IMG/VR virus record: IMGVR_UViG_3300045256_000822
Span: 1-58,085 of that record
Direction: 5' to 3' (one strand)
DNA length: 58,085 bases
From: a virus
Taxonomy: Duplodnaviria > Caudoviricetes
A program made the translations under genes and the position numbers. Below, in pieces: positions 1-58,085 of this stretch. How positions within the stretch are numbered: the first letter of the stretch is position 1; the number at the start of each line of letters is the position of its first letter. The notes beneath the pieces were generated by a model. It was not told where the DNA came from, did no database searches, and worked only from the letters and a program-made list of their open reading frames with translations.

Positions 1-363
1 ATGAAAGTATTCGGTAGCGTCGTTCGCGCGCTGGTTATACTTGCTGTAACCGGATGCTCCTCTCCCCAATCTTCTGGCCCTTCTGACGAGGTGAAGGAAA
101 AGCTGAAGGCGAATCCGATGTTCGCGGATTGCGGATGCTACGTGAGGGATGGCAGCCGAATCGCCTACTTCAGAAGTCCACCTTGGGGGTCGAGCAACAT
201 CAGTACCGGGCAGAAGGTGGACATAGTCGTTATCAACGGAGACTGTTCGAATCTGTCTTGCTCTATCGGTAACTTGGTGAGTTACGGCGATCTCAGCATG
301 ACCGTTTCTCGCACCCAGGATACGGACCCATTCGCAAAATTTATCATCTATGGCTGGCCTTGA
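1..363 (+). CDS. Cys-rich lipoprotein, unknown function
   Basis: Signal peptide with lipobox-like LAVTG-C; four further Cys; lower GC than phage core. Confidence 0.7.
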   Translation: MKVFGSVVRALVILAVTGCSSPQSSGPSDEVKEKLKANPMFADCGCYVRDGSRIAYFRSPPWGSSNISTGQKVDIVVINGDCSNLSCSIGNLVSYGDLSMTVSRTQDTDPFAKFIIYGWP

Positions 364-372
364 GGTCTGGCC

Positions 373-846
373 ATGGCAACGAGCTTATCGCCGCTGATCG
401 GCGCTTTCTTGCTCGCAGTTTTTAGCCTCGGTGGTTGCGATCGGCAGCCTAGCACGTCGGACAGCCGGAAGGCTGACTTTCCGGCTTCCGAATGCACATT
501 GCCGAGTTTTCACGTGCCGGGTGAGAACGTGGTCCATGGGGAAGGCCCAAACGATCACGTTGGCAGGGCAACAGTGTATTCAGGCGCTTCGGCGACGGTT
601 TGTTCAAAATTCTTCGATGCGTCGAAGTCGGTGGCTGGCGTCTACTGTAGCGTTGAGCAGAACCCGAGCATTGGGATGGTCGGATGCCCGCTCATTGCCG
701 ACTGCCCGGCGCCGGTTGTGGGTCGCGCAACTTGGGTGTCATTGCGAGATTCGGTCGCGGGAAGTCGACGTCAGATCTGCGGCGACTTCACCAACAGAAC
801 GCAAACGACCATAGGCGCAGAACTGTGGGTGAAGACCGCACCGTAG
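373..846 (+). CDS. Cys-rich lipoprotein, unknown function
   Basis: Hydrophobic N-terminus ending SLGG-C; six further Cys; starts 10 nt after upstream gene. Confidence 0.7.
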   Translation: MATSLSPLIGAFLLAVFSLGGCDRQPSTSDSRKADFPASECTLPSFHVPGENVVHGEGPNDHVGRATVYSGASATVCSKFFDASKSVAGVYCSVEQNPSIGMVGCPLIADCPAPVVGRATWVSLRDSVAGSRRQICGDFTNRTQTTIGAELWVKTAP

Positions 847-851
847 CAGCG

Positions 852-2168
852 CTAGACGATATTTTTTTTGGCGTCCTTGGATCTCGGAGGCATCCCGATC
901 GGCATTGCTGCGATGAGCTGCTGTCGCATAGCCTCAACATCCTGCTCATAGCGCTCGATCGACCGGTCATCGCGCCACCCCGCCTGCGCCTTGATGAAGC
1001 TGCGCGGGATCTGCATCGCGCGGCCGTAGGTGGCGAACCAGTGCCGCAGCCAATGCTGAGTGAACTGCCGTACTAGCCGGGCATCCGCTCGCAGCTGGTC
1101 CGCCAGCGCGGGATCGCCGTCCCGCCGGGCGCGCACAGAGGCGCGCAGCAGGGCCCGGATGGCTCGCCGCTTCATCGCATTGAGGCCGGTCTTATTGAAC
1201 CCCGAGGCGCCCTTGTCGAAGGCTTTCCGGCTGTACGGACGACGGTGGTGCGTCAGAAACAGCGGCTCCTTCCGCATGTGCAGGCGGCCGCGCCACTCCA
1301 GATACTCTCGGAGGACCTCGACGGCAGCCGGGTGCAACTTCGCGACCACGTCGTCGCCGTTCTTGGTGTTGTGGAAGGTGACTTGGCAGCGGGCATCCGT
1401 CAGCACGAGGTCGCCTAAGGCGCACCCGAAGATGATGCTTGATACGCGGGCGCCGGTTGACCACTCGGTGTAGAGCTGCGCGCGCAGGCTGATATGTGCG
1501 TGGCCGAAGACAAACACGAGGAGGTCCGGCCGCAGCTCGGCGACGCGCCGGCGAGGGCGGGGTGCCTGGCGCTTCGTCTTCTCGCGGGCGGCATCCGGAT
1601 CCACCAGCGCCGGCACGGCTGGGAGATAGCCGCGGTCCTCGTGAACGCACCATTTGAGGAACGGTCGGACGATGTTGACGTGGCGTTGCCTCGAGTCCTG
1701 AAGGTTGCCGACGTGCCGCGCGTCGAGCCAGTCACGCCAGTCCTTCGACTGTATCTCGGTCAGCAGCCGGAACCCGAACTTCCGCACGACCTCCTGAATG
1801 ATGCCGAAGTCCTTGTGGGACATCTTGGCACCGCGTCCGCCCGGCTTCGGTGTGCCATCCGGCCTTAGTTCGAGGTACTCACTAGCCGCAACCGCGACGG
1901 GCCTGGTCGGCTTGACCCCGTGGATGACCTCGCCACGGATTTCGTCCTCGAGCTTGCGCCGGATGGCGTCGGCGTCTTCCCAGAGATCTGGTCGCGCCGG
2001 CAGTTCAGTACTGCGTCGTACGCGGACTGAATCGCCCTTGACCCTAAGGGTCCCGTGTACGTGCCAGTAGCCGTCCCGCTCGATGATGCGGAGAGCCGTG
2101 TTCCGTGCTTTGCGCTGTCGTGGGCGATGATTGCGGCGCGGAGGGCGCTGTACGTCTGCTCGGTCCAT
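852..2168 (-). CDS. int: Tyrosine recombinase / phage integrase
   Basis: Catalytic motifs TGARVSS (R), TKNG (K), HWLRH (HxxR), AGW...ERY (W, Y); start codon uncertain. Confidence 0.93.
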   Translation of the reverse strand: MDRADVQRPPRRNHRPRQRKARNTALRIIERDGYWHVHGTLRVKGDSVRVRRSTELPARPDLWEDADAIRRKLEDEIRGEVIHGVKPTRPVAVAASEYLELRPDGTPKPGGRGAKMSHKDFGIIQEVVRKFGFRLLTEIQSKDWRDWLDARHVGNLQDSRQRHVNIVRPFLKWCVHEDRGYLPAVPALVDPDAAREKTKRQAPRPRRRVAELRPDLLVFVFGHAHISLRAQLYTEWSTGARVSSIIFGCALGDLVLTDARCQVTFHNTKNGDDVVAKLHPAAVEVLREYLEWRGRLHMRKEPLFLTHHRRPYSRKAFDKGASGFNKTGLNAMKRRAIRALLRASVRARRDGDPALADQLRADARLVRQFTQHWLRHWFATYGRAMQIPRSFIKAQAGWRDDRSIERYEQDVEAMRQQLIAAMPIGMPPRSKDAKKNIV

Positions 2169-2320
2169 CGCTTGTCTCGGCCGATGAAATGGTGGAACTG
2201 GAATAGCCGCTCGGAAGGCCTCCGCAGGGCGTCCTCGCGCAGGCGGTCCTGTAGCCAGCGGACGGACTTGTTCAGTCGGCCAGCTACGACCTCAATAGTC
2301 AAGTCACTGGATGCATTCAT
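1865..2320 (-). CDS. Excisionase-like HTH protein overlapping the integrase 5' end
   Basis: LTIEVVAGRLNKSVRWLQ is MerR/Xis-like HTH; GRDKRWTE wing; lies directly upstream of int; Ser/Thr-rich tail in the overlap. Confidence 0.65.
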   Translation of the reverse strand: MNASSDLTIEVVAGRLNKSVRWLQDRLREDALRRPSERLFQFHHFIGRDKRWTEQTYSALRAAIIAHDSAKHGTRLSASSSGTATGTYTGPLGSRAIQSAYDAVLNCRRDQISGKTPTPSGASSRTKSVARSSTGSSRPGPSRLRLVSTSN

Positions 2321-2415
2321 ACGGCCATCAATCCCGTCGCGCCTGTCAGGCTATGGAGTTCGATGTATGCTGTCGCAACTTGCAGGAGAAAGGAGACAGT
2401 TGTTACGATCTCGTC

Positions 2416-3078
2416 ATGAGTGCGTTCCCGTCGAAATACATTTGGGCTGCAGTGTTCGGCGCGGCGCTGATCGTGCTCCTTCCGTTCTTCACCGAGCAAT
2501 ACCTTTCGGCCACCACAGATGCGCGCGTGCAGGCTCTTGGCAATATTGTCGGAGGAGTCATCGGCGCTTTCGGAGCGGCTCTCGCAATCATGGTCGCGGT
2601 CAGAATTCAGGAGCATGACGCTGACCGGTTTAACAGAGCACTGACCAATGAGCTTCAAGACGTCGTGGTCGATTTCTACCTGGCTAGGAACATCATCATT
2701 CTTGCACGTACGGTGCACGACGATCTGACTCGGCCGTCTCCGATAAAGAAGCATCGCTTGGGCTATCGCTGGTTCCAAGACATAGTAATACGAAGGCCTT
2801 CTCTTTATCGCGCGATGGCCGAACGAAGTGTCGTCACCGACTATTCTTTGATCCGCGACTTTCTTGTTGTTTATGACGAGATACAGGAGTTCTCGGAATT
2901 CATCAACGAAATCAAATATAAGGTTGGTGACGACGAAATTCAGAAACATGATATCACCGCCGCACATAGGCGTGCGCTTGAGGTTGACATGACGATTTGG
3001 CCCATACTTTCGAAAATGGCTCCGCACCTCTTTGACAGAGAATTCCGCGGAGAAGTTACAGCGCTGCTTGAGCGATAG
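2416..3078 (+). CDS. Membrane-anchored moron protein (2 TM + helical domain)
   Basis: Lower GC, opposite to flanking operon; AAGGAG upstream of ATG 2416; two hydrophobic segments. Confidence 0.7.
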   Translation: MSAFPSKYIWAAVFGAALIVLLPFFTEQYLSATTDARVQALGNIVGGVIGAFGAALAIMVAVRIQEHDADRFNRALTNELQDVVVDFYLARNIIILARTVHDDLTRPSPIKKHRLGYRWFQDIVIRRPSLYRAMAERSVVTDYSLIRDFLVVYDEIQEFSEFINEIKYKVGDDEIQKHDITAAHRRALEVDMTIWPILSKMAPHLFDREFRGEVTALLER

Positions 3079-3140
3079 CGCGATCCGTCGGGCGAATCGC
3101 CCCTTCTCGTCAGTGCGGCCGCGGCATGACCGAACTATGA

Positions 3141-3572
3141 TCATGACACCGACGGCATCCCGCCGCTTCCGACTGTTCGCATCATGGCGAGCATCGACCG
3201 ACGCACCTTCGCATCCTTGATCCGATAGTAGGCACTTACCAATTTTACTGTCTCGCGCGATGCCATTGGATCGTCGGTTTTGGCTTGCGTAGTGTCGTGC
3301 GGCTTGAAGCGCCGAGCACTCGATCGCGTCTCTTCGAAGAACCAACCGACCGTCACGTCGAGCACCTGGGCGAGGGCATAGAGCCGGCTAGCCGACACGC
3401 GGTTGGTGCCGCGCTCGTATTTCTGGAGCTGCTGGAATGACACGCCGATGTCTTTGGCGAGCTTGTCCTGGCTGAGCCCAAGCAGCGTGCGGCGCAGGCG
3501 GATCCGCGAGCCGACGTGAATGTCGACCGGATCGGGATCGTCGTATCTCTGACCTCTATTGAGCTTTGGCAT
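3141..3572 (-). CDS. XRE-family transcriptional regulator (alphaproteobacterial PraR/PhrR-like)
   Basis: PDPVDIHVGSRIRLRR...SQDKLA...VSFQQLQKYERGTNRVSASRL; RBS AGGAG before ATG 3572. Confidence 0.9.
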   Translation of the reverse strand: MPKLNRGQRYDDPDPVDIHVGSRIRLRRTLLGLSQDKLAKDIGVSFQQLQKYERGTNRVSASRLYALAQVLDVTVGWFFEETRSSARRFKPHDTTQAKTDDPMASRETVKLVSAYYRIKDAKVRRSMLAMMRTVGSGGMPSVS

Positions 3573-3855
3573 CTGTCTCTCCTGTGGTTGACTGCGTTGC
3601 TGGGCCTGCGTCGTATGGGACCTGTTCGGCTTGTTCGGGGTCACGGGGAAGCTCCGCGGCGAGCTGCCGTAGGCGATCGCGATGCCTATCCACCCACTTC
3701 AGAGTGGCGAGCACTGCTTCCATATTCGCGATGCGCTGATCTGCCTCCGCTTGATCCATGTCCTTGGTGTGGACGCGTTTTGCGTAGACGTTGCGCCGCA
3801 GCCCGATCTCACGGCCGACCTCCTTAATCTGCTCAGCAATAGGGACAGCGGGCAT
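3556..3855 (-). CDS. Conserved phage hypothetical protein
   Basis: Operonic spacing; EQIKEVGREIGLRRNVY motif typical of small phage proteins. Confidence 0.75.
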   Translation of the reverse strand: MPAVPIAEQIKEVGREIGLRRNVYAKRVHTKDMDQAEADQRIANMEAVLATLKWVDRHRDRLRQLAAELPRDPEQAEQVPYDAGPATQSTTGETDAKAQ

Positions 3856-3858
3856 GGC

Positions 3859-5379
3859 TCAGCGCTCGACGACGTTGACCTTCATGCCCTGTACCGAACG
3901 ATAGCTCTTGTCGGTTTCGATGGTCAGGAAACCGTCGGTGACCAGCCCCTTCAGATTCTGATAGAGGTTGCCGTCGTTCACATCGGGACCGGTCCGCTTG
4001 AGTTCGTTCCGGACGGCTGTCTGCTTCTTACCGTCGTCGAAGAAGCCGGCGGCGAGGAGTCGCGCCACGCGGCCGCGGAGGCTCGTGCCGTCGATTTGGA
4101 CGACCTTCCTCGCGACCTCGACCATCAGCTCTGGTTTGTGCGTGAGCACCTTGAACAGAGCAGGATCGGTCGGCAACTCCCTGAGCAGTCGCGCCTTAAA
4201 CGCCGCATAGGTTGCATCGAAATCGGTCGGCATCGCTGGAAAAAGCGACGTTGGGATCGGCGCCGGCGCCACCGCCGCGCGATCGCGCGCCGCAAGCCGG
4301 TCCTCGAGGTCTCGAATCTGCGCCTTGAGCCGGGTGTTCTCCTGCGCCAGTGCCTCGGCTTCCTGTCGGTTCACTTCCTCCTCCTTCGGCTGCGGCCGCC
4401 GCGGCGGCGCTACGGTGCCAATGGGTCTATCGCCGCGCGCGATGTCCGCGGCGGCGTTGTGGCTCATCCAGGCTGGCTGGACGTATGTCAGGACACAGTG
4501 CGTGCCCCAGCACGCGAAAAACTGGCCGCGCTCGAGCCGCGCGATGTCGGCCGGCTTCGGGCGCTTGATGCTGGCCGGGATGTTGGCCAGGTTGCGCTTA
4601 ATCTCGTTCGCCTCGCGTTGAACGCCGATCAGCCACACGGCGGCGCCGCGAAGGATGACCTTGTCGACGCCGGCCATGTCCTGGCTGTCAACCCAGATGT
4701 AATTGCCGAGCGCGGCGCCCTTGCGGACGAGGGTCACCGCCGAGGCCTTCACCGGCGAGCCCTTGCCCTCCGGGATGAACTCCCACGCCTCTGGCACGAG
4801 GACGACGGTGTGCTTCTCGTGCTCGTTCACCCAATCGATGGCCGACTGGACGAACAGCATTTGCATGGGCGTGGCGAAGCCGCTCACGTCCATCACGTTG
4901 AGCCCAGGCTGAAGGTCGAGGCGCGCGGTCAGGCTGGCGCGGCCGATCTCCGGCACGATCAGGTCGAGGTAGGCGTCCAGCTGGGTATAGACGCCCTCGT
5001 TGATGCCCTTGGCTGTCCGCAGCGCTTCCCGAACTGCCTTCTGAACGTCGGCGAGCGTTCGGGTCGTGCGGCATATCCGCATGATCCACGGCCGCAGGAA
5101 CTTGTTCTTCTCCTGCAAGGTCGCGTCGAGGATCGAGGTCACGAACTGCCAGTCTGCGCGATCGCGGAAATAGGGCTGGATCCGCCGGCTATCGTCGAAG
5201 GAGGTCTCGCCGCGCTTCGTCACGAACGCGATCGCCTGCACCCCGGACCGCTTCACCAGCGCTTCGAGCGTAGTGGTTTTTCCGCTCTCTTGGGTCTGCC
5301 CCACTACAGCCATGTGCCGGCGCGGGATCTCGACGGGCCGGCCGCTATCGACCTCGAAGCCGAGATGGACGGCGGTCAT
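3859..5379 (-). CDS. HerA/FtsK-like (DUF87-type) P-loop ATPase with coiled coil and C-terminal winged-helix-like domain
   Basis: HMAVVGQTQESGKTT Walker A; VVLVPEAWEF Walker B variant; VRKGAALG and DSQ motifs. Confidence 0.75.
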   Translation of the reverse strand: MTAVHLGFEVDSGRPVEIPRRHMAVVGQTQESGKTTTLEALVKRSGVQAIAFVTKRGETSFDDSRRIQPYFRDRADWQFVTSILDATLQEKNKFLRPWIMRICRTTRTLADVQKAVREALRTAKGINEGVYTQLDAYLDLIVPEIGRASLTARLDLQPGLNVMDVSGFATPMQMLFVQSAIDWVNEHEKHTVVLVPEAWEFIPEGKGSPVKASAVTLVRKGAALGNYIWVDSQDMAGVDKVILRGAAVWLIGVQREANEIKRNLANIPASIKRPKPADIARLERGQFFACWGTHCVLTYVQPAWMSHNAAADIARGDRPIGTVAPPRRPQPKEEEVNRQEAEALAQENTRLKAQIRDLEDRLAARDRAAVAPAPIPTSLFPAMPTDFDATYAAFKARLLRELPTDPALFKVLTHKPELMVEVARKVVQIDGTSLRGRVARLLAAGFFDDGKKQTAVRNELKRTGPDVNDGNLYQNLKGLVTDGFLTIETDKSYRSVQGMKVNVVER

Positions 5380-5777
5380 CGGATCAGCCCCGCAGCGAGC
5401 CGCGCACGGTGGATGATCCGCATGCCGGCGGCCGTGTCGCCAGACACGCGCCAGAGCGCCGCGGCGATCGCGCGCGCGTCGAGCCCCATGTCACGGAAGT
5501 GCTTCTCGTCGTCGCCGGAGGCGTGCGCCGCCTCGTGCTCCGCGCGGGTCACCGGCACCGCGTCCTTATCCTTGTTCGTCCGGCCCATGCCCTTCGGCAG
5601 GCCGTCGAGGTTGCCCAGGAGGTGGTGCGCGTCCCCGCACGGCTCGATGCCGCTCACGATCGACGGCAGCGTCTTCAGCCAGTCGAGGTGCTTCTGCGAC
5701 ATGCCGGGCGTGCGGGACCGCCGGCGCTGAGTGACGCCGATCGGCAGGGCCGACTTATCGATGCGTGGCGCGCGCAT
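5376..5777 (-). CDS. DUF968-like / HNH-like putative nuclease
   Basis: HLDWLKTLP...DAHHL...AVPVTRAEH...H pattern; TGATG coupling to upstream gene. Confidence 0.65.
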   Translation of the reverse strand: MRAPRIDKSALPIGVTQRRRSRTPGMSQKHLDWLKTLPSIVSGIEPCGDAHHLLGNLDGLPKGMGRTNKDKDAVPVTRAEHEAAHASGDDEKHFRDMGLDARAIAAALWRVSGDTAAGMRIIHRARLAAGLIR

Positions 5778-6517
5778 CAGGCGTTGAACCCGTGCTTGGC
5801 GAACTGAGCGAAGGTCTCTTCCCGGAAGCTCCGGCTCATCTGCTGCGAATACTGGATTTCGAGAGGACTCGCGGCGCGCTCGAGGGCCAGGTACACGCCT
5901 AGCGACTGAGCCCGTTCCATCATCCTCGCGAGGAGGTCCTTGAAGGTATCGACAGCGTTGCTCAGTTTTTGGATGTACTCGCGGTCTGGCGCCGTCTGTA
6001 TCAGCGCCGGCGGCATTTGCGGGTGATAGGAGTAGAGGTCCGCGCGATCGAGGTCGGCGATCCAGATTTGGCCCTGTACTTGCGGCTTGTATTCGGGCGC
6101 GGCGCCGTCGAGCAGGTAGCCCAGGTGCACATGCTGGCTGGGGCATTTGATCTCCAGCGCAATGCGCCGATCCTTGCCGTCCATCACCAATCGGTCGGGG
6201 CTGAAGCCGACCGAGCCGTCGTCCGTCGTGATGAATCCGACCTTGATAGTCTTCTTCTCGATGTGGAACTCGTATTGCCGAACGGCGTCGTCCTCAAGCT
6301 CCTTGCCGCGCTCCATCCACTCCTGCCCGTCGATAGTCGCGCTGGGCATGTTGAGGAGCTTTTCCGCGCAGAGCCGCAGTGCGTACTTGTAGGCGGACGC
6401 GGATAGCTCGCACTTCTTCGGCGTCACAATCTGGTCGAAGCACGAGGCAGTCGGGATGCCGAGCCGGAGCTTGAACCACTCGGGCGAACCTTGTTCGACG
6501 TCGGCGTAGATCTTCAT
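5777..6517 (-). CDS. YqaJ / lambda-exonuclease family protein
   Basis: QGSPEWFKLRLGIPTAS, RGKELE, SPDRL, LEIKCP, QVQGQ motifs; ATGA overlap at 6514-6517. Confidence 0.92.
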   Translation of the reverse strand: MKIYADVEQGSPEWFKLRLGIPTASCFDQIVTPKKCELSASAYKYALRLCAEKLLNMPSATIDGQEWMERGKELEDDAVRQYEFHIEKKTIKVGFITTDDGSVGFSPDRLVMDGKDRRIALEIKCPSQHVHLGYLLDGAAPEYKPQVQGQIWIADLDRADLYSYHPQMPPALIQTAPDREYIQKLSNAVDTFKDLLARMMERAQSLGVYLALERAASPLEIQYSQQMSRSFREETFAQFAKHGFNA

Positions 6518-6762
6518 GACACCAGCCTGTAGCCGGTGCTGCTCGACTTGAACCGAGGCAGCTTGATCTTCGTGGCATGGCCGACAGCCGTCCATCCGGC
6601 CGGCCGGATGGCGTTGTATCGGCCTCGTCCGGGCCCGGCATTGTCACGATCCCGAACTACGACACAGTGAGCGTAATCGCCATCTATCCGTTCAACGGGG
6701 ACCTGACGACCGGCAGCGCGCTTATCGTTGTCAGCCCATATCTGCCCCACAGCGACGGTCAC
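6514..6762 (-). CDS. Small hypothetical phage protein (SH3-like, DUF6354-like)
   Basis: VGQIWADNDKR...STGYRLV; translationally coupled on both sides. Confidence 0.7.
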   Translation of the reverse strand: MTVAVGQIWADNDKRAAGRQVPVERIDGDYAHCVVVRDRDNAGPGRGRYNAIRPAGWTAVGHATKIKLPRFKSSSTGYRLVS

Positions 6763-7607
6763 GGCGCCACCTTCTTCTGTCGCTTCGTCAGCAGCATGTT
6801 CTTCGCCGGGATGTAATTGGCGCGCTGCAGCTCGCCGATGTGCTGGATGCCGAAGGTGCCGGCGAACTTGCGTTCGTCCGTGCCGGTCTCCTCGATAAGC
6901 TTCTGCAGCTCGGCGATCTGCTCATTGGTGATGCGTTGGATGCCGGCGAGTTTCGCGTCATCGTCCTCACCTTCGGTCACGATGTTGAGGGCGGCCGTAG
7001 CGGCGTAGCGCTTGCCGTAGGACATGGCCGAGCCCCAGCCCTGAATGCTGTTCTTGCCCCCGCTCGAATCGCAGGGGACGGGTGGGCCGGCGGTCTCGGT
7101 CGAATGGCCGGCCGAGTGGCGAAGGATGGCGACCATGGTCAGTGCGCCATCCGTGCGCTCACTGCGGAACGAGAGGGCGAACCCGTGCTCTGCGAGGATC
7201 GGCCTGATCGCGTCGTCGATCGCCTCCCAGGTCGCGTAGCGCGACACCAGCTTCTGCTCGCCATCCGGGTCGTTCTTGTTCTTCGGATAGGTGAGCGCGC
7301 CGCCCTTCTTGATCCGTGGCAGCTTCTGCTGCATGGCGAGGAACGCCGTGTTGAAAGCGGATTCGGCCTGCCGCGCCTCCATGCGCTCTTGCATTTTCAA
7401 GAGGGCTTCCATCTTGGTGACGTCGACGGCGGGATCTCGTGCAAGCCGGATGATCGCTGGTAGGAGCGACGTCGGCTCCGGCTCGACGAGGGCAGGGGGC
7501 GGCGCTTCGGTTGCGGGTACGACCGCATTACCGGCTGGCTCGGTCGCCGCAGCGGGCTCCTCGATCACAGCCGCGGGCTCTTCAAGAAGGGCGGGGACGG
7601 TGTTCAT
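6759..7607 (-). CDS. erf: ERF-family single-strand annealing protein
   Basis: GSAMSYGKRYAATAALNIVTEGEDDD ERF signature; adjacent to exonuclease. Confidence 0.92.
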   Translation of the reverse strand: MNTVPALLEEPAAVIEEPAAATEPAGNAVVPATEAPPPALVEPEPTSLLPAIIRLARDPAVDVTKMEALLKMQERMEARQAESAFNTAFLAMQQKLPRIKKGGALTYPKNKNDPDGEQKLVSRYATWEAIDDAIRPILAEHGFALSFRSERTDGALTMVAILRHSAGHSTETAGPPVPCDSSGGKNSIQGWGSAMSYGKRYAATAALNIVTEGEDDDAKLAGIQRITNEQIAELQKLIEETGTDERKFAGTFGIQHIGELQRANYIPAKNMLLTKRQKKVAP

Positions 7608-7755
7608 GGGCTCTTGGCTCCGTTGACGGGTTGGGAGGCTCGCCGGCGCGTGACAGACGCGCAGCGCCGGGCAGGAAGCCGCAGCGGCGGCATTTCCGCC
7701 GGCCGTCCTTGCGCTTCCGAATCTTGCGCTGTCCGCATCGTGGGCAGCTCGTCAT
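7582..7755 (-). CDS. 57-aa zinc-ribbon protein (not in ORF track)
   Basis: Manual translation MTSCPRCGQRKIRKRKDGRRKCRRCGF...: two CxxC; AAAGG upstream. Confidence 0.6.
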   Translation of the reverse strand: MTSCPRCGQRKIRKRKDGRRKCRRCGFLPGAARLSRAGEPPNPSTEPRAHEHRPRPS

Positions 7756-7760
7756 GGCAA

Positions 7761-7940
7761 CCTTTGAAATCGACGGGATTAGGGAGGAGGGCCTTCGCCC
7801 TGGGCCTCACGGCCCTCCTCCTGCATCCCGCTCGCGAGAGATCGAAGATCTCGAGCGAGTCATGAGAGTTGCGAATGCAACTCTCAGGGAGCCGCTCCTG
7901 TGAGGCTGAGGGCACCAGGTCACAGCTCCCAGTCGAAAGG
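7761..7940 (-). ncRNA. Putative ~180-nt multi-branch structured RNA
   Basis: Closing stem plus four contiguous stem-loop arms fill the whole intergenic gap; minus-strand loops include GTGA and CTTCG. Confidence 0.6.
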
Positions 7941-8375
7941 TCAGTCGGCGGCGGCAGCCGATTTCGCCTCGCCGTTCATGGCAGCGATCGGCAGCGCCTT
8001 GATCGTGTCGAGATGATTGGCAAGCAGCGAGCCCGCGAGGTCTTCGCGTTTCTTCCGCAGTTCCGCGCGCTTGATTTCCTGAATGGCGGCCGCTTCCTGG
8101 GCGAGCGTCTGCTCGTAGGCGGCGCGATCGACCTTGCCGATGATCCACTTCACCTGAACGCTGGAGTCGAAGTCGACGTCGACATCGGGTTCGACCACCT
8201 TGACCACCGTCATGTTGTGACGGGTGTCGGTTGGCACGACAACGAAGTCGCCCGCCTTGATCGCCTCGTCGAGCGTCTTGAAGATGGTCCGCGGCGCGTT
8301 GTCACCCTGTTCATAGGTGCACGCGAGTGCGCGCACGTGCTTGTTGATCAGAAAAACGGCTGTTGAGTAGTTCAT
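7941..8375 (-). CDS. Conserved phage hypothetical protein
   Basis: MNYSTAVFLINK... with GAGAGGA RBS; coding-like codon usage. Confidence 0.8.
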   Translation of the reverse strand: MNYSTAVFLINKHVRALACTYEQGDNAPRTIFKTLDEAIKAGDFVVVPTDTRHNMTVVKVVEPDVDVDFDSSVQVKWIIGKVDRAAYEQTLAQEAAAIQEIKRAELRKKREDLAGSLLANHLDTIKALPIAAMNGEAKSAAAAD

Positions 8376-8534
8376 CGGTCGGTCCTCTCTCTCCGGTGTG
8401 ATGGACGTGGTCGCCGCGCGGAACGCGGTCAGTTCAACTCGCTCCGATAGGTGGCGCCGCGCATGTGCAGCGCGAGGCACCGCTGCCAGAGTGGCGTGTG
8501 GCGGGTGAGGAACCGGGCGAGGAGGCGGCGGAGC

Positions 8535-8753
8535 CTAGGCATTGCACGCCTTCTCCAGCCGGCCGACAGCGTTGGAGATATCGTCGATGAACCGCGCAAT
8601 TTCGTCGCCTAGACCAAGCGCGCCCTCGTCGGCACCGTCGATCTGCTCTTGGAAGCCGCGGGCGATCCGCAGGAGGTCGTCAACGCGGGCCCGATCGCGG
8701 CGCCGCAGCGCGTCCTGATTCTCCTCCTGGGACGCGTCCTCACGCGTCATCAT
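8535..8753 (-). CDS. Hypothetical protein
   Basis: ATGA-coupled in the leftward early operon. Confidence 0.6.
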   Translation of the reverse strand: MMTREDASQEENQDALRRRDRARVDDLLRIARGFQEQIDGADEGALGLGDEIARFIDDISNAVGRLEKACNA

Positions 8754-9007
8754 GGGAGCCGCCGCAGGGCATCGAGCGTCAAGCAGCGATCGAGCGCCTC
8801 GCGGGGCGTCAGGCCGGTCTTTACGACCCCCTCGACGTACTCGGTATCCGTGATGCCCTGACGAAGATAGGCGGCGCCCAGCTGAGCGCGCTTCAGATAG
8901 CGGCCGATCTCGGTGAGCGGGGGGTCAGGCAGGTCTACCGCTGCCAGCCCGACCGGCTGCGCGCCGTCATCGAAAACCAAGACCGGATAAAGCTCGGGCT
9001 GGGCCAT
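8750..9007 (-). CDS. Hypothetical protein, first gene of the leftward early operon
   Basis: GGGAGGG RBS before ATG 9007; directly downstream of PL-like promoter. Confidence 0.65.
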   Translation of the reverse strand: MAQPELYPVLVFDDGAQPVGLAAVDLPDPPLTEIGRYLKRAQLGAAYLRQGITDTEYVEGVVKTGLTPREALDRCLTLDALRRLP

Positions 9008-9041
9008 GGTCCCTCCCGCACACAATTGTGCGTTGAGGGAA

Positions 9042-9070
9042 AGTCTGGCAGTCCGGTCTTACGTCGTCAA
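9042..9070 (-). promoter_or_regulatory. PL-like promoter TTGACG-N17-CAGACT
   Basis: -35 at 9070-9065, 17-nt spacer, -10 at 9047-9042; -35 overlapped by the operator. Confidence 0.6.
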
Positions 9071-9083
9071 GACATATTGTCTT
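9069..9083. promoter_or_regulatory. OL-like operator AAGACA-TAT-TGTCTT
   Basis: Palindrome with 6-bp arms; 14 bp identical (inverted) to 9523-9536. Confidence 0.75.
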
Positions 9084-9103
9084 AAGAAATTCGGCCTTTT
9101 TGG

Positions 9104-9385
9104 CTACTCGGCCAGGTCGATCTTGTTGAGGGGGAGGAGCTTCGGGCGCTCGCCGGGCCCGAACACGAGTCGGTCAATGTCTATACCGAACAGGTAGGCC
9201 AGTCGCACGAGGTCGCCGGGGGAGAGGCTGCGTTGACCTCGTTCGACTTTTCCCAAGTAATCGTCAGAAATACCCAAAGAACCCGCGACTTCCTTACGAT
9301 CCCAGCCGCGATCTTTGCGTAATTTTGCAACGTTCTCGCCTATTCGTTGAGCGACTTGCTTTTCAAACGCTTGGCGGTTCTTCAC
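9104..9385 (-). CDS. CI-like XRE repressor (HTH only, no peptidase domain)
   Basis: IGENVAKLRKDRGWDRKEVAGSLGISDDYLGKVERG; divergent from Cro-like gene; flanked by operators. Confidence 0.8.
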   Translation of the reverse strand: MKNRQAFEKQVAQRIGENVAKLRKDRGWDRKEVAGSLGISDDYLGKVERGQRSLSPGDLVRLAYLFGIDIDRLVFGPGERPKLLPLNKIDLAE

Positions 9386-9511
9386 CGGATTGGCCTCCGA
9401 TCGCCTCTGTTACTGAACTACCAGCATTTTTCGCCGACTGCGTAAAGGGGGGCCGATTAACTCTCCTACCGGTCATGTCGCTCGTGCCGTCGATGATAGG
9501 TACATCGGGTC

Positions 9512-9541
9512 TTGTCTTGGTCAGACAATATGTCTTATCAT
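9512..9541 (+). promoter_or_regulatory. PR-like promoter (TTGTCT-N18-TATCAT) with OR operator CAGACAATATGTCTT at 9522-9536
   Basis: Operator lies in the spacer; -10 is 7 nt before the cro ATG; a divergent TATCAT at 9498-9493 may be PRM. Confidence 0.6.
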
Positions 9542-9548
9542 CCGTGGC

Positions 9549-9788
9549 ATGACGGACCTTTGGGCAACCATAGATCGAATCGCGGCGAAACTTGGTGCGA
9601 CGGAGCGCAACCGGGCGAAATGGCGCCAGCGCGGTGTTCCGCACCGTTGGCGGCTCCCGATCCTCCAGGCGGCGGCTAAGGCAGGCATCTTGCTCGATGC
9701 TTCGGCTTTCGAGGCCCGGGCGAAGCGCAAATCCGCACCGCGCAAGGGCCGCCGTGCTGAATCTCTGGGCCTTCAGTCGGCGGGATGA
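9549..9788 (+). CDS. Cro-like repressor
   Basis: Short HTH-like IAAKLGATERNRAKWRQRGVPHRW; divergent from CI-like gene. Confidence 0.75.
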   Translation: MTDLWATIDRIAAKLGATERNRAKWRQRGVPHRWRLPILQAAAKAGILLDASAFEARAKRKSAPRKGRRAESLGLQSAG

Positions 9789-10072
9789 GGAATGGGCGTC
9801 GTCAGCTCATTCCCGTTCGATCGCGCGCGCGAGGGCGTTAACCCTACGCGCCAGCGGAGCACAGTCACCGGCAATGTCAGCCGCGACGGCCTGCAGGCGC
9901 TCCACTACCCGCATCCGGTCGGCATAGCGGATCTGTTCGACGCTACTGCCGACCTGTTCGTCCTGGGCCTTGCCGTTGGCGCGGCATCGGCCCTGATCTT
10001 CGGCACTCTGCTGCATTCGATGGCTGCCGTTCTTCACGCCTCGAAACGTACGAGCGTGAGGGACGGAGTCCT

Positions 10073-10519
10073 ATGTCCGAAAAGGGAAGGCGAATGACTG
10101 CCGCGGTGGCGCACATTGCGGGCAGTCGCATCGCGCTGTTCTTGCAGCGTGAGTACGAGCGGCCACGGGCCAAGCTGATCGCGAACGATTTCAGCGTCGA
10201 TGACCGCACTGCGAAGTCGTGGCTGAAGACCGGCAAGGTTTCCCCTGCGCACTGGCACGCTATGGTCCAACGCTGGGGCCGGCGCTTCATCGCCTTTGTC
10301 TATGAGCCCGAATTCGACTGGGCCCGCCAGATGCTGCTGGCCGATGAACTGGAGCGCGCTGAAGCGCGCCTCGCGGAGTTACGCCTCAAGCTCGAGGGAA
10401 ACACTGATGCTGCGTCACTTGTTGGCGAGGTTCGCGCAGTGGCGCATGGCACGCCTGCTCAAGCGGGCACGCCACTGGGAGCGCCTGGTACTGCGCCTGG
10501 TCGAGGGGGCGCGCGATGA
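10073..10519 (+). CDS. CII-like / HTH phage regulator
   Basis: AKLIANDFSVDDRTAKSWL HTH-like; coiled-coil tail; position after cro. Confidence 0.55.
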   Translation: MSEKGRRMTAAVAHIAGSRIALFLQREYERPRAKLIANDFSVDDRTAKSWLKTGKVSPAHWHAMVQRWGRRFIAFVYEPEFDWARQMLLADELERAEARLAELRLKLEGNTDAASLVGEVRAVAHGTPAQAGTPLGAPGTAPGRGGAR

Positions 10520-10884
10520 ACTCGATCCGGCGCGCGCTGCTGAGCGGTGACCCCCCGCAGCTTGTCGCTGCCGCCCTCGGGATCTCGCGCGCTGCTGTCG
10601 AGGAGGTCGATCACCAACTCGCGCTCGACGCGCGCGCACGCGCCATGTCATCGGCCGCCGCCGGCCCAGCGGTGAAACCGCACCCCGCCACTGCGCCGGG
10701 TTCGCGCAGTCTCGAAGAAGGAGGGTGGCAAGCGTTGAGGGAAGAGAAAGGGAAGGCGCCGGCGCGCAGGGCGGCACGCGGGCCGGCGTCTTACATCCCC
10801 GATGAATCCCTCGAGCTTTACCCGTGGCGCCGGACGCACCGGCACATGGCCGACATCCTCGCTGAGGAGCGCGCCGCGTCGTGA
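10516..10884 (+). CDS. Hypothetical protein
   Basis: ATGA/GTGA coupling on both sides. Confidence 0.6.
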   Translation: MNSIRRALLSGDPPQLVAAALGISRAAVEEVDHQLALDARARAMSSAAAGPAVKPHPATAPGSRSLEEGGWQALREEKGKAPARRAARGPASYIPDESLELYPWRRTHRHMADILAEERAAS

Positions 10885-11402
10885 CCGATAGCGAACTGGA
10901 CGATCTCCCGCCGATTGACCGGGCGCTTGCCGTGCTCGGCCCGGAGCGCGTGGATAAGCGAGCCGATGGGACGTATCTGCTCGACGGCATTCCCGTTGGC
11001 AACGCGGCTCTGGTCGCTGCAGCTAACCAAAAGCTCGTCTTCGGCCACCAACCGCCGATCTTCTATCCCGGCGTCTGGCCGAAGCCGGATCCGGTCCGAC
11101 CGACTGCGCCGCCGCCGCCGGCGCCGGCGACAGAGAAGATTTCGACGCGCCCCCAGAAGGTCGGGCGTTGGTCCTTCCTGTCTGCAGAAGCGGCCGCTGG
11201 CGGCGTGATCTCGGCACCATTCGAAGAGTTGGACGAGCTCGCTGGCGCCCTGAACCGGGTGATGCACGACGATTCCGCCGCAGCGTGGGACATCGCCAAC
11301 GCTCGGGTGGATGTCGCTTTCAAGAAGGTCTGCCAGTTCATGCGCGATCGCTCGCCGCGTCGCGTGCAACAGCCGGCACCACCGGCAGGAGAGGGAACGT
11401 GA
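10881..11402 (+). CDS. Hypothetical protein
   Basis: Coupled ORF with Pro-rich linker; GAGGAG RBS. Confidence 0.6.
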   Translation: MTDSELDDLPPIDRALAVLGPERVDKRADGTYLLDGIPVGNAALVAAANQKLVFGHQPPIFYPGVWPKPDPVRPTAPPPPAPATEKISTRPQKVGRWSFLSAEAAAGGVISAPFEELDELAGALNRVMHDDSAAAWDIANARVDVAFKKVCQFMRDRSPRRVQQPAPPAGEGT

Positions 11403-11599
11403 GCAAGGACAAGAGGGGCTTCGCGTCGATGACGCTCGAGCAGCGCCGCGCGATTGCCAGCAAGGGCGGCAAGTCCGTGCCGAGCAACAAGCGGTCGTTC
11501 TCGCAGAACCCGCAGCTCGCCGCGGAGGCGGGCCGCAAGGGCGGGCAGGGCAGCAGCAGCAGGAAGAAAGCAGTCACCGTCGAGCCGACGCGTTCATAG
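11399..11599 (+). CDS. KGG-motif general stress protein (GsiB/YciG-like)
   Basis: RGFASM..EQRRAIASKGG and AAEAGRKGG repeats; GTG start overlapping upstream stop. Confidence 0.85.
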   Translation: MSKDKRGFASMTLEQRRAIASKGGKSVPSNKRSFSQNPQLAAEAGRKGGQGSSSRKKAVTVEPTRS

Positions 11600-11627
11600 C
11601 CGGCAGACGAGCCACGGAGGGTCCCGC

Positions 11628-11813
11628 ATGTCTGTCTCCGAATATGGATCGCTCCTCCTCGCGTGGACCGCGATCGGCCTGGTCGTGGCTCTGGCTTTCG
11701 GCCGCGCAAGCACGCTCGACGACCATCCTGAAACCACCACAGCCAAAAACGGAGAGATTGATGGCGAAACGGTTGAAACCCGGCGCGAAGTCGTCGGCGC
11801 CGAACAAGAGTAA
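11628..11813 (+). CDS. Small single-TM protein
   Basis: GGAGG RBS; LLLAWTAIGLVVALAFG. Confidence 0.45.
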   Translation: MSVSEYGSLLLAWTAIGLVVALAFGRASTLDDHPETTTAKNGEIDGETVETRREVVGAEQE

Positions 11814-12420
11814 GGCCGCAGCGAAGAAGCAGGCGGCACAGGAGAGCCCGCCGAGCGTCGGCCACAACCGCGCGATCACGGAAGCGGACACCGCGCGCGC
11901 CCACGAGCTTCTAGGCCGCCTCGAGAACGCCAAGGAAACCGCGGTCGGCAAGATCCGTCAGGCCTACAAGGACCTGAAGGATCAAGGGCACAACATCAAG
12001 GCGCTGAAGGAAGCGCGGAGGCGCCTGCGCCAGGACCCGCTGGAGGCCCAGCAGGATTTCGACGATTACCTGCTCTATTGCAGTCTCCTCGGCGTCGATA
12101 AGTCCGTCGAGCAGGCCCGCCAACAGAACGAGAACAACGCGAACGCCGCTTCGGTCGATGCGGCCGAGCGCGGAACGGGCCGGCGCAGCCCGACCTTCAG
12201 CCTCGCGGATGTGAAGAAGCTGCCGGCCACGCACCATCTGCGGGGCGTGTATGCCGCAGGCCTGCGCGCCGGGCTCGAAGGCGAAGAATGCGAGCACAGC
12301 TACGAGGACGGCACCGATGCGGCGCTGATCTTCGAGGGCGCGCACAAGGAAGGACTGGAGCAGCGGGCGACCGCTGCGCGCATGGAGCCGAAGAAGAACG
12401 GCGCCGAGGCGCGTCACTGA
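11761..12420 (+). CDS. GapR/UPF0335-like DNA-binding protein with RMF-like C-terminal motif
   Basis: GHN motif, RLENAK..IRQAYKDLKDQGHNIKALKE..Y..LLG; C-terminal VYAAGLRAGLEG..C..Y. Confidence 0.6.
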   Translation: MAKRLKPGAKSSAPNKSKAAAKKQAAQESPPSVGHNRAITEADTARAHELLGRLENAKETAVGKIRQAYKDLKDQGHNIKALKEARRRLRQDPLEAQQDFDDYLLYCSLLGVDKSVEQARQQNENNANAASVDAAERGTGRRSPTFSLADVKKLPATHHLRGVYAAGLRAGLEGEECEHSYEDGTDAALIFEGAHKEGLEQRATAARMEPKKNGAEARH

Positions 12421-12422
12421 CC

Positions 12423-12947
12423 ATGAAGCGGGTCTTCGCCATCGACCAGGCGCTACACACCGGCTGGGCCACCGACATGCCGACTGGTGGCGGCCGTCCG
12501 CTGTGCGGCGTCTGGGACCTGAAGGGTGGCGGGGCGGACTACGAGGCGGCGTACGTCGACCTTGAGGAACGGCTGCTCGAAGCGATCGCGGTCCACAAGC
12601 CGGATGTGATCGTCTTCGAGTCGCCGCTCTTGGTGCACGGCGACAAGGTCATCACCACCGAGGATACGACGCGCTTGTCCTTTGGGCTCGCTTCCGTCGC
12701 CGGGCTGGTCGCGAAGCGCGAAGGCCTTGAGCCGGCCGAAGCCAACAACATGACTTGGAAGAAGCATTTCGTCGGCAATGGCCGCGCGAAAAAGCGCGAG
12801 ACGCAAGAGCGCTGCCGCCTCATGGGCTGGGGAAGCCTCAACAACAACGCCGCAGATGCGTGCGGGATCTGGGCCTACGCGAAGGCGGTGCTCGACCCGT
12901 CGTTCAATTACGTGACCACGCCGATGTTCGCGAGGGCCTCGGCATGA
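12423..12947 (+). CDS. RuvC-like Holliday junction resolvase
   Basis: AIDQALHTGWA, IVFESP, WKKHFVGNGRAKK, NAADA motifs. Confidence 0.85.
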   Translation: MKRVFAIDQALHTGWATDMPTGGGRPLCGVWDLKGGGADYEAAYVDLEERLLEAIAVHKPDVIVFESPLLVHGDKVITTEDTTRLSFGLASVAGLVAKREGLEPAEANNMTWKKHFVGNGRAKKRETQERCRLMGWGSLNNNAADACGIWAYAKAVLDPSFNYVTTPMFARASA

Positions 12948-13423
12948 ACGAGCCGTTCGCGCTGGCGTTCGAGTGGACGCCCGAGCGCATCGAAAAGCTC
13001 ACCCGCGCATGGAACTCTGGCCTGCCGACCAGCGCGATCGCCGAGTTGATCGGCGACGGCTGCACCAAGAATGCTGTGGTGGGCAAGGCGCACCGGCTCG
13101 AGCTGCCCGAGCGCGAGAACCCAATCAAGCAGCCGACCGCGCGGAAACCGAGCCAGATGCCGGAGCGCGCCATCGTCCGCCGCCAGCAAGCGAGGCACGA
13201 GCAACGCGAGAAAGAGAGCACCGGCAAGCCGGTCACTCCCCTTGCCATCCGGCCGGGGTTCGACGCGCTGCCGCTCGGCAAGAGCCCATGCCGCTTCCCA
13301 ATGTGGCCGCACGGTGCGGAGCCGGATGGCCGCTTCTGCGGAGCGCCAGCGATCGAGGGCAAGCCCTACTGCCCGAAGCACGCCAGCATCTGCTGGACCA
13401 AGAAGGCTGACGAGGCGGCGTGA
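12944..13423 (+). CDS. gcrA: GcrA-family cell-cycle regulator
   Basis: WTPERIEKL..W.SG...IA...TKNAVVGKAHRL and CRFP...FCG.P...PYC..H. Confidence 0.88.
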   Translation: MNEPFALAFEWTPERIEKLTRAWNSGLPTSAIAELIGDGCTKNAVVGKAHRLELPERENPIKQPTARKPSQMPERAIVRRQQARHEQREKESTGKPVTPLAIRPGFDALPLGKSPCRFPMWPHGAEPDGRFCGAPAIEGKPYCPKHASICWTKKADEAA

Positions 13424-13983
13424 TGCTGAGCCTCGTCGGAGACATCCCGTATTTCCGCTGCCTCGTGCGGCGCGAATACACGCGCAACCTGAAAGACGGC
13501 TTCGGCGAGTACCTCGAGGCGATCGCGCATCAGGTCGTCTGCCGCCGCGGGCACATGCTGGCGTTCAACGTCGTCTTCACGTCGCCCGAGGCCGGCGGTG
13601 CTCTCTGGCACGGCATGCCGATCGAGGCGCTGTGCTGGAAGCAGAGCCAGGCGCCGAAGCAGTCTGACCTGATCGCACCGTGGAACTGTCTGTCGCAGGA
13701 CTTCGCCGTCTCGGAGATGCGCTTCCTCGCGCGTGGCCGCGTGCAGGTCATGGCCGGAGGGCAGCGTCATCCGGGGCGCTACCGCTTCACGGTCGATTTC
13801 TCGGGGAGCGACCTCGCTGACGATCCGGCGCAGCACAAGTGCCTGCATGTCTGCCAGATGGACGCCGGCCACTTCGGCGCCTTCCCGAACAACCGAATCC
13901 TTTTCGAGGACCCGGCCTTCTGGGGCGTGGCCCAGGGGCGGCCGGATTTCACCGAAAGCTACCACGAGTTCACAGGGGAATGA
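13423..13983 (+). CDS. Conserved phage hypothetical protein
   Basis: IPYFRCLVRREY, PWNC, YRFTVD, QHK, PNNR motifs; coupled gene. Confidence 0.75.
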   Translation: MLSLVGDIPYFRCLVRREYTRNLKDGFGEYLEAIAHQVVCRRGHMLAFNVVFTSPEAGGALWHGMPIEALCWKQSQAPKQSDLIAPWNCLSQDFAVSEMRFLARGRVQVMAGGQRHPGRYRFTVDFSGSDLADDPAQHKCLHVCQMDAGHFGAFPNNRILFEDPAFWGVAQGRPDFTESYHEFTGE

Positions 13984-13985
13984 CC

Positions 13986-15599
13986 ATGGGGGAATACGGA
14001 CTGATCATCGACAACTTCGCTGGAGGAGGGGGCGCCTCCGAAGGCATCCGGCGAGCGCTCGGGCGCGGGCCGGACGTGGCCATCAACCACGATCCGGAGG
14101 CCGTCGCCATGCACGCGGCGAACCATCCCGAGACCGAGCACTACTGCCAGAGCGTCTGGCGGGCGGATCCGCGCGACGTGGTGCGCGGCCGGCCGGTGGC
14201 GCTGGCGTGGTTCTCGCCGGACTGCAAGCACTTCAGCAAGGCGAAGGGCGGCAAGCCGGTCGAAAAGCACATCCGCGACCTCGCATGGGTGGTGGTGCAT
14301 TGGGCCAGGCTGGTGAAGCCGCGCGTGATGATCCTCGAGAACGTCGAGGAGTTCCGCGATTGGGGCCCGCTGATCGAGACGAAGGACGGCGTGCTCGTCC
14401 CGTGCCCGGAGCGCAAGGGCCTGACGTTCCGGCGCTGGGTGCGCGAGATCCGCAAGGAGGGATACGCAGTCGAATGGCGCGAGCTTCGCGCCAGCGATTA
14501 CGGCGCCCCGACCATCCGCAAGCGCCTGTTCGTCATCGCGCGCCGCGACGGCAAGCCCATCGTTTGGCCGGAGCCGACGCACGGGACGGGACTGCTGTCG
14601 TACCGGACCGCGGCCGAGTGTATCGACTGGTCGATCCCGTGCCCGTCGATCTTCGAGCGGGACAAGCCGTTGGCCGAGGCAACCATGCGGCGCATCTTCG
14701 AGGGCATCCGCCGCTACGTCGTGGATGCAGTGGACCCTTTCATCGTGCCGATCACGCACGCCGGTGACTCTCGTGTGCATCCGATCGACGACCCGCTGCG
14801 GACGGTGACGACCGCGCACCGCGGAGAGCTGGCGCTCGTGGAGCCGTTCGTGGCTGGCTGCGGCGGCCGCGCCTCGCAGTCGCCGCCTAAGAGCGTCGGC
14901 CAGCCGTTCAACACGGCGACGACCAAGGCCGATCAAATTTTCGTCGCTCCGTACCTCGTGCCGCGCTACGGCGAGCGGCCGGGCCAGGTCCCGCGCACGC
15001 ATGCGGTCGACAAGCCGATGCCGGTCGTGGTGCCGACGGCCAACGGCGGCAGCCTTGTGGTCGCGCACATGGAGCAGGCGAACACGGGCATGGTCGGGCA
15101 CGACGCGCGCAAGCCGCTGTCCACCATCGTCAGCCGAGGCACGACGCAGCGCCTCGTCACCTCGCACCTCGTGAAGCTCCGCGGCACCTGCAAGGACGGC
15201 CAGGATGTGCACCGCCCCATGCCGACGATCACCGCCGGCGGCTGGCACATCGGCGAGGTCCGCGCCTTCCTGATGAAATACTACTCGTCAGGCGGCCAGC
15301 TGCAGAGCCTGCGCGAGCCGATGCACACCACGACGGCGAAGGCCCGCATGGGGCTCGTCACGGTGCGCGGCGAGGCCTTCCAGATCGTCGACATCGGCAT
15401 GCGGATGCTCGCCCCGCGCGAGCTATTCCGCGCGCAGGGCTTCGGCGACAGCTACATCATCAACCCGCTGTTCCACGGCAAGCCGCTGACCAAGACGGCG
15501 CAGATCCGCATGTGCGGCAACAGCGTCTGCCCGCCGATCGCCGAGGCCCTTGTGCGCGCGAATGTCGCCATGCCGCAGGAAGAGCGCGAGGTCGCGTGA
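13986..15599 (+). CDS. C5 cytosine DNA methyltransferase
   Basis: DNFAGGGG, SPDC, ENV, RKRLF, GNSVCP; repeated PxxTxT target-recognition segments. Confidence 0.95.
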   Translation: MGEYGLIIDNFAGGGGASEGIRRALGRGPDVAINHDPEAVAMHAANHPETEHYCQSVWRADPRDVVRGRPVALAWFSPDCKHFSKAKGGKPVEKHIRDLAWVVVHWARLVKPRVMILENVEEFRDWGPLIETKDGVLVPCPERKGLTFRRWVREIRKEGYAVEWRELRASDYGAPTIRKRLFVIARRDGKPIVWPEPTHGTGLLSYRTAAECIDWSIPCPSIFERDKPLAEATMRRIFEGIRRYVVDAVDPFIVPITHAGDSRVHPIDDPLRTVTTAHRGELALVEPFVAGCGGRASQSPPKSVGQPFNTATTKADQIFVAPYLVPRYGERPGQVPRTHAVDKPMPVVVPTANGGSLVVAHMEQANTGMVGHDARKPLSTIVSRGTTQRLVTSHLVKLRGTCKDGQDVHRPMPTITAGGWHIGEVRAFLMKYYSSGGQLQSLREPMHTTTAKARMGLVTVRGEAFQIVDIGMRMLAPRELFRAQGFGDSYIINPLFHGKPLTKTAQIRMCGNSVCPPIAEALVRANVAMPQEEREVA

Positions 15600-15750
15600 C
15601 CAACTCGACGTGGCCGAACGTCCTCATTCTCGCTGCGGCGGCCGGCGGCGACTTGCGCGGCGCCGCGCGTCTGAGGCTGTGGTTGCTTGAGCGCGACTGG
15701 CGAGCGACGCGCCAATGACGCCGTGCGAATTCGGATTACTATGGCTCGAC

Positions 15751-16443
15751 CTAGCCGTTCGGTGGCTGGGCCGCGCCGTCAGAATCCATTTTCATACGAG
15801 CGGCGTTGCCCATGGCGCTGAGCATTTCTTGAAGTGGCTGACCGTCGCTCCACATCAGCTCTATGCCGAAATGGCCGAGGGCTTGCGCTGTCGCGCCGGC
15901 AAGAAATCCGGCCATGTGCTTGAGTCGCCACTTTCTGTCCGCGGTCAGCTCTTTACCGCGAAGATACTCGATGTACCGTGCAAGCTCCCGCTGCCGCTGG
16001 TAGACAATGATCAACCACTTGGCGTGATCAGATGGCAGGAGGTCGAGTTTCGCTGCCATAGCCGTGAAGACTGTTGGCTCGTCGAAATCTCGATCAAGGA
16101 GTACGGACGGGTTCAATTCGCCGTCGACGACTCTTTGAGTCAGGTTGCACGCGAGCCAGACAGAGACAGCTCTGAGACCCAACTCTGCCTTAAGCGCAGC
16201 CATCACCCGGTCTGCCTCGCGTGCGATCCTATCATCGTCGCGCTGACGTTCGGCGTGAATAGTCTCACGAACGCCAAAATACGCGCCAAATGCGCCGACG
16301 AAGCCGCTCGCGATCGTGCCGAGCACTTCGAGCCACTTGTCAGACCCAGAACCGAGGACGCCTGCAAAGGCCGCGCCGGTCAACGCGGCTGTGGCCGCCA
16401 TGAAGAGCAGTGTCGAAATCTTCAGATGCATACGGCCAAGCAT
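15751..16443 (-). CDS. Membrane-anchored moron protein (2 TM + helical domain)
   Basis: Antisense insertion between the two methylases; lower GC; two hydrophobic segments. Confidence 0.7.
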   Translation of the reverse strand: MLGRMHLKISTLLFMAATAALTGAAFAGVLGSGSDKWLEVLGTIASGFVGAFGAYFGVRETIHAERQRDDDRIAREADRVMAALKAELGLRAVSVWLACNLTQRVVDGELNPSVLLDRDFDEPTVFTAMAAKLDLLPSDHAKWLIIVYQRQRELARYIEYLRGKELTADRKWRLKHMAGFLAGATAQALGHFGIELMWSDGQPLQEMLSAMGNAARMKMDSDGAAQPPNG

Positions 16444-16494
16444 GCATCTTCAACTGTAAGCACGCAACTGGCCGCACTACCGCAGGTCGCTTAA

Positions 16495-17922
16495 ATGACA
16501 GTGCGCATTCTCATAGGCGACGTGCGGGCGAAGCTCAAGGAGCTGCCGGACGAGTCCGTGCACATGGCGGTGACGTCGCCGCCCTACTGGCGCCTGCGGG
16601 ACTATGGCACCGGCACATGGGTCGGTGGAGATCCCGCGTGCACTCACGAACCGCCCCCGTCGCGGCACCGTGGCAAGCACACCGCCGCATCGCGACATGG
16701 CCATCGCTCGAAGGCCGAGCGCGACCACCGGAGTTGCCGCTGCGGAGCGGTCCGCGAGGACGACCAGCTCGGGATGGAGGAGTCGCCGGCGGACTACATC
16801 GCCACCATGGTCGAAGTCCTCCGCGAGGTCCGGCGCGTGCTGCGCAAGGACGGGACGCTCTGGCTCAACATGGGCGACTGCTACGCGGGACAGTCTGGCG
16901 GCTGGCAAGGCAAGAACGGCTCGAGGGCGTCAAGGACGTTCACCGCGCGCATCCGCGCGAAGAAGGCTGGCGGGCTCTGCATCAAGCGCAAAGACCAGAT
17001 CCTGATGCCAGCGAGGCTGGCGATCGCGCTGTGTGACGACGGCTGGTACATCCGCCGCCGCATCATCTGGTACAAGCCGAACGCCATGCCGGAGAGCGTG
17101 CGCGATCGGCCGGCGAACGCGCACGAGGACGTCTACCTTCTCTCGAAGCGGCCCCGGTATTTCTTCGACGCCGAGGCAGTCAAGGAACCGGCGAGCACCG
17201 AGACGCACGCGCGGGTGGCCGCTGGCAGGAAGAAGCCGGCCGGCTGGGACATGGGCCCAGGTGGACACCGGAGTCTCGCGGGGCGCTACAGCAACGGCGT
17301 GACGCCAAAGACCACGGACGAGCGGAACGGGAACCGCAACAACGCCTCGTTCATGGCGGCGGTCTCGCCGATCGTCGTCGAAACCCGGAACATGCGCGAC
17401 GTCTGGGTCATCCCGACCGAGCCTTATCCCGACGCGCACTTCGCAACGTTTCCGCTGGCCATCCCGGAGCGCTGCATCCTTGCCGGCACGAGCGAGCGGG
17501 GAGTGTGCCCGCACTGCGGTGCGCCGTGGCTGCGCGTCGTGAAACGCCGGCGCGTGAACTCGAGCAATGCCGCGAAGGCCGGGACGAAGATCAAGGGGAA
17601 GGGCCACCCGACCAGCCAGGCGCGCGAGGACCACGACGTCCGGAACGGGCCCGTGGCGATCACGAAGACGGTCGGATGGAAGCCGGGGTGCGGCTGCGCC
17701 GATAACGTTCCGGTCCCCGCGACGGTCCTGGATCCGTTCGGCGGCGCCGGCACCACGGGGCTCGCGGCGGCGCGGCTAAGGCGCAACGCCATCCTCATCG
17801 AGCTCAAGCCTGCCTATGCCGAAATGGCGCACGCGCGCCTCAAGGCGGCGCTGGTCGAGGACGTGAAGGGCGCGAAGCCCCGGATGCAGGCAGGCCCGCT
17901 GTTCGAGGACGTGGCGGCATGA
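16495..17922 (+). CDS. N4-C/N6-A DNA methyltransferase (beta class)
   Basis: VTSPPYW, HFATFP, VLDPFGGAGTT. Confidence 0.93.
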   Translation: MTVRILIGDVRAKLKELPDESVHMAVTSPPYWRLRDYGTGTWVGGDPACTHEPPPSRHRGKHTAASRHGHRSKAERDHRSCRCGAVREDDQLGMEESPADYIATMVEVLREVRRVLRKDGTLWLNMGDCYAGQSGGWQGKNGSRASRTFTARIRAKKAGGLCIKRKDQILMPARLAIALCDDGWYIRRRIIWYKPNAMPESVRDRPANAHEDVYLLSKRPRYFFDAEAVKEPASTETHARVAAGRKKPAGWDMGPGGHRSLAGRYSNGVTPKTTDERNGNRNNASFMAAVSPIVVETRNMRDVWVIPTEPYPDAHFATFPLAIPERCILAGTSERGVCPHCGAPWLRVVKRRRVNSSNAAKAGTKIKGKGHPTSQAREDHDVRNGPVAITKTVGWKPGCGCADNVPVPATVLDPFGGAGTTGLAAARLRRNAILIELKPAYAEMAHARLKAALVEDVKGAKPRMQAGPLFEDVAA

Positions 17923-18080
17923 AGCGCCTCAAGCCCACCGATATCCCGCTCGAGGAGATGGCCGCGCGGATGCGCCGCGCCGGCATGTCTAAGAGGACCA
18001 TCGACCAATTCGTTCGCGAAGTGCGGGCGCTGCCGAAGGCCGATCAATCGGAGCCGGAGCGCCGGAGGAAGGCCGCATGA
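17919..18080 (+). CDS. 53-aa hypothetical protein (not in ORF track)
   Basis: MKRLKPTDIPLEEMAARMRRAG...; ATGA overlaps at both ends. Confidence 0.6.
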   Translation: MKRLKPTDIPLEEMAARMRRAGMSKRTIDQFVREVRALPKADQSEPERRRKAA

Positions 18081-18937
18081 CCAAGAGAGCCGACGCCTGG
18101 ATGCCGGTCTATATCGGCGACTATACCGGCGACACACTCCGGTTCAGCACCGAGGCGCACGGTGCCTACTTCCTGCTGATCATGGACTACTGGCGTCAAG
18201 GTCCGCCCCCGGACGATGACGAGGTTCTGGCGTCCATCACCAAGCTGCCCGTGGCGCGCTGGCGCAAGCACCGTCGCCTGATCGAACCGCTGTTCAAGAT
18301 CAAGGGCGGGCACTGGCATCACAAGCGGATCGACGCCGAGCGGGAGGCGGCGGCCGAGATCACGAGCAAGCGGAGCGAGGCGGGGAAGAGAGGCGCGGAA
18401 GCGAAGTGGCAACGATCTGGCAACGACGATGACAGGCCTGATGGCGGCAACGATGGCAAACCACCGGATCAGCCGATGGCAAACACGATGGCAAATGCCA
18501 AGGCAAACGCCTCGCAAAACGATGCACCTTCACCTTCACCATCACAGTCACCTTCCGGTTCTCCGGAACTCCCTATCGGTCGTTCCTACGAACCGGGCGC
18601 GGCAGGCGCGCCGTCGGGGGAGGCTGACCTGCTGGAAATCCCGCTCGGCCTGCTCAAGACGCCTGACGGCGACTGGTCAAAACCGTTGTTCCGACAAGGG
18701 CTTTCATGGCTTGCTGGCGTGTACGGGAAGCCGCCGAACGCGCTGAGGTCATTCCTCGGACGATGCTTGCAGCAAGCCCAGGGCGACCACAAGCGCGTGT
18801 TCGACCTGCTCGCACAAGCGCAGCGCGAGGCGATAGCGGACCCGCAGGCGTGGATCACGGCCGCCCTGCAGCCCGGCAGCCAGCAGAGCGAGGTCGAGTC
18901 GGCGATCGCGAGCATCCGCAGGAAGCTCGGAGCCTAA
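18077..18937 (+). CDS. DUF1376/YdaU-family replication initiator
   Basis: WMPVYIGDYTGDT..STEAHGAYFLLIMDYW...HKRIDAE; MANxMAN low-complexity origin-like segment. Confidence 0.85.
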   Translation: MTKRADAWMPVYIGDYTGDTLRFSTEAHGAYFLLIMDYWRQGPPPDDDEVLASITKLPVARWRKHRRLIEPLFKIKGGHWHHKRIDAEREAAAEITSKRSEAGKRGAEAKWQRSGNDDDRPDGGNDGKPPDQPMANTMANAKANASQNDAPSPSPSQSPSGSPELPIGRSYEPGAAGAPSGEADLLEIPLGLLKTPDGDWSKPLFRQGLSWLAGVYGKPPNALRSFLGRCLQQAQGDHKRVFDLLAQAQREAIADPQAWITAALQPGSQQSEVESAIASIRRKLGA

Positions 18938-18940
18938 GCC

Positions 18941-19732
18941 ATGGGCGACCTGTTCAACGAGCCGAAGGCCGCCAAGGAAAAACCGAAGGCCGAGGAGCGC
19001 ATCGACACGCTCAGCGATGCCATGGCGGCCCTCGTCCGGATGTTCCCAAAATATGCGGCCGAGATCGACGCCTGGACGAACGCCTACAAACGCGTGCTCG
19101 GCACGCTCGGTCCGGCGGACCTGCAGCAGACCTGGCAGGCGACGATCGACGCGTGGTCGAGATCCGTGCCGCCGAAGCCCGCCGACTTCGCCGTCCATCG
19201 TCCTGCAGCCGCGCGCGCTCCCAATCCAGAGGCGGCCGCGCAGATCCGGGACATGCGGATCACCATAGCGGCACAGGCCGAGCAGAAGGCTCTTATCGAG
19301 CGCAGCCTGAAGGCGCACGCCGAGACGATGGCGGCGTATTCCCGCCAGATGGCGAGCCTCCCGACGATCTATGCCGGCTCGATCAGCGTGAACGCGGCGG
19401 ACATGGTGCGAAGCGCGTTCGTCTTTCATGTGAAGCGCAAGGCATGGGCAGTTGCGGTCGAGACCGCCCGCGGCGGCCCTTCCATCGACCACATTGACCT
19501 TGTGCACGCCGATTGGGCGACGATTTGCCAGCACGCCGAAACGATGCCGACTGCCGGGGGTAACGCGGCCCGTGCTGCTCAGCGCAAACCGAATCCGTTC
19601 GACGAGCAGCGCCGCGCCGAGATGCGTCGGCGCGCGGACGAGTGGCATGAACGGCACTTCGAACGCGGCGAGCCCGTCACCGCCGACGAGCGGCGCGCCG
19701 GTGCCGAGCGCGACGTGCAGGAGGCTTTATGA
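18941..19732 (+). CDS. Hypothetical protein, possible helicase loader
   Basis: Directly after the initiator; PPKPADF motif reminiscent of replication P-like proteins. Confidence 0.55.
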   Translation: MGDLFNEPKAAKEKPKAEERIDTLSDAMAALVRMFPKYAAEIDAWTNAYKRVLGTLGPADLQQTWQATIDAWSRSVPPKPADFAVHRPAAARAPNPEAAAQIRDMRITIAAQAEQKALIERSLKAHAETMAAYSRQMASLPTIYAGSISVNAADMVRSAFVFHVKRKAWAVAVETARGGPSIDHIDLVHADWATICQHAETMPTAGGNAARAAQRKPNPFDEQRRAEMRRRADEWHERHFERGEPVTADERRAGAERDVQEAL

Positions 19733-20006
19733 GATGCCGGGCGGGGTGGTCCCCGCTTCCCCGTCCGGCTGGTGTGCGATCGGCCGACCGTGTTTCCCCC
19801 CATCACGGCGCGCCGGTCGCACACTTCCCGCAACACCGAGGCTCAACACCGTGGTCATCCTCGACAGGCTCACGATGATCTTTCTTGGACCCGAGCGGAT
19901 TCCGGCCGAGGCGCGTCCTGATTTGGAGGGACTCGTCCCTTGGCCGGTGTTCTCGAACAACAGCAGCCCGCCGCGATTCTGGCGCCTTGAGGAGGAGGGC
20001 GACTGG

Positions 20007-20642
20007 ATGGCGCCGATCGAGGTGACGGATCAGGTGCGCAGCACGCTCGAACAGCGGTTCACGGCCCACCGCCAGCGGACGTTTCGTGAAGCGAAGGAGC
20101 GCGCCGCACGGCTTAAGGACGAGGCGCCGGAACGGCCGGGCGAGGCGCGCGCGACACAGATCCGCCGCGATCGCGGCGACGTGAAGGCGACCATCCTGAC
20201 CGAGATCGACAAGATCGGCACGCGCACCGATATCAAGGTGCAGATGGCCCAGGACTGGCTGAAGCGGCATTTTCGGCGCGGCGAGATCAGCAAGGTCCAG
20301 TTTGCGGCAGGCGTGCGCTTCCAGCGCACATCGGAGCGCGTGACTGTCGGCGTGCCCAGCCAGCTCGACCCGGACAAGCTCGACGCGCCGCGCGGAACGG
20401 GTACCACCCCAGACCTCCGCATCATCGCGCTCGCCGAAGTCGCGGCCGCCGCGTCCGGCAACTTCAGAGCAGCGCTCGACGCCATGGGCCCGGTGCTCTG
20501 GCCTGTGGTGCTCTGGGTCGTCGTCAGCGGGCGATCAGCAGCCGAGTGGGCGAAGAGCGCCGGCAAGCCCCAAACCGACGGCATAGCTGCCCTTCGCTTG
20601 GGCCTTGATGCCCTCGTAAGGCATTACGGTCGAGAGACGTGA
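20007..20642 (+). CDS. DUF6456-like putative late regulator
   Basis: RGEISKVQFAAGVRF and LRLGLDALVRHYG; last early gene; GAGGAG RBS; start may be further upstream. Confidence 0.7.
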   Translation: MAPIEVTDQVRSTLEQRFTAHRQRTFREAKERAARLKDEAPERPGEARATQIRRDRGDVKATILTEIDKIGTRTDIKVQMAQDWLKRHFRRGEISKVQFAAGVRFQRTSERVTVGVPSQLDPDKLDAPRGTGTTPDLRIIALAEVAAAASGNFRAALDAMGPVLWPVVLWVVVSGRSAAEWAKSAGKPQTDGIAALRLGLDALVRHYGRET

Positions 20643-20704
20643 AGACGGGGAACGAAGGCCGACAGATTTGACCTTTCTACCCTTACGGGTGGAGAGTTGC
20701 TGCC

Positions 20705-21499
20705 ATGGGGTGGATTCGGAAGCACCGGCTCGCGGTGGGCGGCATCTTCGCCCTTGCTCTATCGGGAATCAGCGGGATCAAATGGCTCGTTGGCCTGCTG
20801 GGCGATGTTGATTTTATCATCTCGCGTTGGCAGGACCCTGCTTGGCTGGGGGTTCTGCTCTGGGGGCTTCTAACGCCGGCGCCATGGTGGTCGATTTTTC
20901 TATCACTCGGGTTCGGGCTTGGGCTGCTGGCGCTAGATTATTTAAGCAACAGAGTTGCTCCCGTCGCGTACGCTGCCGGTGAGTCGACTAAGCCGAGTGT
21001 AGCGCCTGCAAGCGCAGCCGCGGCTCACGAGTTGGCAAAGATTCAGAACCGTGCCGACAACGCCAAGGTGGAGGTGCGTTTGGACCAGGACGGTTCGTTC
21101 GTTGTGCGGTCGCCAGTCAACGTCTACGACGTGACGATTTTTCCGGTGGTTCGCTTTCGGACGCCGATGTTCGCCGACGAAGATCTCCCGCATGACGCGC
21201 CGATTGTTTCAGAGGAAACGGTCAAGAACGTTAGTGACGCATTTGCAGCGCTGAGGAAAGCCAGTGACGCGCTTCGAAAATCCGGAAAGCAGGAGCAGGG
21301 CGAGGTCATAGTGCACGTCATCTTCAGGGAGCACGTGGAAGATCCAATGCTGTACGTAACGGTGAAGGACCGGGGCGGCAAATCGTACTATCGAATTGAG
21401 CAGACAACGAACCGATACTGCGCAATCCGGGTGCGGCGCTTCGCGTGCCCATGCAGCATTATGATAGAGGCGGTCCCGCGCGCCGGCGCATCAGTCTAG
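20705..21499 (+). CDS. Membrane moron protein
   Basis: 2-3 N-terminal hydrophobic helices, lower GC, TTGACC upstream at 20668. Confidence 0.7.
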   Translation: MGWIRKHRLAVGGIFALALSGISGIKWLVGLLGDVDFIISRWQDPAWLGVLLWGLLTPAPWWSIFLSLGFGLGLLALDYLSNRVAPVAYAAGESTKPSVAPASAAAAHELAKIQNRADNAKVEVRLDQDGSFVVRSPVNVYDVTIFPVVRFRTPMFADEDLPHDAPIVSEETVKNVSDAFAALRKASDALRKSGKQEQGEVIVHVIFREHVEDPMLYVTVKDRGGKSYYRIEQTTNRYCAIRVRRFACPCSIMIEAVPRAGASV

Positions 21500-21533
21500 C
21501 TGCCCCTCCTGCATCCTTGTTCCATTTGCGGGC

Positions 21534-21612
21534 TTGACACCTAGCCGGTTTAGAGCGAATGAATTTGGTCATCGTGTAGAAAAGCGCCCGGGCGGACCTC
21601 CGCACCGGGCGC
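21534..21612 (+). promoter_or_regulatory. Probable late-promoter region: TTGACA followed by a strong hairpin
   Basis: TTGACA at 21534 (no clean -10); GCGCCCGG-GCGGA-CC-TCCGC-A-CCGGGCGC at 21584-21612. Confidence 0.45.
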
Positions 21613-21646
21613 ACTCGTCTTAGCGGGACGATTATCCGCCCCAGAA

Positions 21647-22192
21647 TTAGGGAAGAGAGATCGGCTTAAGCGCATCAGCGGATTCGATGGCGCGCTTCAC
21701 CGTGTCGAACCAATCGGCGCCGCTTTGCGAGAGCTGGCCGTACGGCGACATGATGAATCTCTCCCATGGACCTGCTGACTTGCGATCCGCTGCGACCTCG
21801 CCACCCCACTGAGTGTCCTGGCCCGGCGGTTGGGCGACCAACCACATGTTGTGTGCTCCAAGGAGCGATACTGATTTCCCGTCTCCTGTCGCGTAAACTC
21901 GCCATTCTTCCCACGGTCCAGGCGAGGGGCGATCGCAGACAGCGCGGCCGTTCGGCTCCGCACAGAGCCATTTGTTGGTTCTGACATTTTGGAGCGTGAT
22001 CTTGTTTTGCGAGACACTGAAGATGCGCCAGCGCTCCTCATCGCCGACGTTATCGACCTCTTGGCTCGCATGCATTTCGCCGTTCGTGTAAGACTGAACT
22101 AATCTGCCGTGTGCGCTGATGATGATGAACTGACCGACCGCCGTGAGTGTTGGGGCGGCCGGCGTCGCAATTGTTTGTGAGTCGTCGGACAT
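21647..22192 (-). CDS. Fascin-like beta-trefoil domain protein (moron)
   Basis: Three repeats ending GDEERW / GPWEEW / GPWERF with HG/HN and WLxAxP; GAGGAGG RBS. Confidence 0.8.
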   Translation of the reverse strand: MSDDSQTIATPAAPTLTAVGQFIIISAHGRLVQSYTNGEMHASQEVDNVGDEERWRIFSVSQNKITLQNVRTNKWLCAEPNGRAVCDRPSPGPWEEWRVYATGDGKSVSLLGAHNMWLVAQPPGQDTQWGGEVAADRKSAGPWERFIMSPYGQLSQSGADWFDTVKRAIESADALKPISLP

Positions 22193-22261
22193 AGACTTCC
22201 TCCTCTCTGTTGATGAGCACAACGATCATACTGTGAATCTTAAGTGTCGTTGTGTATCTGC

Positions 22262-22291
22262 AGTATACATTAAAGGTTGTTGCTCTGTGAA
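22262..22291 (-). promoter_or_regulatory. Promoter TTCACA-N18-TATACT for the fascin-like moron
   Basis: Near-consensus boxes in an AT-rich patch upstream of the gene. Confidence 0.55.
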
Positions 22292-22338
22292 GCTGGCGTC
22301 CGCGCGCGCACTAGGTCATGGAGCGGGGCGAAACTAGT

Positions 22339-22557
22339 ATGAGCAAGCTCAAGGCAGCCCAGCGCAGCGCGCTGCCAGTCGGCTCGTTTGGCCTGCCCGG
22401 CGAGCGCAAGTACCCCGTGCCCGACAAGTCGCACGCGGCGAACGCGAAGAGCCGCGCGACCCAGCAGCTGCGGCGGGGGAACATCACGCCGGCGCAGAAA
22501 GCGCGGATCGACGCCAAGGCCAACCGCGTCCTGCACGGCATCTACGCCAGGCGCTGA
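22339..22557 (+). CDS. Small basic phage protein (DUF6582-like)
   Basis: LP..SFGLPGERKYPVPDKSHAANAKSRA; coupled to terS. Confidence 0.8.
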   Translation: MSKLKAAQRSALPVGSFGLPGERKYPVPDKSHAANAKSRATQQLRRGNITPAQKARIDAKANRVLHGIYARR

Positions 22558-23195
22558 TGCCCAAGGATCTGACCCCGAAGCAACGCCGCTTCGTCGAGGT
22601 GTACCTTTCCAACGGGCGCAATGGCACCGAAGCGTACCGCGCCACCTATGGCACCAAAGCCTCCGCAGAGGTGGCCGCAGTCGAGGCGCACCGCCTCCTG
22701 CAAAACCCTAAGATCGCCCTAATCGTTGCCGAGGCTGAGCGGCGCGCCGAAGAACGCACCGAGCGCGTCATGGACCGCTACGCAGTGACGCGGGAGCGGA
22801 TCAAGGAGGGACTGGCCAAGCTGGCCTTCTACGATCCGCGTGACGTGTTCACCTGGGATGAGAAGGGCGTGAAGCTGAAGCCGAGCGCCACGATCAGCGA
22901 CGAGGCGGCCTTCGCGATCAGCGAGATCAGCGAAACCGAGAACGGAACCCTGAAGGTGAAGCTGGCGAGCAAGCACGATGCGCTCATCGCGCTGGGCCAG
23001 GACCTCGGAATGTTCGCGCGGACCAACATCAATCTGAACGCCGATCTGGACAAACTATCGGACCATGAGCTCATCGCCAGCATCCGCGCCATCGCCGAAC
23101 AGCTCGGGATTGGTGAAGGAGTTGACGCGGCGCTTCGCCGTCTTGAAGCACAGATTGGACGGGCAGCGGATCCGAAGCTACCGCCCGTACACTAA
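22557..23195 (+). CDS. terS: Terminase small subunit
   Basis: LTPKQRRFVEVYL..NGTEAY...AHRLLQNPKI; K..AL..LG..LGMF. Confidence 0.92.
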   Translation: MPKDLTPKQRRFVEVYLSNGRNGTEAYRATYGTKASAEVAAVEAHRLLQNPKIALIVAEAERRAEERTERVMDRYAVTRERIKEGLAKLAFYDPRDVFTWDEKGVKLKPSATISDEAAFAISEISETENGTLKVKLASKHDALIALGQDLGMFARTNINLNADLDKLSDHELIASIRAIAEQLGIGEGVDAALRRLEAQIGRAADPKLPPVH

Positions 23196-24537
23196 GCAGG
23201 CCGATTTCCACGCCGCCGGCGTCTCGAAGAGAGAGCGCGCCAACCTCGCCGGCAACCAGCTCGGCAAGAGCTTCGGCGGCGCGGCCGAACTCTCCTACCA
23301 CCTGACGGGCAACTATCCGGATTGGTGGAAGGGCAGGCGCTTCGATCGCCCCGTCCGCGCATGGGCGGGCTCGGACACCGCGGAGACGACGCGCGACAAC
23401 CCGCAGCGCCTCCTCCTCGGCCTCGAACCGGACTTCGGCACGGCCGCCATCCCGCGCGAGGCGATCGATTTCACCAGCATGACGCGCCGGCGTGGCGTAG
23501 CCGGTGCAATCGACCGTGTCAGGATCAAACACGCATCGGGCGGGTGGTCCTGGCTTCAGTTCAAGAGCTATGACCAAGGCCGCGCGAAATGGGCCGGCGA
23601 GACGCTCGAAGTCGTCTGGTTCGACGAGGAGCCGCCAGAGGAGGTCTACAACGAAGGCCTGGCCCGCACGAACGCCACCAAGGGCCTCGTCTATCTGACG
23701 GCCACCCCGCTGCTCGGCATGAGCAATGTCGTCAGGCGGTTCTACCCGGAGCCGGACACGCCCGACCGTCATCTCACGATGATGACGATCGACGACGCGG
23801 AGCACTACACGCCCGAGGAGCGGGCGAAGATCATCGCCAGCTACGCGGCGCACGAGCGCGACGCACGTGCCAGCGGCATCCCGATGATGGGATCGGGCCG
23901 GATCTTCCCGCTCGCAGAAGAATTGATCCGGGTGCAGGCCTTCGTCATCCCTCGAGAGTGGCCGCAGCTCGGCGCGCTCGACTTCGGCTGGGACCACCCC
24001 TTCGCCGCGGTGAACCTCGCCTATGACAAGGACGCGGACGCCGTCTACGTGACGCGGGCGCATCGGGTGCGAGAGCAAACACCGGTGCTGCACGCTGCCG
24101 CACTGAAGCCGTGGGGCGAATGGTTGCCTTGGGCATGGCCGCATGACGGGCTGCAGCACTCCAAGGACAGCGGCAAGCCGCTCGCCGAGCAGTATCGGGC
24201 CCAGGGGCTGAAGCTGCTGACCGAGCACGCGCGCTACCCGGACAACGCCGACGGCTCACCCGGCACGAACGGCGTGGAGGCTGGCCTGTTCGACATGCTG
24301 GACCGGATGCAGACCGGCCGGCTGAAGGTCTTCGACCACCTTCACGGTTGGTTCGAGGAGTACCGGCAGTACCACCGCAAGGACGGCCAGGTCGTGAAGG
24401 TCAACGACGACCTGTTGAGCGCTACGCGTTACGGGATCATGTGCCTGCGCTTCGCCGAGACGGAGCGCGCCGTGACACCGAAATGGCTAATCGATGCGCG
24501 CCGCGCCGGACGGGGTGCGAGCCCGATGGCAGGCTGA
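23065..24537 (+). CDS. terL: Terminase large subunit (P22-like)
   Basis: AGNQLGKS, WFDEEP, TATP, LDFGWDHP, DDLLSATRY. Confidence 0.95.
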   Translation: MSSSPASAPSPNSSGLVKELTRRFAVLKHRLDGQRIRSYRPYTKQADFHAAGVSKRERANLAGNQLGKSFGGAAELSYHLTGNYPDWWKGRRFDRPVRAWAGSDTAETTRDNPQRLLLGLEPDFGTAAIPREAIDFTSMTRRRGVAGAIDRVRIKHASGGWSWLQFKSYDQGRAKWAGETLEVVWFDEEPPEEVYNEGLARTNATKGLVYLTATPLLGMSNVVRRFYPEPDTPDRHLTMMTIDDAEHYTPEERAKIIASYAAHERDARASGIPMMGSGRIFPLAEELIRVQAFVIPREWPQLGALDFGWDHPFAAVNLAYDKDADAVYVTRAHRVREQTPVLHAAALKPWGEWLPWAWPHDGLQHSKDSGKPLAEQYRAQGLKLLTEHARYPDNADGSPGTNGVEAGLFDMLDRMQTGRLKVFDHLHGWFEEYRQYHRKDGQVVKVNDDLLSATRYGIMCLRFAETERAVTPKWLIDARRAGRGASPMAG

Positions 24538-24547
24538 GGAGAAGCAC

Positions 24548-24685
24548 ATGGCGAAGGCAAGGCACATCCTGATCGGCCGGGACGCCGGCAGCGGCCGGTT
24601 CATTTCCGTGAAGGCCGCGCGCCGGCGCAAGAAGACCGCCATCGTCCAGCGCGTGCGCAACGTCCTCCCGCGCAGGCGCAAGTGA
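24548..24685 (+). CDS. Small basic protein (GRDAxxGRF motif)
   Basis: GAGGAG RBS; GRDAGSGRFISVKAARRR. Confidence 0.65.
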   Translation: MAKARHILIGRDAGSGRFISVKAARRRKKTAIVQRVRNVLPRRRK

Positions 24686-24688
24686 CCA

Positions 24689-25051
24689 TTGTGCTGTGGC
24701 CGGCATCGTTCATGGCCGCCGTCATCCTCATGGTGGCGGCCGTCATTGGCTGACGAGGATTCCGGCGCATCGATCGACTGGCTCGCCGGCGACATCCGGG
24801 CGGGCCGCGGTCACCAGAGCCACGAAACCCGCGACCCGTCCGAGTTCTCCGGGACCATCCGCAATCTTGGCAACGGCGTGTTCTTCGTCTCGAACGGCAG
24901 GGGCGAAATGCGGCGCGACCTGATCATGGCCATGGGCCGGGCGATCGAGCAGGCCGTGCCTTCGGTGCGCCGGGTCGAATTCGAGCGGGCTGACGGCCGC
25001 CGCTTCGCCCTCGAGCGCGGCGAGCGCGGCTACCGCATCATCAAGGTCTGA
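24689..25051 (+). CDS. Hypothetical protein
   Basis: Fills the gap before portal; start uncertain. Confidence 0.5.
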   Translation: MCCGRHRSWPPSSSWWRPSLADEDSGASIDWLAGDIRAGRGHQSHETRDPSEFSGTIRNLGNGVFFVSNGRGEMRRDLIMAMGRAIEQAVPSVRRVEFERADGRRFALERGERGYRIIKV

Positions 25052-25054
25052 CGC

Positions 25055-26992
25055 ATGCTCCTCGGCGACGCGACAAACCGCAAAGAGCCAGCGCAGGACA
25101 TCGACGTCGTCGCTCTGCAGCTCGATCGCTGGGATAGGGCCTCGACGGCGCAACGCCTGTGGGCCGAGGGAAAGGACGGCACGTCAGGCGCCAAAGCGTG
25201 TGTGAGGATGGTCGAGGGCGACCAGTGGGAGCCGGACGACGAGGCGAAGCTGAAGGCGTCGGGACGGATGCCGCTGCGGTTCAACAAGATCGCACCGCTC
25301 ACACGCATGCTGACCGGCTACTTCCGCCAGAATCGCTACGAGATCCGCTACCTGCCAGGCTCGGACGGCAGCGGTGTCGACGAGACCGCCAAGGCGCTGA
25401 ACCAGACCAACAAGCAGATCGACGAGATCAACCAGTCGCCCTGGAACGACGCGGAGGTCTTCCGGGATGGCATCTTCACCGGGCGCGGCTTCTTCGACGT
25501 GCGTATCGACCAGACACGCAACATCTTCGGTGAGGTGAGGGAACGGGTATTGGACCCATTCTCCGTCTATCCCGACCCCGAGGCCGACGCCTACGACCCG
25601 GACGAATGGGGTTTCGTGCAGACCAGCTACTGGTTTTCGTGGAACGAGATCCTGCTGATGTTCGGGCCGGCCACCGCGGATCTGGTCGACACGCGCGGCG
25701 GGACCGCCGGACGGATGCTCGGCAACATCATCGGCGGGACCCTCGGCGACACCGAAGTGGCGCCGCCGCGTTGGTTCGGCCTTTTCGACTATCTCGGCGA
25801 TGGCGGGCAGGGCTTCCTCTATGCCGGCTCGATCGTGCCAGGCAGCCCTTTCGAGCACGTCGACAAGCACAGGAAGCTGATCCGGCTGATCGAGTGCCAG
25901 CACCGCCAGCTGGTGAAGGTGCGGCAGTTCGTCGACCTCCAGACGGGCCAGAAGAAGACCATCCCGGCGCACTGGGACAACGCACGCATCAAGAAGGTCA
26001 TCGATTACATGACGGCCTTCGACATGCCGCTTACCGTGACCCAAGGGCTCGAGCGAAGGGTGCGGCACACCATCACGGCCGCCGACCTCGTGCTCTACGA
26101 CGACTGGAGCCCGTACGACACGTTCACGGTGGTGCCGTACTTCGCCTATTTCCGCCGCGGCAAGACGCGCGGCATGGTGGACGACCTCATCGACCCTCAG
26201 AGGGAGATCAACAAGCGCCGCTCGGTGTTCCTGCACATCGTCATGACGGCGGCCAACTCGGGATGGATCCACGAGAAGGGCTCGCTCACCGACGAGATGG
26301 CGCAGATGCTCGAAGAGGAGGGCAGCCGGCCCGGCATCCGCGTCGAGTATGAGAGGGGTCACCAGCCGCCGAAGCGCATCGACCCGGCCGTGGCACCGCT
26401 GGCACTCGAACGGCTCGAGCAGAAGGCCACGACCGACCTGAAGGAGATCAGCGGCATCAACGATTCGGCGCTCGGCCAGATCGACCGCGTCCAGTCGGGG
26501 AGGGCGATCAACCTGCGCCAGAAGCAGACGATCATCGGCGCCGAAGACTACTTCGACAATTTCTCGCGCACCCGCGAGCTCAAGGGCCGCAAGCGCCTCG
26601 AGCTGATCCAGAATTTCTACACGGAGCAGCGCCTGATCCGGGTCAGGGGCGAGGACGGCAAGAACATCGACACGATGATCAACCAGCGGCTGGGCGATGG
26701 CCGTGTTCTCAACGATGTGACCCTGGGCTCGTACACGGTGGCGATCGACGAGGCGCCGCTGGCGGCGACGTTCGATCAAGGCCAGTTCCAAGACCTGATC
26801 ACGATGGTCAAGGACCTGGGCATTCCGATCCCGCCCGACATCATCGTCGACGCCTCGAACGTGCCGCGTAAGCGCGAGATCCTCGATCGCATGCGGCCGC
26901 CCGTGCCCGGGCCCGGTGCGCCCGGTGCGCCTCCGGGTGCGCCAGGTGCGCCGCCCGGTCCGCCGTCCAACGTTCCGCCTGGTGTGACATGA
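25055..26992 (+). CDS. Portal protein (P22-like)
   Basis: GDQW, FNKI, GMVDDLIDPQREINKRRS, SGRAI; follows terL; PGAP-repeat tail. Confidence 0.92.
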   Translation: MLLGDATNRKEPAQDIDVVALQLDRWDRASTAQRLWAEGKDGTSGAKACVRMVEGDQWEPDDEAKLKASGRMPLRFNKIAPLTRMLTGYFRQNRYEIRYLPGSDGSGVDETAKALNQTNKQIDEINQSPWNDAEVFRDGIFTGRGFFDVRIDQTRNIFGEVRERVLDPFSVYPDPEADAYDPDEWGFVQTSYWFSWNEILLMFGPATADLVDTRGGTAGRMLGNIIGGTLGDTEVAPPRWFGLFDYLGDGGQGFLYAGSIVPGSPFEHVDKHRKLIRLIECQHRQLVKVRQFVDLQTGQKKTIPAHWDNARIKKVIDYMTAFDMPLTVTQGLERRVRHTITAADLVLYDDWSPYDTFTVVPYFAYFRRGKTRGMVDDLIDPQREINKRRSVFLHIVMTAANSGWIHEKGSLTDEMAQMLEEEGSRPGIRVEYERGHQPPKRIDPAVAPLALERLEQKATTDLKEISGINDSALGQIDRVQSGRAINLRQKQTIIGAEDYFDNFSRTRELKGRKRLELIQNFYTEQRLIRVRGEDGKNIDTMINQRLGDGRVLNDVTLGSYTVAIDEAPLAATFDQGQFQDLITMVKDLGIPIPPDIIVDASNVPRKREILDRMRPPVPGPGAPGAPPGAPGAPPGPPSNVPPGVT

Positions 26993-27504
26993 GCCACTTC
27001 GACGACGACGTCATCGGCAAGCGCCTCGTCCATCAGATTCAGGAAGAGGCGCTCGCGAACCAGTCGATCGACGGCGCCTTCTGGGTCGTCGTGGCGGATA
27101 GCGGTCTGACGCTGCACGCGAAGACGGTCGGTGGCTGCCGCCCGACACCGGAGCAGATGACTTTCGCGCGCTTCGCCTGCACCACGCTCAACCGGCGCTA
27201 TCGTTTCGGCGGCACGTGGATCGTTGTGTGGTGCGAGCGCCGCACGAAGGCATGCGGCACGCCCACCCGCCTGGTCTTCATGTGGAAGGACCCGGACGGC
27301 GACGTGCCGATCGCCTTCGATACCGTGAAGCCGGTCGAGGATCTCGTGACCTGGGGTCCCGTCTGGTTCTGCGAGTCGGCCGAGCGCGCGTTCGTGGCAT
27401 ACCGGGAGCATCTCAAGGCGATCGGTGTGAAGCCCGAGCAGATGATCAAGGCCGCACAGGGACAGACCAGCGTCGACCCGACGGCGGCACCGAGCTATTC
27501 GTGA
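26989..27504 (+). CDS. Hypothetical protein
   Basis: ATGA-coupled to portal; coding-like codon usage. Confidence 0.7.
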   Translation: MSHFDDDVIGKRLVHQIQEEALANQSIDGAFWVVVADSGLTLHAKTVGGCRPTPEQMTFARFACTTLNRRYRFGGTWIVVWCERRTKACGTPTRLVFMWKDPDGDVPIAFDTVKPVEDLVTWGPVWFCESAERAFVAYREHLKAIGVKPEQMIKAAQGQTSVDPTAAPSYS

Positions 27505-27698
27505 CGACCTCGGGGGCCCGCGTTTGGGTCTGCGAGATGTACGAGGAAGGCGAGAAGACTGGCCCCGTCCGGGTGTTCTCCAGCGAGCACGCGCTGAATC
27601 TGTTCATCCATCAGCAGCGCGACGAGATCACGACGGTCTCCTATGAGCAGATCGTCGACCAGCCGGAGGCCTTCGATGGCCGCCATCGCATGAACTAG
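27501..27698 (+). CDS. Hypothetical protein
   Basis: GTGA-coupled short ORF. Confidence 0.5.
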   Translation: MTTSGARVWVCEMYEEGEKTGPVRVFSSEHALNLFIHQQRDEITTVSYEQIVDQPEAFDGRHRMN

Positions 27699-27827
27699 GC
27701 GGAATGCCGGAGCAGATGACCAAGCGCCTAAGCCGGCAGGTAACTAACAGAGGTAGAACAGTGGTGGGCGTTTACACCGGCGTAAAAGGGAGTCATGATC
27801 GAGTGCCACTTTAGAGGGAGGCGGCAA

Positions 27828-28574
27828 ATGAAGCTCTATCCCATCACGTTGGCACTCACACTAGCTTTAGTTCCCGAAGCCGCTGGGGCAGAAACGCTCT
27901 GTCTCAACTGCCCCGGAAATTTCAAGTTCGCGTACGCGACGAAGGATGTGGATCACGGGGCCAATGCGAATAACCCCGATCCGGGCTGCCTGAACCCAGT
28001 CGACAAAATTGTCGATGCCATCAAAAACGAAGTTGAACCTTGGATCGAGGAGGCTGCCAGCAAGCAGGCGGCGGGTGCGGTCGCAAGTTACGCCGGTCCT
28101 GCAGCAGGAATAGCTTTCGACGCTGTTGTCGGACCCGAAATCGGAAAGAAGGTCGCTACGATCATTCAGAACAATTCGGGCGTGACGAACGCGGCACAGT
28201 GCACGATGCTATGTGTCCTTCTCCCGGAAGGTGCGCTGTTTCAATACTACACATATGGGTCGATGGAGAATCAGTGGCGCATAAACGAGGACGCCGAGAT
28301 CTGGCCGAGACCTAAAGGCGGGGGCAGATTTGAGCACTGCTACGCCAAGGGTCCGAAGGACTGCGCGATTGGGTGGTCTAGGTTTGACGAAACCCCAGTG
28401 CTCTCTTATCCGAGAGCCCGGCAGCCCATGATTTGCTCGGCCTACAAGAATTGGTCGGGCGATCGGAAGCGGCAGGCATTCTTGGGCGTTTGGTACAAGC
28501 TGGGTGGCTCGCAAGGTCCAGCCGGGCAGATTGGTGCAAACTCGTTCCGGACGGTAGATGGCGAGATCCAATAA
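27828..28574 (+). CDS. Secreted Cys-rich moron protein
   Basis: GGAGG RBS; signal peptide ending AGA; 8 Cys; own terminator. Confidence 0.75.
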   Translation: MKLYPITLALTLALVPEAAGAETLCLNCPGNFKFAYATKDVDHGANANNPDPGCLNPVDKIVDAIKNEVEPWIEEAASKQAAGAVASYAGPAAGIAFDAVVGPEIGKKVATIIQNNSGVTNAAQCTMLCVLLPEGALFQYYTYGSMENQWRINEDAEIWPRPKGGGRFEHCYAKGPKDCAIGWSRFDETPVLSYPRARQPMICSAYKNWSGDRKRQAFLGVWYKLGGSQGPAGQIGANSFRTVDGEIQ

Positions 28575-28594
28575 CGCTCCTGCACTGAGTCACT

Positions 28595-28623
28595 AGGCGG
28601 CCGCGATCAACGGCCGCCTTTTT
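28595..28623 (+). terminator. Intrinsic terminator
   Basis: AGGCGGCCG-N7-CGGCCGCCT-TTTT. Confidence 0.75.
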
Positions 28624-28779
28624 GATGCAAGAGCCAAAAGCAAGTTCCGCATCGCGGCCGCGATAGCGCCGTGCGACCCGCCCACGTCACGGGCGAATCC
28701 GCACCGACCGACGCGACAGAGCGGTCCCCGCCGCCGGGGCTCGGGCGATTCCGCATGACCCAAGCGAAAGAGGGCACAG

Positions 28780-29772
28780 ATGGCTCAGCAGGATCAGCAG
28801 CAGGACACCCGCGTCCCGGTCCCCGGCGATGCGGACTACAAGCCGATGCCTCACGACGACGACGCCGAACTGACAGCGGCCCGCAAGGACGCGGAAGCCG
28901 AAGCAGCGGCAGCGTCGGCCGAGGCTGAGGACGGCCAGGCAGGCGAGGCGACGCAGGACGGTGCGCAAGGCGGCGAGCAGCCGCAGGGCGAGCCGGCCGA
29001 GACCGCACCGCCCGCGAGACAGCAGACCCCGATGATCCCGAAGCCGCGCTTCGACGAGGCCGTGCAGGCCGCGTACTGGCGCGGAAGGGCTGAGGCGGCC
29101 GAAAACCTCGCGAAGGGCACTCCGAACGCGCCAGCGGCAGACGATAAGCCGGCCAAGTCTCCCGAAGAGGAGATCGCCGAACTCGACGCCGCCATCGATC
29201 AGGCTGCCGCTCAGTACGATGCGGGCGAACTCAGCTTCGCCCAATTCAACAAGTTGCAGCGCACGAACGAGGCGAAGATCGCCGAACTGCGGCAGGCGCG
29301 CACAGCCCCGGCACAGGGCGACGATCAGACCGCGCGTCAGGAAGACCTCTACCTCGCCGAACGGACCGACGACCTCGCCGTGGAGTTTCCGATCCTGACG
29401 AAACTCTCGGCCGCAGACGTCGAGCCGCTTGTCCCGCTTGCCTATCGCGAAGCCGCGCGTGACCGCGTGCAGATCACGCCGGACAGTCGCGGCGATTACC
29501 TGCTCCGTCGCTACGTCGCCCATGTGGCGACCAAGCTCTACGGAACGGGCGCTCCTGCTCAGCAGCCATCGCAAAAGCCACCGGCGGCCAATGCGGATGC
29601 GGGTCGAAGGAAACTCGCCCTCGCCGCGCGCATGCCGCCTGATCTCACCACAGCAGCCGGAGGCCGTCAGCAGGTCCCCGATCCGGCATCGCCCGAGCGT
29701 CTTGCGACGATGGACGTCGACGACATCGCGGCGCTGCCGGCGGCGACACGGCAACGGATCGCCGGCTACTAG
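28780..29772 (+). CDS. Capsid scaffolding protein
   Basis: Acidic Ala/Gln-rich, MIPKPRFDE motif, directly before the capsid gene. Confidence 0.75.
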   Translation: MAQQDQQQDTRVPVPGDADYKPMPHDDDAELTAARKDAEAEAAAASAEAEDGQAGEATQDGAQGGEQPQGEPAETAPPARQQTPMIPKPRFDEAVQAAYWRGRAEAAENLAKGTPNAPAADDKPAKSPEEEIAELDAAIDQAAAQYDAGELSFAQFNKLQRTNEAKIAELRQARTAPAQGDDQTARQEDLYLAERTDDLAVEFPILTKLSAADVEPLVPLAYREAARDRVQITPDSRGDYLLRRYVAHVATKLYGTGAPAQQPSQKPPAANADAGRRKLALAARMPPDLTTAAGGRQQVPDPASPERLATMDVDDIAALPAATRQRIAGY

Positions 29773-29805
29773 CAGGCGCCCGACGGGCGCCAGGAGCGCT
29801 CAGCT

Positions 29806-30924
29806 ATGGCATTGACAGACTTCGGCGCGCTCGCGCCGATGCAAAAGAAGGTTTGGGAAGCGGAGAGCTGGAAGGCCGGCCGCGACAACTCCTTCTTCTT
29901 CGCGTCCGGGTTCATGGGCAGCGGCACCGCCGACTCGCAGAAGCCCATCCACTACGTCAAGGACCTCACCAAGACGGAGCGGGGCGACCAGTGCGTGATG
30001 AACCTGATCCCCGATCTCGTCGGCGACGGTGTGGCCGGCGACAACCTCCTCAAGGGGCAGGAGGAGCAGCTCACGGCATCGGACCAGACCATCCGTCTGG
30101 ACCAGCTGCGGAACGCGGTGCGTTCGCGCGGTGCCATGTCGGAGCAGCGCACGGTCATCCGCTTCCGCCAGGAAGCGCGCGACACGTTGGGCAACTGGCT
30201 CGGCCAGAAATTGGACGAGCTGGGCTTCCTCACCGCGTCGGGCATCGCCTACACGCTGAACCTAGACGGCACGAACCGCGCGGTGGGAAGCCAGTTCCCG
30301 TCGCTCGCCTTCGCCGCCGATGTCACGGCGCCCAGCACGAACCGCAAGTTCTTCCCGGGCACCAACACGTCGACCGCGACCCTGACCGCGGCGGACAAGA
30401 TGACGTGGAATCTCCTGATCTCGGTCATCGCGTTCGCCAAGCGCCGCCGCATCAAGCCGGTCCGGTACAACGGCAAGGCCAAGTACCCGATCGTCATGTC
30501 GACGGAGCAGGGGCGCGATCTGAAGTCCGACCCGAACTATCAGACCAACGTCGGCCGCGCCGCCGATCGAGGCACGAAGAACCCGTTGTTCAACGGTTAC
30601 TTTGCCGAGATCGACGACGCGATCCTGTTCGACCACCCGAAGGTGTTCAACACCCTCGCGGCGGCGAACGGCTCGAAGTACGGGGCGGCGGGTGCGGTCG
30701 ACGGCGCGCAAGCGATGCTGGTCGGTGCCCAGGCCTTGGGCTTCGCGCGCATCGGCCAGCCGAACTGGACGGAGGACGCCGACGACGACTACGGCAACCG
30801 GCAGAACGTCGGTTACGGCACCATCGTCGGCTACAAGAAGCCGGTCTTCCAGTCGATCTACGACGGCAACGCGAACGAGGACTTCTCGACCGTCGCGATC
30901 TTCACGGCGGCTTCGAAGACCTGA
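29806..30924 (+). CDS. Major capsid protein (N4-gp56/DUF4043-type)
   Basis: MALTDFG, LVGDGVAGDNLLKGQEE, LDQLRNA, GAQALG, DYGN motifs. Confidence 0.9.
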   Translation: MALTDFGALAPMQKKVWEAESWKAGRDNSFFFASGFMGSGTADSQKPIHYVKDLTKTERGDQCVMNLIPDLVGDGVAGDNLLKGQEEQLTASDQTIRLDQLRNAVRSRGAMSEQRTVIRFRQEARDTLGNWLGQKLDELGFLTASGIAYTLNLDGTNRAVGSQFPSLAFAADVTAPSTNRKFFPGTNTSTATLTAADKMTWNLLISVIAFAKRRRIKPVRYNGKAKYPIVMSTEQGRDLKSDPNYQTNVGRAADRGTKNPLFNGYFAEIDDAILFDHPKVFNTLAAANGSKYGAAGAVDGAQAMLVGAQALGFARIGQPNWTEDADDDYGNRQNVGYGTIVGYKKPVFQSIYDGNANEDFSTVAIFTAASKT

Positions 30925-30954
30925 TGCGTCCGGCTGACCGGCCGGGCAGGCAGT

Positions 30955-30978
30955 AGGGGCGGCTTCGGCCGCCCCTTT
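30955..30978 (+). terminator. Hairpin/terminator after capsid gene
   Basis: AGGGGCGGC-TTCG-GCCGCCCCT-TT. Confidence 0.65.
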
Positions 30979-31006
30979 CATTTCCACCACTTCGGAGGCC
31001 ATCTCC

Positions 31007-31408
31007 ATGGCAACAGTGACCAAGTTCGAGTTGCCGGCGTCCCGCACGCCGCGCAACCCGACCGACCAGCTCACGCCGTTCTCGTTCGACATCGCCGTGC
31101 AAAACGGCGATGCGGGCAACGGCGATTTCATCAACGTATTCACTCCTCCGGCCGGCGCCCGCATTCTTGGTGCGACGCTGCGCCAAAATGCCTCGTTGGG
31201 CGCCGCTGCCACCGCGCAGCTGCGCATGGGCGGCAATGCGATCACACCGGCCACCACAGCGGCGGCCGCGTCGGGTGTGGTGCAGAACGCCCAAGTCGAG
31301 CCGGCGAACGGCACGACCGACAAGATCGACATCGCGATCGCCGGCGCCGGCATCACCGCGGCCGCAACGCTGCGCGTCGCCGGCATGATGATCATCCCCG
31401 GCGGCTGA
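31007..31408 (+). CDS. Probable capsid decoration/cement protein
   Basis: GGAGG RBS; small beta-rich protein after the capsid gene. Confidence 0.6.
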   Translation: MATVTKFELPASRTPRNPTDQLTPFSFDIAVQNGDAGNGDFINVFTPPAGARILGATLRQNASLGAAATAQLRMGGNAITPATTAAAASGVVQNAQVEPANGTTDKIDIAIAGAGITAAATLRVAGMMIIPGG

Positions 31409-31424
31409 GCCGAGGGCTGACGCA

Positions 31425-31451
31425 GTCGGGGCGGAGACCTTCCGCCCCGAC
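31425..31451 (+). terminator. 11-bp hairpin
   Basis: GTCGGGGCGGA-GACCT-TCCGCCCCGAC then ATCTTTT. Confidence 0.55.
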
Positions 31452-31477
31452 ATCTTTTCCCCAAATCGGAGAGGACC

Positions 31478-31942
31478 ATGACGAACACCGAAACACCGAT
31501 GTGCCAGGCGCGGGACCTTCTGGCCGTCGACGGACCCCGCACGCACGATTTCCCGGACGAGAGCGGCAAGCTGCGCTCGATCACCTTCGAGCCCCGCCGT
31601 TTCGTCGCGGTGCCGATGGATGTGGCCATGATCCTCGTCGGCAACGAGGGCTTCGAGGTCCGCGACCCCAACGGCACGCCCCTCAAGGTGCAGAAGCATA
31701 CGGGCCCCGTCGGCAATCAGGGCATTGTCCTTCGCCCGGACGAGGTGGTCGCCAAGCTCGATGAGCTGTCGACCGAAGCGCTGCTAGAGCGCGCGAAGCG
31801 CTTCCCGGAAGGCGGCAAGCTGAAGAAGGCCGACGGCCGAGCCGCGCTCATCTCGTTCATCCTCAGCGCCGGCGTCCCGCAGCAGGACCTCGACAACGCA
31901 CCGGCCGGCTCGAGGCTCGGCGCTCTGGCCTCGGTGGACTGA
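31478..31942 (+). CDS. Hypothetical protein (head module)
   Basis: GAGAGG RBS; coding-like. Confidence 0.7.
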   Translation: MTNTETPMCQARDLLAVDGPRTHDFPDESGKLRSITFEPRRFVAVPMDVAMILVGNEGFEVRDPNGTPLKVQKHTGPVGNQGIVLRPDEVVAKLDELSTEALLERAKRFPEGGKLKKADGRAALISFILSAGVPQQDLDNAPAGSRLGALASVD

Positions 31943-32119
31943 CCTGACTTGCGCCGTCTGCAGTCAGGAGTGCGTGCCCGTGGAGCACGTCATCGTGATC
32001 GGTGACCCGCGCCGGCCCGAGAAGGTGACGCGCTTCACGCGTGCGCTGCGCTTCGATGCCGCCGCCGACAAGGACTTCTGCAGCGCCACCTGTGCGCTGG
32101 CCGGACACACGAGGCAGCG

Positions 32120-32833
32120 ATGCCGCGCCTCCTGACCGCCCTCCAGATCGCGACGGAAGCGCTGATGGAAATCGGTGCTTTCTCGACGAAGGACGTGGCG
32201 CCGGATCCTGACGAGCTCGATCGTGCGCTCTCCGCGCTGGACCTCCGGGTGCAGCAGGAGACCGGGACCATGCGGACCTATTGGCTGATCCCGGCAGACT
32301 TCACTATTCCGCTCGCGGCCGGTCAGGCGTCCTACAACCTCATGACGGTGCTCGGCGCGCAGTATCCGCGCGACGGCATCCAGTTCGCTCTGAGCGCGTC
32401 CCTGCAGCCGCCAGGCGGGCTGGCCCGCATCCCGCTCGACATCATCCGCCGCGACGACCTCGAGGCGCTGAGCCTTCCGACCCAGCCAGGCCAGCCGGAG
32501 AGTGTCTACGTCGATCGCAAGGACCCGCCGACGCTGACGATCACCCCCGTCATCAATCTGCCGGGCTATTCGGTCCTGCTCACAGCGCAGGTGTTTTCGA
32601 CCAACCACACGACCAATAAGGGCGCCGAACAGCACGGCATGCCGGCCGCGTGGCAGCGCTGGGCGATCCTCGCCACGGCAGAGGACATCGGTGCTGGCAA
32701 GGTGCGCCGTCTTCCGCAGATCGAATTGAGCGATCTCCGCGCGCGCAGCAAGGAGGCTTTCGAGAAGCTCGCGGCCTTCAGCAACAAGGAGCGCTTCGGC
32801 CGCAAGCGCTTCACTCAATACCGGGATTTCTGA
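32120..32833 (+). CDS. Head-tail adaptor / tail tubular protein
   Basis: LTALQIATEALMEIG N-terminal helix; position between head and tail genes. Confidence 0.65.
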   Translation: MPRLLTALQIATEALMEIGAFSTKDVAPDPDELDRALSALDLRVQQETGTMRTYWLIPADFTIPLAAGQASYNLMTVLGAQYPRDGIQFALSASLQPPGGLARIPLDIIRRDDLEALSLPTQPGQPESVYVDRKDPPTLTITPVINLPGYSVLLTAQVFSTNHTTNKGAEQHGMPAAWQRWAILATAEDIGAGKVRRLPQIELSDLRARSKEAFEKLAAFSNKERFGRKRFTQYRDF

Positions 32834-33279
32834 TGGCTGCCATCCGCACCGCGCTCCGCGAGTTCAGCTTGCGCAACGACATCTATGCCGGCGCCAGCGT
32901 GACGGCTTACGTCCCGGACGCGAACGGCAATCCAACCGCGGTGCTGGCAACCCTCTACGCCGCCCAGACTGGCATCAACATCCTGCCCAATCCCCAGATC
33001 CTCGATGGGGAAGGGAAGTTCCAGCAGCCGGTGTATTTCGACGCGGCCGTGGTGCTGACCGTGAACTCGGCTTTTGCCGCCTCGCATAACACGGGCGTCA
33101 TCCGGCCGTCTCTGTCCGACACCGACGTCATCAACGCCCAGGCGGCAGCCACCGCTGCGCAAGCCGCGGCGGCTGCGGCCGCCACGTCCGCTGCAGCCGC
33201 GGACGCTTCGCTCCAGCAGGCCGCCGCCACCTGGCCGACTTACTGGCGTCATCCGTACCTCTCCACCGTCACCCGATAG
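32833..33279 (+). CDS. Virion-attachment (head-binding-like) domain plus Ala-rich coiled coil
   Basis: YAGA.V...LATLY...NPQIL...G...PVY...TGVIRP, paralogous to the N-terminus of 34850 tailspike. Confidence 0.7.
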   Translation: MAAIRTALREFSLRNDIYAGASVTAYVPDANGNPTAVLATLYAAQTGINILPNPQILDGEGKFQQPVYFDAAVVLTVNSAFAASHNTGVIRPSLSDTDVINAQAAATAAQAAAAAAATSAAAADASLQQAAATWPTYWRHPYLSTVTR

Positions 33280-33288
33280 GAGCCTTCC

Positions 33289-33720
33289 ATGTCGATGCAG
33301 CCGCAATATGCTGCCGCGCCGGTCATCGGCGATGCGCAGTTCAACACGCCGAACGCCGCACGCGACGGCACGGGCGCCATCGCGCAGCTCGTGGTCGCGC
33401 GCATCCCGGGTACCCGCCTGGTCGGCATCCAGTTCTATGCCACCGGCACCACCACCGCAGGCATGCTGCGAATCTTCCGCAAAGCCTCCGGGCTCACCTT
33501 CGCGGGCGACGGTTCGGTTGCCGCGTTCGCGGCGCCGTCCTGGCGGCTCCTTGACGAGGTCGCCGTAGCCGCACTCGTCCCGTCCGCCACCGTCAAGGCG
33601 TTCTCCTCGCTCTGGACGCCGCCGACCGGCGATCTCCAGCTTGGGCCGTTCGAGCAGATCGGCGTCGCCACGAATAACAACGAGCAGTTCAACGCCTTCG
33701 CGATGGGCGGGCACCTCTAA
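33289..33720 (+). CDS. Conserved small tail-fibre-associated protein
   Basis: AGGAG RBS; RDGTG, ATGTTTAGMLRIF motifs. Confidence 0.7.
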   Translation: MSMQPQYAAAPVIGDAQFNTPNAARDGTGAIAQLVVARIPGTRLVGIQFYATGTTTAGMLRIFRKASGLTFAGDGSVAAFAAPSWRLLDEVAVAALVPSATVKAFSSLWTPPTGDLQLGPFEQIGVATNNNEQFNAFAMGGHL

Positions 33721-33723
33721 GCC

Positions 33724-34842
33724 ATGAACCCGGGCGTCAAAGGCCTTCCGAAGCGGCGGCGGCTCAGCACCGTCCTGCCGCTGTCCGGCGCCGGGCCCTT
33801 GGACGAGGACGTGAGCGTCGGCTTTCTGATGCCGTTCGGGCAGTGCTACCTCAGCAAGAGCGGCGCCAATCTCCTTCTGGCCAGAGAGAATGGCCGGTTC
33901 CTCTTCATCAACGGGGCGTTCAGGCAGATCCCGGCCGCCGGCCTCACATTGTCCGCTGCCGGAATCCAGGGTGCCGTGGTCGGCGTCTCGCGGGCGCGTA
34001 CCGGGAACGTTGCGACCCTTGTCACGGCGGCGCATGGCCTTCAGAGCGGCGCACTGGCGCTGGTGTTCTCGAACATCGCCATGCAGCCGTCGTCGGCGAC
34101 ATGTACTGCGTGGACGGGAAACCAGACCGTCACGGTTACGAACGCGACCACGTTCACCTTTCCAAACAATGGCGCGGACGTCGGCACGACCGCCGACGTT
34201 ACATTCAGCGTCGTGCCGATCTATTTCATCTATGCCGCAGACGTCGACAACGACGGCATAGCGGACACGCTCGAGCCGTCACAGATCCAGTCGGCCATCG
34301 ACCCGAACCATGGCCATGCGATCAAAGCGGGTGATCCGACCCGTACCCTTGTTGGCATGGCGGTCTCCTATGCCGGCGGCGTATGGGAGGACGATACGAA
34401 CCATGTCGGCGTGCTTTCCTACTTCAACCGCAAGCCGAAGACCGCCAAGGGAGCCTTTACCGCCAACCGAACGACAGGCGCTACATACGCCAACAGGATC
34501 GAGCTAAACATCGAGATCAGAGCGTTCTTCCTTGCATGGGGTGATACGGAGCAGGAGTGCTGGATCAACGCGTGCGCTTCGAGCGACACGAGCGGAACCC
34601 AGCTCAATGCGGTCATTCTGGAAGAGCAACTCAACGACCTCGACTGTTTCAACCAAGTCCATGCCTCGGCGATAAACAACCTCCACTCGATCACTCCGAA
34701 AGCACGAAGAAAATTCGCGCTCGGTGGCCACCTGACCGCCCTTGCGTCCGCAACGGGCACCGGCATCAGTTCCTGGGCCGGAAGTGCCGGTGGCAACGGC
34801 GCAAATCCGCGCTGCACAAACTTAGTTACGACACTCGGCTGA
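33724..34842 (+). CDS. Tail fibre / receptor-binding-like protein
   Basis: Thr/Gly/Ala-rich beta protein; GDPTRTLVGM, SYFNRK; in the tail module. Confidence 0.65.
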   Translation: MNPGVKGLPKRRRLSTVLPLSGAGPLDEDVSVGFLMPFGQCYLSKSGANLLLARENGRFLFINGAFRQIPAAGLTLSAAGIQGAVVGVSRARTGNVATLVTAAHGLQSGALALVFSNIAMQPSSATCTAWTGNQTVTVTNATTFTFPNNGADVGTTADVTFSVVPIYFIYAADVDNDGIADTLEPSQIQSAIDPNHGHAIKAGDPTRTLVGMAVSYAGGVWEDDTNHVGVLSYFNRKPKTAKGAFTANRTTGATYANRIELNIEIRAFFLAWGDTEQECWINACASSDTSGTQLNAVILEEQLNDLDCFNQVHASAINNLHSITPKARRKFALGGHLTALASATGTGISSWAGSAGGNGANPRCTNLVTTLG

Positions 34843-34849
34843 GGACGCC

Positions 34850-36715
34850 ATGAGCGCACAGCGAGCACTTCCGGACTTCGAGATCTGGCGGGCCGGCTAT
34901 GCCGGCGCCCAGGTCTTCGTCTTCATCGCCGGCACGACAACGCTGGCCAGTCTTTTCACGGACGAGGCCCTGACCGTCCCGGCCGCGAACCCGCAGGTGC
35001 TCGGCACGCTGACGATCCTCGGCGTTACCTACGGCCGCCTGAACGCACCGGTCTACACGAGCCAGGCGGTCGAGTGGGAGATCAACGGTTCGCGAACCGG
35101 TACGATCCGGCCACCGATCACGGCCATGCAGGGGATCGATGTCTCACGCGCTCTGGTGACGGCGACGGGCGGCAGCAATCCGCGCGATCTGCGCGATATC
35201 GTTGCCAATGTCGTCAACGTCGAGGACTATGGCGTCATCGGCACGTCGGCAGCTACGAACACGGTGGCGCTCAATGCCGCGATCGGCGTCGTCGCAGCGC
35301 GCAACGGCGGCGCCGTCATCCTACCGGAAGGTTCCATCCCTTTCACAACCCTGACCCTGCCGGCCGGCGTCATCCTCGTCGGGCAAGGTCGCGGCGTGAC
35401 GATGCTGGAGAGCACGACGAACGACCGCGTCATCGTGCTCGGTGGCGACCGCGCAGGGCTCGCCACACTCACGCTCGACGGCATCAATCTGATTCCCGCG
35501 TCGGTCGGCATCTTCGCGAAGGGCCGTTCCGAGACCCGGCTCTATGATGTCGAGGTTCGACGCTTCGAGACCGGCATCCACTGCCGCGGCGGCCGCCGTT
35601 CGGACTGGCGGGATCTCTACATCACCAACTGCATCACCGGCGCTAAGCTGCATGGCGACTTGGCCGGCCTGGACGGCGGGGGTGGCGACGAGTGGACCCA
35701 TAATGCGTGGGTCGGCGGGCGCATCGTCCAGTGCACCGGTATCGGCGTCGAACTGTCCTACGAGGACACGTTCTGCCGTCAGAACGCTTTTGTGGATGTG
35801 GGATTCGAGACGAATACGGGCATCGCGCTGAAAGTAAACGGCGCCCGCTTCACGCAGCTGCGCGATGTCTGGATGGACGGTAACACCACCAATCTCAGCA
35901 TGCTCGACGACGACAACGTCGCCAAGGCACTGGAGAACACCGTCCAGAACTTGCAGTGGCGCGGCGGCAGCATCCGCGGCGGCGCCATCCTGCTCCGGGA
36001 CACGCTGCTCGATGTGATCTTCGAGGGATTGAACCTCCGGGGTGTCGCTTTCACCCTCACGGTGCCGAAGAACAACATCCTGCTGCTCGACTGCGTCGAG
36101 GATGCGGCGGTCACCATCGCCGGCAGCGGTCAGTATCTCCTGCGCTTCGAGTCCATAGCCGACGGCGCCTCGACCGGCCTGACGACGGACGCGGCGGCGA
36201 CAAAGGCATGGGCGACGGGCGAGCTTGCGCCCGGCCAGGTCGTCTATCTCGAGGGCAAGGCGATCGGCAACCAGAGGAACGGCCTCAATACGGCGGCGTA
36301 CCACTTCTCGGTTTCCGCCAAGCGGCCGGGTTCGCAGCTCCCCTACGACACACAGACCGCGAATTTCACGGTGGGGGCGATCGTCACCGGCCAGACTTCG
36401 GGCGCCACGGCCAGGATCATCGCGGACGCGGATGCCGGCGCGACCGGCACGCTGACCTTGCGCGACATCGTCGGCGTGTTCGTCGACAACGAGATCATCA
36501 CGGACTCGAGCGGCGGTGCGGCACTCGTGAACGGCGTGCTCATCCCTCAGAACGTCGTCCTGACCGGAGCCGTGACCCGGATCCGCGACTTCGAGGACGT
36601 GGTGGGATGGGACGCGGCATTCGTCGCCAACGGTCCCGAAGTCGAGATGCGCGTGACGGGTGCCGCTGCAACGACGATCGAGTGGACTACCTACGCTTCG
36701 GTCGTAAGCACCTGA
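34850..36715 (+). CDS. Tailspike with pectate-lyase-like beta-helix
   Basis: VNVEDYG...T.ALNAAI...GG.V.LPEG...V.LVGQG cap followed by beta-helix repeats. Confidence 0.8.
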   Translation: MSAQRALPDFEIWRAGYAGAQVFVFIAGTTTLASLFTDEALTVPAANPQVLGTLTILGVTYGRLNAPVYTSQAVEWEINGSRTGTIRPPITAMQGIDVSRALVTATGGSNPRDLRDIVANVVNVEDYGVIGTSAATNTVALNAAIGVVAARNGGAVILPEGSIPFTTLTLPAGVILVGQGRGVTMLESTTNDRVIVLGGDRAGLATLTLDGINLIPASVGIFAKGRSETRLYDVEVRRFETGIHCRGGRRSDWRDLYITNCITGAKLHGDLAGLDGGGGDEWTHNAWVGGRIVQCTGIGVELSYEDTFCRQNAFVDVGFETNTGIALKVNGARFTQLRDVWMDGNTTNLSMLDDDNVAKALENTVQNLQWRGGSIRGGAILLRDTLLDVIFEGLNLRGVAFTLTVPKNNILLLDCVEDAAVTIAGSGQYLLRFESIADGASTGLTTDAAATKAWATGELAPGQVVYLEGKAIGNQRNGLNTAAYHFSVSAKRPGSQLPYDTQTANFTVGAIVTGQTSGATARIIADADAGATGTLTLRDIVGVFVDNEIITDSSGGAALVNGVLIPQNVVLTGAVTRIRDFEDVVGWDAAFVANGPEVEMRVTGAAATTIEWTTYASVVST

Positions 36716-36716
36716 G

Positions 36717-38150
36717 ATGTGGCGCCCGCTGCCGATCGGGAAGTGGTTCGCCAATGCGAGCGAGGCAGTGCTGAGTCGATCATCGGCCGCGATCGAGAAC
36801 GCGTTCATCAATGAGGCTGGAGGGCTTACAGGCTTCTGGGGCCTGCGCCGGTTCGTCACGCTTCCGAGCGGGGGCCGCGTCTACCTCGACGATTGGAAGG
36901 ATTCGGACGGGGATCTGATCGCGGTCACTGGGCAGGGTCGCGTGTTCCGGGTCGACAAGCAGGCCAACGCGACCGACGTGACGAACGTGCCGCTGTCGGG
37001 CGGGCGGCGCCCGACCTTCGCGAAGACCGACGATCAGATGCTCATCGCTGCCGGTGGGCCAATCCTCGCCTACGCCGGAAAGGAGACACAGCCGCTTTCA
37101 TCCGAAGCCCCGGACTCGACGCATGTGGGCTATCTCGACGGCTTCACGATCGCGATCGAGCCGCGGTCCGGTCGCTTCTTCCACACCCAGGCTGGTGTCT
37201 CGACCTCATGGGACCCGTTGGACGTCTTCACGGCGGACGGCAAGCCGGACGATCTGAATGCCTTGGTCGTCACGCCGTTTCGCGAGCTTCTGCTGTGCGG
37301 CGTGGACTCGATCGAGCAGTTCGAGCGGCTTCCGTCCGGTGACCGGCCCTTTGCAAGACGGTGGGCGACAGGCGAAGGCGTTTACGCGCCCTACACACTC
37401 ATCACGGACATCGACGCCGGCACATGGGGGATCAACAGGAAGCGCGAGTTCGTCCGCATGTCGGGGCAGACCTCACGCCCGGTCTCGGACGATATTGGCC
37501 GCGCGATCGCTGTCGATGCGGACGGCGCGCCGCTGGACTACACCGACGCTTGGGGAGCACCGATCCTCGCCTTCGGGCAGAAGTTCCTCCTGCTGCAGCT
37601 GCCGGAGGCGCGCACGCCATACGGCACCAAGGGCCTGACGCTTCTGTTCGATTATCGGGTGGGCCGCTGGTACGCACTCTATGGCTGGGACAATGACCTC
37701 GGGCTGCCGGCGCGCTGGCCGGGATGGTCGGTGCACTCCTGCTGGGGCCGGACCTTCGTGGGCGGTGAGGGCATCATCTTCGAGCTGATCCGGACCGCGC
37801 ACGACAACGACGGCAGCCCGCGGCGAACACTCCTCCGCAGCGCTCACTACCCCGCGTTGGAGTTCGGCGGGAAGGTCGCACGCATCGACAACATCCGCGC
37901 GCGGCTGAAGCGCGGTGCTGCGGCACAGAACAGCGTCACACCCGTGTGCGGCATCCGCCTGCTCAAGGATGGCCGCAAGCCCACGAAATGGGCGCGGCGC
38001 TCCCTTGGACGGTCAGGAGAGACTGGCTTTTTCGTTGAGTTCGGCAGCTTTGGCGAGTGCGAGAGCTTTCAGGTCGAGTTCGTCGCGACCGATGCGGCTG
38101 AACTCGAGCTCGTGTCACTCGAGGCGGACATCACGCCGTTGGCGCGCTGA
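36717..38150 (+). CDS. Tail nozzle / packaged DNA stabilization protein (P22 gp10-like)
   Basis: 477-aa beta-propeller-like; VGYLDGF, WDPLD..TADGKPD, SIEQF. Confidence 0.75.
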   Translation: MWRPLPIGKWFANASEAVLSRSSAAIENAFINEAGGLTGFWGLRRFVTLPSGGRVYLDDWKDSDGDLIAVTGQGRVFRVDKQANATDVTNVPLSGGRRPTFAKTDDQMLIAAGGPILAYAGKETQPLSSEAPDSTHVGYLDGFTIAIEPRSGRFFHTQAGVSTSWDPLDVFTADGKPDDLNALVVTPFRELLLCGVDSIEQFERLPSGDRPFARRWATGEGVYAPYTLITDIDAGTWGINRKREFVRMSGQTSRPVSDDIGRAIAVDADGAPLDYTDAWGAPILAFGQKFLLLQLPEARTPYGTKGLTLLFDYRVGRWYALYGWDNDLGLPARWPGWSVHSCWGRTFVGGEGIIFELIRTAHDNDGSPRRTLLRSAHYPALEFGGKVARIDNIRARLKRGAAAQNSVTPVCGIRLLKDGRKPTKWARRSLGRSGETGFFVEFGSFGECESFQVEFVATDAAELELVSLEADITPLAR

Positions 38151-38506
38151 TGTTTCAACAAGCGCGCTCGAACATCCAGGCGCCGCCGCGCATCTTGCAG
38201 GATCTCGCGGCCGCGGCGGAATACCTCTGGCAGCTGTACCGGGAAATCGCGCTGTCGCCGCGCATCCTCGGTGCAACGTTCGTGCTGAAGGACGCGGCAC
38301 TTCAGGTAGCGGTCGATCTCGAGGTCGATCAGGGCGACACCGACTATCAGGTCTTCATCATGCCTTTCGCCCGGACAGGTGCGCCCGCGGCGAATTCCGA
38401 TCAGATCAGCACCATCAAGAAGGAACGCAAGCGCTTCACGGTGACGTTCAAGGCGGCACCGGGGGCAGGCAATTCCATCACCTTCGACTGGCTCACGAGG
38501 AGATAA
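38150..38506 (+). CDS. Hypothetical virion protein
   Basis: TGATG-coupled. Confidence 0.65.
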   Translation: MFQQARSNIQAPPRILQDLAAAAEYLWQLYREIALSPRILGATFVLKDAALQVAVDLEVDQGDTDYQVFIMPFARTGAPAANSDQISTIKKERKRFTVTFKAAPGAGNSITFDWLTRR

Positions 38507-38509
38507 GTC

Positions 38510-39865
38510 ATGGCAGACGAACCGCTCCGGCCCGGCAGCTACGACGCGACCGGCCGCTACATCCCGGGCCCGGCCGACTTCGCGCCGAACGGCTCGCCCC
38601 GCTCGGTCCGCTCCGCGCGCAGCGGCAATCGCGCGATCGGATATTACGGCTACGGCGTGGGCGACCTTATCGGCCCAACGGCGACACCGCAGCAGCAGCA
38701 GGCGAATCAGGACAGCGGTGCTGCGGCCCTTCGCGGTGTCTTCGCCGATCGCAGCGGAAACCCGGGCGACAACGGTGCTGAGGGGGGTGGCATGGCCGGT
38801 CTCGGCGTCGGTGATGATGCGGTCGGGCCGACCGCGAACACGTCGACCACGACGACGAACAATATCGGCGACCTTGCCAATCTGGGCGTGCTCGGCGGCC
38901 TGATGGGCTTCGGCAAAGAGGCAGTCGATCTCGCGTTGAACCGCGACATCGTAGGGTACGGTCAGAATGAGGACAATCCGATCGGCGGCTACACCGGTAC
39001 GCCGACGAGCACCGAAAGCACTCCGACCGCCGCCTTCGGCGGCGTGACCAACGGAGAGGTTGCCGGCGATCCGGCGGCTGGAATGGGCGGTCGCGGCGAT
39101 ACCGGCGTCGGTACAGCGGCCGCGGGCGGCGTATCGAACGGCGAAGTGGCCGGCGATCCCGCAGCCGGCATGGGCACGTCGAGCGGCGCCGAGGTCGGGT
39201 CAACCGGCCCTGCATCTGGCGCCGGCACCGCCGGCACTGGTACCGCCGGCACCGGTAACGCCGGCAGCGACACCGCCGGCAGCCCTGCGGGCGATGGCAG
39301 CGGGCCCGGGCCAGGCGGCGGCGGTGATGCTGGAACGGGAGATGGCGGCGATGGAGGCTGGGCGCGGGGCGGTGTGATCAGGGGCGGGCGTCCCGGTGCG
39401 CCGCCTCCTGACGACACCATGATCCCGGCGCAGCAGAACGAGTTCGTCGTGGCGAAGCCGAGCATCGCGCGGCTCGGCGCAGGCTCACTGAACGGCGGCA
39501 ACGCGCTTCTGACCCAACTGAACCAGGCGCTGCTCAGCGGCAACACTCAGCTGGCGCAGCGCATCCTGGGAATCATGCAGCGGAACGTCTCGATGCAGGC
39601 TGCGCCGGGCCAGCCTTCCGGCATGCCGCCGCAGCAGCCAATGCCGATGCGCGGCGCGGCACCGATGCAGGCGCCAGCACGCCCGCCGATCGGCCTCCCG
39701 CAAGGTGGCGCACGGCCGCCCGCGCCCCCCGCTGGGCCACAGGGCTACGCGCGCGGCGGCGTCATCAGGGGAACCGCCGCCAAGCCGATCCCGAAGCGGC
39801 CGTTTTTCGCCGACAGGCCGGGGCCGCTCTCGGGCATCAAAGCGAAGCGCCGCGTTTCGCGCTGA
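38510..39865 (+). CDS. Gly/Pro-rich internal virion-like protein
   Basis: AGGAG RBS; two ARGGVIRG motifs; DDTMIPAQQNEFVV. Confidence 0.7.
   Translation: MADEPLRPGSYDATGRYIPGPADFAPNGSPRSVRSARSGNRAIGYYGYGVGDLIGPTATPQQQQANQDSGAAALRGVFADRSGNPGDNGAEGGGMAGLGVGDDAVGPTANTSTTTTNNIGDLANLGVLGGLMGFGKEAVDLALNRDIVGYGQNEDNPIGGYTGTPTSTESTPTAAFGGVTNGEVAGDPAAGMGGRGDTGVGTAAAGGVSNGEVAGDPAAGMGTSSGAEVGSTGPASGAGTAGTGTAGTGNAGSDTAGSPAGDGSGPGPGGGGDAGTGDGGDGGWARGGVIRGGRPGAPPPDDTMIPAQQNEFVVAKPSIARLGAGSLNGGNALLTQLNQALLSGNTQLAQRILGIMQRNVSMQAAPGQPSGMPPQQPMPMRGAAPMQAPARPPIGLPQGGARPPAPPAGPQGYARGGVIRGTAAKPIPKRPFFADRPGPLSGIKAKRRVSR
39038..39175 (+). repeat. Duplicated 51-nt coding repeat (GGV[T/S]NGEVAGDPAAGMG x2)
   Basis: 39038-39088 and 39125-39175; mostly synonymous divergence. 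Confidence 0.85.
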
Positions 39866-39867
39866 GA

Positions 39868-39897
39868 TTGTAATCGGCCGAAGCGCTGCCATATAAT
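39868..39897 (+). promoter_or_regulatory. Promoter TTGTAA-N18-TATAAT, probably leaderless
   Basis: Consensus -10 ends 5 nt before ATG 39903; no SD. Confidence 0.65.
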
Positions 39898-39902
39898 AAG
39901 TC

Positions 39903-40418
39903 ATGAGGATCGCGCTTCTCGCAGCGCTTTGGTTAATCACAGCGCCGGCTGCGGCTCAACAGCAGTGGACCGTGGAGAAGGTCTTCCCGGTGGCCATCAG
40001 CTGGATCGAGCGGAACTCGACCTACAAGAACATCCCTCCGGTCAAGTATTGGATGGAGCTGTCGCAGGACGAGATCTCCGCACGTCTCACACGCGAGGGC
40101 TCGGCGCACGTCTATGCCGAAGCCTTGTACGAGTGCAGTTCCCAGACCCTCATCCTCCGCAAGGACATGAAGCCGGGGAACATCGCGACGTGGGGCATCA
40201 TCATCCACGAACTCACGCATCATGCTCAATGCGTGAACGGCAAGATGGGGGGCGAGCGGTGCGCCCTCGAGCGCGAGGCCTATTCGCTGCAGGCCGAGTA
40301 TTACCGTCAGACAGCGGCGGCGCCGGCGAATGCGGCGAACGCGAAGGAGATCGCGGCTAAGGGCGAGCAATTCGCGAAAATCGCTGACGATGTGTGTGAT
40401 CGACTGAAACAGCGGTGA
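39903..40418 (+). CDS. Secreted HEXXH metallopeptidase-like moron (DUF6647-like)
   Basis: Signal peptide; IIIHELTHHAQ...C..EREAY.LQ. Confidence 0.8.
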   Translation: MRIALLAALWLITAPAAAQQQWTVEKVFPVAISWIERNSTYKNIPPVKYWMELSQDEISARLTREGSAHVYAEALYECSSQTLILRKDMKPGNIATWGIIIHELTHHAQCVNGKMGGERCALEREAYSLQAEYYRQTAAAPANAANAKEIAAKGEQFAKIADDVCDRLKQR

Positions 40419-40456
40419 CCTGTCAGTTCAGCTCTTCTCGACTAGAACCGCGTCCC

Positions 40457-40480
40457 AGCCCCGCTCCGGCGGGGCTTTTT
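40457..40480 (+). terminator. Intrinsic terminator
   Basis: AGCCCCGC-TCCG-GCGGGGCT-TTTT. Confidence 0.8.
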
Positions 40481-40496
40481 ATTTCCGGAGCAGCAT

Positions 40497-41297
40497 ATGG
40501 GCTTCTTCGACTCCATCAGCGGTTTCTTCGGCGGTGGCGGCAGCGGGGTCGGGAGCCTCGTCGGGGCCGCCGCCAGCCTCGGCGGTGCGCTCATCGGCTC
40601 AAAGGCGAACAAGGATGCCGCCCGCACGGTCTCGCAAAGCCAAGCGCAGGCAGCGCAGACGGCGGCCGATGCGTATCTGCGCGGCGCCGAAATCATGGCC
40701 GAAGGCAACAAGCAGGCGCAGGCGCGACTGCAGCCGTTGGCCGACACCAGTGCACCGGCGATCAACTATCTGCGCACCGTGATGGCGCAGGACCCGGCGA
40801 CTCTCACACCGAGCCAGGAGACCTTGCGCGCGGACCTGACGCGGCGGGCGAACACACAGCTGGCGAGCTCGGGCCTGCGCGGATCGGGCCGCGCGGTGAC
40901 CGCTTCGATCAACGACGTCGACCGCCGCTTCCGCGACGACGCCTACGATCAGAATCTTCATCGCGCTGACCAGGCGGCAGGCAAACTGGCCGGCACGTAC
41001 ACAAGCACGCTCGGCGACATCGCCGATATCGATCGCCGCACGTCGGAAGGGCGCGCACAGGCCGTGCAGCGCGGCGGCGATGCCTTCGCCGGCGCGACGC
41101 GCGCGGGAGGAGAAGCGGCGGCCGGCGCCGACGTGGCGAACGCCAATCAGTGGGGCAGCGCCATGGGCATGATCAGCTCGCTGCTGGCGCAGGACCGCAA
41201 GGAGCGCACCGGCGCCTACCCAGTAGGCCAGAACATCAAGTGGGACAGCCCGCGCTACAGCGACACCTACGCCGGCACGTCCGACTATTACGCATAG
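40497..41297 (+). CDS. DNA ejection protein (P22 gp7-like)
   Basis: Gly/Ala-rich N-terminus, A/Q-rich helices, GLRGSG motif. Confidence 0.7.
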   Translation: MGFFDSISGFFGGGGSGVGSLVGAAASLGGALIGSKANKDAARTVSQSQAQAAQTAADAYLRGAEIMAEGNKQAQARLQPLADTSAPAINYLRTVMAQDPATLTPSQETLRADLTRRANTQLASSGLRGSGRAVTASINDVDRRFRDDAYDQNLHRADQAAGKLAGTYTSTLGDIADIDRRTSEGRAQAVQRGGDAFAGATRAGGEAAAGADVANANQWGSAMGMISSLLAQDRKERTGAYPVGQNIKWDSPRYSDTYAGTSDYYA

Positions 41298-41305
41298 GTC
41301 ACGCC

Positions 41306-42271
41306 ATGGTGCAGTACCTGACCCAGAATCCCGCTGTCGAAGGCTTCCAGGCCGGCATGCGCATGCAGGACGACGCGCGCGCGCGCGAGTTGCGGGATCT
41401 CCAGCTGGATGAAGCCTATCGCCGTCAGGGACAGGAGCGCGCGGCGACCGACGCGCTGCAAAACCTCTATGCGCGCGGCCGGCCGACTCCTGAAGCCTAC
41501 GATCAGGCAGCGGCGGCCCCCGGGCTCGGCGCGCAGCAGCGCATGCAGCTGGCAGGGCAGGGCGAGACGATCCGCCAGCGCAATCTTCAGGAGCGCGAAG
41601 CGGCCGCGCGGGACATGGCGACCTATCTGAAGCTCGGGCACATCCCCGCCGCGCAGGAGGCGGCGTCGCGCGCCGGCATCAATGTCCCGCCCGATTTCTG
41701 GTCGAACCGGGATCAGCAGACGCAGTTGCTGCAAAAGCTCGACATCGAGGCGAAGCAGGCCGACATCGCCCAAAAGCAGGCGCACGCGCAGTTCTGGCGC
41801 GGCGAGGGGCGGCAGACCGCGAGCGGTGCCGGTCACACGAGCGTGTTCCAGCAGAAGATCGCGCTCTACAAGGCAGCCTACCCCGACAAGAGCGATGCCG
41901 AAGTCCTCGAGATGGCGGACGGTCGCAAGCCGCCCAATCCCGCCGACCTCCGCGCGCGCGCGTTCGTCATCGCCCAGAAAGCGACCGATCACCTCGGCCG
42001 CCCACTCTACAAGACGCCGGAGGATCAGCGGCGCGCGGCCGATGAAACGCTGGCCTACATGCTCGGCGGCCAGCCGCAGACCGCTGCCGTGCCCGCGCCG
42101 GCAGCGCCGCCGACGGCGGCACCGCCCGCATCGCCAGCGCCAGCACCCGCTCCCGCAGCGCCGGCTGCTGCCGCGGGGCCGGACATGAGCCAGGCGCGTA
42201 AAGCACCTGACGGGCAGTGGTACGTGCCGGATCCGAGCCGCCCCGGCAAATTCCTTCGGGTCGAGCCGTGA
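41306..42271 (+). CDS. DNA ejection protein (gp20-like)
   Basis: Q/A-rich helical; PA linker; C-terminal ARKAPDGQWYVPDPSRPGK. Confidence 0.7.
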   Translation: MVQYLTQNPAVEGFQAGMRMQDDARARELRDLQLDEAYRRQGQERAATDALQNLYARGRPTPEAYDQAAAAPGLGAQQRMQLAGQGETIRQRNLQEREAAARDMATYLKLGHIPAAQEAASRAGINVPPDFWSNRDQQTQLLQKLDIEAKQADIAQKQAHAQFWRGEGRQTASGAGHTSVFQQKIALYKAAYPDKSDAEVLEMADGRKPPNPADLRARAFVIAQKATDHLGRPLYKTPEDQRRAADETLAYMLGGQPQTAAVPAPAAPPTAAPPASPAPAPAPAAPAAAAGPDMSQARKAPDGQWYVPDPSRPGKFLRVEP

Positions 42272-45200
42272 AGCTCGTCGAAGTCGACCACGATCCCTTC
42301 ACCCAACCCGATCCGCAGCTCGTCGACGCCGTTCTCTCCGTAGAGAGCGGCGGGCGCGCGGATGCGGTCTCGCCGAAAGGGGCGACGGGTGTGGCGCAAA
42401 TCATGCCCGCGACGGCGCGCAGCCCAGGGTATGGCGTCGAGCCGCTGAGCGATCCGAGCGATCCGGAGCAGAGCCGCCGCTTCGGCCAGCAGTATCTCGG
42501 CGCGATGATCCGCAAGTACGGCGACGTCGACACCGCGCTGATGGCCTACAACTGGGGCCCGGGCAACGTCGATCGCTGGATTGCGGGCGGGCGCACCGGT
42601 CCCGTGCCGAACGAGACCAGCAGCTACGTCGAGAAGGTGAAGGCGAAAGGCCCACGCCTCGTTCCGGTCGAAGGCGACCCTTTCAAGCAGCCGTCGCAAT
42701 CCGCGCAGCCGAAGTTCACTCCAGTCGAGGGCAATCCCTTCGAGGCGGCGCCGGCCGAACCGAGCGAACAGCCCGACGAGCCGTTCCTGACCGATCCGCG
42801 CTGGAGGCGTGCGCGGCCGCCGCTGCAGTCCACGATGGTCAAGGAGCGGCTTCGCGCGGGCACCTATGGGCTCGGCGCCGGTCTCAGCGCTGCCGGCGCC
42901 ACGACCGCCGCGAGCATGCTCGACACGTTCGATCGCATCGACAGCGGCGAGAACGTGCCGGAATCCGACGACCCGGTCGGCTACCAGCACATGAACGAGG
43001 AGCAGCGGCGCCAGGCGCGCGCCGACATGCAGGCTTCGCTGGGCCGCAACGTCACGACCATGGTGCAGCGGCAGGCCGAGGCGGGGAAGACTCCTCCCTC
43101 CGAGACGACCCAGCGCGCGCTCAATGCGAAGACATGGGGCGAGTTCTGGGACGCGTTCACAGACGCACCGGGCCGGTTCATCGTCGAGACAGGACTCGAA
43201 TCGCTCCCCGCGTCCGCTCCCGGCCTCCTCCTCGGCGGTGGCGCCGGCGCCTTGCGCGGCCGCGTCGCCGCCATGCTCGGCATGGGCGGCGGCTCGTTCG
43301 CGGTCGACTTCGCAACCCAGCTGGTCGACGCGCTGAACGATGCCGGCGTGGACGTCTCCGATCCAGCCGCGGTCGAAGCCGCGTTGCGAGATCCCGAGAT
43401 GAACCGCGCCATCCGCCAGCGCGCGGCCCTGCACGCGGGACCCGTGGCCGCGCTCGATGCCGCCTCGGCCGGTCTCGCGACGAAAACCCTCGTCCCGCGC
43501 GCGGTCGCAAAGCCGATTGTGCGCGAGGCGCTCAACATCCCCGCTCAGGTCGGCGCACAGGGTGCACTCGGCGGTGCCGGCGAGGCGCTCGGCGAACTGG
43601 CGAGCGGTCAGGAATTGCAGCCCGGCCAGATCATGGCAGAAATCGCGGGCGAGGCCTTCGGCGCACCCGCCGAAGTGGCCTCGCTCGCCGGCGCGCGCGA
43701 CCATGCGGCGCCTGCTACGCCGCCACGTCCCGGGCCATCAGCTGCGGACCTCAAGGAAGTCCTCGAGGACAAACGTCCCGTTGAGGAGATCATGGCCGAG
43801 CGCCAGCGCGCGGCCGAAGCAGAGCACGAGCAGCTCACGCGCGATCGCCTCGTCGCACAGGTCCAGCAGGAGACCGGCGACACGGCCATGGCCGATGCCT
43901 TCCGCAAGGCGCTCGAAGGCAAGGGTGCGCGCACGGAACCGATGGACGTCGAAACCGGTGCGGACGTTGATGCAGCAGCCGCACAGGCAGATCCGGAGCC
44001 GACGCCGGCGCAAGCGGATGCCGGGAACTATCGCAAGGGCCACATCAGGATTGACGGGCTCGACATCGCGATCGAGACCGCGCGCGGCGACGTGCGCACC
44101 GGCATCGGATCGGATGGACAGCCGTGGTCGAGCGTGGCGCCGGCCCACTACGGCTACATCAAGCGCACGGTCGGTAAGGACGGCGATCAGGTCGACGTCT
44201 ATGTCGGGGACAATCCGCAGTCCGGTCTGGTGACGGTCATAGACCAGATCGACCCCGAGACCGGCCGCTTCGACGAGCACAAGATCGTTCTCGGGGCGGA
44301 CAGCCAGGCGGAAGCGCTGGCGCTCTACGACGCCGGCTTCAACGACGGATCCGGAGCAGCGCGGCGCGGCGCCGCCACCACGATGACCATGCCCGAGTTC
44401 AAGGCGTGGCTCGCCAAGGGAGACACGAAGAAGCCCCTCGCTTATCGCCCTGCGGCTCCCGTCTCCTCTCCGGCGGTCGAGCCTGCGGCGCCGCCCCCGG
44501 CTCCGGTTGCGCCTTCCGTCGAGCCGGGGGCGGTTGTCAGCACGATTTCTGTGGGTGCGACGGTCACCGTCGACACAGCGGATGGCGAGCAGGATGGCAC
44601 CGTGCAGGAGCGGTGGTTGCGTCAGGGCGTCCCATACATGCGCGTCGTCGACGACAATGGCGAGACGATTTACGAGGGGCCGATGAGCGCCGCGACCCCG
44701 GTCGCGTCGATGCTTCAGCGCGGTTTTGGCGAGAAAGGCGTCCAGTATTCGCTTGCGCTCGATATCCCGAAGGCGGAGCGTGCGCGCGAGCAGCCGCAGC
44801 CTACATCCGAGCCGGCGCAGTCGGCTCAGGCTCAGAGCGACTTCGAGCGCAGCGCCGTCGCCCCGTCATCGGCGGGCAGGCCGGACCTTGTCGTTCACGA
44901 CACGATAGACGGCCGGCCGGTCACGTACACAGCACCGGACCTCCTTCACAGGCGCCTGTTGAGCTACGCGCTCGACCTCGACGCCGGCCGACGCCGCCCG
45001 CGCGAGCGCAGTGCGCTCTTCAAGGCTTTCAAGCCTCTCATCGTCGAGGACTTCGCGAAGCCCGCCGACCTCGACCAGCTGGCAGCCGACTATCTCGAGA
45101 ACCTCCGCGCGAACGCGCACGATCGCAAGCTGAGCACGCTCAACGCCGAACTCGTCGTCGAGCCGGATCTTCAGGCCGAGTATTGGCGCACGAAGGTCAT

Positions 45201-48200
45201 GGCCGGCCGCAAGGGAGGCTCGCTCTACCACGCCGCCCCAGGTTGGACCGAAGCCCGCATCAAGCGGGAAATCGCGCGCGGCCTGTCGGCGATCGACGAC
45301 CTCTCGCGACGGAAGACCGGCCAGGTCATGGCGGCGATGTATCGGCCGGACCTTGGGCCGATCACGTTCGACTGGGGCCAGCCGGGCACCGGGCCGCGCT
45401 TCAAGAAGGGTGCAGGGGTGAGCCACATCCTCGCCAAGCACGGCGAGGCGGTCCTGAAGCGCATGCCGGAAGTAATCGCCCGCGGCAATATCGACCGGCT
45501 GCAGGGGCCCGAGGTCGGGCGGCGGGTCCATATCAGCTACGACGGGCACAGGGCCGTGCTCTCCCTGTGGCGCCACGGGGCGCAGGAGACCTGGCTTCTG
45601 ACGGGCTGGGATGAAGGGAACCCCGGCGGAATTGGCGGAGTGTACGGTCCGGCCAACCCTACGCTCTCCGGGCCTATGCGTTCTCGTCCCGAAGGGGGAG
45701 CGGGGTCCTCCGGTAATATAAGTGCAGCCAAGCCTGGCAGCAAGTTGCAGGCCGGCATGGCGATTTCCGGGGTCCCAGGCGTGACCCGCGTCGAGCGGGT
45801 GGCTCCGGACATGATCGGCGTCTACCGGTTGACCCCGGAAATGGAGGCGCGCCGCGCCCAGCTCGAGCCGCAGCTGCGCGCGATCGTGCAGCGGATGGCG
45901 GGTGGCAACGCGCCGGCGCTGACCGTCGTAGACACCCTGTTCACCGACAACCCGGACGACCAGGGCGCGCATTTCGGGTCCTACTCGCCACTGGCGAACC
46001 TCATAGCTATCTCGACTCAGTCTCCCGATCCGATCGGCACCGTCCGCCATGAGACCATCCATCTCCTGCGGCAGCTCGGGATCATCGATCGTGCGGCATG
46101 GAGGACCCTCGAAACCACCGCCATGGAGCGGAACTGGATCGGCAAGCACGACATCGAAACCCGGTATCCCGGCGCCGACGGCGATCTGATGCTCGAAGAG
46201 GCGATCGCAGATGAATTCGGCCGGCGCGCGACGTGGCTGCAGCTGCCGCCCGCGGTCAATGCCGTCTTCCGCAAGGTCGACGAGTTCTTCCGGCGCGTGC
46301 GCGCGGCCGTGCGGCGTGTGTTCGGCCGGGAGCCGGACTTCAAGGACCTTTTCACCGCGATCGAGCGCGGGTGGTACGCGGAGCAGCAGCCGTCGGAACC
46401 GGCAACGGAGCGCGCGGCCGCTCAGCGCGCCGTTGAGGATTTCAGCACCATGCAGGCCCAGGCGGTGCGCGACGACACCAGGCCGGAGAAGAAAGAGGCG
46501 ACTCTCCGGTCAGCGCTCGACACGCTGCACTCGAAGCCGCCGACCACTCCGGCACGGCCACTGCCTTTCGAGCATGATCTCGGCGGCTTCCAGCGGTCGA
46601 TGATCCACCCGCGCACGATTGCGGCGATGTACCCAGCCTTCACACCCGTGTGGAATGCCGGCGTCAAGCAATTCGCCACGCGCGATCGCGTTGCCGGCGA
46701 ACTGATCGGCCTGAAGGAGGCTTACGACAAGCTCTCCAACGAGCAGAAGGCGAACGTCAACAAGGTGCTCGAGCTGGGGCGCTTGCAGGGCGAGACGTTC
46801 CGGCCAGGCACCGACGGTCGGATTGTGACGCGCAACACGGTCGGCACGGCCGGAACCGGAAGCATCGGCGGTGCTGCGCTCTCGAAGGCCGGCGAGACCG
46901 TGACGCTGAGCCCGGACGAGGCGCTGGGCTATCTCGCCGTGCGGCGGACGATGGACAGGGCCCTCGACCTGTTCAAGGACCAGATGCTGCGCGAGTGGGG
47001 CTTCGACCCGTCGCTGCCCGGCACGCCCAAGACCGCACGCGAGTTCGAGGAGATGGCCAAGGAGGCCTCGGACGCGGGGGACGCGCCGACGGCGGAACGG
47101 CTGGGCAAGATCGCCAACGTCCTCGCCGAGGTCGAAATGGCACGCAAGCGCGGCTACGTGCCGTTCACGCGCTTCGGCCAGTGGTACGTCACGGTGCGCT
47201 CCGGTGATTCCGACATCGTGCATCGCGAACACTTCGAGGTGCCAGGCGGCACCTGGCGCGGGCCCGTGGGAGCCATCCAGCGCCGCCGCTGGGCGGCGAC
47301 GATCGAGGAGCGCCGGCGCGAGCTGATGCGCATGTACCCGCGAAGCGCCGGCTTCACGGTCTCGAATGTCCAACGCGTCACGCCGAAGACGATCGAGGAC
47401 CTGCCGAGCCTCGCCGATATCAGCGGGCTCCTGTCGGCGGCGCACCTCGACGTTGCGACGGCGGCGCGGGTCGAGGAAGCCGTGAACCGCGTGATCAAGG
47501 AGATGGGCTTTCGCAAGCACTTCATCAACGCGCGGAACGTCGCGGGATATTCGGCCGACTTCGACCGGAGCCTTGCGGACTACGTCACAGGGCTCGCCGG
47601 CTATCTGGGGCGGCGCGCGGCACGGGATGATTTCGAGGAAGCGTTGGCGCGGATTCCGAACGACACGTCGAAGCTGAAGCGCTACGCGACCGACTGGCAC
47701 GAGTACATCCAGGCGCCGAGCGAGGAATGGGCGCGGCTGCGGCAGGCGGGATTCCTCTATTACCTTGCTGGCCGCATTTCGAGCGCCGCGGTGAACCTGA
47801 CTCAGGTCCCCGTCGTCACGATGCCGTATCTCTCGCAATTCGCGGATCCGGCGCGCGTGAACATCCAGCTGGGGCGGGCCTATACCGATCTCTCGCAGAT
47901 GATGTCGGTCGACGCGGCGAAGAAGCTGACCATCTTCGACCCCGACAAGGCGCCCGAGGACGTGCGCGCCGACCTGAAGAAGGCTTTCGCGGACGGGACG
48001 CTTGTCCCGCTCGAAACGTTCCAAGAGATGGCGAAGGCGCACGGACGCACGCCGAGGGGCCGCCAGATCGAGCGAGGTGCCCGGAAGGCGATGGACCTTG
48101 CGGCACTGGCGTTCAGCGCTGCCGAGCGCGTCAACCGCATTGCCACGTTCATCGCCGCACACCGCCTCGCGCGCATGCCCGGCGTGATGGCCAAGGCCAG

Positions 48201-49350
48201 CCACGTCCTCGCCAGCAATGAGCTATGGGCCTCGTCGGACGAGTGGCGGACGCCGGCCGGCTTCGCGAAATGGGCCAGCGACGAGACGCACTACGTCATG
48301 GGTAAGCTGAATCGCCCGACGTTCATGCGCGGGCCCGGCTCGCTGATCTTCCAGTTCAAAGGGTTCACCGCGAACACGCTGGAGCTGTTCTGGCGCATGG
48401 GCTTCATGCACGAGGGGGCGGCGGGGAAGGGGGCTCTCGCTCTGTCCGCGCTGATGCTGCTCGTCTTCGGTGGTCTGTTCGGCCTGCCCGGCGCCGACGA
48501 CCTGAAGGAGTGGGCCGAGTATGTCTACAAGAAGGTCACGGACAAGGATATCGACCTTGAGCGCGAACTGCGCGCGATCGCCGGCGGGGGACTGCTGGGC
48601 CGCATGGTCGCTCGAGGACCCGCGCGCGAGGTGACCGGCGTCGACCTCTCGAAGCGAGTCGGCATGGGCGACATCATGCCGAACCCTGGCTTCGGTGATG
48701 ACGCGCTCCGTCAGGTCGCGCCGCTGCTTGGCGTGCCATTCGATCTTCTCGTGATGCGTCCCCTCGACGCGGGCACGGCCGTCGGCCGCGGTGACCCCCT
48801 CAGCGCCGCAATCCGGCTGTCTCCGGAAGCGATCGCGGACCCGCTCCGTGCCTTGCAATGGCAGACACGCGGATCGGTCGCGCGACTCACGGGGCGGAAG
48901 ATCCTCGACCGCGATCAGACTCTGCCGACTGGCGAGACCCTGCGAGATCCCGCGAACCTCGCGAAGCGGGCCATGGGCTTCCAACCTACTGGTGTTGCGC
49001 GCGCCATGGAGGAATACGGCGCCATCAACCGCGCCTCGCGCGCGGCGAATGACCTTTCGGCGACGTTCAACACGCGCCTTGCGTCCGCAATGGTCGCCGA
49101 ACAGCGCGCCGAGACCCCAGAGGCCCAGGCGAAAGCGCGCGCGGATCAGGAATCGGTGCTGCGCGACATCGAACGGCACAACCTCACGGCACCCGACCAC
49201 CTCCAGGTCGTGCCGTTCCAGAAGGGCCGCCCCAGCCCCGGCCTGCGCGCCGCCCTCGAGCGCGAGAACTACGGGTCCTACGCGACCCAGGACAAGCGCC
49301 TGCCGAAGAAGGCGCGCGGCGAAGCCGAAGCCATCCGTCCACTCTACTGA
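42268..49350 (+). CDS. Giant polyvalent ejection protein: lytic transglycosylase + inorganic-pyrophosphatase-like + PBECR nuclease + metallopeptidase + PLxRFG + helical C-terminus
   Basis: VESGG/GVAQIMP/AYNWGPG/ET..YV; YGYIKRT.G.DGDQVDV/FDEHK; ITFDWG/GVSHILAKH/WLLTGW; HETIH; YVPFTRFG. Confidence 0.9.
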   Translation: MKLVEVDHDPFTQPDPQLVDAVLSVESGGRADAVSPKGATGVAQIMPATARSPGYGVEPLSDPSDPEQSRRFGQQYLGAMIRKYGDVDTALMAYNWGPGNVDRWIAGGRTGPVPNETSSYVEKVKAKGPRLVPVEGDPFKQPSQSAQPKFTPVEGNPFEAAPAEPSEQPDEPFLTDPRWRRARPPLQSTMVKERLRAGTYGLGAGLSAAGATTAASMLDTFDRIDSGENVPESDDPVGYQHMNEEQRRQARADMQASLGRNVTTMVQRQAEAGKTPPSETTQRALNAKTWGEFWDAFTDAPGRFIVETGLESLPASAPGLLLGGGAGALRGRVAAMLGMGGGSFAVDFATQLVDALNDAGVDVSDPAAVEAALRDPEMNRAIRQRAALHAGPVAALDAASAGLATKTLVPRAVAKPIVREALNIPAQVGAQGALGGAGEALGELASGQELQPGQIMAEIAGEAFGAPAEVASLAGARDHAAPATPPRPGPSAADLKEVLEDKRPVEEIMAERQRAAEAEHEQLTRDRLVAQVQQETGDTAMADAFRKALEGKGARTEPMDVETGADVDAAAAQADPEPTPAQADAGNYRKGHIRIDGLDIAIETARGDVRTGIGSDGQPWSSVAPAHYGYIKRTVGKDGDQVDVYVGDNPQSGLVTVIDQIDPETGRFDEHKIVLGADSQAEALALYDAGFNDGSGAARRGAATTMTMPEFKAWLAKGDTKKPLAYRPAAPVSSPAVEPAAPPPAPVAPSVEPGAVVSTISVGATVTVDTADGEQDGTVQERWLRQGVPYMRVVDDNGETIYEGPMSAATPVASMLQRGFGEKGVQYSLALDIPKAERAREQPQPTSEPAQSAQAQSDFERSAVAPSSAGRPDLVVHDTIDGRPVTYTAPDLLHRRLLSYALDLDAGRRRPRERSALFKAFKPLIVEDFAKPADLDQLAADYLENLRANAHDRKLSTLNAELVVEPDLQAEYWRTKVMAGRKGGSLYHAAPGWTEARIKREIARGLSAIDDLSRRKTGQVMAAMYRPDLGPITFDWGQPGTGPRFKKGAGVSHILAKHGEAVLKRMPEVIARGNIDRLQGPEVGRRVHISYDGHRAVLSLWRHGAQETWLLTGWDEGNPGGIGGVYGPANPTLSGPMRSRPEGGAGSSGNISAAKPGSKLQAGMAISGVPGVTRVERVAPDMIGVYRLTPEMEARRAQLEPQLRAIVQRMAGGNAPALTVVDTLFTDNPDDQGAHFGSYSPLANLIAISTQSPDPIGTVRHETIHLLRQLGIIDRAAWRTLETTAMERNWIGKHDIETRYPGADGDLMLEEAIADEFGRRATWLQLPPAVNAVFRKVDEFFRRVRAAVRRVFGREPDFKDLFTAIERGWYAEQQPSEPATERAAAQRAVEDFSTMQAQAVRDDTRPEKKEATLRSALDTLHSKPPTTPARPLPFEHDLGGFQRSMIHPRTIAAMYPAFTPVWNAGVKQFATRDRVAGELIGLKEAYDKLSNEQKANVNKVLELGRLQGETFRPGTDGRIVTRNTVGTAGTGSIGGAALSKAGETVTLSPDEALGYLAVRRTMDRALDLFKDQMLREWGFDPSLPGTPKTAREFEEMAKEASDAGDAPTAERLGKIANVLAEVEMARKRGYVPFTRFGQWYVTVRSGDSDIVHREHFEVPGGTWRGPVGAIQRRRWAATIEERRRELMRMYPRSAGFTVSNVQRVTPKTIEDLPSLADISGLLSAAHLDVATAARVEEAVNRVIKEMGFRKHFINARNVAGYSADFDRSLADYVTGLAGYLGRRAARDDFEEALARIPNDTSKLKRYATDWHEYIQAPSEEWARLRQAGFLYYLAGRISSAAVNLTQVPVVTMPYLSQFADPARVNIQLGRAYTDLSQMMSVDAAKKLTIFDPDKAPEDVRADLKKAFADGTLVPLETFQEMAKAHGRTPRGRQIERGARKAMDLAALAFSAAERVNRIATFIAAHRLARMPGVMAKASHVLASNELWASSDEWRTPAGFAKWASDETHYVMGKLNRPTFMRGPGSLIFQFKGFTANTLELFWRMGFMHEGAAGKGALALSALMLLVFGGLFGLPGADDLKEWAEYVYKKVTDKDIDLERELRAIAGGGLLGRMVARGPAREVTGVDLSKRVGMGDIMPNPGFGDDALRQVAPLLGVPFDLLVMRPLDAGTAVGRGDPLSAAIRLSPEAIADPLRALQWQTRGSVARLTGRKILDRDQTLPTGETLRDPANLAKRAMGFQPTGVARAMEEYGAINRASRAANDLSATFNTRLASAMVAEQRAETPEAQAKARADQESVLRDIERHNLTAPDHLQVVPFQKGRPSPGLRAALERENYGSYATQDKRLPKKARGEAEAIRPLY
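45618..45743 (-). ncRNA. Putative intragenic antisense promoter (TTGCTG-N17-TATATT, 45743-45715) and ~91-nt structured RNA (45708-45618)
   Basis: Predicted +1 coincides with the first base of an 8-bp closing stem; internal UUCG hairpin and long hairpin. Confidence 0.55.
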
Positions 49351-49358
49351 GGCTCACC

Positions 49359-49844
49359 ATGATGACCGTGATCGTCTGCGCCCTCGCCGGCGCGGTGCTC
49401 TTCCGCGTGCGCGGCGGCCTTCTCGACCTCTGGCATATCGATATCGGCACCGTGCGAGGTCGGATCGCCTGGTCGTCTCTCGGCGTCCTCGTGGCGCTTC
49501 TTGCCGTCGATTGGAGGCTCGTCGGGCTCTGCCCGCTGCTGCTGGCCGGCACATTCATGGGCTGGCCGCGCTCGATCGACATGGGCCGGAACGAAGGCGA
49601 ATGGCAGGTCGATTTCTACGCGCACATGGGGCGCGGGATCTTCTTCACGTTGCCGTGCGCGCCGCTCCTGTGGCTGGTCACCGGTAACGACTGGTTCGGC
49701 TATGTCGGCCTGCTCGCCGGACCGCTGTACGAACTCGGTTGGCGCACGCCGTCCAAGATACCGGGCTTCTTGCGAGGGGCCGAGATGGGCGAAGCGTATT
49801 TCGGTGCTGCGATCGGCGCCGCACTGGCCGTGGCGGTGCCATGA
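49359..49844 (+). CDS. Multi-pass membrane protein
   Basis: Several hydrophobic helices; RVRGG and E..E..FG motifs. Confidence 0.75.
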   Translation: MMTVIVCALAGAVLFRVRGGLLDLWHIDIGTVRGRIAWSSLGVLVALLAVDWRLVGLCPLLLAGTFMGWPRSIDMGRNEGEWQVDFYAHMGRGIFFTLPCAPLLWLVTGNDWFGYVGLLAGPLYELGWRTPSKIPGFLRGAEMGEAYFGAAIGAALAVAVP

Positions 49845-50098
49845 CCGAAGATGAAGTCCGGAAAATCGTCCAGCAGAGCGTGCACGAGACGCTCACGACG
49901 CTCGGCATGGACGTCTCGGATCCTGAAGCCGTGCTCGCCCTCCAAGCTGATCACGCTTACCTGCGCCGCTCGCGGCTCGGCGCCGACGAAGTCGCGAAAT
50001 GGGTCAAGCGCGGCGTCATCACGGCCGGGACAAGCGGGCTGCTCTACACCGCTTGGGAAGGCTTCAAAGGCGCCCTGCGCCTGAAAGGAGGCGGCTGA
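49841..50098 (+). CDS. Small membrane protein, holin/antiholin candidate
   Basis: ETLTTLG.D...QAD..YLRR plus C-terminal hydrophobic helix; coupled to the endolysin. Confidence 0.65.
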   Translation: MTEDEVRKIVQQSVHETLTTLGMDVSDPEAVLALQADHAYLRRSRLGADEVAKWVKRGVITAGTSGLLYTAWEGFKGALRLKGGG

Positions 50099-50490
50099 TG
50101 GACTGGACGTGGCCGCATTTCACGCCGGGCGAACTGGCATGCAAAGGGGACGGAGCACTGAAGTTCCATCCCGGCTTCATGGAAGCGCTCGAGGCGCTGC
50201 GCGTGGCATTCGGCCGCGCCATGACCGTGACCGGCTGCTGCCGGACGAAGGCCTACAACATCCAGATCAACGGCCATCCGCGATCGCTGCACATCTGCGA
50301 CGAGCCGCAGCACCCAGGACAGCAGGGGACGCTCGCGGCCGACATTGCTGTAGCCAGCGTCGTCGACGCGCGCGAGCTCGGGCTGCTCGCCATGACGCTG
50401 GGATGGTCTGTCGGCGTGCCGAAGGCCGGCTTCATCCATCTCGATCGCCGGGACCTCATCGGGCTGCCGCGCGGCCTGTTCGGCTACTGA
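50098..50490 (+). CDS. Endolysin, peptidase M15A family
   Basis: HFTPGELAC, R...N...G...SLH, AADI, FIHLD. Confidence 0.88.
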   Translation: MDWTWPHFTPGELACKGDGALKFHPGFMEALEALRVAFGRAMTVTGCCRTKAYNIQINGHPRSLHICDEPQHPGQQGTLAADIAVASVVDARELGLLAMTLGWSVGVPKAGFIHLDRRDLIGLPRGLFGY

Positions 50491-50501
50491 GGAGCGGGAC
50501 C

Positions 50502-50693
50502 ATGAACAAGAGTTGGCGGAAGTCGAAGACGCTCTGGTTCAACGCTGTCGTCTCGGGGCTCGTAGCCGCCGAGGCCGGCATGGGCGTCCTGCAGCCGGTC
50601 GTACCGGTGAACATCTATGCGACTGCCGTTTTCGTGCTCGGCGTGGGGAACGCGGTGCTGCGGTTCCTGACTTCTCAGGGCATCGGCAAGTGA
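50502..50693 (+). CDS. Holin (2 TM)
   Basis: WRKSKTLWFN...NAVLRFLT; GAGGAG RBS. Confidence 0.7.
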   Translation: MNKSWRKSKTLWFNAVVSGLVAAEAGMGVLQPVVPVNIYATAVFVLGVGNAVLRFLTSQGIGK

Positions 50694-51067
50694 TCGTGCC
50701 GATCTGGGTGTATGCGGCAGCTGCCGCGGTCATCGCCGTGTCGAGCTTCGTCGCCGGCTCCAAGGTGGCCACCGACCACTGGAAGGCGCAGCTGGTCTCG
50801 GCGCAGCAGGATCACGACGAAGACATGAGGGAAGCCAATGAGCGCAATAACGACCTCGCGCGCCAGCTCGAGGAGAGCCGCGCCAGTGTTCGGGTGGTCT
50901 ACCGCACCATCAACCGCGCGGTGGAGAAGGTGGTCGAGAGGCCTGTATATCGCGCTGAGTGCGTCGACGATGACGGCCTGCGGCTCGCTAACGATGCCCT
51001 CGCAGGACGCGCCCCTGATCCCGGCAAACCTGACGGCGCCGTGCCCGGACCTAAGCCCGCTCGATGA
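50690..51067 (+). CDS. i-spanin (Rz-like)
   Basis: N-terminal TM, coiled coil, VERPVYRAECVDDDGLRL. Confidence 0.8.
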   Translation: MIVPIWVYAAAAAVIAVSSFVAGSKVATDHWKAQLVSAQQDHDEDMREANERNNDLARQLEESRASVRVVYRTINRAVEKVVERPVYRAECVDDDGLRLANDALAGRAPDPGKPDGAVPGPKPAR

Positions 51068-51173
51068 TAAGACCGGTGCGGCACTCGTCGCGAAGCTGGT
51101 CGAGGTCAGCGAGCAGTATTATGAGTGTCGGGCGCGGCACCGGGCGCTGAGCGAATCTGTCGGCAAACCTTAA
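50838..51173 (+). CDS. o-spanin (Rz1-like lipoprotein), start uncertain
   Basis: Overlaps Rz in another frame; MTAC lipobox-like; PANLTAPCP...YYECRARH. Confidence 0.7.
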   Translation: MSAITTSRASSRRAAPVFGWSTAPSTARWRRWSRGLYIALSASTMTACGSLTMPSQDAPLIPANLTAPCPDLSPLDDKTGAALVAKLVEVSEQYYECRARHRALSESVGKP

Positions 51174-51361
51174 CGCCCGCGAATCGCAAACACAGCCACC
51201 CTGAGCGGTTCGCAAGGCATTGTTACGCCCCAGATTTTGCGCGCCGCCCCCTGCGACTCGTTAAGAACTGGGACTTTTGGTTATCGGAATCAATGTGTTG
51301 CAGAAGCAAAAAGGCTGACTCATACTTCCGGAACTCCGTGGCCGCCCTCCCGAGTCGTTAG

Positions 51362-52126
51362 ATGTCTTCCGCCGTCCAACGAAGGTTCGATCCGACCGGC
51401 CCCATGCCTTCGAGAACTCGTTACCGCGCCCCGACAGAGATCGTCGCGGTCACGCTCAAGGAGTTGATGGCGGCGACGGGTCGGGCTGCGCTCAAAGAGC
51501 AGCAGTTCGATATGTTGCGTTCTGCGGGCACTGCCGGCGGCCGAGACGACGTGCGCGTCTTCTACGCGGGCGATGTCACATTGCTCAGTCGGCGTTGCGT
51601 GTCGATCGTTGGCACGCGTGAGGTTACCGAAGCCGGCCGGCTGCGTGCGTCACGCTTGGCAAGGGAATTGGTTGCGGCGGGTGTCGCCGTTGTGAGTGGC
51701 CTTGCAAAGGGCGTCGACACTGCGGCGATGACAAGCGCGATCGAAGCCGGAGGCAAGACCATCGGCGTAATCGGGACGCCCCTGAACAAGGCGTATCCCG
51801 CCGAGAACGCGGAACTTCAAGAGCAAGTCTGGAAGCGCTTTTTGCTGCTGACGCCCTTCGCCGTTGGCGAACCCACATTCAAAAGCAGCTTTCCGAAGCG
51901 CAATCGGGTCATGGCCGCCCTCACCGACGCGACCGTGATTGTAGAGGCGTCGGATACGTCTGGAACGCTCCATCAGGCGGCAGAGTGTCAGCGGATAGGC
52001 CGCTGGCTGTTCATCATGAAGTCGGTCGCCGAAGATCCCAGTCTGAAGTGGCCACGTTCGTTCCTGACTGGCCCCAAGACTGCGGTCCTCGAGAATACCG
52101 AGGACATTATTCGCGCGATCGGGTGA
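51362..52126 (+). CDS. DprA/Smf-like Rossmann-fold protein (ShosA-like)
   Basis: SIVGTR, VVSGLAKGVD, YPAEN, FPKRNRVM, VIVEA..SGT. Confidence 0.9.
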   Translation: MSSAVQRRFDPTGPMPSRTRYRAPTEIVAVTLKELMAATGRAALKEQQFDMLRSAGTAGGRDDVRVFYAGDVTLLSRRCVSIVGTREVTEAGRLRASRLARELVAAGVAVVSGLAKGVDTAAMTSAIEAGGKTIGVIGTPLNKAYPAENAELQEQVWKRFLLLTPFAVGEPTFKSSFPKRNRVMAALTDATVIVEASDTSGTLHQAAECQRIGRWLFIMKSVAEDPSLKWPRSFLTGPKTAVLENTEDIIRAIG

Positions 52127-52794
52127 TGCCCGAGACGCTTCGCGTATGGTCGGTGATCTCCTACCTCACGGAGGTAGAGGGCCTGACGTGGCGCCAAGAC
52201 GACTACACCGCCAACAAGATCATCAAAGCTGTCAAAGGCGAAGAATTCAAAGGGTACTTCGACGTCAAGATCGGGAACCAGCAGAAGCGCTTCGACAAGA
52301 CCAACATCGCCCAGTTTATGCCGGTGCTGTACCAGGCAGTAGGCAACAAGATAAAGGAACTGATAGGCAACCGCGTCACGCTGGTGCCGATCCCAAATTC
52401 TAAGGCTACGATTAGGGATCGGACCGACTTCCGCACGCTCGTCCATGCCCGCGCGATAGCGGAGTCCATCGGCAATTCCGCCGGCGCATCGGCCGCATTG
52501 CGATGGAGGTCGGAAAAGACGCCGGCGCACAAAGGCGGCAGCCGCGACCCTCAGGTGCACTACGAAAACCTCAAGGTGATGGACCTGCCAACCGGCGCGG
52601 TGGTCCTGTTCGATGACGTCCTCACCAGCGGCAGCCAGATCGTCGGGGCTTGCCGGCGATTGACAGCCGCGGGCGTAGAGCCGGTTTTCGCAATCGTGAT
52701 CGGACGCGCAGTCAAAGCGCAGCTTGAGGTCTTCGAGTGGCGACACGAAGACGTGCAGGTTGTGGAACGACCGTTTAATTGGGATGAGTTCTAA
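52126..52794 (+). CDS. Type I phosphoribosyltransferase-fold protein (ShosT-like)
   Basis: LVPIPNS and PRPP loop VVLFDDVLTSGS; TGATG-coupled to the DprA-like gene. Confidence 0.85.
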   Translation: MPETLRVWSVISYLTEVEGLTWRQDDYTANKIIKAVKGEEFKGYFDVKIGNQQKRFDKTNIAQFMPVLYQAVGNKIKELIGNRVTLVPIPNSKATIRDRTDFRTLVHARAIAESIGNSAGASAALRWRSEKTPAHKGGSRDPQVHYENLKVMDLPTGAVVLFDDVLTSGSQIVGACRRLTAAGVEPVFAIVIGRAVKAQLEVFEWRHEDVQVVERPFNWDEF

Positions 52795-52818
52795 CCAGAA
52801 GCCTCCCTGTTCAAATGA

Positions 52819-52848
52819 CCCCGGCGCCGAAAGGTGTCAGGGCTTTTT
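52819..52848 (+). terminator. Intrinsic terminator
   Basis: CCC-C-GGCGCC-GAAA-GGTGTC-A-GGG-CTTTTT. Confidence 0.65.
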
Positions 52849-52936
52849 CGTTCAGTGGCCCAAGCACGATGAGAAATAGGAAAAAACCAGCGCCAAACTG
52901 CCGCCCATCATCTCGCCCGGTCCCATAGTTTACTCC

Positions 52937-53131
52937 CTAATTTACCGCCTCGTCCGGCGCCCGCCGCAGCTGTTTATTGCCTCGACGATGCGGACCCACA
53001 CGCGTTGGCCATCCGTGTCGTTCTCGGCACCGTACTCGTCAGCGCGCATGGCGGCCTGGATCGCAGACTTCCTCGCCGTAGCGCTTAATGAAGATGTTCG
53101 CCGTGGCGTAGATGTCTCGGTCGGAGATCAT
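52937..53131 (-). pseudogene. Frameshifted small alphaproteobacterial protein (DUF6961-like)
   Basis: MISDRDIYATANIFIKRYGEE / SAIQAAMRADE...DG.RVW.RIVEAI / QLRRAPDEAVN; needs two frameshifts. Confidence 0.6.
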
Positions 53132-54096
53132 GGTTGCTTTGCAGACGTCGACCATCCACGAGCTAACACGGCATCTACAAATGGATCGTTATTCGGCCCG
53201 TGAATATACAAACCTTTCTCGGCTGCAATGCTGACAGCAGAGCCCCAAAGGCCCGTAATCCTGCGGACATGTTCACTCCACTTTTCGTCTGCACCAAGAT
53301 CCGCCCTAACAAGGCCGCGTGTCAGCATCAGTCCGCTCAATGACTGATTCTCCTGGAGGAAGCTCGTTAATGCTATTTCGGAGTTGTCAAAACAAAGCGT
53401 CCCATAGCTTGGGACTACCACTTCGCCCGAGAGCGTCTTCTGTTTGATAAACTCAGGTACATAGCGAATCTGAAGACTCAGCTCCGTGCCATAGCGGCAC
53501 GTTCCGAGTACGACGCGCCTGAAGCCTTCGAGGAATCTAATCGCCTGACTGCGCTGTGGTGGGGTTAGGCCATCTGCCGAAACATAACTCAGCCGCAGGT
53601 CGAATACGTAAGTTCCAGCCTGCATCGTCAGCAATGTGGGCGACTTTACTTTTAACAGTTTGGCCTGGGTTGGTATGCCTTTCGCTTCTCGCAGGACCTG
53701 AATCAACGCGATGCGATCGTCACTGTCGTCATCTCGTGCCTTTAAGGCCGCAAGAATGTACGCGTTGTGCCAGCTAATCTGGCGGTTCGCAGGAGACTCA
53801 TAAAGCTGGTCAAAGTACTCGACTATATCGTTAACCACCGTTTGCGGCGGTGTATCGAGCCAATCTCGCGCGAAGCCATAGGATGCCTGATTCCCGATGA
53901 GTCCGTCGGCAATGCTGCGGGCCTGAGCGCCCGCCCAAAAACCTCGAATAACAAAAGATCGAGCGTCATGGCTTAAAGCTCGCCAGCAGCCACCATCCGT
54001 CTTCGCCTCGTTGTTAGCAGTCGAACATGGACGTTCTTGCGCCGAAGCCCCGACTGCAGAAATCAGGATCAAAAGGTAAATGGCTATCCGCTGCAT
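53128..54096 (-). CDS. Secreted protein with degenerate thermonuclease-like C-terminal domain
   Basis: Signal peptide; KVKSPTLL..LRLSYVSA..LMLTRGLV..A.EKGLYIHG resembles the SNase fold without DGDT. Confidence 0.65.
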   Translation of the reverse strand: MQRIAIYLLILISAVGASAQERPCSTANNEAKTDGGCWRALSHDARSFVIRGFWAGAQARSIADGLIGNQASYGFARDWLDTPPQTVVNDIVEYFDQLYESPANRQISWHNAYILAALKARDDDSDDRIALIQVLREAKGIPTQAKLLKVKSPTLLTMQAGTYVFDLRLSYVSADGLTPPQRSQAIRFLEGFRRVVLGTCRYGTELSLQIRYVPEFIKQKTLSGEVVVPSYGTLCFDNSEIALTSFLQENQSLSGLMLTRGLVRADLGADEKWSEHVRRITGLWGSAVSIAAEKGLYIHGPNNDPFVDAVLARGWSTSAKQP

Positions 54097-54136
54097 GGCA
54101 CCCCCTCCGCTGCTCATAGCAGAGCACAACCGGCGG

Positions 54137-54583
54137 TTAATTTGAAGAGCGCGGGGGGTGAACGCCGCAGTAGTCCGGCAGCCGATAACGAACGCGCTGA
54201 ACGATCCCGGCGCGCGGCTCTGAACCGACATACCGCGGACTGTACCGTGGGCAGCTGAGCGCCCATCCGCCGCGGACCATTGCGCCGTTCAGGTCGACCC
54301 CGCCCGCGCTACAGTAGCCCACCGCGCGCCGATGCGTGCGCTCGCCTGTGAGCTCGCAGCGGACTTCCCTGTCGCCGATCAGCCGCCGCATCGCTTCGGT
54401 TGCCTCAGCGCCCCCAGGCTCACCGCGCTCCGGAGCGGCGATGCCCTTCAGCCGCACCGGAACGGCGCCGATCTCGATCGTGTCGCCGTCGATCGTGCGC
54501 GCGTGGCCGGTTAGGATGGCTTCTGCCGCCTGGCCGGGCACGCAAGCCATAGACATAAGTAAGGCGAATAAGAGAGCCTTCAC
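54137..54583 (-). CDS. Thermonuclease (SNase) family protein
   Basis: IDGDTI, VRLKGIAAPE, DLNGAMVRGGWA, RY; signal peptide. Confidence 0.9.
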   Translation of the reverse strand: MKALLFALLMSMACVPGQAAEAILTGHARTIDGDTIEIGAVPVRLKGIAAPERGEPGGAEATEAMRRLIGDREVRCELTGERTHRRAVGYCSAGGVDLNGAMVRGGWALSCPRYSPRYVGSEPRAGIVQRVRYRLPDYCGVHPPRSSN

Positions 54584-55377
54584 GGTCGGGCCCGCGTCGG
54601 CGTGAAGCGCTCAGATGGAAAGACCGCGTCGAAGCAGGACCGAAATTCCTCTCCGTTTCGAGGGATCGGGTTGTTTGCGCACATCGTCGCCGTCGCCGTG
54701 CAGCTCTTGTGATCGTAGTCTTTGCGATCGAAGGCCTTGTCGCAGCGGGTGCGTGCGGCCTCGGCGAGCTTGTTGATCTCGGCCGCATGCCTGCGTTCCT
54801 CGTCGGCTTTCTTCTCGGCGGCGATGCGCGCAATCTGCCCGCGCTCAAGGGAGTCGACCGGCCGAATCGCGGTCGGCTGTGCCGCGGCGGTGCGCAACCG
54901 CTCGAACTCGGCGCGCGCCTCGTCGAGGCCGTCGAGGTTGAACACGAAGTCGCGCGGCATGGGCTGTGCGTCTACACGCAGCAGCAGCTTGCGCCCAGCC
55001 TGGATCTGCGCGGCGAGCTCTCCTTCCTGCTCAAGCTGCGCCATGCACATCTGGGCGCGCTCGTTGCATGCGCGCATTTCGATGGGCTTATGCGTGTCGA
55101 CGCGAGCCAGGGCATTCCTTAACGGCAGTCGGCTCGACACCAGGCGGACCGCGGCGCCTTTATCCGTGTCGCGCCAGCTGAGGAAGACCATCTCCCTCCC
55201 GCCGACTTCAGTGCCGTTGCCGAGCAGGATGCAGGTGGTCTTATCAGTCATTCCGTCGACGGTGCATTGCACCGTCCAGCCGCCGTAGTCCTTGCTCGAA
55301 CGAATATTCTGTGCGCTTGCGACATGCGCGCCTGCAACCAGGGCGGCTGCCGCCGCAATCGTTAACGATCTACGCAT
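54580..55377 (-). CDS. Exported protein, IalB-like N-domain
   Basis: Signal peptide; YGGWTVQC..D.MTDK..C; FNLDGL..A. Confidence 0.7.
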   Translation of the reverse strand: MRRSLTIAAAAALVAGAHVASAQNIRSSKDYGGWTVQCTVDGMTDKTTCILLGNGTEVGGREMVFLSWRDTDKGAAVRLVSSRLPLRNALARVDTHKPIEMRACNERAQMCMAQLEQEGELAAQIQAGRKLLLRVDAQPMPRDFVFNLDGLDEARAEFERLRTAAAQPTAIRPVDSLERGQIARIAAEKKADEERRHAAEINKLAEAARTRCDKAFDRKDYDHKSCTATATMCANNPIPRNGEEFRSCFDAVFPSERFTPTRARP

Positions 55378-55496
55378 CTCGCGACTCCAACCCAGCGGTC
55401 ACGGGCAACCGCAAGATGCAAACATATGGCGGCTGAAATTGAAAGAAGTGGCGTCACCTAACCCAGAGATGAAAGCCGCGCCGGTGAGGGCGGGGC

Positions 55497-56226
55497 GGAG
55501 TTTATCTAGAGGGAAGGCCCCCGGTTGCTCGCTAACTCAGCTCCTCGAGGATTGCCGCATCGTCATTGCGTGGGCTGTTGACGCGCGTGCTGATCTGATA
55601 TGCCCGCATCAGGTCAGCCGGGAAGGGCTCGCACGCTGCCTGGAGTGCCGGCGGATCGGCCGGCTCTTCGCCGAGCCACAGCGCGAAATTTTCCGGCCGC
55701 AGAATCACAGGCATACGGTTGTGGATCGGCGCGACGAGTTCATTCGGCTCGCCGGTGACGATCGTGAATGTCCGGAGCCAATTGCCCTCCGGATCCTTCC
55801 AGTTTTCCCAAAGGCCGGCCATTGCCATCGGCTCGCCCGACTTGAGAGTAATGAACATCGGCTGCTTCGCGCCCCCAGTCTTCTTCCATTCGAAGAACCC
55901 GTTGGCCGGCACGATGCAGCGGCGGCCCTTCGCAAATGCCTGCTTGAACGCAGGCTTGGTCGCCATCGTCTCGACGCGCGCATTGATGCACTGGTTACCG
56001 ATCTTCGGGTCTTTCGCCCACGACGGGATTAAGCCCCAGCGCAACAGGTCCAGCGAACGCGCCTTAGTCTCGGGATTGAAGCGCACCACTGGCGCCAGCT
56101 GCGTCGGCGCCATGTTGTAGCGCGGCGGGAAATTCGGCAGCGGTCCGGTAACCTTGAAGTAGCGCCCGACCTCGTCGGGCGGCAGGGAGACGGAGAATCG
56201 GCCGCACATGGCTGGAGTTTATCTAG
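55497..56226. repeat. 13-bp direct repeat GGAGTTTATCTAG flanking the SRAP gene
   Basis: Exact copies at 55497-55509 and 56214-56226. Confidence 0.8.
55532..56209 (-). CDS. SOS response-associated peptidase (SRAP/YedK/HMCES family)
   Basis: MCGRF N-terminus, YNMAP, WGLIP.W, NARVET, GFFEW, IHNRMP. Confidence 0.95.
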   Translation of the reverse strand: MCGRFSVSLPPDEVGRYFKVTGPLPNFPPRYNMAPTQLAPVVRFNPETKARSLDLLRWGLIPSWAKDPKIGNQCINARVETMATKPAFKQAFAKGRRCIVPANGFFEWKKTGGAKQPMFITLKSGEPMAMAGLWENWKDPEGNWLRTFTIVTGEPNELVAPIHNRMPVILRPENFALWLGEEPADPPALQAACEPFPADLMRAYQISTRVNSPRNDDAAILEELS

Positions 56227-56432
56227 TCGGTTGATTCGCGCGCCAGCAGCCGCTTCATGAACTCGGCGGCGCGCTCGCCATTGCAGTCGCGGGGCCCCCG
56301 AAGCTTCACTCCGGCCGCCCGCAGCCCCTGTAGAATAAGGTCAGCCTGAAGGTCGTGCTTGCGCCACCATCCCAGGGTGGCGCCGCGCTCGAGCGCATCG
56401 ACGATAATAGCCTTCACGTCGTCCCGGGTCAT
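56223..56432 (-). CDS. Small hypothetical protein
   Basis: MTRDDVKAIIVDAL...QADLILQGLRAAGVKL. Confidence 0.45.
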   Translation of the reverse strand: MTRDDVKAIIVDALERGATLGWWRKHDLQADLILQGLRAAGVKLRGPRDCNGERAAEFMKRLLARESTD

Positions 56433-56463
56433 GGCACAGGAAGGGTCGGCACATAAGCTGTTC

Positions 56464-57432
56464 CTAAGGAACCTGCCGTGTGTGGAAAGCGTGAACCTTG
56501 CCGTCCTCTGGGCTCCGCATCTGGATAATCCAACGGTCAGAACTCCCGGCCAGGTGAACCATGTGAAGATCGAGCAGGCGTTCAATCCGTCCTATCCACT
56601 CTGCAATCGGACGACCGAAGCGGACGATACGAGGATCAGTGCGAAATGGATTCCGCGTGTGCAAGACCTCGCTGCACTGGTCATAAAGAAAAACGAACTC
56701 GTCTGCCGTTAGAAATCCGTCGTTCACATTCTCTATCTGCCGAACCCGTTGATCATTTGCAGCAGAGACGGAGATAGGTTGCGGATAAAAGTCACGGTGA
56801 ATCTTTGCCATCTCGGCTAGCAGGCGCTTTGCACGCCAATGCGCAGCAAAGTTCGCATGCGCTTGCGCATACGCCTCTTTGTGAGCCGAGAGCGAACTGA
56901 ACGCGATAAGCTCAAGCGACTTGCGTAGGTTTAGACACACGACCTCGGCGTCCATATCTTCATGGCCGCAAGGTGATCTGCCCGACACTACTTCGTTGAT
57001 TAGCAGGACACGGCGCTTCACCTCCTCCATGCATTCGCAGTAAAGCACGATAGATTCTTGGGGTATCGGTGCCGGTTCAGACATTCCGGTCATTTCGGCG
57101 CTGACCGTTCCATCGGGGCGGCGGCATAGATTGAATTCGAAGGCCGATGCCGAGAAGTAGTCGCGAAATTTGCCAGGCCTGCTAGGCGTCCCGGTATCTT
57201 GTTGAAGGAGGAAATAGACGATGGCGATCTCGTGCGGATGCCGGCCGTCGCTATCTTTGATCAATCCCGTCTGCAGAAGATGTTCGACTGCGGCCCTGCT
57301 GACGCCCACCAAGTCAGCGCCAGTGCTCGTTGCCGCCTGCAAGACGTCCTGTTCAAGGGCAGCTACGTCCTTCTCGCCGCCGATCCAAGTGAACACGTGA
57401 CGACCGTCCACATTGACCTTTATTTCGCCCAT
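56464..57432 (-). CDS. Hypothetical two-domain protein (helical C-domain)
   Basis: 322-aa lower-GC ORF; LRKSLELIAF, FYPQP, LY..CS..LH. Confidence 0.7.
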   Translation of the reverse strand: MGEIKVNVDGRHVFTWIGGEKDVAALEQDVLQAATSTGADLVGVSRAAVEHLLQTGLIKDSDGRHPHEIAIVYFLLQQDTGTPSRPGKFRDYFSASAFEFNLCRRPDGTVSAEMTGMSEPAPIPQESIVLYCECMEEVKRRVLLINEVVSGRSPCGHEDMDAEVVCLNLRKSLELIAFSSLSAHKEAYAQAHANFAAHWRAKRLLAEMAKIHRDFYPQPISVSAANDQRVRQIENVNDGFLTADEFVFLYDQCSEVLHTRNPFRTDPRIVRFGRPIAEWIGRIERLLDLHMVHLAGSSDRWIIQMRSPEDGKVHAFHTRQVP

Positions 57433-58085
57433 GCTGTTGCCTTTCGGCGCACGCGGATCCAGCCATCATGAATCCACAATGCGAAGGAGGTCCCGCCGAT
57501 CACCGCACCGGCCACGAAAGCCGCGCAGCTGATGATCGCCGCGGCGATGCCGACATACTGGTGTCGTAGCGCGGCCCTGCCGCGGCGCTTACGTAGGGCT
57601 TCCTCGCGTGCGATTTCTTCGGCGGTCGGGCCCGATGCCTTCGGAACGTGTGGCGACTCCTCCACGTGCGCCTTGTTGCGGACCATCGCTCGGACGTTTC
57701 GCTCAGCCGTGGCGCGATTCGCCCCAGCGTGAAGCGACAGAAAAGCGAATATCGCGGCAATCAGCGCGGCGACGATCCCGAAAGCGTGCGCGCTCAGAGC
57801 GTGGCCTAGGCTGGAAGGGGTCAGCGCACCTTCGAACACCTTTTGGAGCGATGGCCAGACGATTACTGCACCGCTGTTCATGAGGATAAGTGTGCGAATC
57901 GTCATCTGCGCCATGCTGACGGCGGCGCGGCTGGCCTCAACGTCGAAGTTCTCCATGGGCGCGACATCGACCCGATAGCGCTCGAGATAGAGCTTCTCCC
58001 GTTCGATGTGGAGCTTGCTCCGCTCGAGGTTCAGGCGTTCGTGTTCGATCGCCAGGCGCTCCTTTTCGATCTCTGCGTCGGCCAT
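57420..58085 (-). CDS. Membrane protein with N-terminal coiled coil
   Basis: (I/L)ExExL repeats; ILMNSGA; three hydrophobic segments. Confidence 0.7.
   Translation of the reverse strand: MADAEIEKERLAIEHERLNLERSKLHIEREKLYLERYRVDVAPMENFDVEASRAAVSMAQMTIRTLILMNSGAVIVWPSLQKVFEGALTPSSLGHALSAHAFGIVAALIAAIFAFLSLHAGANRATAERNVRAMVRNKAHVEESPHVPKASGPTAEEIAREEALRKRRGRAALRHQYVGIAAAIISCAAFVAGAVIGGTSFALWIHDGWIRVRRKATAWAK

What the first reader, a model, noticed from the sequence alone, without database searches (positions are those of the whole stretch)
7761..7940. ~180-nt closed multi-branch RNA in the early leftward operon that sequesters the next RBS
Seen (plus-strand text): TCGAC(7770)/GTCGA(7932) and CCTTT(7761)/AAAGG(7936) close the element. 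Four abutting arms lie inside: (1) CGGGAT..GGAGG[AGGGC-CTTC-GCCCT][GGGCC-TCAC-GGCCC]TCCTCC..ATCCCG; (2) CTCGC..GAGATC-GAA-GATCTC..GCGAG; (3) perfect TGAGAGTTGC-GAAT-GCAACTCTCA; (4) GGGAGC..TGTGA..TCACA-GCTCCC. Almost every base can pair. It begins exactly at the upstream stop codon, and its 3' AAAGG is the likely SD of the zinc-ribbon gene upstream of erf. It also contains CCUCCUCCC, the alphaproteobacterial cuckoo sRNA motif, here in a stem. Inference: an undescribed phage ncRNA, a put-like antiterminator, a processing element or a translational switch for the recombination genes.
Basis: partly seen in the sequence, partly recalled or inferred. Interest (0 to 1): 0.75.

Follow-up and report, generated by a model that had tools for sequence, protein, structure and literature searches.

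The report
New kissing-loop RNA family in phages
The intergenic stretch is a real, strongly conserved four-hairpin RNA whose first and last hairpin loops pair with each other; it belongs to a phage RNA family that matches no catalogued RNA family, and its function is still unknown.

Summary
Window 7771-7932 (minus-strand sense) folds into four hairpins (MFE z -6.4).

The same RNA occurs in 65 of 67 related phage, prophage and metagenome loci searched with my covariance model, as 69 copies. One of them is the cultured Caulobacter phage Kuura.

- **Helices:** 94.2% of cells are paired against 56.2% when shuffled, and 47 of 48 pairs show compensatory changes.
the loops of hairpins H1 and H4 form a two-segment kissing interaction, which was not in the model. 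It is 91.3% paired against 80.8% shuffled and 35-56% when slid.
- **No known family:** no Rfam 15 match in the window or in 17 relatives.
- **Context:** the RNA nearly always lies between a conserved gene of unknown function ("gene A") and a small basic zinc-ribbon gene. A trimmed variant sits just upstream of a terminase-large-like gene.

Function is inferred only. My preferred reading is an RNA partner of the module's proteins. Rivals are a cis-regulator, a ribozyme or an antiterminator.

The parts
7771..7932 (-). Full match to the RNA family model (four hairpins H1-H4, 162 model positions)
   Evidence: cmsearch with R1 gives 106.8 bits, E 7.9e-23. With R2 it gives 132.7 bits, E 7.6e-32. It is the only hit in the 58-kb window.
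7887..7930 (-). H1. Outer stem 7930-7922/7895-7887 with a conserved U-G wobble. GA/A internal loop. Inner stem 7919-7916/7900-7897. 15-nt loop 7915-7901.
   Evidence: MFE fold. Helices 1 and 2 are 93.6% and 98.4% paired, and 11 of 12 pairs show changes on both sides.
7863..7886 (-). H2. Perfect 10-bp stem with loop C-AUUC-G (loop 7876-7873). The stem sequence differs in nearly every relative, while the loop is nearly constant.
   Evidence: Inverted repeat I9. Helix 3 has 10 of 10 pairs with compensatory change and is 95.9% paired. Loop counts are CAUGCG 45, CAUUCG 11, CAUACG 3, CAUAUG 3 and other 7, of 69.
7831..7859 (-). H3. Hairpin with a symmetric UC/UC internal loop.
   Evidence: Inverted repeat I6. 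Helices 4 and 5 are 90.1% and 90.9% paired, and all 10 pairs covary. The UC/UC loop is seen in 16 of 69 members.
7774..7830 (-). H4. Lower stem 7830-7826/7778-7774. Internal loop. G-rich upper stem 7821-7811/7793-7783. 17-nt loop 7810-7794.
   Evidence: MFE fold. Helices 6-8 are 90.6%, 98.3% and 93.3% paired, and all 16 pairs covary.
7901..7906 (-). Kissing segment a, H1-loop side (GCCUCA). It pairs with 7809-7804 (UGAGGC) in the H4 loop.
   Evidence: pair I4. helices 2 and 3: pair types switch between C-G and U-A (33 against 21) and between U-A and C-G (32 against 24). Loop listing.
7804..7809 (-). Kissing segment a, H4-loop side.
7910..7913 (-). Kissing segment b, H1-loop side (GCCC). It pairs with 7800-7797 (GGGC) in the H4 loop.
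   Evidence: helix 1: 91.2% paired, and 3 of 4 pairs show changes on both sides.
7797..7800 (-). Kissing segment b, H4-loop side.
7932..7940 (-). 5' strand of the window-specific closing helix (CCUUUCGAC). Its partners are 7774-7770 and 7765-7761. It is not a family feature.
   Evidence: It is in the MFE. The window's z is -0.3, the median z over 67 relatives is 0.02, and 9 of 67 have z below -2.
7761..7764 (-). Likely Shine-Dalgarno (AAGG) of the zinc-ribbon gene.
   Evidence: Read directly from the sequence. Relatives have GGAG/AGGA at the same place, mostly outside H4.
7582..7755 (-). Small basic zinc-ribbon gene (57 aa, C-x2-C-x14-C-x2-C) directly downstream of the RNA.
   Evidence: ORF. 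Only sub-threshold generic zinc-ribbon Pfam hits. A C..C...C..C ORF begins within 3-87 nt after the RNA in 44 of 65 loci.
7941..8375 (-). "Gene A" (144 aa from MNYSTAVF; an upstream GTG would give 179 aa). It is the constant upstream partner of the RNA.
   Evidence: PHROG 13551, unknown function. 50 of 52 distinct gene-A loci carry the RNA directly downstream. The AF2 model is a beta-barrel plus a long helix, and the best fold match is the PriA N-terminal 3'-end-binding domain at Z 6.2, which is weak.
6759..7607 (-). Erf-family single-strand annealing protein (operon context).
   Evidence: PF04404, E 2.2e-17. phrog_155, E 4.9e-43.
5777..6595 (-). YqaJ-type exonuclease (operon context).
   Evidence: PF09588, E 4.1e-21.

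Best explanation
**Shown.** Window 7771-7932 (minus-strand sense) is one copy of a previously uncatalogued family of phage RNAs about 140-190 nt long (138-189 nt among the copies found). The family has four hairpins. The loops of the first (H1) and last (H4) hairpin pair with each other in two segments of 5-7 bp and 4 bp. This clasps the two arms into one compact body. H2 and H3 project from the middle. No promoter-like or terminator-like site was found next to the RNA.

**Inferred mechanism.** The RNA is transcribed as part of the early leftward operon message. It folds on its own, independently of its flanks. It then acts as a structured RNA partner (RNP subunit or specific ligand) of the proteins it is inherited with:
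- always the upstream "gene A" product, a beta-barrel that weakly resembles the nucleic-acid 3'-end-binding domain of PriA, plus a long helix;
- usually the downstream arginine/lysine-rich zinc-ribbon protein.

On this reading the nearly constant H2 loop (C-AUNC-G) and the H3 UC/UC internal loop are module-specific protein-recognition sites. The H1-H4 kissing core is the generic functional part, because it alone is kept in a variant that sits in front of a terminase-large-like gene. It is not a switch that hides the next ribosome-binding site in a closing helix.

**Odds.** I put a real, conserved, sense-strand structured RNA with the kissing interaction at about 0.95. I put the RNP/protein-partner mechanism at about 0.4. 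The confidence given below is for the whole statement.
For: **The structure is real**
- MFE z is -6.39.
- Each relative folds into the same four hairpins without any alignment.
- Unconstrained MFE recovers a median 91% of the model pairs. 53 of 69 recover at least 80%, and 58 of 69 have z below -3.
- On 69 RNAs from 65 loci, 94.2% of cells are paired against 56.2% shuffled and 41-46% slid. 47 of 48 pairs show compensatory change. The covariation score is 0.776 against 0.173.

**The kissing interaction is real.** It was not part of the covariance model, so the alignment was not fitted to it.
- 91.3% of cells are paired against 80.8% shuffled (0 of 500 shuffles reach it) and 35-56% slid.
- 92 cells have a change on both sides against 28.2 in shuffles (also on 42 RNAs).
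- Paired switches are visible directly: GCCUCAC/GUGAGGC, GCCCCAC/GUGGGGU, GUCUCAC/GUGAGAC, CACACC/GGUGUG.

**Strand**
- Significant hits lie only on the coding strand of the flanking genes. The best reverse-strand hit has E 0.0079.
- G-U pairs are frequent, for example a U-G pair in 57 of 69 at one position.

**Linkage to the neighbouring genes**
- 50 of 52 distinct gene-A loci have the RNA directly after the stop codon.
- 11 of 16 further loci, found by an RNA sequence pattern alone, have gene A upstream.
- Phage Kuura has two units after its gene-A homologue.
- A zinc-ribbon ORF starts 3-87 nt after the RNA in 44 of 65 loci.

**The RNA acts as its own module**
- Tandem copies, 0-20 nt apart, occur in L014, L091, L098 and Kuura.
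- Three distinct sequences (5 loci) keep H1, H4 and the kissing loops but have other middle arms. They lie about 10 nt upstream of a terminase-large-like ORF (phrog_2, E 1e-18).
- The constant H2 loop is missing exactly in those three.

**Other**
- No promoter-like or terminator-like site was found on the minus strand near the element.
- Gene A fold: Foldseek top hits are PriA (prob 0.96-0.98, E 0.16). VIA-align gives Z 6.2 and 5.5 to the PriA N-terminal domain. The Atlas also lists PriA_3primeBD clusters.
Against: - No experiment or RNA-seq bears on it. No RNA run holding this sequence was listed.
- Protein binding is inferred only from gene linkage and from conserved loops.
- The PriA-3'BD likeness is weak (E 0.16, Z about 6). 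Z below 8 can mean only a common arrangement.
- The RNA abuts the next start codon in both contexts. The model end lies typically 0-16 nt from the start (my ORF calls there were rough). That fits a cis-acting translational element just as well.
- The RNA persists where no zinc-ribbon gene follows, as in Kuura, L014 and L031. It also exists without gene A in the terminase context. So neither protein is strictly required.
- The nested-helix alignment was fitted to the model, which inflates the paired percentages.
- Intramolecular and intermolecular loop pairing cannot be told apart from sequences.
Confidence: 0.42

Rival explanations
1. Cis-acting leader of the downstream gene. The compact RNA sits directly 5' of the start codon of the zinc-ribbon gene, or of the terminase-large-like gene in the variant. 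It would tune that gene's translation or message stability. One way is as an operator bound by the basic zinc-ribbon protein itself, giving autoregulation like ribosomal-protein or T4 gp32 leaders or Mu Com (these examples are recalled). Another is as a 5' protective or processing structure.
For: The start codon typically lies 0-16 nt after the model end (rough ORF calls). A zinc-ribbon ORF follows in 44 of 65 loci. In the terminase context the ORF starts about 10 nt after the RNA. In a few loci the SD-like purines fall inside the 3' strand of the H4 lower stem (L026 and L069). No independent promoter or terminator was found.
Against: The closing helix and RBS sequestration are not conserved, and the SD is mostly unpaired. 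In tandem copies only the distal unit touches a start codon. The RNA is kept where no zinc-ribbon gene follows. The downstream genes (zinc ribbon, terminase) share no function. Linkage to the upstream gene A (50 of 52) is tighter than to any downstream gene.
Confidence: 0.25
2. A new class of self-cleaving or otherwise catalytic RNA that processes the polycistronic message. The kissing loops would hold the active fold together, as loop-loop contacts do in hammerhead ribozymes.
For: The fold is complex and tertiary-clasped with conserved unpaired nucleotides: the GA/A internal loop and U-G wobble in H1, and the G...GAA/GUA residues flanking the kissing segments in the H4 loop. It occurs in unrelated intergenic contexts of phage operons and in tandem copies. 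That distribution is typical of the small self-cleaving ribozymes found in phages (recalled).
Against: No nucleotide outside helices is invariant. The best unpaired positions are 83-96% conserved in 69 RNAs. The junctions are not conserved. At 140-190 nt it is large for a self-cleaver. No Rfam ribozyme family matches. No data on RNA ends exist.
Confidence: 0.12
3. Processive antitermination RNA, as in the reader's put-like idea. The nascent folded RNA would bind the transcribing polymerase and let it read through terminators of the long early operon, and in the variant the late (terminase) operon.
For: It is sense-strand, co-transcribed and folds on its own. It appears in an early operon and, as a variant, at the head of packaging genes. 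Both are places where lambdoid phages use antitermination (recalled).
Against: It lies about 1.2-1.5 kb and several genes downstream of the likely early promoter region, which I place near 9400-9550 by inference. The scan saw no terminator-like sites on the minus strand downstream within 6500-10200. HK022 put is two hairpins of about 70 nt in all (recalled), which is a very different architecture. Tight linkage to gene A is unexplained.
Confidence: 0.06
4. DNA-level signal. The hairpins would form in single-stranded DNA of the sense strand and serve as a priming or primosome-assembly type site for the replication and recombination genes around it.
For: The neighbours are Erf and a YqaJ exonuclease. 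Gene A weakly resembles the PriA 3'-end-binding domain. Both strands of the window element fold well.
Against: The orientation always matches transcription. Many conserved G-U pairs would be G-T in that DNA strand and A-C mismatches on the other. Long-range loop-loop covariation is typical of RNA tertiary structure. The variant sits in front of a terminase gene.
Confidence: 0.05
5. Not a functional element: a chance GC-rich fold, a palindromic repeat or MITE, or part of a protein-coding ORF (7604..7915).
For: The window is GC-rich, and a 103-aa ORF spans the element.
Against: z is -6.4. It is conserved with compensatory changes in 65 loci. It is single-copy in the window and in two genomes. 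The ORF has no protein family. 36 of 69 homologues have no open sense frame across the RNA.
Confidence: 0.01

Closest known systems
RNAs whose two arms are clasped by loop-loop pairing (purine and lysine riboswitch aptamers, natural hammerheads). Recalled, not tested beyond Rfam.
   Same: Two helices rising from a common junction are tied together by Watson-Crick pairs between their terminal loops. The overall size is similar to the lysine aptamer.
   Different: No Rfam match to any of them. The junction nucleotides and a closing helix are not conserved. The kissing is much longer (two segments, about 10-11 bp). There is no metabolic gene context.
phi29-type packaging RNA (pRNA, an Rfam family). 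Properties recalled.
   Same: A phage-encoded RNA of about 120-170 nt with complementary loops that covary between phages. One variant of the present RNA lies next to a terminase gene.
   Different: No Rfam hit at all, so none to pRNA. pRNA loops pair between molecules to build a ring on the prohead and are known only in phi29-like phages. Most copies here lie in the early recombination operon, not in a packaging context.
Autoregulatory or translational leaders bound by small nucleic-acid-binding proteins (Mu Com on com-mom mRNA, T4 gp32 pseudoknot, ribosomal-protein leaders). Recalled; gp32 is also mentioned in passages of PMC10690425.
   Same: A structured RNA directly 5' of a small, very basic zinc-ribbon gene within a phage operon.
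   Different: The RNA persists without a following zinc-ribbon gene and occurs in tandem. It is linked more tightly to the upstream gene. The zinc ribbon reaches no Pfam family cut-off.
UG27 reverse-transcriptase-associated ncRNA arrays of prophages (bioRxiv 10.64898/2026.09.22.753630; passages and section 9 read).
   Same: Prophage-borne units of about 150-167 nt that are diverse in sequence but conserved in structure, carry a pseudoknot, and sometimes stand in arrays.
   Different: No reverse transcriptase (PF00078) in the 58-kb record. That paper describes one main hairpin interrupted by an asymmetric internal loop, and hosts mainly in Bacteroidota and Bacillota. Here there are four hairpins and at most two units.
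Recalled.
   Same: A cis-encoded, self-folding RNA in a phage early operon.
   Different: put is two hairpins of about 70 nt just downstream of the early promoters. This RNA is about 160 nt with four hairpins and a kissing interaction, and it lies several genes into the operon. No functional test was possible.
Properties recalled.
   Same: The window copy contains CCUCCUCCC.
   Different: Here the string is the paired 3' strand of the H4 stem and changes in relatives. No Rfam family matched.

Membership tests
Any Rfam 15 family (4227 models, including the ribozyme, riboswitch and phage RNA families it holds) | Covariance-model score at or near the family's gathering threshold | tested here: not met
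   Window 7300-8400, both strands: the best hits are 14.9-20.9 bits against thresholds of 39-105, with E at least 0.28. In 17 diverse relatives (38 kb) the only hits were an unrelated tRNA in L057 and one junk miRNA hit.
Cuckoo sRNA family | Several hairpins presenting the CCUCCUCCC anti-SD motif in loops (recalled definition) | tested here: not met
   The motif lies in a stem (7793-7783 region) and is not conserved in relatives. No Rfam hit.
MITE / REP-type intergenic repeat | Many dispersed copies per genome | tested here: not met
   One copy in the 58-kb record. One copy in each of two MAG genomes of 3.8 and 5.2 Mb. 0 of 151 sampled genomes of one bacterial class (a sample scored with strict filters).
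MITE / REP-type intergenic repeat | Occurs in either orientation relative to flanking genes | tested here: not met
   All 69 significant matches are on the coding strand of the flanking genes.
Protein-coding sequence (ORF 7604..7915) | Conserved open frame and protein-family match | tested here: not met
   No Pfam or PHROG family. 36 of 69 homologous RNAs have stops in all three sense frames. The substitutions are pairwise compensatory.
HK022 put-type antiterminator RNA | Two adjacent hairpins (about 70 nt) close to the early promoter that make RNA polymerase terminator-resistant in cis (recalled) | not testable with these tools
   The architecture differs (four hairpins plus a kissing interaction, about 160 nt). 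The activity cannot be tested in silico.
phi29-type pRNA | Match to the Rfam pRNA model; intermolecular loop pairing forming a ring on the prohead (recalled) | tested here: not met
   No Rfam hit. Whether the loops pair within or between molecules cannot be told from sequences.
Riboswitch (generic) | Conserved ligand pocket (junction or internal-loop nucleotides) plus an expression platform that alternates with the aptamer | tested here: inconclusive
   The junctions are not conserved. No conserved alternative pairing with the RBS. A ligand cannot be excluded.
Reverse-transcriptase-associated template ncRNA (retron / UG27 type) | A reverse transcriptase gene in the same locus | tested here: not met
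   PF00078 was not found in the 58-kb record, with positive controls firing. The record is estimated to be 78% complete.

The most novel reading that the evidence does not exclude
The element is the founding member of a new class of catalytic or RNP-forming phage RNA. It would be either a new self-cleaving ribozyme whose active fold is locked by a double kissing loop, or the RNA subunit of an unknown three-part phage machine: a PriA-3'BD-like protein, a roughly 160-nt RNA and a basic zinc ribbon. That machine would act on nucleic-acid ends in replication and recombination, or in counter-defence.
Probability: 0.3. Interest if true: 0.9.

Novelty: categorically new. Interest (0 to 1): 0.72.

Why it matters
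Large RNAs that are clasped by tertiary contacts and carry heavy covariation are rare. Those that have been studied have mostly turned out to be ribozymes, riboswitches or RNP scaffolds (recalled generalisation).

This one is found in phage contigs from many metagenomes. It is also present, in two copies, in a cultured and harmless phage-host pair (Caulobacter phage Kuura), so it can be tested at the bench straight away.

It also gives the first functional handle on two phage gene families of unknown function: gene A (PHROG 13551) and the small basic zinc-ribbon gene beside the Erf/exonuclease recombination genes.

The family itself appears to be new, with no Rfam 15 match. Its functional category is unresolved. 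A fragment may sit unnamed in the 2023 catalogue of 8,495 candidate viral RNAs (PMC10690425), whose alignment files I could not read.

Tried and rejected
- **blastn of the element.** Searches against plasmid and phage collections gave only chance hits of 24-44 nt.
- **MAFFT alignments of the intergenic regions** (A2-A4). The variable stems were misaligned, so I seeded a covariance model from three near-identical relatives instead.
- **Sequencing runs.** No RNA holder was listed; only DNA or metagenome holders were.
- **Complex prediction of gene A with the zinc ribbon.** No verdict: score 0.00 and the controls were not run.
- **Pfam for gene A.** None. A PDB sequence search with the gene-A profile hit only coiled-coil-like chains at E of at least 0.019.
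- **Zinc ribbon.** Only sub-threshold generic zinc-ribbon hits.
- **Earlier findings of this scan.** Nothing at this place or for these sequences. The word search returned unrelated leaders in other genomes.
- **Literature.** Four full-text searches found no description of this RNA. The Kuura paper (PMC9959647) was seen only in the search listing.
- **The Fremin 2023 catalogue.** Passages were read. Its alignment archives could not be unpacked, and one table was not searched. Absence from that catalogue is therefore not shown.
- **Genome sample.** 151 genomes of one bacterial class gave 0 matches. This is a sample scored with strict filters, so it does not show absence.
- **Rejected ideas:** chance fold, MITE, coding ORF, cuckoo sRNA, and RBS sequestration by a closing helix.
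Full report
**1. What is in the window**

The genes around the finding run on the minus strand:
- an HTH regulator gene at 9104-9385;
- two small ORFs;
- "gene A" at 7941-8375 (PHROG 13551, function unknown);
- the 185-nt gap at 7756-7940;
- a 57-aa zinc-ribbon gene at 7582-7755;
- an Erf annealing-protein gene at 6759-7607;
- a YqaJ exonuclease gene at 5777-6595.

The record is an IMG/VR provirus of 58 kb. The RNA sense is therefore the minus strand.

As RNA, 7750-7950 folds to -105.3 kcal/mol. Dinucleotide shuffles give -74.9 +/- 4.8, so z is -6.39 and 0 of 200 shuffles fold as well. The plus strand gives z -5.96.

The repeat finder also reported a 14-nt complementarity between 7797-7810 and 7900-7913 (pair I4).

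**2. It is a conserved family**

The element itself has no blastn relatives among phage or plasmid records. I therefore searched with the flanking gene A.
- Viral, genome and metagenome collections gave 89 loci with a gene-A match.
- 72 of these had the stop codon plus at least 150 nt downstream.
- 52 were distinct after removing 20 exact duplicates.

In 47 of the 52, the hexamer CAT[GTA]CG lies 37-78 nt after the gene-A stop. In 39 of 52, an ORF beginning M..C..C starts 130-308 nt after the stop.

Folded one at a time with no alignment, these gaps give the same four hairpins.

I built a covariance model from three near-identical relatives (A6; 162 positions, 48 pairs). It found 42 full-length matches. 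I rebuilt it from those (R2).

R2 then found the RNA in 50 of the 52 distinct gene-A loci. L019 and L068 were missed, although by eye they show the same hairpins. R2 also matched four copies cut off by contig ends.

All matches lie on the gene strand. The only reverse-strand hit has E 0.0079.

**3. Copies found independently of gene A**

A short H1 sequence pattern matched 55 stretches of viral contigs. I searched 53 of them with R2, leaving out two that lie on the same contigs as L004 and L011.
- 16 loci hold 17 full-length copies.
- 11 of the 16 have a gene-A homologue immediately upstream (hmmsearch E 1e-30 to 1e-60).
- The other 5 loci are 3 distinct sequences. They keep H1, H4 and the complementary loops but have different middle arms.
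- These lie about 10 nt upstream of an ORF that matches terminase large subunit (phrog_2, E about 1e-18) and phrog_5902.

The only cultured phage with a gene-A homologue in the phage collection is Caulobacter phage Kuura. It carries two tandem units (E 5e-14 and 8e-10) in a 736-nt gap that has no annotated forward gene.

Tandem pairs, 0-20 nt apart, also occur in L014, L091 and L098.

**4. Covariation**

On 69 RNAs from 65 of 67 loci (A11):

| Measure | Observed | Shuffled | Slid partners |
|---|---|---|---|
| Cells forming a standard pair | 94.2% | 56.2% | 41-46% |
| Covariation score | 0.776 | 0.173 | 0.08-0.12 |

47 of 48 pairs have changes on both sides, and no shuffle of 500 reached any observed measure. 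The H2 stem uses all four Watson-Crick pair types at most positions.

This alignment was fitted to the model, which favours the structure. Two checks are independent of that:
- Unconstrained single-sequence MFE folds contain a median 91% of the model pairs. 53 of 69 contain at least 80%.
- The loop-loop interaction was not in the model.

**5. The kissing interaction**

I mapped ten loop-loop pairs onto A11: H1-loop GCCC with H4-loop GGGC, and H1-loop GCCUCA with H4-loop UGAGGC.
- 91.3% of cells are paired, against 80.8% shuffled (0 of 500) and 35-56% slid.
- 92 cells have a change on both sides, against 28.2 in shuffles.
- 8 of 10 pairs show such changes. The same was seen on 42 RNAs.

The raw loop listing shows the switches directly:
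- GCCUCAC/GUGAGGC
- GCCCCAC/GUGGGGU
- GUCUCAC/GUGAGAC
- CUUCCAC/GUGGAAG
- GCGCCAC/GUGGCG
- CACACC/GGUGUG
- for the short segment: GCCC/GGGC, GUCC/GGAC, GCGC/GCGC and ACUU/AAGU

Sequences alone cannot say whether the loops pair within one molecule or between molecules.

**6. What is conserved and what is not**

Conserved:
- the H1 inner stem and its GA/A internal loop, with a U-G wobble in 57 of 69;
- the two kissing segments and the G and GAA/GUA residues beside them;
- the G-rich and C-rich strands of H4;
- the H2 loop: CAUGCG 45, CAUUCG 11, CAUACG 3, CAUAUG 3 and other 7, of 69.

Not conserved:
- the junctions;
The duplex energy of the flanks against a shuffled 3' flank gives a median z of 0.02, 9 of 67 fall below -2, and the window itself gives -0.3;
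- the two mini-hairpins at the H4 tip, possible in only 16 of 69;
- CCUCCUCCC.

The next start codon typically lies 0-16 nt after the model end (my ORF calls there were rough). The GGAG/AGGA Shine-Dalgarno mostly sits just outside H4. In a few loci (L026, L069) it sits inside the 3' strand of the lower stem.

**7. What it is not**
- **No Rfam 15 family.** No match in the window at E up to 10, nor in 17 diverse relatives.
- **Not a dispersed repeat.** One copy in the record, one per genome in two MAGs, and none in 151 sampled genomes of one class.
- **Not coding.**
- **No reverse transcriptase** in the record. This sets it apart from the UG27 prophage ncRNA arrays described in a 2026 preprint.
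- **No flanking signals.** No promoter-like or terminator-like sites flank it on the minus strand.

**8. The neighbours**

The AF2 model of gene A (mean pLDDT 79.6) is a five-stranded beta domain followed by a 44-residue helix.

Its best structural matches are the N-terminal 3'-end-binding domain of PriA:
- Foldseek E 0.16, prob 0.96-0.98.
- VIA-align Z 6.2 and 5.5, with the remaining rows matching only the long helix.
- The Atlas lists PriA_3primeBD-bearing clusters at low scores.

This is a lead, not a finding.

The zinc ribbon (C-x2-C-x14-C-x2-C with a Lys/Arg-rich linker) reaches no Pfam cut-off. A zinc-ribbon ORF follows the RNA within 3-87 nt in 44 of 65 loci. Several of the 16 loci scored as having none encode a second type of Cys-rich small protein with C-x-C spacing, which my pattern did not catch.

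**9. Mechanism**

Shown: a sense-strand, self-folding, tertiary-clasped RNA inherited together with gene A and usually a basic zinc-ribbon gene.

Inferred:
- The RNA is a partner of these proteins.
- H2 and H3 are the module-specific recognition arms. They are lost exactly where gene A is absent.
- The H1-H4 core is the generic functional part.

I give this about 0.4.

A cis-acting leader of the downstream gene gets 0.25. It is favoured by the constant closeness to a start codon. It is disfavoured by tandem copies, by loci without the zinc-ribbon gene, and by the unpaired SD.

The remaining rivals are a new ribozyme (0.12), an antiterminator (0.06) and an ssDNA signal (0.05).

**10. Novelty and limits**

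Four literature searches found no description of this RNA. The 2023 catalogue of 8,495 candidate viral structured RNAs reports candidates of 29-151 nt with a mean of 67 (passages). It may contain a fragment under an anonymous number. Its alignment archives could not be read.

No expression data were available.

Noticed in passing
L113:888-1037 (= L107), L118:888-1040 (= L103), L127:786-938 (minus): A trimmed variant of the RNA keeps H1, H4 and the kissing loops but has different, shorter middle arms. It lies about 10 nt upstream of a terminase-large-like ORF (phrog_2, phrog_5902) instead of between gene A and a zinc-ribbon gene.
   Followed up: partly
L151:3005-3740 (Caulobacter phage Kuura OQ067476.1, record 35058-35793): A 736-nt stretch has no annotated forward gene. 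It holds two tandem units of the RNA (3097-3259 and 3280-3445), followed by about 300 nt that I did not explain. The small antisense CDS Kuura_043 (locus 3477-3626) lies in that remainder.
   Followed up: partly
L014:3549-3865, L091:652-951, L098:726-1039: Two units of the RNA stand head to tail, 0-6 nt apart. The two units of a pair differ in stem sequences, so these are old duplications or independent acquisitions.
   Followed up: no
L057:896-967: A tRNA gene (Rfam tRNA, 62.7 bits) lies upstream of the gene A-RNA module in one related metagenome contig.
   Followed up: no
L004:3590-3850, L011:3633-3923, L115/L130 (ORFs after the RNA): In some relatives the gene after the RNA encodes a second type of small Cys-rich protein (MSRCRC... 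/ MRC.RC...DGWKRC..C) instead of the MASCPKCG type. It has no Pfam family (protein 8).
   Followed up: no
L006:3626-4000: Here the zinc-ribbon reading frame continues to 124 aa. This may be a fusion of the zinc ribbon with the following small gene.
   Followed up: no
window 9104-9385 (-) and 9549-9788 (+): A divergent pair consisting of an HTH regulator gene and a small ORF, with one promoter-like site at 9512-9541 (+). This is probably the immunity or early-control region from which the leftward operon carrying the RNA starts.
   Followed up: no

What the first reader, a model, noticed from the sequence alone, without database searches (positions are those of the whole stretch)
45270..45743. 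Antisense promoter and compact structured RNA embedded right after the nuclease domain of the giant ejection protein: candidate built-in RNA antitoxin
Seen: the PBECR-like domain ends at WLLTGWD (~45612). The following linker (GNPGGIGGVYGPANPTL...SSGNISAAKPGSK) has an AT patch that reads TTGCTG-N17-TATATT on the minus strand (45743-45715). Seven nt downstream (45708) begins GGACCCCG, which pairs with CGGGGTTC (45625-45618). This closes a ~91-nt fold containing a CC-UUCG-GG hairpin and a long hairpin (CGGAG/CTCCG, GTA/TAC, GGTT/GACC). The RNA starts at the predicted +1 and ends at the nuclease boundary. Known: BECR-fold domains are RNases, polyvalent proteins carry them, and type III TA systems neutralise RNases with structured RNAs. 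Inference: the lysogen transcribes an RNA that blocks or decoys the RNase. It would be absent in a naive cell when the protein is injected, giving a toxin/RNA-antitoxin cassette nested in a virion gene, and possibly a form of self versus non-self immunity.
Basis: partly seen in the sequence, partly recalled or inferred. Interest (0 to 1): 0.88.

Follow-up and report, generated by a model that had tools for sequence, protein, structure and literature searches.

The report
Hidden antisense RNA gene in phage
A structured small RNA gene of about 96 bases, with its own promoter, lies on the opposite strand inside the linker that follows an RNA-cutting domain of a giant phage virion protein, and the same hidden RNA recurs in dozens of distantly related phages, so it may be an undescribed RNA partner of injected phage nucleases.

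Summary
In this sequence alone they look like chance: the promoter scores 8/12, and the fold has z -0.88.

Related loci change that verdict. I fetched PBECR1 loci by DNA pattern. In 45 cluster representatives (below 80% nucleotide identity), the same place carries antisense TTG-N20-TAnnnT, held at synonymous codon positions. Bacteroidota-type loci carry TAnnTTTG there instead.

Downstream lies a ~96-nt three-helix RNA. On a structure-blind alignment, 89.9% of cells pair against 60% in shuffles, and 19 of 22 pairs show compensatory changes. G·U pairs outnumber A·C pairs 98 to 12 on the antisense strand.

A covariance model hits the window at 45616-45711(-) with 81.5 bits. It hits 62 of 63 PBECR1-confirmed loci and no sense strand. 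Rfam 15 has no match. The encoded "tail" peptide is predicted disordered.

The antitoxin role is untested, and 4 of 15 loci found from the RNA side lack a detectable PBECR1.

The parts
42217..49350 (+). Giant polyvalent virion protein gene (2377 aa from the GTG; the database copy P0002 is 2360 aa). Domains: SLT 32-123, InPase 598-732, PBECR1 1040-1133, an HExxH motif (HETIH) downstream of the linker, and PLxRFG 'tail-700' 1646-2305.
45334..45615 (+). PBECR1 domain (predicted BECR-fold RNase), ending in ...ETWLLTGWDE. The Thr of TGW is T in 151, S in 10 and N in 3 of 164 homologues.
   Evidence: Pfam PF18809, 31.8 bits, cut-off 27.6. Column counts. AlphaFold pLDDT 90-95. VIA-align Z 5.0-6.6 to toxin-antitoxin, CdiA-CT, BrnT, RelE and colicin D entries.
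45616..45745 (+). Translated linker (GNPGG...PGSK). It is predicted disordered. Its apparent peptide conservation mirrors the RNA gene and promoter on the other strand.
   Evidence: pLDDT 40-49 and no secondary structure. Codon third positions are invariant where the residue varies.
45738..45743 (-). -35 hexamer TTGCTG. The TTG is the conserved part.
   Evidence: At the homologous columns the + strand has C in 32/45, A in 37/45 and A in 40/45. The C is a codon third position, with 13.0 expected.
45715..45720 (-). -10 hexamer TATATT, which is the Asn-Ile codons AAT ATA on the + strand.
   Evidence: At the homologous columns the + strand has A in 35/45, T in 40/45 and A in 33/45. NTA codons occur in 32 of 40, with 5.8 expected.
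45616..45711 (-). Structured small RNA, a new family modelled as R1. The predicted 5' end is about 45708, 7 nt after the -10.
   Evidence: cmsearch 81.5 bits, E 1.4e-19. Covariation. G·U 98 against A·C 12.
45701..45708 (-). P1, 5' strand (GGACCCCG). It pairs with 45618-45625.
   Evidence: 7 of 8 pairs have compensatory changes and 97% of cells pair.
45618..45625 (-). P1, 3' strand (CGGGGTTC). In homologues it is followed by a U-rich run; in the window the run is weak (CCUUCAUCC).
45665..45695 (-). P2 hairpin (45695-45686 with 45674-45665), with a conserved loop ACGAnUAnnCGUAGG.
   Evidence: 9 of 9 pairs have compensatory changes and 90.1% of cells pair. Column counts.
45628..45659 (-). P3 hairpin (45659-45653 with 45635-45628), with a conserved loop GUAnnAACCUC. 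It is preceded by the junction GCGUAG (45664-45659).
   Evidence: 6 of 7 pairs have compensatory changes and 90.5% of cells pair. Columns 51 and 52 are invariant in 48 of 48 rows.
852..2168 (-). Integrase. This is context only: it shows the phage is temperate.
   Evidence: phrog_1, E 2.7e-19

Best explanation
Positions 45616-45745 are doubly coded. On the + strand they are translated as a disordered linker after the PBECR1 RNase domain. On the - strand they carry a complete small-RNA gene: a promoter read by the host RNA polymerase (-35 at 45743-45738, -10 at 45720-45715) and a ~96-nt RNA (45711/45708 to 45616). The RNA folds into a three-way junction of helices P1, P2 and P3. Its conserved unpaired motifs are GCUCCC, ACGAnUAnnCGUAGG, GCGUAG and GUAnnAACCUC.

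Shown computationally: the promoter core, the structure, which strand is structured, and the tight linkage to PBECR1. I give about 0.9 that this is a real, selected RNA gene.

Inferred:
- Host polymerase makes the RNA in any cell that holds the phage genome, independently of late-gene activation.
- The RNA acts as the antidote or regulator of the neighbouring effector module.

My preferred mechanism is that the PBECR1 domain recognises the RNA, which then works as an inhibitor or decoy. This follows type III logic without the type III layout. The reason for preferring it is that specific unpaired nucleotides stay invariant across phyla, even at synonymous sites, and a purely cis-antisense RNA would not need that. 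I give this about 0.35. The figure below is for 'RNA gene that controls the adjacent effector module, by either route'.
For: Promoter:
- In 45 cluster representatives, the antisense strand of the 200 nt after TGW scores >=9/12 in 23. Control antisense windows of the same ORFs reach that in 87 of 825. For >=10/12 the counts are 11 of 45 against 9 of 825.
- Resampling synonymous codons predicts 8.2 representatives at >=9 (observed 23) and 1.8 at >=10 (observed 11). The combined p is 1.3e-5.
- Anchoring by the peptide alignment alone gives A....TA-N20-CAA on the + strand. All 6 core bases are present in 18 of 45 and at least 5 in 33 of 45. At control in-frame positions the rates are 0.05% and 0.62%.
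- Third-base A is seen in 32 of 40 NTN codons, with 5.8 expected. Third-base C is seen in 32 of 45, with 13.0 expected.
- Among 58 distinct RNAs, 14 have an extended -10 (TGn). Ten have the Bacteroidota-type TAnnTTTG, including L123 from a Bacteroidaceae MAG.

RNA:
- On the structure-blind MAFFT alignment A3, 19 of 22 pairs show compensatory changes and 89.9% of cells pair, against 60.0% in shuffles.
- The covariation score is 0.782 against 0.224, reached by 0 of 500 shuffles. Slid controls give 0.10-0.26.
- G·U pairs number 98 and A·C pairs 12 on the antisense strand.
- Three codon-third-position columns are invariant.
- The RNA persists where it is not translated: 7 of 58 distinct RNAs lie outside an open frame.

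Linkage:
- 62 of 63 PBECR1-confirmed loci have a model hit. The one miss is cut off at the end of the locus.
- There was no hit in the loci that matched the DNA pattern by chance, and none on a sense strand, in about 1 Mb searched.
- L006 and L012 carry tandem copies.

Protein: the tail has pLDDT 40-49.
Against: - No transcript has been observed.
- Nothing tests binding or any effect on toxicity.
- The window's own promoter scores only 8/12, and its host is unknown.
- No canonical terminator was found. The run after P1 is U-rich in homologues but weak in the window.
- Of 15 loci found from the RNA side, 4 have no detectable PBECR1 beside the RNA or elsewhere in the record held. These are L131 and L134 next to LPD13 and MuF genes, L132 after an unknown domain, and L135.
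- The PBECR1 loci were found through the (E)TWLLTGW motif, so they sample one subfamily. Phage PBC5's PBECR1 (TWLLTAF) has no RNA hit.
- Cluster representatives are still related to one another, so the p-values overstate independence.
Confidence: 0.55

Rival explanations
1. Cis-antisense (type I-like) control. The RNA pairs with its perfectly complementary stretch of the late mRNA, just 3' of the PBECR1 coding part. Pairing triggers cleavage or blocks translation, so leaky expression of the RNase module is suppressed in lysogens. This would resemble 3'-overlapping antisense antitoxins.
For: The RNA gene is antisense to the same transcript and begins right after the toxin-domain codons. In solo or truncated PBECR1 genes it overlaps the 3' end or the 3' UTR (L012, L079, L115). 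In L131 and L134 it is antisense to the spacer after an LPD13 gene. That fits control of the upstream gene whatever its domain. The phage is temperate.
Against: Perfect complementarity comes free with any antisense sequence. It does not explain why unpaired nucleotides stay invariant across phyla at synonymous sites. Nor does it explain why a three-way junction is kept. No data bear on cleavage.
Confidence: 0.25
2. A trans-acting phage RNA unrelated to PBECR1. It could be a regulator of host genes or an anti-defence decoy. It would be made early by host polymerase and merely lodged at module junctions of polyvalent or MuF genes, where its conserved DNA may also promote module shuffling.
For: 4 of 15 RNA-first loci lack a detectable PBECR1. 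The unpaired C-rich motifs (GCUCCC, AACCUC) resemble anti-Shine-Dalgarno seeds, which is my own reading. The promoters are adapted to the host.
Against: 62 of 63 PBECR1-confirmed loci carry the RNA at exactly the same place. 11 of 15 RNA-first loci have PBECR1. No candidate target was tested.
Confidence: 0.15
3. Selection acts on the peptide. The tail would be a conserved linear motif, for example a cleavage site for the polyvalent protein's zincin-like peptidase, and the nucleic-acid features would be by-products.
For: HMMER alignments of 114 of 164 homologues run at least 25 residues into the tail. An HExxH motif follows the linker in the window and in many homologues. Iyer et al. 2017 propose processing by the metallopeptidase domain (passages read).
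Against: Nested antiparallel Watson-Crick and G·U covariation cannot come from peptide selection. Third codon positions are invariant while the residues vary. The RNA is retained out of frame or after a stop codon (L079, L099, L012). The tail is predicted disordered. A cleavage site could still coexist with the RNA.
Confidence: 0.03
4. Chance, or an ordinary linker: no promoter and no RNA. A variant of this reading is that the structure belongs to the sense mRNA.
For: The single-sequence tests are null: z -0.88, promoter 8/12, and 0 sites in the tool's scan.
Against: All the comparative results count against it. For the sense-strand variant, G·U pairs outnumber A·C pairs 98 to 12 on the antisense strand, and the model gave no sense-strand hit.
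Confidence: 0.02

Closest known systems
Type I toxin-antitoxin systems with 3'-overlapping antisense RNAs (txpA/RatA, bsrG/SR4; also nuclease toxins with RNA antitoxins such as SymE/SymR). Named from recall, not from any call.
   Same: A small structured RNA with its own constitutive promoter, transcribed convergently and overlapping the 3' side of the toxin coding sequence. Often carried on prophages.
   Different: Here the toxin is a predicted RNase domain inside a 2377-aa virion protein. The RNA gene is translated on the other strand as an interdomain linker. The loops are conserved across phyla. No base-pairing mechanism has been shown.
Type III toxin-antitoxin systems (ToxIN, CptIN, TenpIN). 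Recalled.
   Same: An endoRNase toxin neutralised by a structured RNA encoded next to it. Two loci here have tandem RNA copies.
   Different: Type III antitoxins are arrays of short direct repeats upstream of the toxin on the same strand, and the toxin processes them. Here the RNA is antisense, downstream, usually single, about 96 nt and a three-way junction. PBECR1 is a different fold family from ToxN.
Antisense immunity RNAs of temperate phages (P1/P7 c4, P22 sar, lambda OOP). Recalled.
   Same: Small structured RNAs made by host polymerase from a prophage that hold a harmful phage gene in check.
   Different: Those lie in immunity regions and act on antirepressor or cII mRNAs. This one lies in the virion-protein region, inside coding sequence, and is conserved from Proteobacteria-type to Bacteroidota-type hosts.
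Polyvalent proteins with PBECR domains (Iyer et al. 2017, PMC5512222; passages read)
   Same: The host gene is such a protein: SLT, InPase, PBECR1 and an HExxH motif.
   Different: The main text does not contain 'linker', 'noncoding' or 'small RNA' (0 occurrences each), and its uses of 'immunity' and 'antitoxin' do not concern PBECR. I could not see its supplements.

Membership tests
Bacterial sigma70-type promoter | A -35 TTGACA-like and a -10 TATAAT-like hexamer, 16-18 bp apart, upstream of a transcript start | tested here: met
   The window scores 8/12 with a 17-bp spacer, below the tool's 9/12 threshold. Across 45 representatives the core TTG-N20-TAnnnT is conserved at the homologous site. 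TGn is present in 14 of 58 distinct RNAs. Promoter activity itself was not tested.
Bacteroidota-type promoter | A -7 box TAnnTTTG. The consensus is recalled from the literature. | tested here: met
   10 of 58 distinct RNAs have TAnnTTTG within 22 nt of the RNA start, including L123 from a Bacteroidaceae MAG. L128 (a Segetibacter MAG) has TACTTTTA. This does not apply to the window.
Structured non-coding RNA (in the sense of an Rfam-style family) | A conserved secondary structure supported by compensatory base changes | tested here: met
   19 of 22 pairs are compensatory on A3. Covariation is 0.782 against 0.224, reached by 0 of 500 shuffles. Slid controls give 0.10-0.26. On A4, 22 of 24 pairs are compensatory.
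Any Rfam 15 family | A score at or above a family's gathering threshold | tested here: not met
   There was no hit at the site in the window at E<=10. There was none at the RNA sites in 12 homologous loci at gathering score. There were 0 hits at E<=10 on the L065 RNA.
Type III toxin-antitoxin | The antitoxin is a tandem array of short direct repeats upstream of the toxin, on the same strand | tested here: not met
   The RNA is antisense and downstream of the domain. It is single in the window, where the model gives one hit. Two copies were seen only in L006 and L012.
Type III toxin-antitoxin | The toxin is an endoRNase that binds and processes the RNA | not testable with these tools
   PBECR1 is only a predicted RNase. 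No protein-RNA test is available.
Type I toxin-antitoxin | A small antisense RNA overlapping the toxin transcript | tested here: met
   The RNA gene is antisense to the ORF, directly 3' of the PBECR1 codons. Transcription has not been shown.
Type I toxin-antitoxin | The toxin is a small, usually membrane-active peptide whose translation or mRNA stability is controlled by base pairing | tested here: not met
   The candidate toxin is a domain of about 95 aa in a 2377-aa protein. The pairing mechanism cannot be tested here.
PBECR1 (Pfam PF18809) | A score above the Pfam gathering cut-off, with a C-terminal Thr/Ser | tested here: met
   31.8 bits against a cut-off of 27.6. The T of TGW is T in 151, S in 10 and N in 3 of 164 homologues. 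The active-site description comes from Iyer 2017.
BECR fold (RelE / colicin D / CdiA-CT RNases) | Structural similarity of the domain model to solved BECR toxins | tested here: inconclusive
   Foldseek gave no match at E<=0.001. VIA-align gave Z 6.6 (7vd7_A), 6.4 (7m5f_C), 5.7 (BrnT), 5.6 (RelE) and 5.0 (colicin D), but Z below 8 may reflect only a common arrangement.

The most novel reading that the evidence does not exclude
The RNA is an RNA immunity factor for a virion-delivered nuclease. It would be made constitutively from the resident phage genome and would bind the PBECR1 domain, perhaps through the two displayed CGUAG motifs acting as substrate mimics. That would silence the domain in the producing or lysogenic cell. 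It would also disarm the same nuclease when a related phage injects it. If so, polyvalent-protein effectors carry nucleic-acid immunity genes hidden in their own linkers, and the RNA helps decide superinfection outcomes between kin phages.
Probability: 0.22. Interest if true: 0.92.

Novelty: new variant of a known kind. Interest (0 to 1): 0.85.

Why it matters
Polyvalent virion proteins deliver nuclease domains into cells. The defining paper's main text names no immunity partner for PBECR domains. A conserved RNA gene hidden in the linker right after the RNase domain is a concrete candidate that can be tested directly.

The finding also shows that a whole class of structured RNA can sit inside coding sequence, where surveys of intergenic regions do not look. 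The phage survey I read removed coding regions from DNA-virus contigs (passages). A 2026 preprint says its model cannot represent RNAs embedded in coding sequence (passage).

The promoter changes from the sigma70 type to the Bacteroidota type at the same site. That is an unusually clean natural experiment showing that expression of the RNA is under selection.

Finally, it is a warning for protein annotation. A 'conserved peptide tail' seen in 114 of 164 homologues is best explained by an RNA gene on the other strand.

Tried and rejected
- Single-sequence tests gave a null result. I would have dismissed the finding on these alone.
- Fold z-scores of 23 homologues taken singly were also weak: antisense tail mean -1.37 against control -0.90, and z <= -2 in 4 against 5.
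- The search for related loci with the window's protein found nothing in genome contigs or viral contigs.
- blastn of the region against phages found no match. tblastn found 30 phage records; the domain matches among them stop at about query residue 172, the end of the domain.
- blastn of homologous RNAs found no match in phages, plasmids or E. coli genomes. Sensitivity is low for a 96-nt query.
- Sequencing runs: no RNA holder was listed. Laying 4 DNA runs showed only identical contigs and no variants in the region. Two 'skips ~850-875' joints rest on 20-22-nt sides at 80% likeness, and I disregard them.
- Extra tertiary pairs: 27-75 and 28-74 look paired (93% and 85%) but their neighbours do not. 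I make no pseudoknot claim.
- LPD13 and the domain upstream of the RNA in L132 show no profile similarity to PBECR1 (probability 0.2%).
- The PF18809 family search on records missed 2 of 4 known positives, so I used profile A2 instead.
- Foldseek against the PDB gave no match at E<=0.001.
- Supplements of the RNA-catalogue papers could not be read. Non-coding instances of this RNA could be listed there under another name.
Full report
**What is at the site.** The window is a temperate phage.
- Genes found: integrase at 852-2168(-), Erf, an exonuclease, two DNA methyltransferases, terminase, portal, major head protein and a head-closure protein.
- Genome-search runs the window a virus record of 58,085 bases. 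DNA runs from hot-spring and microbial-mat metagenomes hold it.
- The ORF 42217-49350(+) encodes a 2377-aa polyvalent protein. Its domains are SLT (32-123), InPase (598-732), PBECR1 (1040-1133, nt 45334-45615, 31.8 bits against a cut-off of 27.6) and a C-terminal PLxRFG domain.

**First pass: nothing beyond chance.**
- The hexamers score 8/12. The promoter scan, which needs 9/12, finds none in 42000-49500.
- Matches of the same grade number 1 in the gene against 1.19 expected, and 12 in the window against 17.3 expected.
- The 91-nt fold has z -0.88, and 31 of 200 shuffles fold as well. 29% of 705 minus-strand windows of the same gene fold as well.
- Rfam gave nothing at the site.
- No close relatives were found by DNA or protein-guided searches. 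No RNA run was listed. Laid DNA contigs were identical to the window.

**The lead.** Distant homologues share not only PBECR1 but also a 'tail' peptide after WLLTGW.
- In the 50%-identity library, 953 proteins match at E<=0.001.
- Of 164 homologues that I re-aligned, 114 align at least 25 residues into the tail. Of the other 50, 21 simply end there.
- The list was ranked with the tail included in the query, so this share is biased upward.

**Getting DNA.** I searched collections with degenerate patterns for (E)TWLLTGW.
- 63 loci were confirmed as PBECR1 by phmmer.
- 55 of them had at least 200 nt downstream.
- Those 55 fall into 45 clusters, each below 80% nucleotide identity over the end of the domain.
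- The remaining pattern matches were chance hits and served as negative controls.

**Promoter.**
- The antisense strand of the 200 nt after TGW reaches >=9/12 in 23 of 45 representatives and >=10/12 in 11 of 45.
- Control antisense windows of the same ORFs reach those scores in 87 of 825 and 9 of 825.
- The sense strand of the tail reaches >=9 in 7 of 45.
- I resampled synonymous codons while keeping each peptide and each ORF's codon usage. This predicts 8.2 representatives at >=9 and 1.8 at >=10. The combined p is 1.3e-5.
- I then anchored only on the peptide alignment, at the column of the window's Asn1167. The + strand there reads A (35/45), a, t, a, T (40/45), A (33/45), then N20, then C (32/45), A (37/45), A (40/45). 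On the antisense strand this is TTG-N20-TAnnnT.
- Two of these positions are codon third bases under varying residues. NTA occurs in 32 of 40 codons (5.8 expected; residues I, V or L). NNC occurs in 32 of 45 (13.0 expected; residues V, G, S, I or F).
- In contrast, third positions in the neighbouring GAG codons are free.
- Among 58 distinct RNAs, 26 have >=9/12 and 14 have an extended -10 (TGn).
- Ten RNAs have TAnnTTTG just upstream of the RNA start. Eight of them otherwise score poorly as sigma70 promoters; the other two (L010, L095) also score well as sigma70 promoters. One of the eight is L123, from a Bacteroidaceae MAG.
- TAnnTTTG as the Bacteroidota -7 consensus is from recall. A promoter that changes type with the host, at one fixed place, argues for selection on transcription.

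**RNA.** I aligned 43 antisense segments, from the predicted +1 to the TGW codons, with MAFFT alone (A3).
- RNAalifold found three helices with 22 pairs, 19 of them with compensatory double changes.
- Pair counts: 89.9% of cells pair against 60.0% in shuffles. There are 301 double-change cells against 100.8. The covariation score is 0.782 against 0.224, reached by 0 of 500 shuffles. Slid controls give 0.10-0.26.
- G·U or U·G pairs number 98 and A·C or C·A pairs 12, so the antisense strand is the structured one.
- Covariance model R1 (96 positions) gave 50 hits in 100 sources (769 kb) and 16 hits in 31 sources (229 kb). Every hit was antisense to the PBECR1 gene. No hit fell in a chance locus.
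- 62 of 63 PBECR1-confirmed loci are hit. L117 is cut off at the locus end. L018 and L028 are hit but had failed my protein filter because of in-frame stops.
- The window scores 81.5 bits at 45616-45711(-).
- The refined structure has P1 of 8 bp, P2 of 9 bp and P3 of 7 bp, with 97.0%, 90.1% and 90.5% of cells paired. 22 of 24 pairs show double changes. A4 is fitted to the model; A3 is not.
- Three codon-third-position columns are invariant (46/46, 47/47 and 48/48) although locus GC ranges from 0.38 to 0.70.
- After P1 comes a U-rich run, with T at 0.48-0.85 over six positions. In the window it is weak.

**The peptide is a by-product.**
- AlphaFold models the domain at pLDDT 90-95. The tail scores 40-49 with no secondary structure.
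- In L012, L079, L099 and L115 a stop codon or frame change follows the domain, yet the RNA scores 58-84 bits.
- 7 of 58 distinct RNAs are not inside an open frame.

**Limits of the PBECR1 link.** I also searched from the RNA side, with an RNA-core pattern in viral contigs. It gave 15 loci: 10 already known and 5 new. All five new loci are model hits at 68-86 bits.
- L133 has a PBECR1 with the variant ETWLFNGW.
- In L134 and L131 the RNA lies in the spacer after a solo LPD13 gene. In L131 a MuF gene follows the RNA.
- In L132 the RNA is embedded after an unrecognised domain.
- L135 is unclear.
- Neither LPD13 nor the L132 domain resembles PBECR1 (probability 0.2%).
- Profile A2 finds no PBECR1 domain in the four records. 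These are 11.6 kb, 60 kb (73% complete), 55 kb (86% complete) and 4.6 kb. A positive control scored 1e-28.

**Is it known?**
- Only one paper in the library contains 'PBECR1', namely Iyer et al. 2017. Its main text has 0 occurrences each of 'linker', 'noncoding' and 'small RNA' (passages read).
- Rfam 15 has no match.
- The phage csRNA survey PMC10690425 used only intergenic regions for DNA viruses (passages). A 2026 preprint states it cannot model RNAs embedded in coding sequence (passage).
- I saw PMC8040213 and PMC5737381 only as search listings. Supplements were closed.

**Mechanism.** The RNA gene is well supported; I give it about 0.9. Its function is inferred. It travels with an effector module, is driven by a host-type promoter and sits in temperate phages. 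My estimates:
- An antidote or regulator of the adjacent module, by either route: 0.55.
- Within that, recognition by PBECR1 as an inhibitor or decoy: about 0.35. I prefer it because unpaired bases are invariant.
- A cis-antisense, type I-like action: about 0.25.
- An unrelated trans-acting role: about 0.15.

The BECR-fold assignment of the domain is consistent but weak: Z 5.0-6.6 to toxin-antitoxin, CdiA-CT, BrnT, RelE and colicin D entries.

Noticed in passing
L012, L079, L099, L115 (loci): A stop codon or frame change comes directly after the PBECR1 domain (for example ...TGWKDY*). The RNA stays intact downstream at 58-84 bits. So the RNA also exists as a 3'-UTR or intergenic antisense gene.
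   Followed up: partly
L006:2000-2095(-) and 2156-2248(-); L012:762-857(+) and 628-723(+): There are two tandem, diverged copies of the RNA, each with its own upstream promoter-like element. Proteins P0003 and P0004 show the matching duplicated tail peptide.
   Followed up: partly
L134:42-136(+) and L131:11282-11376(+): The same RNA sits antisense in the spacer after a solo LPD13 (PF18825) gene, followed in L131 by a Phage_Mu_F gene. No PBECR1 was detected in the records. This hints at how an intergenic RNA gene could become a translated linker through gene fusion.
   Followed up: partly
window 45661-45664 and 45674-45678 (minus strand; model columns 34-38 and 49-53): Two near-invariant unpaired CGUAG motifs lie in the P2 loop and the P2/P3 junction, and the single-stranded motifs GCUCCC and AACCUC are C-rich. 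They could be recognition sites or anti-Shine-Dalgarno-like seeds. Not tested.
   Followed up: no
window 45970-45990 region (+), residues around HETIH: An HExxH motif follows the linker in the window and in many homologues. It is possibly the zincin-like peptidase that Iyer et al. propose for processing polyvalent proteins. No Pfam hit was found here at E<=0.01.
   Followed up: no
window 13839-15599(+) and 16495-17922(+): The phage encodes two large DNA methyltransferases (phrog_116 at E 3.4e-101 and phrog_67 at E 8.5e-63).
   Followed up: no
window 44985-45861 (table 5): Low-similarity contigs in two runs join across about 850-875 nt. The joints rest on only 20-22 matching letters at 80% likeness, so they probably come from other organisms.
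   Followed up: no
window 42217 vs 42268: The database copy of the giant protein (P0002, 2360 aa) starts 17 codons after the GTG used here. The 41150-42271 ORF overlaps the start.
   Followed up: no
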